Of a DNA stretch of 27,705 bases, positions 1-27,705 are shown one piece after another; positions within the stretch are counted from its first letter, which is position 1; every line of letters begins with the position of its first letter. The notes beneath the pieces were generated by a model. It was not told the DNA's origin and searched no databases. It saw only the letters and a program-made list of their open reading frames with translations. A program made the translations under genes and the position numbers. Origin of the DNA: Cenarchaeum sp. (GTDB taxonomy: Archaea > Thermoproteota > Nitrososphaeria > Nitrososphaerales > Nitrosopumilaceae); assembly GCA_963693095.2 (NCBI GenBank), contig CAXVTD010000001.1, positions 1 to 27,705 on the forward strand, in the 5' to 3' direction.

Positions 1-23
1 ACGGTCGGCCGTTGCCGACCCGT

Positions 24-100
24 GGGCCGGTCGTCTAGACTGGTAGGATACGCCCTTGGCATGGGTGAGATCGTGGGTTCAAATCCCACCCGGTCCACCA
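24..100 (+). tRNA. tRNA-Ala(GGC), CCA encoded
   Basis: Acceptor stem GGGCCGG/CCGGTCC with G3:U70 alanine identity pair; anticodon arm CGCCC-TTGGCAT-GGGTG; T-loop GTTCAAATC; ends ACCA. Confidence 0.96.
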
Positions 101-128
101 CTCCCCATAGCTGTGTGCCCGATCTTGG

Positions 129-136
129 TTTAAATT
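129..136 (+). promoter_or_regulatory. Putative TATA box of alba
   Basis: TTTAAATT about 30 bp upstream of ATG 160 in GC-rich context. Confidence 0.6.
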
Positions 137-159
137 ATAGAGCTTGGGCGCGTGTGGCA

Positions 160-600
160 ATGACAGCATACGCAGGAGACGCGCCGGCGACTGATGCGCC
201 AACAGGCGCACCGCCGAGCCCGCCAACAGATGCTCCACAGGCCGCACAGGGTCAGTCCGAGGCACCACGAACCGAACAGCCACGACCCGATCGCGGGTCA
301 GGCGAGCGGCGCGGGCCGAGGGGGCCGGAATCAAAGGACACCGTCTTTATCGGCAAAAAGCCGCTCATGGCATATGTCACATCCACGCTGCTGCAGCTCG
401 CCGAGGTTCCCTCGGTGACGATAAAGGCGCGCGGAATGAGCATATCTAGGGCAGTCGACGTGGCGCAGATCATATCGAGAAAGCGCGACAATGCCGAATA
501 CACGATAGACAGCGTCACGCTTGGTTCCGAGTCACTCGAGTCGACTGACGGCAAGCAGCGCAACGTCTCCACGATAACGATCGCAGTTAGCAGAAGCTAG
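160..600 (+). CDS. albA: DNA/RNA-binding protein Alba with low-complexity N-terminal extension
   Basis: VFIGKKPLMAYV...VTIKARGMSISRAVDVA...NVSTITI Alba signature. Start placed at ATG 160 because the longer ORF runs through the tRNA. Confidence 0.9.
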   Translation: MTAYAGDAPATDAPTGAPPSPPTDAPQAAQGQSEAPRTEQPRPDRGSGERRGPRGPESKDTVFIGKKPLMAYVTSTLLQLAEVPSVTIKARGMSISRAVDVAQIISRKRDNAEYTIDSVTLGSESLESTDGKQRNVSTITIAVSRS

Positions 601-1460
601 CGCCTCTTGGCGTAGCGGCGCTCCATGCGCTGGTACCTCGAGAGGTCGACGAGCTCGTTGAACGAGTCAAAGTTCACCATGGACCTTGATGACTTGCGCG
701 TCGTGCCAGTCTTCTTTAGCTCTCGCAGCGCGCCGAGTGTGGCGTGCGCGCTGGCAAATAGCGTCGATAGCGGATAGAGGACAATGTTGAATCCCATAGA
801 GTGGAGCTCGCGCGAGGGCAGTATCGGCGTGCGGCCGCCCTCTATCATGTTGGCCACGAGGGGCCCGCCGATGGCGGCCCCTATGGCGCGCATCTCTGAT
901 CTGTTCTGCGGGGCCTCGACAAAGACGGCGTCTGCTCCCAGCTTGCGACTAGCGCGGCCGCGCTCGATGGCCTCGTCCAGGCCTAGTGCGGCGCGAGCGT
1001 CAGTGCGCGCGACGATGACAAAGTCCCTTGAGGAGCGCGCGTCAATTGCTGCACCGAGCTTTTCTGCATACTCGGCATACTCGGTGACCTCCTTGCCGGC
1101 CATGTGACCGCACCTCTTTGGCCAGTGCTGGTCCTCGAGGAACATTCCGGCCGCCCCTGCTGCCTCGAGGCTCTTTACGAGGCGCCAGACGCTAAGCGCA
1201 TTGCCGTATCCAGTGTCGGCATCAACAATGACTGGCGCGTCAGCTGCGCGGCACACGCGAGATGCGTTGGAGACAGTTTCACCGGCGCCGGCAAACCCAT
1301 AGTCGGGCATTCCGAGCATGGATGCTGACGTGCCGTATCCGGTCTGAAACATTGCCTCAAAGCCGGCGAGTCTGGCCAGGCGCGCCCCTAGCGCGTCGTA
1401 CACGCCGGGCACGACGAGGCCTGACTTGCGGGATATGAGGCGCCTGATGCCTGATGCCAT
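597..1460 (-). CDS. Isocitrate lyase/PEP mutase family protein (PrpB/CPEP-mutase-like)
   Basis: PGVYD, DADTGYG, LEDQHWPKRCGH, ARTDA and VEAP motifs. Start MASGIRR lies about 30 bp from TTTAAA at 1488-1493. Confidence 0.88.
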   Translation of the reverse strand: MASGIRRLISRKSGLVVPGVYDALGARLARLAGFEAMFQTGYGTSASMLGMPDYGFAGAGETVSNASRVCRAADAPVIVDADTGYGNALSVWRLVKSLEAAGAAGMFLEDQHWPKRCGHMAGKEVTEYAEYAEKLGAAIDARSSRDFVIVARTDARAALGLDEAIERGRASRKLGADAVFVEAPQNRSEMRAIGAAIGGPLVANMIEGGRTPILPSRELHSMGFNIVLYPLSTLFASAHATLGALRELKKTGTTRKSSRSMVNFDSFNELVDLSRYQRMERRYAKRR

Positions 1461-2036
1461 GCGGGCAGCGTGTGGGTGTGGCGGGGATTTAAAGGGTGAT
1501 CCCGCCGACACACACATGGCGGGACCTGCCTGATCATGGGCAGGCATCGATAATGACATCACACACGACGCGCCGAGGGCGTCTGCAGATCACAGGTTGC
1601 GAAATGGCAGAGTCCGGGGCGCACAGATCAGGGCGTGCCCCCTGGGGTCATGACATGGCCAATGCGCACGTGCCTTGCGCCCAGGCCAGCATAACGAGTT
1701 AAATAATCTCACAATGCCTAGCCTGCCTAGGCAGGACGTATGCAGATGCTACTGCTTAGGGTCCGGCAGCCCCGCTTAGGGGGGGCTGTCCGATCTGTTT
1801 ACCCTGACATGAGTTCTGCCACGCGGCCAATCCTAGAGTTTGGGCGCGTGTGCCATTTTTCAAATTGTGGATCATGGTCCCTTTTTTGTGGTGACGAGAT
1901 CATCCTTGTCAGGAATTATCAGGCCGACAGTTGGGCTTGCATGCGTGCTGTTCGCCCTGCCAAACAGTGGGGGCAAGTTTGGGCCAAATGGGCAGGTTCT
2001 GACACACATGGGCAGAATGCCGAGCCAGCCTGCAGC

Positions 2037-5000
2037 CTATGCCCCAATGTGCGCGTCTAGGCCAGTCTTTTTGGGCTTCCAGTCCCTTGGCTCAAACTCG
2101 TCTGGAAGCGTGGCGATTATGCGGTCAGACTCTGCGCCAACATGCACGGCGCGCTCGATGACTGCGATAATATCGTCCTCGTCCATGCCCTCTAGCGGAT
2201 TGTTGACTATGTGGCTATCCTTGTCGACTGTGCGGTTGTAGCGGTCAACGACCCACTCTAGGGGCGTGCGGCCGTTCACCGTGTACTTTGGCTGTGGAAT
2301 GTCCTCAAAGACTATGACGTTGTTTATCCTGATCTTTGTCTTGTCGGCCTTCATGCCGATGCGGCCAAATGCCACCTTTGCCGGTTTGCCAAACTTTTCA
2401 TTTGGCCTTCCAAGGTTGAACCTCTTGCACGTCTCAAAGTTTAGGTGCAGGTCTGCGAGCTTTTTGCCTGCCTGGCTGAATTTCTTGAAGTCGGGGGCCA
2501 TTGGGATGTTTGGGAGGTCTTTGGCGAGATTGTTGGCGAATTTGCCGCGATACCCAGAATGGTGCAACATTCCATATATGTAATAGAATACATCATTTTT
2601 ATTAATTCGTTCATTCTCATAATGTCCTTTATATTCTTGCACTGAATATTCTGTAATGTTGTCTATTTTTGTATTTTTATTATATGTGTATAGTGGGAAA
2701 CATTGATTGGAATTTACAATATGTAAATCCGGCATAGTGTCGGTTATAATAACAGAAAATTCGCCTATGAATTTATACGGAACGCAAATTACCAGATTTT
2801 TTGACATATCGGTTGGAAACATCCGTGGAATTTGATGAATTGCACCATTATATGTCTTGTCAAAATATATTTTTTGTTTAAAAAACGGTCGATACAGTGC
2901 TGTTCTAATGTTGTTTATGTCAAATTCTGGTTTATGTATTTTTAGATTATTTCCTAATTCTGTTGACCATTTTGCGTATCTAGAATCAATCACTGGATTA
3001 TCCAAGTTTTGCGCGTTACAATATTTGATATGTTTCCTCATGTTGTTGAATAGCTCATCTCGAGATGTATTATATGCCCATATGTCTCGTTTTGTTATTA
3101 TTCCTAACGAATATGTCTGAAATATGGCATTTGTTTTGCCTGCTTTGGCACTTTTACTTCCCATTGGCAAATATTCCAAAAACCTGTTGTCTCGTTGATC
3201 AAGCCAATCATTGTGTATATCTGGGAACACCGTCGTCCAGTCGTTGATATTTTTGATGGATCTAAAACTTTTGATCATTTCGAGCTTTTTCTCCCTAGTC
3301 AGGTAGTCTCCTATGTCTTTGTAATAGATCTTTGCTGTGCTTGACTCGCCTCCTCCACTACGCGGACTCTTGACCAGTATGGTGACTGCAACAGGGGCTC
3401 TGGAGCCTACACCGAATATGTTGCCACCCTCACGGCGACGCGTCTCGCCTTGAGTCCTCTGGTTTGCGCGCAGGTCTAAGCACCACACCTCGTCAAACTC
3501 CTTCGAAATCGAGTCGCGTATACCCGCTGCTGCGTCAGAGCGCACAAAGCTCGCGTTGGTCACGAACGCCACTATGCCCGATTCGCCTATGCGGTCACTT
3601 GCCCATCGTAATGCCCGTATGTACGAATCATAGAGTGAGTTTTTGTTATGGACGTTTGTGTTTTTGATATACATATCGTTAACCCTTTTATCTAACATTG
3701 GATATTTTGTGTTAGGATTCTCGTCATTGTAATTGCTTTGTCGTGATGAATATGGTGGATTTCCCATGATCACGTCCACGCTGGTGGCCCTCTGGCGCCT
3801 GACGCGCTCGTGCGCCACCCTGAACATCCCGCCAATAGTGGCCTGCTCGCCCCTGTGCTCCTTGCCGCTGAGGTAACGTGGGTTCTGACGGAGCGTGTCG
3901 GTGTAGCTGATCCCCTCAAACGGGACGTACCTGCCGCCGTTGCCGCTGGAGTATGTCGTTTCTATGTTCACCGTGGCAATATAGTATGCCAGAAGTATCA
4001 TCTCGTTTGCGAGCAGGTCGTTCCGATACTTTTGGTACGCGTTGTCGCCCAGCAGCCCTGAGTCAAGCAGGCGCGTGATGAACGTCCCAGTGCCGGCGAA
4101 CGGCTCGAGTACCTTCACGCGCCGGTCGTCAAACCCCATACCAAAGCGCGTCTTGAGCACGTGCTGCACGCTGTGTATCACAAAGTCGACCACCTCGATC
4201 GGGGTGAAGACAACACCGTGCTTTTCGGTCTCCTTTTTGGCAGTGCTCTTGAAAAAGTTCTCGTACAGCGTCTTGATAAAGTTCTGGCGAGCCTTAGTCG
4301 AATCTATGAGCTTGACCTCGTCCTTCACCTTGGCATAAAACTCCTCTAGATCCTCAAGCTCGGCGTCTAGGCCAAAGCTTGCGGCCATCTTGGAGAGAAC
4401 CTTTGATATTGGGTTGTGCGACGTGAACTCTCCACTGAACAGCTCGTCAAAGACGCGCGCGAGCACGACGTGCTGCGCGATCACCCTGATCGCCTCATCA
4501 CGCGTGACCGAGTCGTTGATGACTGACTTTAGACTCTCGTGAAACTCGTCTAGCTCGCGCCTCTTTGACTTTGATGCATCTAGCATGGTTTCTATGCGTT
4601 CCTCAACTATGGCCGCCGCCTTTCCTATCTTACGGCCGTACTCGTTGTAATAGTCAACGTCGCCGACCTTTCGTATCAGCGTGGACTTTATCTTGTCAAA
4701 TAGTTTCGGCATGGGGAGCTTTTCCTCACCTTCGAGACCCAGTATCGAAAAGCTGATCCTAGGAGTCACATCTCCGGAACTCTCGCCCTCTCCCCTGTCG
4801 AGTATGAGCGAGTTTATCTCACGCGCGAGTGACTCGTCGTGCGAGCGTAGCGCGTTGAGAACCTGCCAGACGGTTCGATACGACGGGTGACTGTCAAGGG
4901 CATTGTTTGTGTCGACTCCTGCGGGTATGGCCACGGGAAGCACGACATATCCGGTATCCTTGCCCGGCGCTCGCCTCATGACCCTGCCGACTGACTGGAC

Positions 5001-6707
5001 AATGTCGACTATGGACTCGCGTGGGTTCAAAAACACGACACCGTCAAGAGCTGGCACATCAACGCCCTCAGACAGGCACCTGGCATTGGAGAGTATGCGA
5101 CACGTGTTCGGATCGACGTCACTGGCACCAAGCCACCTCATCTTCTCGCGCCTCTTTAGCGCGTTCTTTTTGCCATCAATGTGACTAACCTCCACGTTGC
5201 TGGTCGTCGGCCTCTTTGTCTTTATCTCCCCAACCACGTTCTCAAAGCTGCGCTTTTTCCTGACATCGCTATCCTCCAAGTCACCGGCAAATATCTCGGA
5301 GCGGTCTATTCTGTTTGTGAACGCAATGACCTTTTGCAGGAGCTTTGGGTCTCCCTCGCCCTCTGGATACTGGATCCCGTGCCACACGGCGGCCAGGAGC
5401 GTTCTCTCATCTAGTGGCATCGCGCCATCCTTGGCCACGGCCTGCTGGAACTCCATGTCGACATATTTCGTGCTCACCATTGGCACGATCACCTTAAAGT
5501 CGGCGAGCGCCTTGTGCTTGTGCACCGCGTCAACAAACCCCAGCCTGTGGAACACCGGCCCGTACGTCCTTTCGTCGTCCATCGAATAGATCGCCGGCTC
5601 GCTACTCGCCGCCTCGATGCCCTTCTTTTCTATGGCACGGCCACGCGCCGCACCCTTTACGGTCTCGCCGTATATCTTTGGCGTGGCAGTCATGTATAGG
5701 CGCCTCTTGGCAAGAACGTTGCGGTCATTGTGGACATGCGTATAATACGAGTCGTTCTCGACGCCCGTGGTCCGGTGCGCCTCGTCGCACAGGACGAGGT
5801 CGAACTTTTTTCCGAGCGCCCTTGATGCCACCTTTATGGAGTGGTACGTGGAGAATATCACCGTCATCGCCCCCTTTGGCCGGTTCATCACGTTTCTCAT
5901 CAGATCGTCGGGATTTGTGGACACGGGGCACTCTAGCTCGAGTATAGAGCCCTCCTCGCCGACGCTCTTGTCCGAGCACACCGCCACGTAATAGTGGCCG
6001 GTTCCGGCATTGTCTGACCACTCGCGCATGCTCTGGTATATGAGCGAGATTGACGGGACTAGATAGAGGACAGTCCCGTTGCGGCCAACTAGGTTCTCGG
6101 CTACGTGGAGCGCAACGAGCGTCTTGCCTGTCCCGCACGCCATGACTAGCTTGCCCCTGTCTGAGCCCTTGAATCCGGTGATAACGTCATTGACTGCCTG
6201 TTCCTGATAGTCGCGCAGCTTTTTGGGGCTCTTGACTGCGCGTTTTGGATACTTGCTCCAGTCAAAGTTGCTCCTCTGCAGCTCTTCTGTCCCGATTACC
6301 TGGCAATGGTGGTTTTCTAGTAGCTTTCTAGCATTGGATGTTATACTTCCTCCTGTGTATATCAATATCATGCTATGGAACTTTTTTCCGGATGCGTCTG
6401 CAGGAAAGTTGGAGATTTCATTTTTCCCCAGCACGTGGTCTTCACTATAGCACTTGCACTGTATTGCACACAACTTGCCGTTCTCCTCTGCCACTAGGTC
6501 AGTCCCCATATCGGGCTCGCCCTTGTTTCCAGGCCACGATGCCCACTTGTACACCTTGCTGAATCGGTTTGAATACACACTATCCGTGCTCAAAAACTCT
6601 ACCATTAGATTTTCAAACATCTTGCCTTTCTCCGTCTCACTCTTAGACTCTCGTCGTATCTTTTCTAGAATATCATCAAATGTTTGAGGGGCAGACTTGC
6701 TGCTCAT
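2037..6707 (-). CDS. Type ISP-like single-polypeptide restriction-modification enzyme (Mrr-like nuclease, SF2 helicase, N6-adenine MTase, TRD)
   Basis: 1556 aa. N-terminal GTDLVAE...AIQCKCY nuclease motif; Walker A MACGTGKT; DEAH; LSEGVDVPALD and QSVGRVMR helicase motifs; MTase motif I EPFAGTGTF and motif IV NPPY; C-terminal LYRPF...YYIYGMLH...LHLNFE TRD typical of LlaGI/LlaBIII-like enzymes. Confidence 0.9.
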   Translation of the reverse strand: MSSKSAPQTFDDILEKIRRESKSETEKGKMFENLMVEFLSTDSVYSNRFSKVYKWASWPGNKGEPDMGTDLVAEENGKLCAIQCKCYSEDHVLGKNEISNFPADASGKKFHSMILIYTGGSITSNARKLLENHHCQVIGTEELQRSNFDWSKYPKRAVKSPKKLRDYQEQAVNDVITGFKGSDRGKLVMACGTGKTLVALHVAENLVGRNGTVLYLVPSISLIYQSMREWSDNAGTGHYYVAVCSDKSVGEEGSILELECPVSTNPDDLMRNVMNRPKGAMTVIFSTYHSIKVASRALGKKFDLVLCDEAHRTTGVENDSYYTHVHNDRNVLAKRRLYMTATPKIYGETVKGAARGRAIEKKGIEAASSEPAIYSMDDERTYGPVFHRLGFVDAVHKHKALADFKVIVPMVSTKYVDMEFQQAVAKDGAMPLDERTLLAAVWHGIQYPEGEGDPKLLQKVIAFTNRIDRSEIFAGDLEDSDVRKKRSFENVVGEIKTKRPTTSNVEVSHIDGKKNALKRREKMRWLGASDVDPNTCRILSNARCLSEGVDVPALDGVVFLNPRESIVDIVQSVGRVMRRAPGKDTGYVVLPVAIPAGVDTNNALDSHPSYRTVWQVLNALRSHDESLAREINSLILDRGEGESSGDVTPRISFSILGLEGEEKLPMPKLFDKIKSTLIRKVGDVDYYNEYGRKIGKAAAIVEERIETMLDASKSKRRELDEFHESLKSVINDSVTRDEAIRVIAQHVVLARVFDELFSGEFTSHNPISKVLSKMAASFGLDAELEDLEEFYAKVKDEVKLIDSTKARQNFIKTLYENFFKSTAKKETEKHGVVFTPIEVVDFVIHSVQHVLKTRFGMGFDDRRVKVLEPFAGTGTFITRLLDSGLLGDNAYQKYRNDLLANEMILLAYYIATVNIETTYSSGNGGRYVPFEGISYTDTLRQNPRYLSGKEHRGEQATIGGMFRVAHERVRRQRATSVDVIMGNPPYSSRQSNYNDENPNTKYPMLDKRVNDMYIKNTNVHNKNSLYDSYIRALRWASDRIGESGIVAFVTNASFVRSDAAAGIRDSISKEFDEVWCLDLRANQRTQGETRRREGGNIFGVGSRAPVAVTILVKSPRSGGGESSTAKIYYKDIGDYLTREKKLEMIKSFRSIKNINDWTTVFPDIHNDWLDQRDNRFLEYLPMGSKSAKAGKTNAIFQTYSLGIITKRDIWAYNTSRDELFNNMRKHIKYCNAQNLDNPVIDSRYAKWSTELGNNLKIHKPEFDINNIRTALYRPFFKQKIYFDKTYNGAIHQIPRMFPTDMSKNLVICVPYKFIGEFSVIITDTMPDLHIVNSNQCFPLYTYNKNTKIDNITEYSVQEYKGHYENERINKNDVFYYIYGMLHHSGYRGKFANNLAKDLPNIPMAPDFKKFSQAGKKLADLHLNFETCKRFNLGRPNEKFGKPAKVAFGRIGMKADKTKIRINNVIVFEDIPQPKYTVNGRTPLEWVVDRYNRTVDKDSHIVNNPLEGMDEDDIIAVIERAVHVGAESDRIIATLPDEFEPRDWKPKKTGLDAHIGA

Positions 6708-6893
6708 CTACGACAACTCCTCTGTGTTTACGTGTCTACTGTGGCCAACATTGGGCTGTGGTGGAAAATACTGACTTTGGAAATTTTGAAGCCGAAAACT
6801 GATGTATTTTTTACTATCGTCTATCGGAGCTCGGAGCTCGGAGCTCGGAGCTCGGAGCTCGGAGCTCGGAGCTCGGAGCTCGGAGACGGGCAC
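6708..6893 (-). CDS. Putative repeat-containing leader ORF (61 aa) abutting the R-M start codon
   Basis: GTG start about 30-35 bp downstream of a TATA-like tract; reads through the 7-bp repeat; TAG at 6710-6708 directly precedes ATG at 6707-6705. Confidence 0.35.
   Translation of the reverse strand: MPVSELRAPSSELRAPSSELRAPIDDSKKYISFRLQNFQSQYFPPQPNVGHSRHVNTEELS
6824..6885. repeat. Perfect 7-bp tandem repeat (TCGGAGC)x8 plus a 6-bp partial unit
   Basis: Units start at 6824, 6831, ... 6873, then TCGGAG at 6880-6885. Each junction forms the palindrome GAGCTC. Confidence 0.98.
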
Positions 6894-6918
6894 GGGCCGG
6901 TGTTAGCTCTATGCCATG

Positions 6919-6930
6919 TATATTATAATT
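6919..6930 (-). promoter_or_regulatory. Putative TATA box for the leader ORF/R-M transcript
   Basis: AATTATAATATA on the minus strand, upstream of GTG 6893. Confidence 0.45.
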
Positions 6931-7173
6931 GTACGTGGGAGCTATGACATTTGAGGCGCCAAAATCGACAATCTTGCATTTGCGTGTTGTTGATATGGCA
7001 AAATATGGCTTGCCGATATGCCGTGGGGCATGGCCTATGACACTGTGTGCTGTCATGTGCGTGCGGCTAGTGTGGGCCATGGGGCTCTTGATCCAGCTCC
7101 TGCCCACCATCGTCGCCTCGCGCGAACATGATCATTTTAAGCGTTTTAACCTTCTTGGGTGAGGGGGCAACTG

Positions 7174-8265
7174 TGTATTATACGGAAAGTAGGAGCGCTA
7201 CCCATCCGAGTCCACCTCCATCCACCCGGGGTTCTCCGCCCGGACCCGCCCGTCGGCCCTCCGCCTCCTGAAGGCCAGTAGGGGCGTCTCGCCGGTCTCC
7301 ATGTCGAGGGAGAAGTGGAGCCTCTCCTCGTTGTAGTGCCCGATGAACTCGGCGACCCCGCCATGGCGGCCGATCTCCGTCTCGAGCGTCCGGAAGAACC
7401 TCTCCACCTTGCCGTTGGTCTGGGGGTGGCCGACGCGCGCCATGACGTGCTTTATCCCGGCGTCGAGCAGCTCCCGCTCGAAGAGCGTCGGCGTCCAGCT
7501 GCGGCGAGGCGCGTCGCGCCTGGTCGCCGTGAACTGCGTCCCGTGGTCCGAGAGCACCTGCGCCGGCGCGCCGAACCGTCCGATCGCGTGGCGCAGCGCC
7601 ATCACCGTGTTGCCCGACGTGGCCTCGGGGAAGACGCCAAACCCCGTGACGCACCGCGACGCGTCGTCGAGGAACACTATGAGGTGCGAGCCCCTCAGGG
7701 GACCGTATTTCATTATGTGCCAGTCCACGTGCCACATCGCGTTGGAGTACTTTCTCTCGAACCGGACCCACTTGCGCCTCCTCGACCTCGCCGGCGAGCT
7801 GCTGACCAGTCCCTCCGCAGACAATATGCGGTACGCCGCGCCGTACGCTATTTTTGAGTTGTTGAGCCGCATGAGCCTGACCAGGCGCACCACGCCGACG
7901 GGGTCGCGCGAGTGCGCGGCGAGGACCTCGTCGGCCTGCGCCTGTGTGATCGGCCTGCGCGGTCTCCCCATCGGCCGCGGCTCCGGCGGCGCGCCGGTCC
8001 GCCGGCAGTGCGCGCGGAGCTTGCGGGCCCACGACGGCGAGATCCCCAGCTCGCGCGCCACTTCCCCGGTGCTCCTGGTCGCAAGCGTCCTCGCGATGTA
8101 CCGGAGCGCCCGCGCGTCCAGCCTCCTGACCGGCATGGCGCGCCGGCGCCGGAGGCCCCCAAACGTGTGTTTCGGCAGCCTGCCGGACCCGAAGGCCATC
8201 AGCGGGCTCCCGGATCCGCGCCCGGCAAGCCCTCTGGCCCCCGCTCCTACTTTTTGTACAATACA
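7174..8265 (-). mobile_element. IS481-family insertion sequence, 1092 bp, 24-bp imperfect IRs, 16-bp target-site duplication
   Basis: Left end TGTATTATACGGAAAGTAGGAGCG (7174-7197) versus reverse complement of 8242-8265 TGTATTGTACAAAAAGTAGGAGCG; TGT...ACA termini; flanking direct repeat GGTGAGGGGGCAACTG at 7158-7173 and 8266-8281. Confidence 0.93.
7198..8136 (-). CDS. IS481-family DDE (rve-type) transposase
   Basis: N-terminal HTH (STGEVARELGISPSWARK); WHVDW, FLDDASR, VLSDHGTQF, PQTNGKVERFFRTL and YNEERLHFSL motifs; stop abuts the IR. Alternative start at ATG 8199. Confidence 0.9.
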   Translation of the reverse strand: MPVRRLDARALRYIARTLATRSTGEVARELGISPSWARKLRAHCRRTGAPPEPRPMGRPRRPITQAQADEVLAAHSRDPVGVVRLVRLMRLNNSKIAYGAAYRILSAEGLVSSSPARSRRRKWVRFERKYSNAMWHVDWHIMKYGPLRGSHLIVFLDDASRCVTGFGVFPEATSGNTVMALRHAIGRFGAPAQVLSDHGTQFTATRRDAPRRSWTPTLFERELLDAGIKHVMARVGHPQTNGKVERFFRTLETEIGRHGGVAEFIGHYNEERLHFSLDMETGETPLLAFRRRRADGRVRAENPGWMEVDSDG

Positions 8266-8436
8266 GGTGAGGGGGCAACTGGCACGGCTGTGACTACCAG
8301 TCTTTGTGCTGCATGTTCTAACCGCTCTCTTGCTAGATGGGTGTTGTAGATTCTGGCAGAACGTCACTGGGATTGTCCGTTGTTGATGGGCTGGTTCCGG
8401 CCATGCAGCCACCGACGCTCGGGCATATGTGGACTA

Positions 8437-8572
8437 TGACTTTATAAAGAGACGATCATTGGGCTTGAACTGACCTTATAAAGAAGTCTTAACTGGGTTT
8501 GGACCGACTTTATAAAGAAGTCTTAACTGATATGATCTGAATTATATAAAGAACCTATAACTAGAATTGCTA
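8437..8572. repeat. Degenerate 34-bp tandem array, four units with core TATAAAGA
   Basis: TATAAAGA at 8443, 8477, 8511 and 8545 (exact 34-bp period); units 2 and 3 share TTATAAAGAAGTCTTAACTG. Confidence 0.85.
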
Positions 8573-8681
8573 ATCATACAATTACTTTATATTTAATTAT
8601 CTTTTCCATGATGTTAATATATAAAGCAATTTTTGAGCTGCGCGTATATGGCATTGCCGGATCAATCTGAACGGTGGCTAC

Positions 8682-8873
8682 GTGCGCTCAACACTAGTGC
8701 CCATCGAGTCAAAGTACGCCGAGCGTGTGGTTCGCCGCCTGCTCGGCGGCATGTCGAGCTTTATTGACGCGACTGATGCGAGCCGCGGGATTGTGGCGAC
8801 GAGGGCAGAGCATGACATACGGCGCGACTATACGCTCGTGCCGCTGCCGGTGCTCCTCCTGCTCCTGTCATAA
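8682..8873 (+). pseudogene. Probable C-terminal remnant of a COG1373/DUF4143-type ATP-binding protein
   Basis: VPIESKY...GMSSFI...GIVAT...LVPLPVLLLLL resembles the PD-(D/E)xK-like C-terminus of that family; no ATPase domain upstream. Confidence 0.4.
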
Positions 8874-8892
8874 CCGTGCGCGGACCTGACGA

Positions 8893-10215
8893 CTAGCCGA
8901 GGCCCATCTTTCTGAGAAATCCCTGCATCTGGCGCCCGCCAGAGGCCTTCATCATGCCCTTTGAGTTCTTGAAGTTCTTCAGGAGGTCCTTTACGTCGTG
9001 CTCAGTAGAGCCGCTCCCGCGCGCGATCCTCTTTGCGCGAGACGAGTTTATCGAGTCGGGATCGTCCTTTTCGACGCGCGTCATGCTCTGTATGATGTGG
9101 CGCCAGCGCGCGACCTTTTCCTCCATGTTGTCGAGCTGGCCATCCTTTACGCTTCCGGCAAAGCCGGGCATCGACTCTATCATGCCGCGCAGCGAGCCGC
9201 CGCTGGCCATTCCCTCAAGCTGCGAGTAAAAGTCATCCATGTTCATCTTGCCGCGCGCCATCCTCTTTATGCTGTCACCGCTGGCGTTCTCCTCGAGTTT
9301 CTTTGCCATGTCGAGGACCGCCTGCACGTCGCCCATGCCGAGCAGCCTGCCGACAAACCTTGTGGACGAAAAGCGCTCGAGGTCACCGATGCGCTCACCC
9401 GTGCCGATATACATGACGCGCGCACCAGTCTCGCTTGCCGCAGCAAGCGCACCGCCACCCTTGGCCGTGCTGTCGAGCTTTGTTATCGCAATGCCGCCGA
9501 CCTTTGCTGCCGAGTGGAATGCGGCGGCCTGCGCGCCGCACTGCCTGCCCATCGTCCCGTCCACGACGAGGAGAACCAGGTCTGGGCTTGCCGCCTTTGC
9601 CATCGTCTTCATCTCCTCGAGGAGCGCGCCCTCCTCCTTGTGCCTGCCCGCAGTGTCAATTATTATCACGTCCGGCGCATCACCGTGGTGCTTTAGGCCG
9701 GCTGACACAATGGCTGTCGCATCGGTGTTTCCCTCCTCGCCGTACACGTCAACGTGCGCCCTGGAGCACATGTCGCGAAGCTGCTCTAGTGCGCCTGGCC
9801 TGTGCGTGTCTGCGCCGACTGCGGCGACCTTGTAGCCGTTTTTCGTCAGGTGCATCGCAAGCTTTGCGGCAGTCGTCGTCTTGCCGCTCCCCTGTATGCC
9901 GAGCATGAGTATCCTCGTCTGCGTGCCGGCCTTGAACTCAAACTCTGAGTCGCGCCCGAGCATCGCGGCGACCTCGTCATAGAGTATCTTGATGATGTGG
10001 TCCTTTCGCGGAAGGCCCGGCGGGGGCTTTTCGTTCGTCGCCCTCTCCTCTATGCGCTTTGTCACGGCGATGACGATCTTTACGTCAACGTCGGCCTGGA
10101 GGAGGGCCCTCTGAACGTCGCGCGAGAGGTCCTTTATGAGCTCGGCGTCGACTCCGCCGGCCGAGACGACCTTTTTTATCGCCGCGCGAAGGCCTGTCTT
10201 TAGCGAGTCGAGCAT
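8893..10215 (-). CDS. srp54: Signal recognition particle 54 kDa protein
   Basis: ALLQADV, GIQGSGKTTT, DTAGRH, TKLDSTAKGGGAL, RLLGMGD, M-domain IIQSMT...RIARGSG. Confidence 0.97.
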   Translation of the reverse strand: MLDSLKTGLRAAIKKVVSAGGVDAELIKDLSRDVQRALLQADVDVKIVIAVTKRIEERATNEKPPPGLPRKDHIIKILYDEVAAMLGRDSEFEFKAGTQTRILMLGIQGSGKTTTAAKLAMHLTKNGYKVAAVGADTHRPGALEQLRDMCSRAHVDVYGEEGNTDATAIVSAGLKHHGDAPDVIIIDTAGRHKEEGALLEEMKTMAKAASPDLVLLVVDGTMGRQCGAQAAAFHSAAKVGGIAITKLDSTAKGGGALAAASETGARVMYIGTGERIGDLERFSSTRFVGRLLGMGDVQAVLDMAKKLEENASGDSIKRMARGKMNMDDFYSQLEGMASGGSLRGMIESMPGFAGSVKDGQLDNMEEKVARWRHIIQSMTRVEKDDPDSINSSRAKRIARGSGSTEHDVKDLLKNFKNSKGMMKASGGRQMQGFLRKMGLG

Positions 10216-10913
10216 GGCGCGCGCAGGGCCGCGTCCTCTATTTCAAACCTTCCCCTGTACCCGTCCCACGTCGCCGTCGCGCCGCGAATCTCGATCGCGC
10301 GCGCAAAGAGCGGGCACTCGGTGACAAACGTCTCGGCCTCGCCGCCCTCAAATGACGCGTCAAAGCCAAACTCTTCGGCGAGGCGCCCTAGCCTCCGGAC
10401 TGCCCCGTCAGTCACCTCGGCCCCAAGCCACTCGGCCCCGAGACCGCCGGCCGAAACGGCGACTATGACAAACCTAAACTGCGCGGCGAGGAGCGCTCGC
10501 AGGTGCGCAACGCCGCCGTGCCCCCACAGGGGCGCAATGGCCTGAATGCCCGCACTCTTGGCCGCAGCCGCAAACGTGTCGCGCTGAAACGCGCTGCTGA
10601 TTCCACCGTGGACGACTCCGTCAATATCGTGCTCGCGCGCGGCCTCGGCGAGCGCCAGTGCCAGTGCGCCGCCGTCGGCGGCCGGTGCGGCAAAGCTGAC
10701 TAGAGGCACGCCCATGGCCTCGGCGTGCAGCGCAACGTGCTGCGCGTTGGGGTGGTGATATACCATGTTCTCGCCGCTCTCTGGCAGCGCGCCGACAACG
10801 CAGGCGATATCGTGCCCGCTAGAGCTCGCAAGATGCGCCGCATACGCGCTGTCCTTGCCACCTGACATTAGTGCAGCTAGCCTCACGCCGCCCCTAAACC
10901 CTGCAGGTGGCAT
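10200..10913 (-). CDS. dph6: Diphthine--ammonia ligase (Dph6/PP-loop family)
   Basis: SGGKDS PP-loop, APLW, EGGEAETFV. True start may be GTG at 10886. Confidence 0.85.
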   Translation of the reverse strand: MPPAGFRGGVRLAALMSGGKDSAYAAHLASSSGHDIACVVGALPESGENMVYHHPNAQHVALHAEAMGVPLVSFAAPAADGGALALALAEAAREHDIDGVVHGGISSAFQRDTFAAAAKSAGIQAIAPLWGHGGVAHLRALLAAQFRFVIVAVSAGGLGAEWLGAEVTDGAVRRLGRLAEEFGFDASFEGGEAETFVTECPLFARAIEIRGATATWDGYRGRFEIEDAALRAPCSTR

Positions 10914-10914
10914 G

Positions 10915-10974
10915 GCGCCTCGTAACTCATAATCCTCATCATCATCAGATGGCTTTTCCGCATTTCATCGGCGC
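10915..10974 (-). ncRNA. Box C/D guide sRNA candidate; D guide complementary to a CAU tRNA anticodon loop
   Basis: Minus strand reads GCGCC-GATGA (C)-AATGCGGAAAAGCCAT-CTGA (D')-TGA-TGATGA (C')-GGATTATGAGTT-ACGA (D, degenerate)-GGCGC, with a 5-bp terminal stem. It fills the aIF5A-dph6 gap. Confidence 0.7.
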
Positions 10975-10979
10975 TGCGC

Positions 10980-11390
10980 TCAGCCCCGGACGCGCATTAT
11001 TTTAGTCATGCCCATGACGGTCCAGTACTCTACGTTCTGGCCGTTCTCGACTGTGCCCTTTATCTCGTCGTCGACCATCGTGACATCTATGGTATCAAAG
11101 GTTTCAGAGTCCATGATCTGTATCGTCTCGCCGCTGATCGATATGACCTGCGCGGTCCGCTTGTCGATCAGGGGGACGTGAATCTGCATGCTCACCGGCC
11201 CGACGTGCGGGCGCTTTTGGCCGTCAAAGACGCCAACGCCGACGATTCTTGCCTTGGCCGAGCCGTGCTTGCCCGGCTTGCTCGTGTCATATTCGACAAT
11301 CCTGCACGCCTCGCCGGTGGGTTGGTCAGAGACGGGCAAGAGTATGTACGAGCCCACCTTTAGCGATCCTAGGTCTGCTGGCTTTGACAC
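10980..11390 (-). CDS. eif5a: Translation factor aIF5A (eIF5A/EF-P homologue)
   Basis: Hypusine motif SKPGKHGSAK; GTG start at 11390, about 30 bp from the AT-rich tract at 11414-11420. Confidence 0.95.
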   Translation of the reverse strand: MSKPADLGSLKVGSYILLPVSDQPTGEACRIVEYDTSKPGKHGSAKARIVGVGVFDGQKRPHVGPVSMQIHVPLIDKRTAQVISISGETIQIMDSETFDTIDVTMVDDEIKGTVENGQNVEYWTVMGMTKIMRVRG

Positions 11391-11647
11391 GGCGCACGGC
11401 GTGCTGCGGCGGTATTTTAAGGCTTTAACGCGCGCGCAGCTTGCCCATGACCGTAGCATGGGCGCCCCCTAGTTCCGTCTTTGCTGCAGCCGGCGTGCCC
11501 TGTGGGGCACCTGCACTGGCGCCGGCCCATGGCTGGCCTGCCGTGCTCTAGGTCAGGGCATTATGGCCACACGCGAGCCTGTCTGGTCCACCGTTGCCCA
11601 TGGCGCTCACAAGGTATTTAACGACGCGAGCGGCGCGAGCGGCGCAT

Positions 11648-12490
11648 ATGGTCACGGACAACAAGGCGACGCTGACATACGTGCAGCTCCTAAAGGAGGA
11701 TCTCGGAATATTCCGCCTAGTGCCCAACGACGGCGAGGTTCCCGAGTACAAGGCCGGCCAGTTCATCACGCTGGGCATGGACGTGCCCGGCGAGAAGAAC
11801 ATGATCCGGCGGGCCTACTCTATTGCCTCACATCCAGAGAACCGCAAGTACATCGAGCTCGTCATACGCTGGGTTCGCAAGCCCCTCCCTGGGAGGCTCA
11901 CGACGCAGCTCTTTAACGCAAAGGAGGGTGACGAAGTCAGCTGGATACGCCCGACTGGCGCCGCACTGCTCATCAATGACAAGCTCCCGGACGGCCGTCG
12001 CGATGATCGCAGGATTGTGTGCATCGGAGGCGGCACGGGGATTGCGCCGTTTGCGAGCTTTGCGTCTCACCTCCATGATGTGGGGGACAGGCGCGAGATC
12101 GTCGTTCTCCACGGCGCAAGCTATGTTGACGAGCTGAGCTACAAGTCGCTCTTTACGGACCTAGAGCACGAGAGCCTCGATCGCGGGCGCGACAAGTGGA
12201 ACTTTACCTACAGGGCCGCGATCAGCCGCCCGCAAGAGTGGTTCAACCGGTCATGGGGCGGCCACACGGGCAGGGTCGAGACGTTCCTGCGCCCCGGTGA
12301 GGACGGCCGCTCGCCGCTCGAAAAGCTCGTCGGCGAAAAGATCACAAAGGAGAACACAATGTTCTACATCTGCGGCTGGCAGGGGACAATAGACGGCTCG
12401 ATGGACTATCTAAAGCCGTCCGGATTTGTGACACAGCGCGACAAGCGAGCCGACGGCTCCTTTGAGGTAAAGTTCGAGTCCTACGGCTAG
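11648..12490 (+). CDS. Ferredoxin--NADP+ reductase family oxidoreductase
   Basis: YKAGQF, RRAYSIAS, GGGTGIAPF, FYICG motifs; TATTTAA at 11615-11621 upstream. Confidence 0.9.
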   Translation: MVTDNKATLTYVQLLKEDLGIFRLVPNDGEVPEYKAGQFITLGMDVPGEKNMIRRAYSIASHPENRKYIELVIRWVRKPLPGRLTTQLFNAKEGDEVSWIRPTGAALLINDKLPDGRRDDRRIVCIGGGTGIAPFASFASHLHDVGDRREIVVLHGASYVDELSYKSLFTDLEHESLDRGRDKWNFTYRAAISRPQEWFNRSWGGHTGRVETFLRPGEDGRSPLEKLVGEKITKENTMFYICGWQGTIDGSMDYLKPSGFVTQRDKRADGSFEVKFESYG

Positions 12491-12915
12491 GGCCAGTTGT
12501 GCGCCCTGGCGTGACGTGTCGGCAATGAAGGTGTTGGCTGCGCGATGATGCGCGTTTCTGCGTCTCTGGCAGACGTCGTGTCGCGCGCACCCTTGCGACG
12601 CAATGTGCATAACACTGGCGAGACTGGATTGTGCGCCATGGCTGGCTGCTCCCTCCTCCCTGTGTCAATCCACGGGAGCCGTGTGGCGCTGACTGACGTG
12701 CCGCCGTCTGTGACCTAGTGGCCCTGGCCGGCACGATGAGCGTCGCATACTCGCCCATATAGGGCGCGGTATGTCACCTGGCAGGGGGGCGACTTTGGAG
12801 CGCGCTCTGCTGACATGCGACATGGATTCGCACAACAGGGTCAATCACGCCATGGCACATGGCGGCCATGGCATTGCGGAATTAGACATAATAACGGCCC
12901 GTCAAGCGCCCCGCC

Positions 12916-12992
12916 GGGGACGTAGGTTAGCATGGTGGACTGCCAGCCTCGGGCGCTGGAGATCATGGGTTCAAGTCCCATCGTCCCCACCA
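12916..12992 (+). tRNA. tRNA-Pro(CGG), CCA encoded
   Basis: Acceptor GGGGACG/CGTCCCC; anticodon arm CCAGC-CTCGGGC-GCTGG; T-loop GTTCAAGTC; ends ACCA. Confidence 0.95.
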
Positions 12993-13063
12993 CAGTCATG
13001 TCGCGCATGGCCTCCGTGCCCAATGGCAATCCCTAAATCCCCTCACTGCGCGCCGCGCGCGCG

Positions 13064-13627
13064 TTGCTTGGGGAGGAACTGCTAGGGCTCGCCGAGGCGC
13101 ACTATATCGAGTCATTCGCAGTCGCATTTGGCGTCGGCGCGCTCCAGGGCGCAATGCTTGCGCGCGGCGTCCGCCGGCGCTTTCCGTCGCTTCGCTCACA
13201 CGCGCGCGCCGCCTCGACGATACTCCTCATCGTCTTTCTCGCGCACGCCATCCTGAGCGCGCTGCGCTTTGCGTCACCAGAGCGCGTGAACCTTGCCGGA
13301 CTGGGAACGCCTGAGACCCTGGAGGGACTCGCGAATATCATCGCGCAACTCCTCGGCGTTGACGGCGGGTTTTGGTCAACGCTCGCCATGCTCATCACCG
13401 TCTCGCTAATGCTCCTCTTTCGCAGCGCCGAGCTGCCCGCAATCGCGCGATACTTTGTCTTTGCAATAAGCGTAATCACGTTCTTCCTGGCCCTCGCGTC
13501 AAGGTTTGCCGGATATGTCCCCACCGAGTTTCACGTCGCAATGTACTCGCTGTACCATGTCGGCATTGCCGCCGGCGTCTTTCTGGTCATGCGCCGCGGC
13601 CCACCGCGCGCCACGTGGGACGGCTAG
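13064..13627 (+). CDS. Hypothetical integral membrane protein
   Basis: About five hydrophobic stretches; TTG start; stop overlaps the convergent gene's stop. Confidence 0.75.
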   Translation: MLGEELLGLAEAHYIESFAVAFGVGALQGAMLARGVRRRFPSLRSHARAASTILLIVFLAHAILSALRFASPERVNLAGLGTPETLEGLANIIAQLLGVDGGFWSTLAMLITVSLMLLFRSAELPAIARYFVFAISVITFFLALASRFAGYVPTEFHVAMYSLYHVGIAAGVFLVMRRGPPRATWDG

Positions 13628-15057
13628 AGGAGGCAGTACGCGTATGAGGGGGAGAGCGTGGGGTACATTATGCTGGTCTTGACATCAGAGTGGCCCAGGC
13701 CGACAGAGTGGCCCAGCTCGTGCGTCATTATCTCCTGAACGGTGCCCACGTCATACAGCTGAAAGCTCCCGTCGCACGCATAGTCGCCTAGGGCGACTTC
13801 CACAATCCCCTTGCCGACGTGCGCATGGCCCAGGACGCCCTCGCCGAGATCCCTGACCACCCACGTGACCCACACGTTGGCCTCGTGCTTTGCGCGCGTC
13901 ACGCTAAAGATGATGCTCGCGTCCTCGCCGCCGTACTGGAGCGTCTGGGCTTCCCAGAACGCCATCGAGTCGCCCAGAGTCTCGACATGGTTGAGGGGCA
14001 GTCCGGAGGGCTGCTCGTTTATGAACACGTTGTAGCGTATGGTCGCCCCCGCGCCGATCCGCACGTCGATCTCGGGATCCGGAAAACTGGTGGCGGCGCG
14101 CGCGGCCTCCTCGTCAAAGTTCCACTTTACATAGTCGCGCAGGAACTTTTTGATCACGTCGCCGCTGGGGTTGGGGTACTCGATGTAGCGCTTTTCGCTA
14201 TCGACGTTGGAGACTATGCGCCCGAGATAGTTCTTGAACAAAAAGAGGCCGTCCCTGTCGCGTGAAGCCTTTGCCTCGGCACTCTCAGGCGGCCCGTCGA
14301 CTAGGCCGCCGATGAGCATCTCGCGCACGGTTTGCGCTAGGCTGCCGACTGTGACGTTTCCTGATGCCCACTCCACGAGCGTCTCCTCATCAGGCACGGT
14401 CTGCGGGGAGGCGGTCCGCTCCATGCCGGCCACGGGAACGACAATGACGCCCTCGGCGAGAAGGTACGTGATCGCCTCGAGAAACTCCTCGCCGCTTATC
14501 TGCCCGCCGGCCCACCACAGCGCAATGCCGGTGGTCCACGCCGGCACCTTTGAGGGGCGCTGCGATGGTGCCGCAAAGTCGGGCTTTTCGGTGGCCTTGT
14601 AGGGGTATTTTGTTATCACGCCATCGATAAACGTCGCATAGTTTTGGTACACCGTGCTCTCCGGCTCTGCCTCAAGGGCCCTCGCAAAGTACAGCCTTGC
14701 CTCGGCGTACTCGCCTAGGTTGCCAAACCCCACGCCGGCTCCGGCTAGCGCAACGGTGTCAGCAGGGTTGTCCTGGAGCACGGTATAGAACGATATGAGC
14801 GACTCGCGATGCAGGCCGCTGTTTGACTGCGCTATTCCCTTTAGGCGCAGGACATCTGCGTCCCTTGGCGCCCCGTCGAGAATGCCGTCGTATATCGCAA
14901 TGGCCGCCGAATACTCGCCGCGCGCAAAGAGGCTCCGGGCCTCCTTCATTACACCGTCATCCTGTGCGTCAGCCGTTCCGGCTAGCGCAACGGCTAGAGC
15001 TGCTGCCACGGCGCCGCAGGCCACTAGTCTCCATGCCATCAGTCGGCGGGGACGCAT
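13624..15057 (-). CDS. Secreted TPR-repeat matrixin-like (M10/metzincin) metallopeptidase
   Basis: Signal-peptide-like N-terminus; TPR-like helices; VPAW...WWAGGQIS..EFL.AI.YL segment; HELGHSVGLGH zinc motif and SIMYP Met-turn. Start could be ATG 15036. Confidence 0.85.
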   Translation of the reverse strand: MRPRRLMAWRLVACGAVAAALAVALAGTADAQDDGVMKEARSLFARGEYSAAIAIYDGILDGAPRDADVLRLKGIAQSNSGLHRESLISFYTVLQDNPADTVALAGAGVGFGNLGEYAEARLYFARALEAEPESTVYQNYATFIDGVITKYPYKATEKPDFAAPSQRPSKVPAWTTGIALWWAGGQISGEEFLEAITYLLAEGVIVVPVAGMERTASPQTVPDEETLVEWASGNVTVGSLAQTVREMLIGGLVDGPPESAEAKASRDRDGLFLFKNYLGRIVSNVDSEKRYIEYPNPSGDVIKKFLRDYVKWNFDEEAARAATSFPDPEIDVRIGAGATIRYNVFINEQPSGLPLNHVETLGDSMAFWEAQTLQYGGEDASIIFSVTRAKHEANVWVTWVVRDLGEGVLGHAHVGKGIVEVALGDYACDGSFQLYDVGTVQEIMTHELGHSVGLGHSDVKTSIMYPTLSPSYAYCLL

Positions 15058-15145
15058 CCAATCTATTTATCCTGTGCATATTGCGCACGATCTCGTGTGT
15101 GGCGCCGCACAAAGGCTTTAACGCCCCGGCACCCCTCGCTGCCCC

Positions 15146-15556
15146 ATGGCAGGTCGCGCGCAGGGCTCACCGAGCCTCCGCGAGCAGATAGACGCGGCTA
15201 GGGCTGCCCTTGGCAAGATAGGCGAGCCGGCACCGACTAGCCCGGAACTCACCGATGCGGCAAACCTGATTCGCGCAAACGACACGCTCGCGCGATCCGG
15301 CGCCCAAAAGTCGCGGATAATCGACCTCTATGCCGAGTACGCATCAGGCCTCGAGGGCATCATCGACTCGGTCCTCGACGTCCAGTCCGAGCTGTCTGAG
15401 ATGCTCGGCCGGAGCGTGCGCTCGCGGGCCACTAGCGGACGCAAACAACCTCGCCGGCGACAAAGCGCTCCTCGCGCCCGCCGCAGCGCAGGACGAGCGC
15501 CCCGTCAGGGTCAATCCGCACAACGGTCCCGGAAACCGCGCAAGACTCGGTCCTGA
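15146..15556 (+). CDS. Hypothetical helical protein with basic tail
   Basis: ATG about 30 bp after TTTAAA at 15117-15122; amphipathic helical N-terminal two-thirds; tail overlaps birA antisense. Confidence 0.65.
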   Translation: MAGRAQGSPSLREQIDAARAALGKIGEPAPTSPELTDAANLIRANDTLARSGAQKSRIIDLYAEYASGLEGIIDSVLDVQSELSEMLGRSVRSRATSGRKQPRRRQSAPRARRSAGRAPRQGQSAQRSRKPRKTRS

Positions 15557-16385
15557 CAGTGGCCGTTCGCCCCACCATGCCTGACTCCCTTGACCACTCT
15601 GCTGCAATGCCTGCGGCATCACGCCCGAGCCTTGCGCACACTGACTCGAGGTTTAGCAGAAATGATTGTGCAAGCCTTATTGGCGCATGGGCGTCACCGC
15701 GCAACGACGCTGCCCTTCGCGCCGCACCATGAATCGACGCGTTTAGCGCATCCTCGTCAACGCCGATGTTTATCCCGACCCCAATGACGGCATGCTCGAT
15801 GGACTCGCCGCGCGCATCTGCGTCAACGACAATGCCGGCGACCTTGTGCGCCGCGCCGTCCCTGAGAACCACAATGTCGTTTGGCCACACGAGTCCGGTT
15901 TCTGTGCCAATCGTGCCGAGAACCGCGTCCCTTAGGGAGAGTGATGCGGCAAGCGGCAGAATGCTTGCGTCACCGGCGCACTCTCCGATGACAACTGACA
16001 TCCACAAGCCTCCGGCCGGCGACTCCCACCTCCTTCCGCGGCGTCCCCTTCCGGACAGTTGCGTTCGCGCAACGACGACTGTGCCGCGCGCGTCACCAGA
16101 GCGCGCCACCTCGATTGCGCGATCCTGCGTCGAGCCAATCTCGTCATGGTACTCTGCGCGCCTGCCGAGCACGCTTGTCTGCAGTCCGCGCGCAAGCTCC
16201 CATGGGAGGATGCGCTCGGTCCTGCGAGTCATCCTCCATGACGGGCCGTCATGCGCAATCCCGTACCCCAGCGCGCGCAGCTCGGCGATCGCACCAGCGT
16301 CCACCTCGTCGTCGCGCACACCGCCATCGCCGCGCAGCCGGTCGACGAGCTCGCCAAGACCAGACTGCGCGTCCACCTGCGCCAA
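15432..16385 (-). CDS. birA: Biotin--protein ligase
   Basis: STQD, QLSGRGRRGRRWESP, WPND, KVAGI, IGVGIN, C-terminal IDPDGALVL domain. Confidence 0.92.
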   Translation of the reverse strand: MAQVDAQSGLGELVDRLRGDGGVRDDEVDAGAIAELRALGYGIAHDGPSWRMTRRTERILPWELARGLQTSVLGRRAEYHDEIGSTQDRAIEVARSGDARGTVVVARTQLSGRGRRGRRWESPAGGLWMSVVIGECAGDASILPLAASLSLRDAVLGTIGTETGLVWPNDIVVLRDGAAHKVAGIVVDADARGESIEHAVIGVGINIGVDEDALNASIHGAARRAASLRGDAHAPIRLAQSFLLNLESVCARLGRDAAGIAAEWSRESGMVGRTATVRTESCAVSGTVVRIDPDGALVLRCGGREERFVAGEVVCVR

Positions 16386-16472
16386 TGGCGCACCCAGCGC
16401 GCTGCCCTAATTACCCCTTTTGGGCAGACCTGCCCGAAACCTACATTTTGGGAGCCTCGCGAGCGCGTCGCG

Positions 16473-16664
16473 TTGCCCCCAAGGACGCGCTGCCCCAACT
16501 GCGGCCAGGACGAGTGGCTCCAGAGCCCAAATACGCACTTTTTGCCCACGGCCGTGAGGCTCAAGGGCGGCGAGTATGGGGCTGACACGGCCAACGGCCC
16601 GCACGTGAGCGTCTGGCGCTGCAACAACTGCCTCTATGTGATGCAGTTCTGGGAGCCTGACTAG
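16473..16664 (+). CDS. Small zinc-ribbon protein (63 aa)
   Basis: CPNC...CNNC pairs; TTG start chosen to avoid overlapping birA. Confidence 0.7.
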   Translation: MPPRTRCPNCGQDEWLQSPNTHFLPTAVRLKGGEYGADTANGPHVSVWRCNNCLYVMQFWEPD

Positions 16665-16736
16665 CGGTCCGGGCGCCCTCAGGCGTGAAATCCGCTGCGA
16701 TCAACCAAAATGTAAATAAGCACCCCCTCTTGCGCC

Positions 16737-17684
16737 ATGGCAATGGCAACGACAAGGAAGGCAAAGTCATCGAGAACGACCAAGAAGGACCTAGAGGAGA
16801 GGATTCACACCCTAGAGGCTCAGATCGCAAAGCTCTCGGCTCAGGCACCGCCAAAACCGGAGCCGTCATCGACGCGCGGAAGCCTGCCAAAGGGCACTGC
16901 CCAAAAGCAGCAGACAGCACCGCCGCCAAAGCCTGCACCGCAGCCGTCATCGGCTCGTGGTAGCCTGCCAAAGGGCATGTCGCCCCCATCGCAGCAGCAG
17001 CAGCAGACAGCACCGCCGCCAAAGCCTGCACCGCAGCCGTCATCGACGCGAGGGAGCCTGCCAAAAGGCATGGCACCACCACCGCAGACGGCTAGCGCCG
17101 AGACTAGCGCACCACCGGCAACGGTGGCTGCAGCACTCGAAGAGTCATACCGAAACTTTCCGATAACTGACACGTTTGGCGAGATGCGCGCCAAGATAAC
17201 GGGATACACGCCCTCGCCGAGCCGCTACTATGCGCGCAACACGGCACCGACGGGCAAGGTCGCAACGTCTGACTGGAACCTCCAAAAGAAGAATGTCACG
17301 GGATACACGCAGCCCTCAAACCAGTACTTTGCGACAAGGCAGAGACTCGCATACCATCCACCCGAAAAGCGCTTCACGGGTTATGGCATGCGCGTAGATG
17401 AGGCTGGCACACAGGATAGCGCACCGCCACCTCCACCACCGCCGTCATCGACGCACGGAAGCCTGCCAAAGGGCATGTCGCCCCCACCGCAGCAGCAGCA
17501 GCAAGCACAGCAGGGTGGCAGCTCAAAGAGCAATCTCGAGTCATACGAGGAAGACTATCTCAAGAGACTAGAAAAGGAGCAGGCTGAGCGAGCAGAGCTC
17601 GAGCGCCTTGCGCGAGAAAATGCGCAAAAGCGCACCGCACCGGCACCTAGCTCAACTCACGGAACGCTTCCAAAGGGGTTCTAG
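16737..17684 (+). CDS. Pro/Gln-rich repetitive hypothetical protein with terminal coiled coils
   Basis: 315-aa ORF after TAAATAA at about 16713; five SS(T/A)(R/H)G(S/T)LPKG repeats. Confidence 0.8.
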   Translation: MAMATTRKAKSSRTTKKDLEERIHTLEAQIAKLSAQAPPKPEPSSTRGSLPKGTAQKQQTAPPPKPAPQPSSARGSLPKGMSPPSQQQQQTAPPPKPAPQPSSTRGSLPKGMAPPPQTASAETSAPPATVAAALEESYRNFPITDTFGEMRAKITGYTPSPSRYYARNTAPTGKVATSDWNLQKKNVTGYTQPSNQYFATRQRLAYHPPEKRFTGYGMRVDEAGTQDSAPPPPPPPSSTHGSLPKGMSPPPQQQQQAQQGGSSKSNLESYEEDYLKRLEKEQAERAELERLARENAQKRTAPAPSSTHGTLPKGF

Positions 17685-17701
17685 GCCCCACACCATCTTT
17701 T

Positions 17702-18103
17702 CTATTTGCCGTAAAACTCTGACCACTGGCTGCCGAGCTTTTCGATAATCCTGTATGCGGTCCGGTCAATGTTGACGTGCGGCTCGGCCATGACCATGAC
17801 GATGTCCTCGCCGATCGGAAAGCTCATCATTACGGCCTTTTCGCGGCGTGATGCCGAGTACTTTACGCGCCCGAGCTTGGCATCAAACATCTTGCGCCTC
17901 GTTATGCGGGCTACGAGATCTTGGTATATCTTGCGCCTGTTCTCGTCAGTCTCGATGGGATCAACGTCCTTTCTGAACCTGCTGACTATGATCTCGGCGT
18001 CACCGCCTATAAAGCCGCAGAACCTGATTTCCGAGTCCTCAAGTATCTGGTCGCACTTTGTCGAATATTCCTCCCTGGACAGAACAGGGGGCTCGCCGAC
18101 CAT
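17702..18103 (-). CDS. Hypothetical protein, roadblock/profilin-like thaumarchaeal family
   Basis: IRFCGFI...FDAKLGRVKYSASRREKAVMMSFP; ATG 18103 about 30 bp from TTTAAA at 18131-18136. Confidence 0.7.
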   Translation of the reverse strand: MVGEPPVLSREEYSTKCDQILEDSEIRFCGFIGGDAEIIVSRFRKDVDPIETDENRRKIYQDLVARITRRKMFDAKLGRVKYSASRREKAVMMSFPIGEDIVMVMAEPHVNIDRTAYRIIEKLGSQWSEFYGK

Positions 18104-18285
18104 CTTGGCCACGCGCCCGTTATGGCCTCGTTTAAACTGTGGGCGCCATGTCGCGCGCCGACCACGCGTGCGGCGAACCTGGCTCTCCGGCCGCACCGAT
18201 CCCGCGCGTGCACTGCTGCTGGCGCGCGCAATGGTGCCCATGCCGAGTCGGTTGTTTTTAATTGAGGCGCGCATGCGTGTGCCGC

Positions 18286-19101
18286 ATGAGGCTCGACAGG
18301 GTTGGCATTGTGTGCAAGCTTGGCTCAGCAGACGCTGCTAGGGCGGCGACTGCGGTGGCTGGCCGACTTGCGGCTGCCGGCTCGGAGGTCATCGCGACGC
18401 CGCCGGTGTCTGTTGAGGGCGTTCGCGTGGCCGAGGATGTCGAGTCGATGCGCGGCGAGAGCCTTGACATGGTCATCACGCTAGGCGGCGACGGGACGAC
18501 CCTGAGGACGGCGCGCGGCCTTGACTCTGAGGTTCCGATGCTTGCCGTAAACGTCGGCGGAAACCGCGGCATACTCTCCGAGACCACGATGGACGGGATT
18601 GACGGCGCAATTGAGCAGGTTCGCCACGACAAGATATTCCTTGACCGGCGCGTGCGCGTGTCAGCCTCTACTGGCGGCGAGGAGTTTCCGGCCGCGCTCA
18701 ATGAGATATTCATCAGCCGCGCCAACCTTACGCGGACATCCGAGTTTGAGATAAAGTTCCAGAACGACACAGTCACGCAAAAGATGGACGGCGTTATCGT
18801 GGCGACACCTAGCGGCTCGACGGGACACTCGTTATCGCTTGGAGGCCCGATACTCCACGAGACGCTCGACGTGCTTATCATAACGCCTGTTGCCCCCGTG
18901 TTCAGGCTCGAGTCGATCGTCGTGCCAGATGAAAAGATCGAGGTGAAGTGCTCACATGACTGCAACGTTGTCATGGACGCGCAGGTTATCAGGCCAGTCG
19001 AGTTTGGCGGCTCGATAACGATAAGGCGCCACAGCCGCCATGCGGTTTTTGTGAGGCAGAGGAAGGCTGGCCTGAGACAGATGACAAAGCTTGGCTTTTA
19101 G
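18286..19101 (+). CDS. nadK: NAD+ kinase
   Basis: LGGDGT, ALNE, DGVIVATPSGSTGHSLSLGGP. Confidence 0.95.
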   Translation: MRLDRVGIVCKLGSADAARAATAVAGRLAAAGSEVIATPPVSVEGVRVAEDVESMRGESLDMVITLGGDGTTLRTARGLDSEVPMLAVNVGGNRGILSETTMDGIDGAIEQVRHDKIFLDRRVRVSASTGGEEFPAALNEIFISRANLTRTSEFEIKFQNDTVTQKMDGVIVATPSGSTGHSLSLGGPILHETLDVLIITPVAPVFRLESIVVPDEKIEVKCSHDCNVVMDAQVIRPVEFGGSITIRRHSRHAVFVRQRKAGLRQMTKLGF

Positions 19102-19672
19102 GGTTCTTGACGCCTCGGCGTTCTATGCGGGCGTTCCATTTGCGTCATCTGGTATCCTGCACACGACAGAGGACGTGTATGGCGAGATCCGCCACATAAA
19201 GTCGGCCCACGGCGCAATCGAGACGCTCATCGCAGTCAGACGACTCGTCGTCATGTCCCCGTCTGAGGCATCAGTCGCTGCCGCACGCGCAGCAGCACGG
19301 CGCGCAGGCGAGTCTGATGCGCTCTCGCGCGCAGACGTGTCAGTCATCGCGCTGTGCTCCGAGCTTGGCGGCGAGCTCGTCACTGATGACTATGCCGTCT
19401 CCAACGTTGCAAAGACGATGGGCATGGGCGTCGTCTCAGTCATGACGGCCGGCACGCGAGCGCCGCGGCGCTGGACGAGGCGCTGTCCGGCGTGCTCGCG
19501 TGACATGGGCTCCGAGTCCCGCTGTGCGGTCTGCGGCGGTCCGGCGAGCCGGCGTCCGGCGACTCGCAGGCCTCCCGGGGGCGCTACTGCGGGCCGGCGA
19601 GCCCATGATCGCGCAAAGCCTTTTGGCGCGCACGGCGCCAAGGCCCTCGACGCGCGCAAGCTCGGACGCTGA
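19091..19672 (+). CDS. nob1: Nob1-family PIN endonuclease with Zn ribbon
   Basis: VLDASAF, LSRAD, LVTDDYAVSNVA, CPAC...CAVC. Confidence 0.88.
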   Translation: MAFRVLDASAFYAGVPFASSGILHTTEDVYGEIRHIKSAHGAIETLIAVRRLVVMSPSEASVAAARAAARRAGESDALSRADVSVIALCSELGGELVTDDYAVSNVAKTMGMGVVSVMTAGTRAPRRWTRRCPACSRDMGSESRCAVCGGPASRRPATRRPPGGATAGRRAHDRAKPFGAHGAKALDARKLGR

Positions 19673-20239
19673 CGCGCCAAAGGCGGCCATCGGCGTGCCA
19701 AACCTGTCTAGCATTCGCGTGGCAAGCTTTTCACCAATGCCCGGCAGGCTGCACAGCGTGCAAAGCTGCTGCTCGCGCACGCTCGCGCCGGGTCTCCTGC
19801 GCTGCCTCTTGAGGAGCTCGCCCCTGCGCACGCCCTTTCGCGTCCCGAGTGCGATGAGCAGCCTTGCGGTACCGTTGGCATCAGGCGTCTGCACGAGCGA
19901 GATGCCTGACTCGATGGCAACCCTTGCCACGGTGTCATAGAACACATACGAGTTCTCCACGTGGCGCGTAATCTCCTCAGAGGGCCCCTCCACTGCTAGG
20001 ACGGGATGGCGAAACTCTGACTTTAGCCTCTTGCACTGCTCATCTAGCCGCCCGTCAACGACAGACGCGATGAGGTCACGTGTGCTCTTGCGCTCCACAC
20101 CCGTGTCAGTTGCGACGATATAGTCGCCGGTCACTAGCGTGCTAAAGTCAGTCTGCACTCCGAGCTTTGTGAGCAGTGCTGGTATGCGGCTCTTTCGCTC
20201 GCGCTCATCGGCAATGATGCGTAGGTTTTTGATGTCCAT
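19436..20239 (-). CDS. xpf: XPF/ERCC4 structure-specific endonuclease (short form) with HhH2
   Basis: IIADERE, GDY, VERK nuclease motif; LPGIGEKLA and VEGLGAVRA HhH motifs. Confidence 0.88.
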   Translation of the reverse strand: MDIKNLRIIADERERKSRIPALLTKLGVQTDFSTLVTGDYIVATDTGVERKSTRDLIASVVDGRLDEQCKRLKSEFRHPVLAVEGPSEEITRHVENSYVFYDTVARVAIESGISLVQTPDANGTARLLIALGTRKGVRRGELLKRQRRRPGASVREQQLCTLCSLPGIGEKLATRMLDRFGTPMAAFGASASELARVEGLGAVRAKRLCAIMGSPARSSAPGRPASRRTPARRTAADRTAGLGAHVTRARRTAPRPAPRRSRAGRHD

Positions 20240-20267
20240 GCGCACACACGTTACGCTGTGCGCTATA

Positions 20268-20675
20268 TCACGATTGCGCAGGGGGCTGGGTGCCCTGTGG
20301 AGCCGGCCCGCCGGGACCCTGCATTCCCCTTATCATGTCGGTGACCTTTGCCTCCTGCTCCTTTAGGCTCTCGCGCAGCCGCGCGTCCTGCTTTGAGAGG
20401 ACGGTCTGGCGCGTCGCGGAGAGCTCTTTTCTCTCCTCGAGCTCGGCGATTAGGGCATCACGCGTCGTCTTTATGAGTATCGAGCCGGCATGCTTGTAGA
20501 CGGTCTCGTCCTCGCCGGCCTTTTTGAGCTCCTCTAGGGCACGGTCGACCTCGAGGCGCTCGACTTCGACCTGCTGCTTTTGAGCCGCGACGCCCTGGAG
20601 GCTGCTCTGCATCTGCTGCAGCTTTTCGACCTGCTCGCGAAGTACGGGCGGTATGCTGTTTGGATCGGCTGACAC
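20268..20675 (-). CDS. pfdB: Prefoldin beta subunit
   Basis: Coiled coils flanking VYKHAGSILIK; directly upstream of xpf. Confidence 0.92.
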   Translation of the reverse strand: MSADPNSIPPVLREQVEKLQQMQSSLQGVAAQKQQVEVERLEVDRALEELKKAGEDETVYKHAGSILIKTTRDALIAELEERKELSATRQTVLSKQDARLRESLKEQEAKVTDMIRGMQGPGGPAPQGTQPPAQS

Positions 20676-20883
20676 GGACGCACGGAGCCGATCCGCCCTA
20701 TTTTATCATATTGGGCGCCTGCGCCACGCCTCGCCTCCTCACGCGTGTGTCGCGCATGGGACACTTGCGCCTGCTCCGGCTCTGCACGCTTGCCGGCTCG
20801 AGATGCGCCTTGCCCCTGCGGCATGCTACGAGGCCGTAAACCTGTAAGGAGTTATATGCGCCACGGCCGCAAAACGCGCTGCA

Positions 20884-21978
20884 TTGTCAGAGAGCTCGAT
20901 TGGCCGGCGCCTTGTTCTAACAAGCTTTGGCGAGAGCCATGGCAAGTGCGTCGGTGCTGTTCTTGACGGGTGCCCGGCCGGCCTGCGCCTCTCCGAGCGC
21001 GACATACAGCCAATGCTTGATCAGCGCCGACCGGGTCAGTCGGCCATAGCGACACAGCGCAAGGAGCCTGACCGCGTGGAGATACTCTCTGGAGTGTTTA
21101 GGGGGCGCACGACGGGCGCGCCGATCGCAATGCTGACATGGAACAAGGATGCCGACTCGAGGTCATATGATGCCCTTGAGCGTCTGCTGAGGCCAGGCCA
21201 TGCGGACTATACGTCGATGGTAAAGTATGGCGGCCACGGCGACCATCGTGGCGGCGGGCGATTCTCAGGCAGGCTGACGGCCACGCACATCATGGGCGGG
21301 GCAATTGCGCGCAAGCTCATTGATGTTACGCTTGGCATAAAGACACACTCGTACACGGCGCAGATCGGCGGAGTGTCGATGGAAGGCGAGCCGACACCTA
21401 GTGCGCTGCGTGCAATGTACCGCAACGATGTGCGTTGTCCTGACGCAAGGGCTGCGTCACGAATGCGCGAGCTTGTCATGTCGGCGCGGCGCGCCGGAGA
21501 CTCGCTGGGGGGAATTGTCCGCTCGGTCACAACAGGCGTTCCAGTCGGACTCGGCGAGCCGCTGTTTGCGTCCATCGAGTCAGACCTAAGCCGCGCAATG
21601 TTCTCCATACCGTCAGTAAAGGGCGTCGAGTTTGGATCTGGATTTGCCGGCGCGGCCAGCTCGGGCTCGCAGAACAACGACACATACGAGATCAAGCGCT
21701 CGCGCATAATCACGCGCACAAACAACTCAGGCGGCATTCTTGGGGGGATCTCCAATGGCATGCCGATAACGATGAACGTCGCCTTCAAGCCAGTCTCGTC
21801 AATAGCGATGGACCAGCCGACTGTCAATGCCAAGACGCGCAAGCCGGCGATCCTGCGAGTGCGCGGCAGGCATGACCCATGCGTGGTTCCGCGCGCGCCA
21901 CCTGTCGTCGACTCGCTTGTGAGCCTCATTATGGCCGACCTTGCACTGGTGGGGGGATTTGTCAAACCCGTCCTCTGA
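20884..21978 (+). CDS. aroC: Chorismate synthase
   Basis: FGESHG, RPGHAD, GGGRFSGR, GGILGGISNG, RGRHDPC. Confidence 0.97.
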   Translation: MSESSIGRRLVLTSFGESHGKCVGAVLDGCPAGLRLSERDIQPMLDQRRPGQSAIATQRKEPDRVEILSGVFRGRTTGAPIAMLTWNKDADSRSYDALERLLRPGHADYTSMVKYGGHGDHRGGGRFSGRLTATHIMGGAIARKLIDVTLGIKTHSYTAQIGGVSMEGEPTPSALRAMYRNDVRCPDARAASRMRELVMSARRAGDSLGGIVRSVTTGVPVGLGEPLFASIESDLSRAMFSIPSVKGVEFGSGFAGAASSGSQNNDTYEIKRSRIITRTNNSGGILGGISNGMPITMNVAFKPVSSIAMDQPTVNAKTRKPAILRVRGRHDPCVVPRAPPVVDSLVSLIMADLALVGGFVKPVL

Positions 21979-23350
21979 TGCCGGTCCCCTCGAGCCCCTG
22001 CGCGAGGAGATGGACACAGTCACACTGGAGATGGTTCGTCTCCTAGGCAGGCGCTCGGAGCTCGCACGCCGCATAGGCGAGGCCAAGCGCGGCATGGGTG
22101 CGCCAGTTGATGACTGTGGGCGCGAGGGGGATCTGCGCACAAAGGTCATCGAGTCGTGTGCCGACGGTGACGAGGCCGCAATGGCCTCGAGGCTGCTGAA
22201 CTTTTTGCTAAACGAGTCCGTGCAGGTCCAGTCTGCGGCCGCATCAGGCGCCGCACCGTCGCACACGGCGATATTTCAGGAGGCAAAGAGGCTAGAGGAG
22301 GAGGGTCAGAGCATTGTCCACATGGAGGTCGGCGAGCCAGACTCGGAGCCGTCAGGACACGCAGTCGACGCGCTGGCATCTGCGTGCGCCAAGGGACACA
22401 CAAAGTATGGCACTGCCCTTGGAATGACCGAGCTGCGCGACGTCATAGCCAGAGTAGAGTCTGCACACACAGCCGGACTCTCGCATGACAATGTCATAGT
22501 CACAATGGGCGCGAGATTTGCCATATACCTTGCCATCGAGTCACTTCTTGATCCGGGCGATGAGATCATAGTTATCGAGCCTGCATGGCCAGCATATGCC
22601 CAGTGCGCAATGCGCGCTGGCGTAAAGGTTCGGCACATCCACACCACACTAGAGTCAAGCTGGGAGCCAGACATGTCTGAGATCGAGTCGGCCATAACGC
22701 CAAACACGAAAATGATTGCGATAAACTACCCAAACAACCCCACGGGCAAGGTTCTGCCACGGCGCAGGCAAAAGGAGATCATGGACATTGCAGCACGCCA
22801 CTCGCTCTATGTCCTGAGCGACGAGATATACTCGCTCTATTCGCGCACGGAATGGCACAGTGCACTGGAGTTTGACCATGACAAGACGATCGTGACGCAG
22901 TCACTCTCAAAGTCGCACGCGATGACGGGGTTTCGCGCCGGATATGCCATAGCGCCACCCGAGGAGATACGGCGCATGGGTCGCCTACAGTCGCTCTGCC
23001 TCACGTGCGTGCCCTCGCCGATCCAGTATGCGTCGCTAGCCGCACTGCAGGCCGAGCCGCCAGGTGCGTCACACGACATTCTCTCGAGGCTCGCCGGCCT
23101 CTCGCCGCAGGCATCGGCCATGGGTCTCGAGTTCGCCGAGCCAGATGGCGCAATGTACCTCTTTGCGCGCCTTCCGGGCGGCCTAGACGGCGGTGAGGTT
23201 GCCCTCGAGTGCCTCAAAAGGGGTCTTGCGATAGCGCCGGGAGCCGCATTTGGCGGATATGGGCAGTTTGTGCGCCTCTCGGCATGCCGCGATGCGCGCA
23301 CGTTGGCGCGTGGAATGGATATACTAAATAGCGTCGTCTCTGGAGCCTAG
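21959..23350 (+). CDS. Chorismate mutase (AroQ-like) fused to a class I/II PLP aminotransferase
   Basis: N-terminal LREEMD...LLGRR.ELARRIGEAK...D..RE; GEPD, NYPNNPTG, SDEIY, SLSKSHAMTGFRAGY. TTG start inferred. Confidence 0.85.
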   Translation: MSNPSSDAGPLEPLREEMDTVTLEMVRLLGRRSELARRIGEAKRGMGAPVDDCGREGDLRTKVIESCADGDEAAMASRLLNFLLNESVQVQSAAASGAAPSHTAIFQEAKRLEEEGQSIVHMEVGEPDSEPSGHAVDALASACAKGHTKYGTALGMTELRDVIARVESAHTAGLSHDNVIVTMGARFAIYLAIESLLDPGDEIIVIEPAWPAYAQCAMRAGVKVRHIHTTLESSWEPDMSEIESAITPNTKMIAINYPNNPTGKVLPRRRQKEIMDIAARHSLYVLSDEIYSLYSRTEWHSALEFDHDKTIVTQSLSKSHAMTGFRAGYAIAPPEEIRRMGRLQSLCLTCVPSPIQYASLAALQAEPPGASHDILSRLAGLSPQASAMGLEFAEPDGAMYLFARLPGGLDGGEVALECLKRGLAIAPGAAFGGYGQFVRLSACRDARTLARGMDILNSVVSGA

Positions 23351-23353
23351 GGC

Positions 23354-24211
23354 ATGAAGAAGCGGGTGTCCGTGATTGGGGCCGCAGGGCAGATGGGCAC
23401 GTGGATGTGTCGCTACTTTGCGCCAAAGTATGACGTTACAGGATATGACGAGGACGAGTCGAGATCACTTCCAAAGGGGGTCACAAAGGGCTCCTCACTC
23501 GTCGGGGCGATCCTCGAGGCAGACTATGTGATACTGTGCACGCCGACACGAAAGACGCCAGAGATCATCAGGCTAATCGCCAAGGAGATGAGGCGTGATG
23601 CGTACCTTATCGACATATCGTCGCAAAAGCTAAAGACTGCGCCGGCCCTCTCACGCGTTCCCTCAAAGGTCGTTCCGGTCTGCATACACCCAATGTTCGG
23701 GCCGGGAGCCAAGGGCGCAAAGGGCCAGAACATCATCTCTGTGCCGATAAGGGACGGGAAAAAGGAGATCACCGTCTCAAAGTTGCTCTTTCCGGACGCG
23801 ACGTTCGTCACTATCGACTCTGCCGAGCATGACAAGAGGGTCGCCGTCATACTCGGCCTCACGCACCTTGTCAATATCGCATTTGCGAGCATTGTCTCAA
23901 AGGATGAAAAGCCGTCGCTCACGCACAAGATGTCAGGCAGCACGTTCCGGATACAAAAGGCGCTCTCTGACAGCATAATGTCCGAGACGCCTGACCTGAT
24001 TGACACGATCATATCAAACCCACAGCTGCGCCGCATCGCCGAGGAGCTCTGGAAGGACATCGGGCGCCTCCTCACCGCAGTCCAGGAGAACAAGTCCGAA
24101 GAGGTCACCGACTATGTGCGCGCGTGCCAGGCCAGGATAGAGGCCAACGGCGGAACCTCCGAGTCGTACAAAAAGATGATTGCAATGTCGCGCGTGATGG
24201 ACAAAAAGTAG
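23354..24211 (+). CDS. tyrA: Prephenate/arogenate dehydrogenase
   Basis: IGAAGQMG Rossmann motif, DISSQK, IHPMFGP, EHDKRVA...LTH. Confidence 0.9.
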   Translation: MKKRVSVIGAAGQMGTWMCRYFAPKYDVTGYDEDESRSLPKGVTKGSSLVGAILEADYVILCTPTRKTPEIIRLIAKEMRRDAYLIDISSQKLKTAPALSRVPSKVVPVCIHPMFGPGAKGAKGQNIISVPIRDGKKEITVSKLLFPDATFVTIDSAEHDKRVAVILGLTHLVNIAFASIVSKDEKPSLTHKMSGSTFRIQKALSDSIMSETPDLIDTIISNPQLRRIAEELWKDIGRLLTAVQENKSEEVTDYVRACQARIEANGGTSESYKKMIAMSRVMDKK

Positions 24212-24213
24212 CC

Positions 24214-24615
24214 TTGGATGCGCGCAACGTCGCGACGTCATTTGTGCGCAACAATAACGAGTATCTTGTGGTGCGCCGCAGCCAGCGCGTGCGCACGATG
24301 CGCGGGCTGTGGTCGGCAATAAGCGGGAGCATAAATGCCGGCGAGGCTGCCCTAGAGCGCGCATATGCCGAGCTACTAGAGGAGGCCGGAATCGCGCGCG
24401 ACTCGCTGCGCCTCGTCTCCTCGGCGCCGCCGGCCATGGTGAGGTCCGAGAAGCACGCCGGCGAGTGGCGCATACACGCGTTTCTCTTTGAGGCGCGCGA
24501 CCGACAGGTCACGCTAAACTGGGAGAGCTCTGAGCACCGCTGGGTTGCGCGCGACTCGCTGCGGCTACTAGACTCCGTCCCGTGCCTGGCCGGGACGCTC
24601 GACTCGCTTCTCTAG
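24214..24615 (+). CDS. NUDIX hydrolase
   Basis: SGSINAGEAALERAYAELLEEAGI Nudix box; LNWESSEHRW. TTG start inferred. Confidence 0.85.
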   Translation: MDARNVATSFVRNNNEYLVVRRSQRVRTMRGLWSAISGSINAGEAALERAYAELLEEAGIARDSLRLVSSAPPAMVRSEKHAGEWRIHAFLFEARDRQVTLNWESSEHRWVARDSLRLLDSVPCLAGTLDSLL

Positions 24616-25950
24616 GGGGACGACCTCGGGCTCGGCGCCAGATGGCTCCTCGGGGTCATAGGAGCGCTGCTGCGGCAGCATGACATACACGCACGCGCCG
24701 CCGCACATTGTGCACGGGACGTTGTTGCCGGGGTGCTGGCCTGTGCGCGAGTGGATCGCGGCGGCCTTTTCGGGGTCTATTGAGAGGGCGATCTGCGCCT
24801 CCCAGTCAAGCGTGCGGCGCGCCTTGGTCATGGCGCGATCCCACTTTATGGCGCGCTCGCGGTTCTTGACGAGGTCTCCGGCATGGGCCGCTATCCTGTA
24901 CGCGATCAGCCCATCCTTTACCTCGGCGTCATTGGGAAGCGCAAGGTGCTCGGATGCCGTCAGGTAGCAGAGCAGGTCGACTCCCTCGGCTGCTGACACT
25001 GCAGCGCCGATTGCGCTCGCAATGTGATCGTGGCCAGACGCAATGTCAGTCACTAGCGGGCCGAGGACATAGTACGGAACTTCGCCTATGAGCGCCTTTG
25101 CGATGCGGACGTTTGCTGCAACCTCGTTGAGCGGGACATGGCCGGGACCCTCGACCATGACCTGGACGTCAGACTCGTGCGCGCGTTTTGTGAGATCGCT
25201 AATGTTGATCATCTCTTGCACCTGCAGCTCGTCATGCGAGTCGAGTATCGAGCCGGGCCTGAGCGCATCGCCGAGGCTAAACGTCACGTCGTGCTCCTTT
25301 GCGACCTCGAGGAGATAGTCATAGTTTGAGTGGTATGGGTTCTCCTTGCCATGGCGCATCATCCATGCCGCAGTTATCGTTCCGCCCTTGCTAACTATTC
25401 CGCCATGCCTTCGCACGCGCTCTATGCGTTTTGCAATGTCCATGGTGATGCCCGAGTGTATCGTCGTATAGTCGACTCCGTCTCGCGCGTTGGACTCAAA
25501 TGCCGCAATAAAGTCATCCTCGCTTATTGCAAGCGGGTCTCTGTGCTTTTCGACGCCGCGGTTGTATGCCTCGTATATCGGGACGGTTCCAAACGTTATG
25601 CGGGCCTCGTCCATGAGGCGCCTCCTTATCGCGCCGACGTCGCCCCCGTCACTGAGGTCCATTATCGTGTCGGCATGGTGCTTTACGGCGGTTCGCGCCT
25701 TTTGGGCCTCCGCCTCGACGTCGACGTGGAGCGTCGACGTGCCGATATTCACGTTGACCTTTGTCTTGAGGCCCTTCCCTATGCCGACGTTGTGTATGGA
25801 CTGCGGCCGACGCACGTTTGAGGGTATTATTATGGAGCCTGTGGCCATGCGTCTTGCTAGCCACTCCGCATCGACGCCCTCATCAGCGGCAACGCGGCGC
25901 ATCTGATCGGTTATCTCCCCGCGCCTTGCTGCTCCCATCTGTGTGCCCAT
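24568..25950 (-). CDS. thiC: Phosphomethylpyrimidine synthase
   Basis: KVNVNIGTS, MDLS, GTVPIY, SLGDALRPG, EGPGHVP, LGPLVTDI, EHLALP, CTMCGGAC; TTTAAA at 25975-25980. Confidence 0.96.
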   Translation of the reverse strand: MGTQMGAARRGEITDQMRRVAADEGVDAEWLARRMATGSIIIPSNVRRPQSIHNVGIGKGLKTKVNVNIGTSTLHVDVEAEAQKARTAVKHHADTIMDLSDGGDVGAIRRRLMDEARITFGTVPIYEAYNRGVEKHRDPLAISEDDFIAAFESNARDGVDYTTIHSGITMDIAKRIERVRRHGGIVSKGGTITAAWMMRHGKENPYHSNYDYLLEVAKEHDVTFSLGDALRPGSILDSHDELQVQEMINISDLTKRAHESDVQVMVEGPGHVPLNEVAANVRIAKALIGEVPYYVLGPLVTDIASGHDHIASAIGAAVSAAEGVDLLCYLTASEHLALPNDAEVKDGLIAYRIAAHAGDLVKNRERAIKWDRAMTKARRTLDWEAQIALSIDPEKAAAIHSRTGQHPGNNVPCTMCGGACVYVMLPQQRSYDPEEPSGAEPEVVPLEKRVERPGQARDGV

Positions 25951-26075
25951 GGCGCGCATGGCAGCACAGAGGGATTTAAACAGTGGCTGCCTCTGGCGCT
26001 GTTTCATAACCCTGCCTAGGCGCGCGGCGGCCGGGACCGAAACACAAATGGATCGGCTCGCGGGCCGGCGCGGCG

Positions 26076-27215
26076 TTGGCGGGCAAGCCGGACGCAAAGT
26101 ACGTTGACAGGGGCGGGATGCTCGCCCTGCGCCCCAACATGGGGCGCGCGCGGCGCGAGCTCGCCGGGGCGAACAGGAAAAAGCCCGGCAGGCCGTTCCG
26201 CTGCCCCGAGTCGATCATCTTCAGGCTCGCCATGGCGCGCTCCCTGTTCGGCGTCGGCCACAGGGAGCTGGAGGGGCTCCTCGCCGAGTCCCTGGGCGGC
26301 GAGTTCCGCATCGGGTTCGTCCAGATATGGCGCAGGGTGTCGGCGATCGACGTCGGGTTCTCGGAGCGCGACGGCGTGTTCACGTTCCGCAACTCGCTCA
26401 CCGGCGCCGTCGACGAGATAAAGGTCGCGTTTGACGGCACCGGCTCCAGGGCCGGCCGGAGCGGCGCGTGGAAGCTGGAGAAGTGGGGCGTCCGGCTCGG
26501 GTTCGTCAGGATCACGCTGGCGGTCAACGCCGAGGACAAGAAGATCATCGCCATGACGGTCACGGACGACGCGACGTCGGAGCTCTCGCAGTTCCCAAAG
26601 CTGCTGCGCGCGGTGGTGGAAGCGCGCAACCGGCATATGCGATCGCGCGCCGGCGGCAGTGCGGACGGCGGTAATGCTGACGGCGGTAATGCTGACGGCG
26701 GTAATGCTGACGGCGGTAATGCTGACGGCGGTAATGCTGACGGCGGTAATGCTGACGGCGGTAATGCTGACGGCGGTAATGCTGACGGGAGGCGCGCGCC
26801 TCGCAGGCGCGGCGGCGAGGGGATCGTCGCGCTCGGGGACGGCATATACGCCACGAGGGCCAACGTGAACCTGTGCGAGAGGCACGGCGTCAGGCCGGTC
26901 ATGAAGGTGCACATCAACTCCTCCGGCAGGTCGATCGGCTCGGGCGCGCGGCGGCAGCTCGTGATCGCGCAGCTCGGCGGCGGGTCGCCGCACATCGCGG
27001 GGATCGGGCGCGAGGAGCGCAAGCGCAACCGCAGGGAGTGGCTGCGGGACAACGGCTACGGCCGGAGGTCGTCAGTCGAGACGGCGTTCTCCACGATCAA
27101 GGTGGTGTTCCGCGACTACGTGATGGCGCGGAACTGGGACCAGGTGGTCCGCGAGCTGGCCTTCATGGCGTACGCGTACAACCTGCTGATCGACAAGGCG
27201 CTGGAGGGCGGATAG
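26076..27215 (+). CDS. IS5-family DDE transposase with in-frame DGGNA repeat insertion
   Basis: KPGRP, VAFDGTG (D1), LGDGIY (D2), YGRRSSVETAFSTIK (Y-x2-R-x3-E-x6-K). Confidence 0.9.
   Translation: MAGKPDAKYVDRGGMLALRPNMGRARRELAGANRKKPGRPFRCPESIIFRLAMARSLFGVGHRELEGLLAESLGGEFRIGFVQIWRRVSAIDVGFSERDGVFTFRNSLTGAVDEIKVAFDGTGSRAGRSGAWKLEKWGVRLGFVRITLAVNAEDKKIIAMTVTDDATSELSQFPKLLRAVVEARNRHMRSRAGGSADGGNADGGNADGGNADGGNADGGNADGGNADGGNADGGNADGRRAPRRRGGEGIVALGDGIYATRANVNLCERHGVRPVMKVHINSSGRSIGSGARRQLVIAQLGGGSPHIAGIGREERKRNRREWLRDNGYGRRSSVETAFSTIKVVFRDYVMARNWDQVVRELAFMAYAYNLLIDKALEGG
26664..26788 (+). repeat. 15-bp tandem repeat (GACGGCGGTAATGCT)x8 plus partial unit
   Basis: Units at 26664, 26679, ... 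26769; degenerate unit GCCGGCGGCAGTGCG at 26649-26663. Confidence 0.98.
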
Positions 27216-27288
27216 GGGGGCTGGGTGCGGCCAGGGCGCGCAGGGGCGGCGCGCCTAGAATCGGGTTATGAAACAACGCCCTGCCTCT

Positions 27289-27705
27289 GGCGCTGTTTCA
27301 TAACCCTGCCTAGGCGCGCGGCGGCCGGGACCGAAACACAAATGGATCGGCTCGCGGGCCGGCGCGGCGTTGGCGGGCAAGCCGGACGCAAAGTACGTTG
27401 ACAGGGGCGGGATGCTCGCCCTGCGCCCCAACATGGGGCGCGCGCGGCGCGAGCTCGCCGGGGCGAACAGGAAAAAGCCCGGCAGGCCGTTCCGCTGCCC
27501 CGAGTCGATCATCTTCAGGCTCGCCATGGCGCGCTCCCTGTTCGGCGTCGGCCACAGGGAGCTGGAGGGGCTCCTCGCCGAGTCCCTGGGCGGCGAGTTC
27601 CGCATCGGGTTCGTCCAGATATGGCGCAGGGTGTCGGCGATCGACGTCGGGTTCTCGGAGCGCGACGGCGTGTTCACGTTCCGCAACTCGCTCACCGGCG
27701 CCGTC
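27289..27705 (+). mobile_element. Second copy of the IS5 element, truncated by the window end (transposase start 27370)
   Basis: Matches 25995-26411 at offset 1294 with no difference seen; starts right after the 8-bp duplication. Confidence 0.9.

Follow-up and report, generated by a model that had tools for sequence, protein, structure and literature searches.

Based on the organization of a Type ISP restriction-modification (R-M) gene and of the region upstream of it in Cenarchaeum sp., we propose, with confidence that is about evenly balanced, that a slippage-prone repeat within a short upstream open reading frame (ORF) gates translation of the R-M enzyme, its expression and switching being inferred. 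The locus lies in a 27,705-nt stretch of DNA, which was analysed as a whole and is called the window below. The source organism is an ammonia-oxidizing archaeon of the genus Cenarchaeum, known for a sponge symbiont; it carries an archaeal SSU rRNA (1457.6 bits) and an archaeal Dph6. Judged from sequence, the architecture of the locus fits a phase-variable DNA methyltransferase, although switching was not observed. The features on which this reading rests are the following:

1498-7107, minus strand: R-M cassette of 5.6 kb, missing from the main chromosome contig at the homologous site
2037-6707, minus strand: Type ISP R-M gene, intact, 1556 aa
6710-6705, minus strand: stop/start junction TAGATG, TAG 6710-6708 followed with a 0-nt gap by ATG 6707
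6723-6717, minus strand: SD-like AGAGGAG, its GGAG at -13 to -10 from ATG 6707
6711-6823, minus strand: spacer of 113 nt, open only in the R-M frame
6823-6811, minus strand: out-of-frame stops, TAG 6823-6821 in one frame and TAG-TAA 6816-6811 in the other
6824-6885: perfect SSR, (CTCCGAG) on the minus strand, eight full units plus 6 nt
6893-6708, minus strand: leader ORF, GTG 6893-6891 to TAG 6710-6708, 61 codons, 38 of them after the repeat
6930-6919, minus strand: AT-only tract AATTATAATATA, candidate TATA box and promoter of the cassette's own
7110-6814, minus strand: alternative upstream ORF, ATG 7110 to TAG 6816, 98 aa, crossing the repeat in the second frame

The assignment of the downstream gene to the Type ISP class, made in a preliminary description of this DNA, is borne out by the full Pfam domain set of the intact gene, in the order Mrr_cat_2 (9e-28), ResIII (4.3e-25), Helicase_C, ISP_coupler (3.5e-25), N6_Mtase (7.7e-07) and Type_ISP_C (3.2e-80). 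These domains lie on a single polypeptide, for which ATP-dependent translocation, cleavage and methylation of an asymmetric site are predicted. Characterized Type ISP enzymes include LlaGI and LlaBIII of Lactococcus, and like them the Cenarchaeum protein joins an Mrr-type nuclease, an SF2 ATPase, a coupler, an N6-adenine methyltransferase and a C-terminal specificity domain in one chain; we know of no upstream repeat or leader ORF at the lactococcal genes. Among bacteria, the closest relatives found share no more than 33-38% identity. An intact orthologue from a second Cenarchaeum species is 88% identical over 1500 aa, and the differences across the first 200 codons number 8, 13 and 38 at first, second and third positions, indicating purifying selection on the R-M gene. 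The window aligns at 95-97% identity with positions 1076604-1108349 of the main chromosome contig (C1), the cassette segment 1498-7107 excepted.

All of the elements that had been described along the minus strand, namely the AT tract, GTG 6893, the perfect 7-nt repeat in eight units, the 38 further codons and the TAG followed at once by the R-M ATG, were recovered, as was the closure of the other two frames near the repeat, at TAG 6823-6821 and at TAG 6816-6814, the latter followed by an in-frame TAA at 6813-6811. The SD-like AGAGGAG is likewise present, but it lies at 6723-6717 and not at 6722-6716 as had been given. The repeat (8.9 copies, 100% matches, TRF score 124) is a long perfect tract able to undergo slipped-strand mispairing, and a 21-nt pattern of three units matches seven times in the sequence as against no match in 100 of 100 shuffles. 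The leader ORF from GTG 6893 and the R-M ORF share one frame, a point absent from the preliminary description, and the first stops in the two remaining frames stand at offsets 0 and 7 nt past the repeat; in silico, one in three phases of the 7-nt unit links the upstream start to the TAG/ATG junction. The chance of such an open frame in the spacer of this locus is 0.086 (20000 shuffles).

In the mechanism that we favor, the AT-box at 6930-6919 would set a transcription start about 25 nt further on, so that the mRNA would be of leaderless type, with its 5' end close to GTG 6893. With 8+3k units, a ribosome starting from this GTG would cross the repeat and the 113-nt spacer to TAG 6710-6708 and, having terminated there, would re-initiate on the R-M frame at ATG 6707, because the TAG touches the ATG and GGAG lies 10-13 nt upstream of it. 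With other unit numbers, it would halt at TAG 6823 or TAG-TAA 6816-6811, more than 100 nt upstream and too far for reinitiation, leaving only weak synthesis of the enzyme from an SD that is partly paired. As the unit number sets where leader translation ends, slippage would switch the R-M gene, gain or loss of units at replication turning restriction and modification on or off together, heritably and reversibly, with the protein unchanged. The switch may nonetheless be leaky, since the conserved SD before ATG 6707 could allow independent initiation.

Genome-wide signals bear on both start codons. Across 854 long ORFs of this genome, AT-only hexamers are most frequent at -31/-30 relative to the start, and the last AT-only hexamer of the 6930-6919 tract starts at -31 from GTG 6893, in agreement with the earlier claim that this GTG is spaced like leaderless starts; SD-like 4-mers peak at -15 to -11, and ATG 6707, with GGAG at -13 and without an AT-box at -30, fits the SD class. 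The 16S rRNA 3' end reads ...GATCACCTCCT, with the anti-SD CCUCC. The whole leader RNA is predicted to fold strongly (-68.9 kcal/mol, z = -5.0), and masking of the SD, as predicted, is a moderate tendency that falls short of deciding the matter (P(unpaired) 0.11-0.39 versus 0.44-0.58 overall). Three observations count against the favored mechanism: a well-placed AT-box accompanies only 4.9% of candidate GTGs versus 13.7% of ATGs, over a background of 2.2%; the AT-only run of the orthologue is interrupted, its last AT-only hexamer starting at -35; and a second Type ISP locus of this genome, described below, has no canonical start at the equivalent position.

The TAGATG junction with its 0-nt gap and the SD within the 3' end of the leader match the layout of termination-reinitiation coupling, from which we infer dependence on upstream translation. 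In Haloferax volcanii, as far as the accessible portions of the sources go, premature stops in the upstream gene abolish translation of the downstream one, and gaps of about 20 nt nearly abolish coupling (Huber et al. 2019, PMC6728339; 2023, PMC10666635); SD motifs are described as serving reinitiation even in archaea that rarely use an SD at 5' UTRs (PMC6728339, same partial basis). The Cenarchaeum locus resembles the coupled pairs of H. volcanii and Escherichia coli from these studies in its touching stop and start, in the SD inside the upstream ORF and in the predicted dependence of the downstream cistron on upstream translation. It departs from them in several respects: in the text available, the coupled pairs are fixed ones, overlapping mostly by 4 nt or 1 nt, and encode subunits of complexes (PMC6728339, PMC10666635), whereas here the gap is 0 nt, the upstream peptide is not conserved and a hypermutable repeat would decide whether ribosomes arrive.

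We then compared the locus with its orthologue in the second Cenarchaeum species, where the same 7-nt unit occupies the same place in 17.9 perfect units as against 8.9 in the window, in line with the expectation that repeat number varies among related genomes. The difference of 9 units amounts to 63 nt, so the leader frame is kept and the GTG reaches TAG/ATG in both; the orthologue's leader ORF is accordingly open too (82 codons). Both sequenced alleles are thus in the same phase, an alternative state of the locus being unobserved, and an in-phase difference has by itself a chance of 1 in 3. Conservation rises sharply downstream from about 6940: divergence is about 9-10% across ~6940-6708, as compared with 26% in the sequence before it and 19% at third codon positions of the R-M gene. 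The spacer is 90.3% identical without third-position bias, and the leader peptide is not conserved, 8 of the 38 post-repeat residues being different. The public runs (four of the seven listed) gave k-mer contigs only, which end inside the repeat at 6850 and 6876, and an exact 29-nt flank pattern had no matches in metagenome contigs. The public k-mer contigs from the same samples also contain a second, orthologue-like sequence type and an empty site of the insertion sequence.

The same switch logic might instead operate through a longer leader, the ORF from ATG 7110, which was absent from the preliminary description and would be expressed from TTAAAAT 7140-7134, a native chromosomal promoter of leaderless type; we regard this variant as unlikely, if still worth weighing. 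TTAAAAT stands at -30 to -24 from ATG 7110, exactly at the genome-wide peak and paired with an ATG, and the promoter block is invariant between the window and the orthologue and is 92% identical, over a 50-nt stretch, at the main-chromosome site that lacks the cassette. In spite of a divergence of 26%, no stop interrupts the frame for 98 codons in the window and 121 in the orthologue, a 3-nt indel being the only one, and in the second Type ISP locus the homologous upstream frame (SYTYIAHRPALTP versus PTYNYNIHGIELTP) is the one that reaches the junction. With 8 or 17 units, however, the ORF from ATG 7110 runs only as far as TAG-TAA 6816-6811, which would make the two sequenced alleles OFF and 7+3k units ON; that two intact orthologues under purifying selection should both be fixed OFF would be odd. 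Moreover, conservation with the orthologue starts only at about 6940, at the inner AT-box, and two related loci in another genus have no long upstream ORF, only an AT-box, an ATG and the repeat. As ATG 7110 crosses the repeat in another frame than GTG 6893, the present ON/OFF state is uncertain and depends on the start that is used.

Two further interpretations of the upstream ORFs were rejected. Reading of the TAG as pyrrolysine, which would give a leader-enzyme fusion, was discarded as the best PylS match reached 21.9 bits where the cut-off is 178, and McrA was absent. The leader or the long upstream ORF as a real small protein was discarded as neither has Pfam matches and substitutions relative to the orthologue are spread evenly over codon positions, with 5/3/3 for the 11 nucleotide changes in the post-repeat leader and 18/19/22 for the ORF from ATG 7110, which has no coding-type pattern.

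Comparable upstream repeats and leaders, for which the preliminary description had asked in homologous loci, are carried by the orthologue, by a second copy in this genome (ISP2) and by two genes of a genome from another genus (G078). ISP2, on C1, the main chromosome, encodes a protein of 1560 aa with 59% identity, preceded by the 8-nt unit CTCTGGCG in seven copies, an open in-frame leader of 90 codons, GGAG and a TGA/TTG junction; the position equivalent to GTG 6893 is ATC, a non-canonical start, and the sole in-frame ATG is located upstream of the AT-box and lacks a separate one. The two G078 genes have the 10-nt units GCTCTGCACG in five and AGCTCTGTAC in three copies, each with GGAG and TGA/ATG, and in both an ATG 21-22 nt past the AT-box enters the repeat one unit out of phase. 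Despite these differences a common layout emerges, with an AT-box, a non-triplet repeat, a spacer open only in the R-M frame, GGAG and a stop/start junction. Of the three frames, only that of the R-M gene crosses the spacer without a stop in 5/5 repeat-leader loci, the others ending 0-20 nt past the repeat, and GGAG is kept in all five; the open-frame shuffle probabilities of the four non-orthologous loci are 0.086, 0.067, 0.52 and 0.62 (product 0.0019).

In a census of Type ISP loci, with a repeat defined as a unit of at least 4 nt in at least three copies within 300 nt upstream, the genomes of the family yielded 36 loci with 7 repeats and 9 stop/start junctions, and a metagenome control yielded 80 loci, none with such an upstream repeat, and 6 junctions. 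The difference in repeats (7/36 versus 0/80) gives a Fisher p of 1.8e-4, and within the family junctions occur in 6/7 repeat loci versus 3/29 repeat-less ones (p = 2.8e-4), relatedness being uncorrected in both tests. A junction is by itself no sign of a switch, since three relatives (L036, L038 and L058) possess one but lack a repeat. Taken together, the comparative evidence supports the switch model of the preliminary description as inferred from sequence, and of the outcomes named there as refuting it, the two open to comparison did not occur: homologous loci do have similar repeats and leaders upstream, and unit number is not constant from genome to genome. This support does not include a methylation-dependent regulon.

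The same comparisons bear on the possibility that the repeat acts irrespective of frame, its length at the DNA or RNA level setting the degree of expression: a hairpin at the 5' end could alter how stable the mRNA is or how easily ribosomes reach it, or the tract could set the distance between promoter elements. As RNA, the tract is predicted to fold on itself into a long hairpin of 6-bp GAGCUC helices; the Rfam matches of the tract are of a hairpin kind, consisting only of sub-threshold microRNA-type matches (17-26 bits versus gathering scores of 57-102); ISP2 lacks a canonical start before its repeat; and Helicobacter pylori tlpB is reported to carry, in its mRNA leader, a repeat that acts through its length (PMC8295292). 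Such an element would leave unexplained why, in each of the five loci, the R-M frame is the sole open frame of the spacer, why the other frames close immediately and the leader ends exactly at the start codon, and why the units seen (7, 8, 10, 10, 11 and 4 nt) are exclusively non-triplet, and we consider it improbable.

Alternatively, the frame might matter with a transcriptional output, an early leader stop letting transcription terminate in the untranslated spacer through polarity or attenuation. A bacterial precedent is the pil1 locus of Streptococcus gallolyticus, where, in the available part of the report, repeat number in a leader gene sets the end of leader translation and, by way of a terminator, decides downstream expression (Danne et al. 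2014, PMC3894217). As at pil1, the Cenarchaeum leader repeat would control the downstream gene without changing its product; the spacer, moreover, is conserved as nucleotides and not as a peptide, and contains T-runs (TTTT at 6798-6795, then TATTTTCC further downstream). However, pil1, as far as that source extends, involves transcription attenuation at a stem-loop terminator in a bacterial pilus operon, whereas a scan of both strands of 6600-7200 with a bacterial model revealed no terminator made up of a stem-loop and a T-run, archaeal termination being different. That outcome, together with the leader stop abutting the R-M start with an SD, points to reinitiation. Attenuation would need neither the exact stop/start junction nor the SD, yet both are kept in 6/7 repeat loci, and we therefore give this reading little credence.

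Beyond the Type ISP genes, the 5' ends of the 18 DNA-methyltransferase genes hold 7 of the 20 long repeats of this genome, against 0.08 expected (Poisson p = 4e-12). Two N4/N6-methyltransferase genes have repeats within or just before their 5' coding ends, and orthologues of two repeat-bearing C5-methyltransferases were not found in four other Cenarchaeum genomes with DNA queries. We accordingly suggest, at somewhat short of even confidence, that this Cenarchaeum archaeon runs a set of repeat-driven contingency loci comprising two leader-gated Type ISP, two or three C5- and two N4/N6-methyltransferases. These data also weigh on the notion that the repeat has no regulatory role, being a neutral or selfish microsatellite carried on the cassette, while the enzyme's own SD would support constitutive synthesis. 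That SD is indeed at a typical distance before ATG 6707, and the genus is generally repeat-rich; against this, the tract is perfect in both species while its flanks differ by 10-26%, long repeats are strongly concentrated at methyltransferase 5' ends and the frame architecture recurs across loci, so that a neutral repeat appears very unlikely.

Phasevarions rest on phase-variable Type III mod, Type I hsd and Type IIG genes of Haemophilus, Neisseria, Helicobacter and Campylobacter, and repeat-driven phase variation is regarded as bacterial, mostly as bet-hedging associated with pathogens. The Cenarchaeum locus shares with phasevarion genes a perfect non-triplet repeat at the 5' end of an R-M gene, the frame shift upon slippage and the presence of several loci per genome. 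It differs in that the bacterial repeat lies inside the enzyme ORF, whereas here it lies in a separate leader ORF touching the enzyme start, and in that the host is archaeal, the enzyme is a single-chain Type ISP protein and no methylation-dependent regulon has been shown. No archaeal precedent was found in the literature searched, which did not cover REBASE surveys of phase-variable Type I/III systems that possibly list archaeal entries; a 2025 review, in the portion available, leaves the distribution of phase variation in archaea as future work (PMC11868660).

If the proposal is correct, this would be the first repeat-based R-M phase variation described in Archaea, and the leader-ORF reinitiation gate would be a type of switch undescribed for any R-M system. 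The idea is directly testable, as long reads with methylation kinetics give both unit number and enzyme activity per molecule. Should the locus switch, natural termination-reinitiation coupling would be found in a gating, regulatory role instead of one in subunit stoichiometry, a single-chain enzyme would be switchable without alteration of its own sequence, and the strategy of repeat-driven phase variation would extend to Archaea and to a host-associated nitrifier.

The preliminary description had proposed a repeat-driven coupling switch on the Type ISP R-M gene, and every sequence element that it listed is found on the minus strand of the window; its coordinates are correct overall, save that the SD-like heptamer lies one base from where it had been placed, its real position being 6723-6717.

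Elements of the locus in the window
6930-6919, minus strand: AT-only tract AATTATAATATA, candidate AT-box
6893, minus strand: GTG start that opens the leader ORF
6885-6824, minus strand: perfect heptanucleotide repeat (Tandem Repeats Finder)
6823-6711, minus strand: spacer of 113 nt between the repeat and the TAG
6723-6717, minus strand: SD-like AGAGGAG
6710-6708, minus strand: TAG, stop of the leader, abutting ATG 6707
6707, minus strand: ATG, start of the R-M gene

The repeat comprises 8.9 copies with 100% matches, and its three-unit pattern is matched 7 times in the window versus 0 times in 100 shuffles. From GTG 6893 the leader runs through 61 open codons to a stop adjoining the start of a 1556-aa ORF, whose complete domain order (Mrr_cat_2, ResIII/Helicase_C, ISP_coupler, N6_Mtase, Type_ISP_C) bears out the Type ISP assignment. 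The remaining two frames are closed shortly past the repeat, as had been claimed, by TAG 6823 and by TAG-TAA 6816-6811.

The corresponding locus of a second Cenarchaeum species (G004, a complete genome) encodes an enzyme 88% identical to that of the window across 1500 aa, preceded by a repeat with identical unit and flanks, yet with 17.9 perfect copies. As the two loci are thus 9 units (63 nt) apart, the GTG frame again reaches the TAG/ATG junction in G004, in this case after 82 codons. Past the repeat 8 of 38 leader residues differ, and the 11 underlying nucleotide changes are spread 5/3/3 over the codon positions, indicating that the leader frame has been kept and the leader peptide has not; the R-M gene itself shows differences of 8/13/38 by codon position over 200 codons. 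Divergence from G004 amounts to about 10% in the spacer and to 26% upstream of about 6940, a step which places the beginning of the conserved unit at the inner AT-box. Within the specificity domain of the enzyme, G+C falls to 32% at window 2501-3000 (residues about 1140-1380), where the two orthologues diverge far more than in the remaining protein and no DNA-level alignment with ISP2, the second Type ISP copy of the assembly, is obtained; this stretch looks like an exchanged target-recognition module.

The assembly (2.0 Mb, 60% G+C) consists of two contigs, the window being the entire smaller one; its SSU rRNA and Dph6 are both archaeal, McrA is absent and PylS gave no match over the cut-off. 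As a variant of positions 1076604-1108349 of the main chromosome contig (C1) with 95-97% identity, the window seems to represent a second strain type within the assembly. Relative to C1 it has an extra 5.6-kb segment (about 1498-7107) with the R-M gene and its leader, a cassette that one strain type and G004 hence share and that the main chromosome lacks at this site. A second extra segment is an insertion sequence at 7174-8265 (1092 bp, rve-type transposase, 24-nt inverted ends), flanked by 16-nt direct repeats at 7158-7173 and 8266-8281. The assembly holds four near-full-length copies of this element, and contigs from two public sequencing runs (X2 and X4) contain its empty site together with a very high depth of IS-like sequence. 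Conversely, the window is without about 10.8 kb of C1 (1089898-1100742), which encodes a 1003-aa HYR-domain gene with an in-frame 9-nt x11 repeat. Other tandem repeats in the window have units of 93 nt (2-2.5 copies) and 15 nt (x9.2), at 16856-17087 and 26651-26788; at three sites, a conserved TTAAAAT promoter block has, on its upstream side, tandem repeats with a 34-nt unit that includes TTTATAAAG.

Sites of the 34-nt tandem repeats with TTTATAAAG
Window 8437-8570
C1:1106269-1106491, about 7 copies, at the cassette-free site
L004 (Type ISP homologue locus) 1231-1318, second species

Comparable arrangements recur beyond this orthologous pair. ISP2, on C1, is a second full-length Type ISP gene (1560 aa, 59% identical) with a recognisably homologous upstream region: an AT-box, (CTCTGGCG)x7, a 109-nt spacer, GGAG, and a TGA followed directly by a TTG start, with an in-frame leader of 90 open codons. 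The window layout is shared by two homologues (57% and 51% identical) in a genome from another genus (G078), with (GCTCTGCACG)x5 at one and (AGCTCTGTAC)x3 at the other, and, at both, a 52-58-nt spacer, GGAGGGGG and a TGA/ATG junction. In each, an ATG 21-22 nt past the AT-box leads into the repeat, and its frame stops 0-19 nt after the repeat, one unit off the frame leading to the junction. A further homologue (L043) combines an 11-nt x3 repeat with a TGA/GTG junction. At a more distant Type ISP-like gene (L147, G019:C50; 34% identical), (ACAG)x13 occupies oriented positions 691-742, about 110 nt upstream; there is no junction, because the frame opened by an ATG directly ahead of the repeat closes some 25 nt short of the conserved N-terminus. 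The spacer is open solely in the R-M frame in 5/5 clear loci; the probabilities of an open spacer frame in shuffles are 0.086, 0.080, 0.067, 0.52 and 0.62, with a product of 0.0019 for the four non-orthologous loci.

We surveyed start signals over 854 long, non-overlapping ORFs of the assembly. The positions most favoured before start codons are -31/-30 for AT-only hexamers, a sharp maximum that is the signature of leaderless transcripts, and -15..-11 for SD-like 4-mers; the 16S rRNA 3' end is ...GATCACCTCCT. With its last AT-only hexamer at -31, GTG 6893 gives the leader the look of a leading gene. ATG 6707, where a GGAG stands at -13 and an AT-box at -30 is lacking, makes the enzyme resemble a gene internal to an operon and dependent on an SD. 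A GTG start would be of the rarer kind, though possible, since a well-placed AT-box precedes 4.9% of GTG candidates, as against 13.7% of ATG and 12.7% of TTG candidates (background 2.2%). Alternatively, and as a complication absent from the preliminary description, translation might begin at ATG 7110, with a TTAAAAT box 24-30 nt ahead in a block that does not differ between the window and G004. At the C1 site without the cassette, where it precedes a small ORF, this block is preserved with 92% identity over 50 nt. The frame from ATG 7110 has 98 codons, running in a second frame across inner AT-box and repeat to end at TAG-TAA 6816-6811 (121 open codons in G004), and its substitutions (18/19/22) show no coding-type bias. 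By frame arithmetic, unit numbers of 2 mod 3 couple the GTG leader, those of 1 mod 3 the ATG 7110 leader, and those of 0 mod 3 neither, so that use of the outer start would render 8 and 17 units OFF and 7+3k units ON. We cannot tell which start is in use, but favour the inner one, GTG 6893, because conservation sets in only at about 6940 and because no more than the short arrangement is present at the two loci of G078. ISP2 sits awkwardly with both versions, as ATC stands there where the GTG would be, and the in-frame ATG, upstream of the AT-box, has no AT-box of its own.

In the available parts of work on stop/start-overlapping gene pairs of Haloferax volcanii and E. coli, downstream translation needs ribosomes that come from the upstream gene; it is lost with premature stops and almost lost at a distance of about 20 nt, and SD motifs aid reinitiation even where they are unused at 5' UTRs (PMC6728339, PMC10666635). 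We infer that repeat number would gate reinitiation on the R-M gene, the out-of-phase stops lying 104-113 nt short of ATG 6707. In 5/5 loci, folding predictions make the SD region somewhat less accessible than the remaining spacer (P(unpaired) 0.11-0.39 versus 0.44-0.58 overall), which is a weak hint from modelling that independent initiation would be lowered. The repeat RNA is predicted to form a long hairpin (whole leader -68.9 kcal/mol, z = -5.0). A translation-dependent effect on transcription cannot be excluded, either as polarity or through attenuation of the kind reported for S. gallolyticus pil1, where transcription depends on leader translation (PMC3894217), although no bacterial-type terminator was found at the locus. 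The comparative anatomy supports the repeat-gated leader that had been proposed, a reading which has not been shown experimentally.

To place these loci in the family, a 300-aa N-terminal query was used, which matched 24/301 genomes in 44 rows; 41 of these (30 + 11 loci) were inspected, three fragmentary ones not being separately examined, and 36 were scorable after exclusion of five whose match started after residue 30. Repeats were scored if they had a unit of at least 4 nt in at least 3 copies within 300 nt upstream.

Repeats and stop/start junctions upstream of Type ISP homologues
Family genomes: 36 loci scored; repeat 7; junction 9; both 6
Metagenome control (best 80 of 582 relatives): 80 loci scored; repeat 0; junction 6; both 0

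Among these best 80 of 582 relatives no repeat tract beyond one T9 run and one (CG)7 was seen. Both the excess of repeats in the family over the control (Fisher 1.8e-4) and the association of junction with repeat inside the family (Fisher 2.8e-4) are inflated in significance by kinship of the loci. As three relatives (L036, L038, L058) have a junction and an open leader without a repeat, the comparison suggests that the coupled leader is older and that repeats were added later.

Across the assembly we counted 20 long repeats, 14 of them homopolymers (11-21 nt) and 6 with 4-9-nt units, and 18 DNA-methyltransferase genes (8 C5, 5 N6_Mtase-type, 5 N4/N6-type). Of the repeats, seven are placed no more than 300 nt upstream of such a gene or inside its first 150 nt, against 0.08 expected (p = 4e-12).

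Methyltransferase-linked repeats
Repeats 1-2 of 7: the two Type ISP leaders
C5 enzyme: (GGCGTCTC)x12 separating ATG from motif I, out of frame by one unit
C5 enzyme: (GGCA)x34 directly ahead of motif I
C5 enzyme: G12, 220 nt upstream
N4/N6 enzyme: C11 just past ATG, out of frame
N4/N6 enzyme: G11 past the DPPY motif, frames differing on either side

The five non-ISP loci (three C5-type, two N4/N6-type) are at C1:33829-33924, 1747265-1747400, 813399-813410, 148289-148299 and 285034-285044, and several seem out of frame in the present assembly; homopolymer frame states are uncertain, as assembled lengths may be wrong. Elsewhere on C1, (CGCCGCAA)x17 (1790912-1791047) precedes an IS630-like DDE_3 transposase, past which, about 1.3-2 kb further, is a 1084-aa ORF with an N6_Mtase match, of which the repeat may once have been part. 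Paired 13-18-nt poly-C tracts with near-identical flanks occur at C1:766200/776010 and 1324331/1328123, and the ORFs adjoining them have no Pfam match. Runs of at least 12 G are present in 58/301 family genomes (a tally that includes the unpublished G221 and G243, on which no other result depends), confined to a small number of genera, concentrated in Type ISP-carrying ones (g1 4/4, g2 5/5, g14 5/5, g18 9/10) and absent from several well-sampled genera (for example g17 0/31, g40 0/37).

No publication on an archaeal R-M gene that phase-varies through a repeat, or on a phase-variable Type ISP enzyme, was found in a search that left out subscription journals and supplementary tables. In the text available of each, an archaeal R-M survey names phase-variable systems solely via cited bacterial surveys (PMC10609329), a 2026 review of prokaryotic methyltransferases gives no archaeal case (PMC13076061), and a 2025 phase-variation review treats archaea only as a future direction (PMC11868660); a 2026 perspective leaves archaea unmentioned (PMC13742949). 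One preprint (10.1101/2025.10.21.683753) asserts that contingency loci have been described in archaea, citing three references for eukaryotes, bacteria and archaea, of which the sole archaeal one dates from 1987 and deals with simple repeats in the genomes of archaebacteria. Judged from sequence comparison, the view is supported that the locus would combine known kinds of device, namely repeat-driven R-M phase variation, leader-peptide repeat switches and termination-reinitiation coupling. Though switching has yet to be shown experimentally, what would be new is to find these combined, with an archaeon as host and a Type ISP enzyme as target.

Follow-up and report, generated by a model that had tools for sequence, protein, structure and literature searches.

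The stretch analysed here (hereafter the window, 27,705 nt of Cenarchaeum sp. DNA) carries a minus-strand cluster of aIF5A, dph6 and srp54 with a short candidate RNA gene lying between the first two (Table 1). This gene order had been read in an initial annotation and profile searches agree with it, as aIF5A and dph6 score over the curated cut-offs and the third gene is a Srp54/Ffh homologue below its cut-off. All parts of the box C/D sRNA proposed at 10915-10974 are present on the minus strand and stand where that annotation had put them. Boxes C, D', C' and D follow one another in this order within the ~50-70 nt expected for archaeal box C/D sRNAs, with boxes C and D deviating from consensus in this genus (one mismatch in box C, two of four positions in box D). 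Two details of the initial description needed adjustment. Both arms of the terminal stem GCGCC/GGCGC were found, and the final C of the 5' arm is shared with box C, so that no 3-nt bulge is left; moreover, the guide does precede box D, with an extra T (10924) separating the 11-nt guide as first quoted from the box.

Table 1. Coordinates of the sRNA, its parts and its neighbours in the window.
Feature	Position	Strand	Remarks
Box C/D sRNA core	10915..10974	-	~60 nt; model R2 65.6 bits (window in training set)
Terminal stem, 5' arm	10970..10974	-	last C doubles as first base of box C; covariation
Box C, CGATGA	10965..10970	-	mostly TGATGA among relatives; GATGA invariant in 38/38 rows
D' guide	10951..10959	-	9 Watson-Crick pairs with 23S rRNA 2598-2606; G10953 (N+5) opposite C2600
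Box D', CTGA	10945..10948	-	
Box C', TGATGA	10936..10941	-	
D guide	10924..10935	-	10 Watson-Crick pairs (10934-10925) with elongator tRNA-Met 31-40, G.U to U41; G10928 (N+5) opposite C34
Box D, degenerate ACGA	10920..10923	-	relatives of the own family (f1) mostly ATGA/TTGA
Terminal stem, 3' arm	10915..10919	-	covariation
TATA-like A/T box within aIF5A 3' end	10997..11004	-	candidate own promoter of the sRNA
aIF5A, upstream neighbour	10980..11459	-	NF003076 over cut-off
dph6, diphthine-ammonia ligase	10200..10913	-	TIGR03679 over cut-off; homologous start probably GTG at 10886
srp54 (Srp54/Ffh) homologue	8893..10215	-	TIGR00959 E 5e-107, below curated cut-off

The 60-nt core occurs identically in a second copy at C1:1102517. 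The window as a whole (1-27705) is a ~95% identical duplicate of C1:1076604-1108349, and its contig is probably a strain or haplotype contig. We also noticed an IS481-family transposase-like gene (7198-8412, minus strand, below the curated cut-off), which has several copies in C1, and a helicase/restriction-like ORF of 1556 aa (2037-6707, minus strand) with a 78-92% identical paralogue at C1:707270-711458. L7Ae, Nop5 and fibrillarin are all encoded by the genome.

Upstream of the sRNA, the TATA-like box lies 35 nt before the GA of box C, inside aIF5A codons. Of the 24 loci that abut aIF5A, 18 have a TATA-like motif at the same distance, as do 13 of 17 loci separated from it, which suggests that the conserved box is the sRNA's own promoter; some cases could instead reflect a duplicated end of the gene. 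Many genomes of the own family carry extra DNA between aIF5A and the sRNA (L010, L011, L014, L015, L104, L109, L113, L115), and in such loci a piece resembling the aIF5A 3' end remains before the sRNA. This gap may be an insertion site for islands.

We then consider the D guide, for which the wobble base of a CAU tRNA had been proposed as target. Three CAU tRNA genes were found in the genome, at C1:405231-405324 (minus strand), at C1:1454254-1454329 and near C1:1380262-1380362 (minus strand). Judging from acceptor and anticodon stems by tRNA identity rules, we take them to be elongator Met, Ile2 and initiator Met, respectively. An ARAGORN CAU call at C1:268396 was treated as false, being missing from the cmsearch list, and a relaxed ARAGORN run was discarded as it returned thousands of false tRNAs. 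The initiator gene has a D-arm intron and adjoins the TiaS gene (1379387-1379725, plus strand).

Results showed that the D guide forms 10 Watson-Crick pairs with positions 31-40 of the elongator tRNA-Met and a G.U pair at U41, the count from box D falling on the G that pairs with C34, just as the initial annotation had it under the N+5 rule. The exact 11-mer that it predicted occurs in no tRNA, only at the sRNA itself, the tRNA having U41 where C41 was expected. Absence of this 11-mer from the CAU tRNAs had been named as grounds to give up the target; since the discrepancy comes down to one G.U pair, the target is not thereby refuted. Wobble C34 of the elongator is in fact upheld by the own tRNA gene, by conservation and by orthologues from another class, in which box D and guide align to the Rfam families sR41 and sR-tMet (see below). 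Across 44 stable RNAs (7,911 nt) the runner-up target reached 7 pairs, and 5 of 400 shuffled guides attained 10 pairs against the same set.

The elongator gene contains a 17-nt intron at 30/31. In a survey that matched 33 of 41 genomes, the intron sits at 30/31 with constant exon ends in all 30 orthologous loci fetched, 28 of which form the 4-bp helix at the centre of the splice motif. As the 3' exon begins at A31, the whole target lies in the exon, unbroken in both precursor and mature tRNA, and either form fits the guide. The guide pairs with exon positions 31-40 only, and the pairing across an exon-intron junction that is typical of sR-tMet and sR41 was not found. In the genome G038 of family f15 the elongator tRNA-Met is without intron and the guide still fits.

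For the D' guide, which the initial annotation had left without a target, we found one in 23S rRNA: 9 Watson-Crick pairs with positions 2598-2606, C2600 being the N+5 base, against 6 pairs for the runner-up. Shuffled D' guides attained 9 pairs in 23 of 400 cases (same 44 stable RNAs, 7,911 nt), a weak test taken alone. C2600 aligns with position 2512 in the copy from an E. coli strain, in which the A-loop uridine is numbered 2554; as this uridine is U2552 in standard numbering, the site is standard E. coli C2510, presumably at the start of helix 90. In the own 23S rRNA, 42 nt separate C2600 from the A-loop uridine 2642. U2552 is the first A-loop base (PMC4644070), human Cm4456 and Arabidopsis 25S Cm2880 likewise precede the A-loop uridine by 42 nt (PMC11542601 Table 2), and SNORD49A/B guide human 28S Cm4456 (PMC9941101). 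By spacing to the A-loop uridine, without direct 28S alignment, the C2510-equivalent is thus human Cm4456. With 10 and 9 bp and a Watson-Crick pair at N+5, both guides are in the range expected of archaeal box C/D sRNAs, for which at least 9 Watson-Crick pairs are required (Lui et al., PMC6009581), and both sites are known methylation sites elsewhere according to PMC6601510, PMC11542601, PMC9941101 and the PMC4644070 supplement. In one genome (G033) the 23S gene (L068, G033:C1:1017500-1019600) is interrupted by ~1 kb of inserted sequence, probably an rRNA intron, which lies a few bases upstream of the stretch that the D' guide would pair with.

We asked how far the sRNA is conserved. At E <= 0.01, model R1 found the sRNA in 132 of the 151 genomes of the order, a count that takes in weak matches (E > 1e-4) as scored, and orthologues were present in all 32 genomes of the own family (f1, probably the Nitrosopumilaceae) and all 31 of f15. 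No match was returned for G006, G030 and G034 (completeness 95, 94 and 89). Boxes and guides are both retained by orthologues across the order. Loci from 91 genomes were used for parsing. In f1, 41 of 44 loci could be parsed, and all 41 have the Met guide core, the N+5 G, the A at -10 and a single base between guide and box D; among the other three, G008 is intact by eye, G015 has a guide altered at two positions and so weakened, and G011 has lost the Met guide. In f15, 17 of 21 loci were parsed, all with Met core and A at -10; box D is canonical CTGA in 15 of the 17 and lies one base from the guide in 14. The unparsed f15 loci comprise G068 and G104, which show the Met core by eye, and G110 and G137 (genus g67), which have G at -10. 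Beyond these families the Met guide is retained in f6 and in two of three f12, and it is replaced in f4, f8, f9, f10, f13 and f19, where the 23S guide is kept (L023, L024, L025, L030, L153-L172). Since those genomes of f4, f8, f9 and f13 that were read still have the same tRNA target, and considering the loss in G011, the Met guide is dispensable. A scan of named genomes for the dual-guide pattern gave at least 120 matches; of the 80 listed, 79 belong to Nitrososphaeria-type archaea and one is a bacterial chance match.

Some other features were seen in the relatives. Second weak R1 matches (model positions 26-60) lie at other loci in many f1 genomes, and these are probably further unannotated C/D sRNAs. 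At L018:869-960 (G012), and also in G009, G007 and G018, a short stretch complementary to the own D' guide is found just downstream of the sRNA.

This conservation bears on whether the D guide might also, or mainly, methylate C34 of the other CAU tRNAs, Ile2 or initiator Met. Each offers 7 Watson-Crick pairs spanning C34, with duplex energies of -12.0/-12.5 kcal/mol versus -13.8/-14.9 for the elongator, a modest preference that leaves them within 1.3-2.9 kcal/mol of the cognate. (Thermodynamic folding missed the D-arm of the tRNA cloverleaf, and accessibility values were therefore unused.) In addition, the G at -10 of the two g67 orthologues (L141 and L143, in G137 and G110) could pair with C39 of the initiator or Ile2 tRNA; when the elongator tRNA-Met was sought in genus g67 and in G122, only other tRNAs came up. 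Against this, 7 pairs fall short of the 9-bp criterion, and all 58 parsed orthologues of f1 and f15 that have the Met core keep the A at -10, which pairs only with U39 of the elongator. Furthermore, the guide tracks the elongator intron in the class of G278 described below, and C34 of tRNA-Ile2 is the substrate of TiaS, a domain of which is present in this genome. We therefore regard a role on the other CAU tRNAs as very improbable and keep the elongator as the probable target.

We also looked for covariation. The structure of the terminal stem was chosen by eye on a sequence-only alignment; over its 38 rows, 94.7% of cells are paired and all seven pairs show two-sided changes. Shuffled alignments equalled this in 0 of 500 cases on four of five measures and in 89 of 500 on the fifth, and slid controls gave 35-47%. 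The GA of boxes C and D is invariant in the 38 rows, and in each of them the closing stem pair abuts the GA of box C with no 3-nt bulge, so that a canonical K-turn needs fraying. Such a stem is not new, because the Rfam consensus lines of sR34, sR47 and sR-tMet are likewise bulge-free. The guides change together with their targets as well. All 23 f1 genomes read have U as the 23S target base and all 15 others have C, and the matching guide base is A in all 41 parsed f1 loci and G in 35 of 37 parsed others. The exceptions are G085, where a guide A faces a 23S C (a true mismatch; 6% contamination), and G031, whose 23S site is unassembled. This switch is one evolutionary event on the tree. For the Met guide, the own pre-tRNA was the best or tied-best partner in 5 of 5 genomes.

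These results weigh on the reading that no RNA gene exists and that the element is a conserved regulatory or 5'-UTR part of dph6 with chance box-like words. It does abut the in-frame dph6 ATG (10913), and a search of the window against Rfam at the gathering score matched only tRNAs. Considering the four boxes in order, the compensatory stem and the two covarying guides, and that the sRNA persists at loci with no dph6 nearby, we hold this reading to be extremely improbable.

Another possibility is that the sRNA is real and at present serves the 23S site alone. Its D half, with an ACGA box and no K-turn bulge, would then bind tRNA-Met and either methylate it poorly or only aid the folding of the intron-containing precursor. 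Box D is degenerate in 41 of 41 parsed f1 orthologues, the Met guide was lost repeatedly, and the D' guide is the deeper constant, being kept in 18 of the best 30 matches in the class of G278. Conserved guide-target pairings unable to methylate are also described by Lui et al. (PMC6009581). On the contrary, all 41 parsed f1 loci retain both the N+5 G and the spacing of one base, CTGA is canonical in 15 of 17 parsed f15 loci and the GA of box D never varies in the 38 rows, which makes a 23S-only role unlikely to us.

Taken together, the locus probably encodes a dual-guide archaeal box C/D sRNA, with C34 of elongator tRNA-Met and C2600 of 23S rRNA as its predicted methylation targets. The sRNA would be transcribed from the minus strand, probably from the TATA-like box in the aIF5A 3' end, or excised from an aIF5A-dph6-srp54 transcript. 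L7Ae would bind at C/D and C'/D' and recruit Nop5 and fibrillarin, RNP assembly and the N+5 rule being established for the family (PMC6009581). The D guide on tRNA-Met 31-40 would then position C34 for 2'-O-methylation, and the D' guide on 23S 2598-2606 would position C2600 (E. coli C2510). The benefit may be a rigid Met wobble base and a stabilised helix adjoining the peptidyl transferase centre.

We extended the search beyond the order. Model R2 matched only in f1 and f28 at phylum level (29 of 151 genomes), and it matched 59 of 151 genomes in the class of G278, which is probably Bathyarchaeia. Among the best 30 matches in that class, the 23S guide is retained in 18, and 21 have aIF5A, srp54 or dph6 as a neighbour; the ~9 away from these genes are mostly other C/D sRNAs. 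Both guides are kept in exactly three of the 151 genomes (G296, G302 and G306), all beside aIF5A, and their D guides resemble sR41/sR-tMet; the syntenic orthologues of this class reach 47.6 bits against sR41, whose cut-off is 54, and 37.7 bits against sR-tMet, whose cut-off is 50. In G296, G306, G305 and G337 the tRNA-Met intron begins, by eye, after A37, and each Met guide extends its pairing into the 37/38 intron of its own tRNA. The D' guides of G305 and G337 are degenerate, G337 is not syntenic, and a search for the tRNA-Met gene in G302 found none. With their own precursors the guides of these four genomes form 10, 11, 9 and 10 pairs, best or tied best, and the window guide forms 10 pairs with its own precursor and 7-8 with theirs. 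A separate conserved C/D sRNA occurs in this class (L362, L370, L372, L374, L375, L377, L378), not beside aIF5A; its shared D guide looks aimed at another C34 tRNA, perhaps Leu CAA.

It is conceivable, if somewhat doubtful, that the two guides already sat together on one sRNA at the aIF5A-srp54 locus in the common ancestor of the two classes and have stayed on it ever since. In this scenario the tRNA-Met intron would have shifted from 37/38 to 30/31 or disappeared, and the tRNA guide would have changed alongside, giving up pairing with the intron for pairing with the exon alone. If true, wobble methylation would have been uncoupled from splicing, and the RNA would be a rare case of a long-lived guide for both tRNA and rRNA, as well as a candidate relative, within archaea, of two snoRNA functions of eukaryotes. 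The switch between guide and intron is a clean experiment made by nature, from which to learn whether the unspliced precursor is required for Cm34. Mechanistically the sRNA follows the textbook; what the analysis offers is two specific, testable RNA modifications for ammonia-oxidising archaea. We found no earlier description of such a guide in these archaea in the literature searched. Outside that literature, the 2010 PNAS Nitrosopumilus maritimus genome paper reportedly listed a few candidate C/D sRNAs aimed at tRNA wobble positions, and this RNA may already figure in its supplement. According to Lui et al. (PMC6009581), only ~20% of tRNA-targeting sRNAs are dual guides and guides are rarely conserved long-term; the window sRNA keeps both guides throughout the order and also in a few genomes that belong to another class.

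Finally, we compared the window sRNA with known systems. Up to E 10, seven weak Rfam matches were obtained, all to C/D sRNA families, the best being sR41 (19.2 bits, E 0.01); against the gathering cut-offs, the window scores 15 versus 50 bits on sR-tMet (RF02163) and 19.2 versus 54 bits on sR41 (RF01126). Haloarchaeal sR-tMet and Pyrococcus sR49 (PMC2584109), with the same D-guide consensus in sR41, share with it the anticodon-complementary core ending the D guide. They also have the same N+5 register on C34 of elongator tRNA-Met, a stand-alone, non-intronic gene and a terminal stem abutting box C, and the window sRNA would act in the way described for them (PMC2584109, PMC4033218, PMC7994747). 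The initial annotation had called it a thaumarchaeal counterpart of the euryarchaeal Cm34 guides. This stands for target and site; the mode of pairing differs, as the sR-tMet and sR49 guides pair partly with the 37/38 intron, so that methylation must precede splicing (PMC2584109), whereas the window guide pairs with the exon only. The second guide, to 23S C2510, further sets the window sRNA apart from sR-tMet and sR49. Because it scores below the Rfam cut-offs and lacks the pairing with the intron, we file it as a predicted archaeal C/D sRNA related to sR-tMet/sR41, not as a member.

In humans, snoRNAs guide the methylation of both its sites (tRNA-Met Cm34 and 28S Cm4456). SNORD97 and SCARNA97 (PMC6601510) are also box C/D guides for Cm34 of elongator tRNA-Met; they are eukaryotic, intron-encoded and work as two cooperating RNPs. 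Human SNORD49A/B (28S Cm4456) and plant 25S Cm2880 concern, by the 42-nt spacing, the same rRNA position, a shared site and not shown homology. SNORD49 and SNORD97 are absent from the seven Rfam matches up to E 10, which limits the correspondence to target sites. Among archaea, Methanopyrus sR7 and Ignicoccus sR473 (PMC4644070 supplement 1) are predicted to act on C2784, 42 nt before the A-loop U2826 and therefore on the same site; they differ from the window sRNA in that their second guide is directed to another 23S site (G2720 and C2693) and not to a tRNA.
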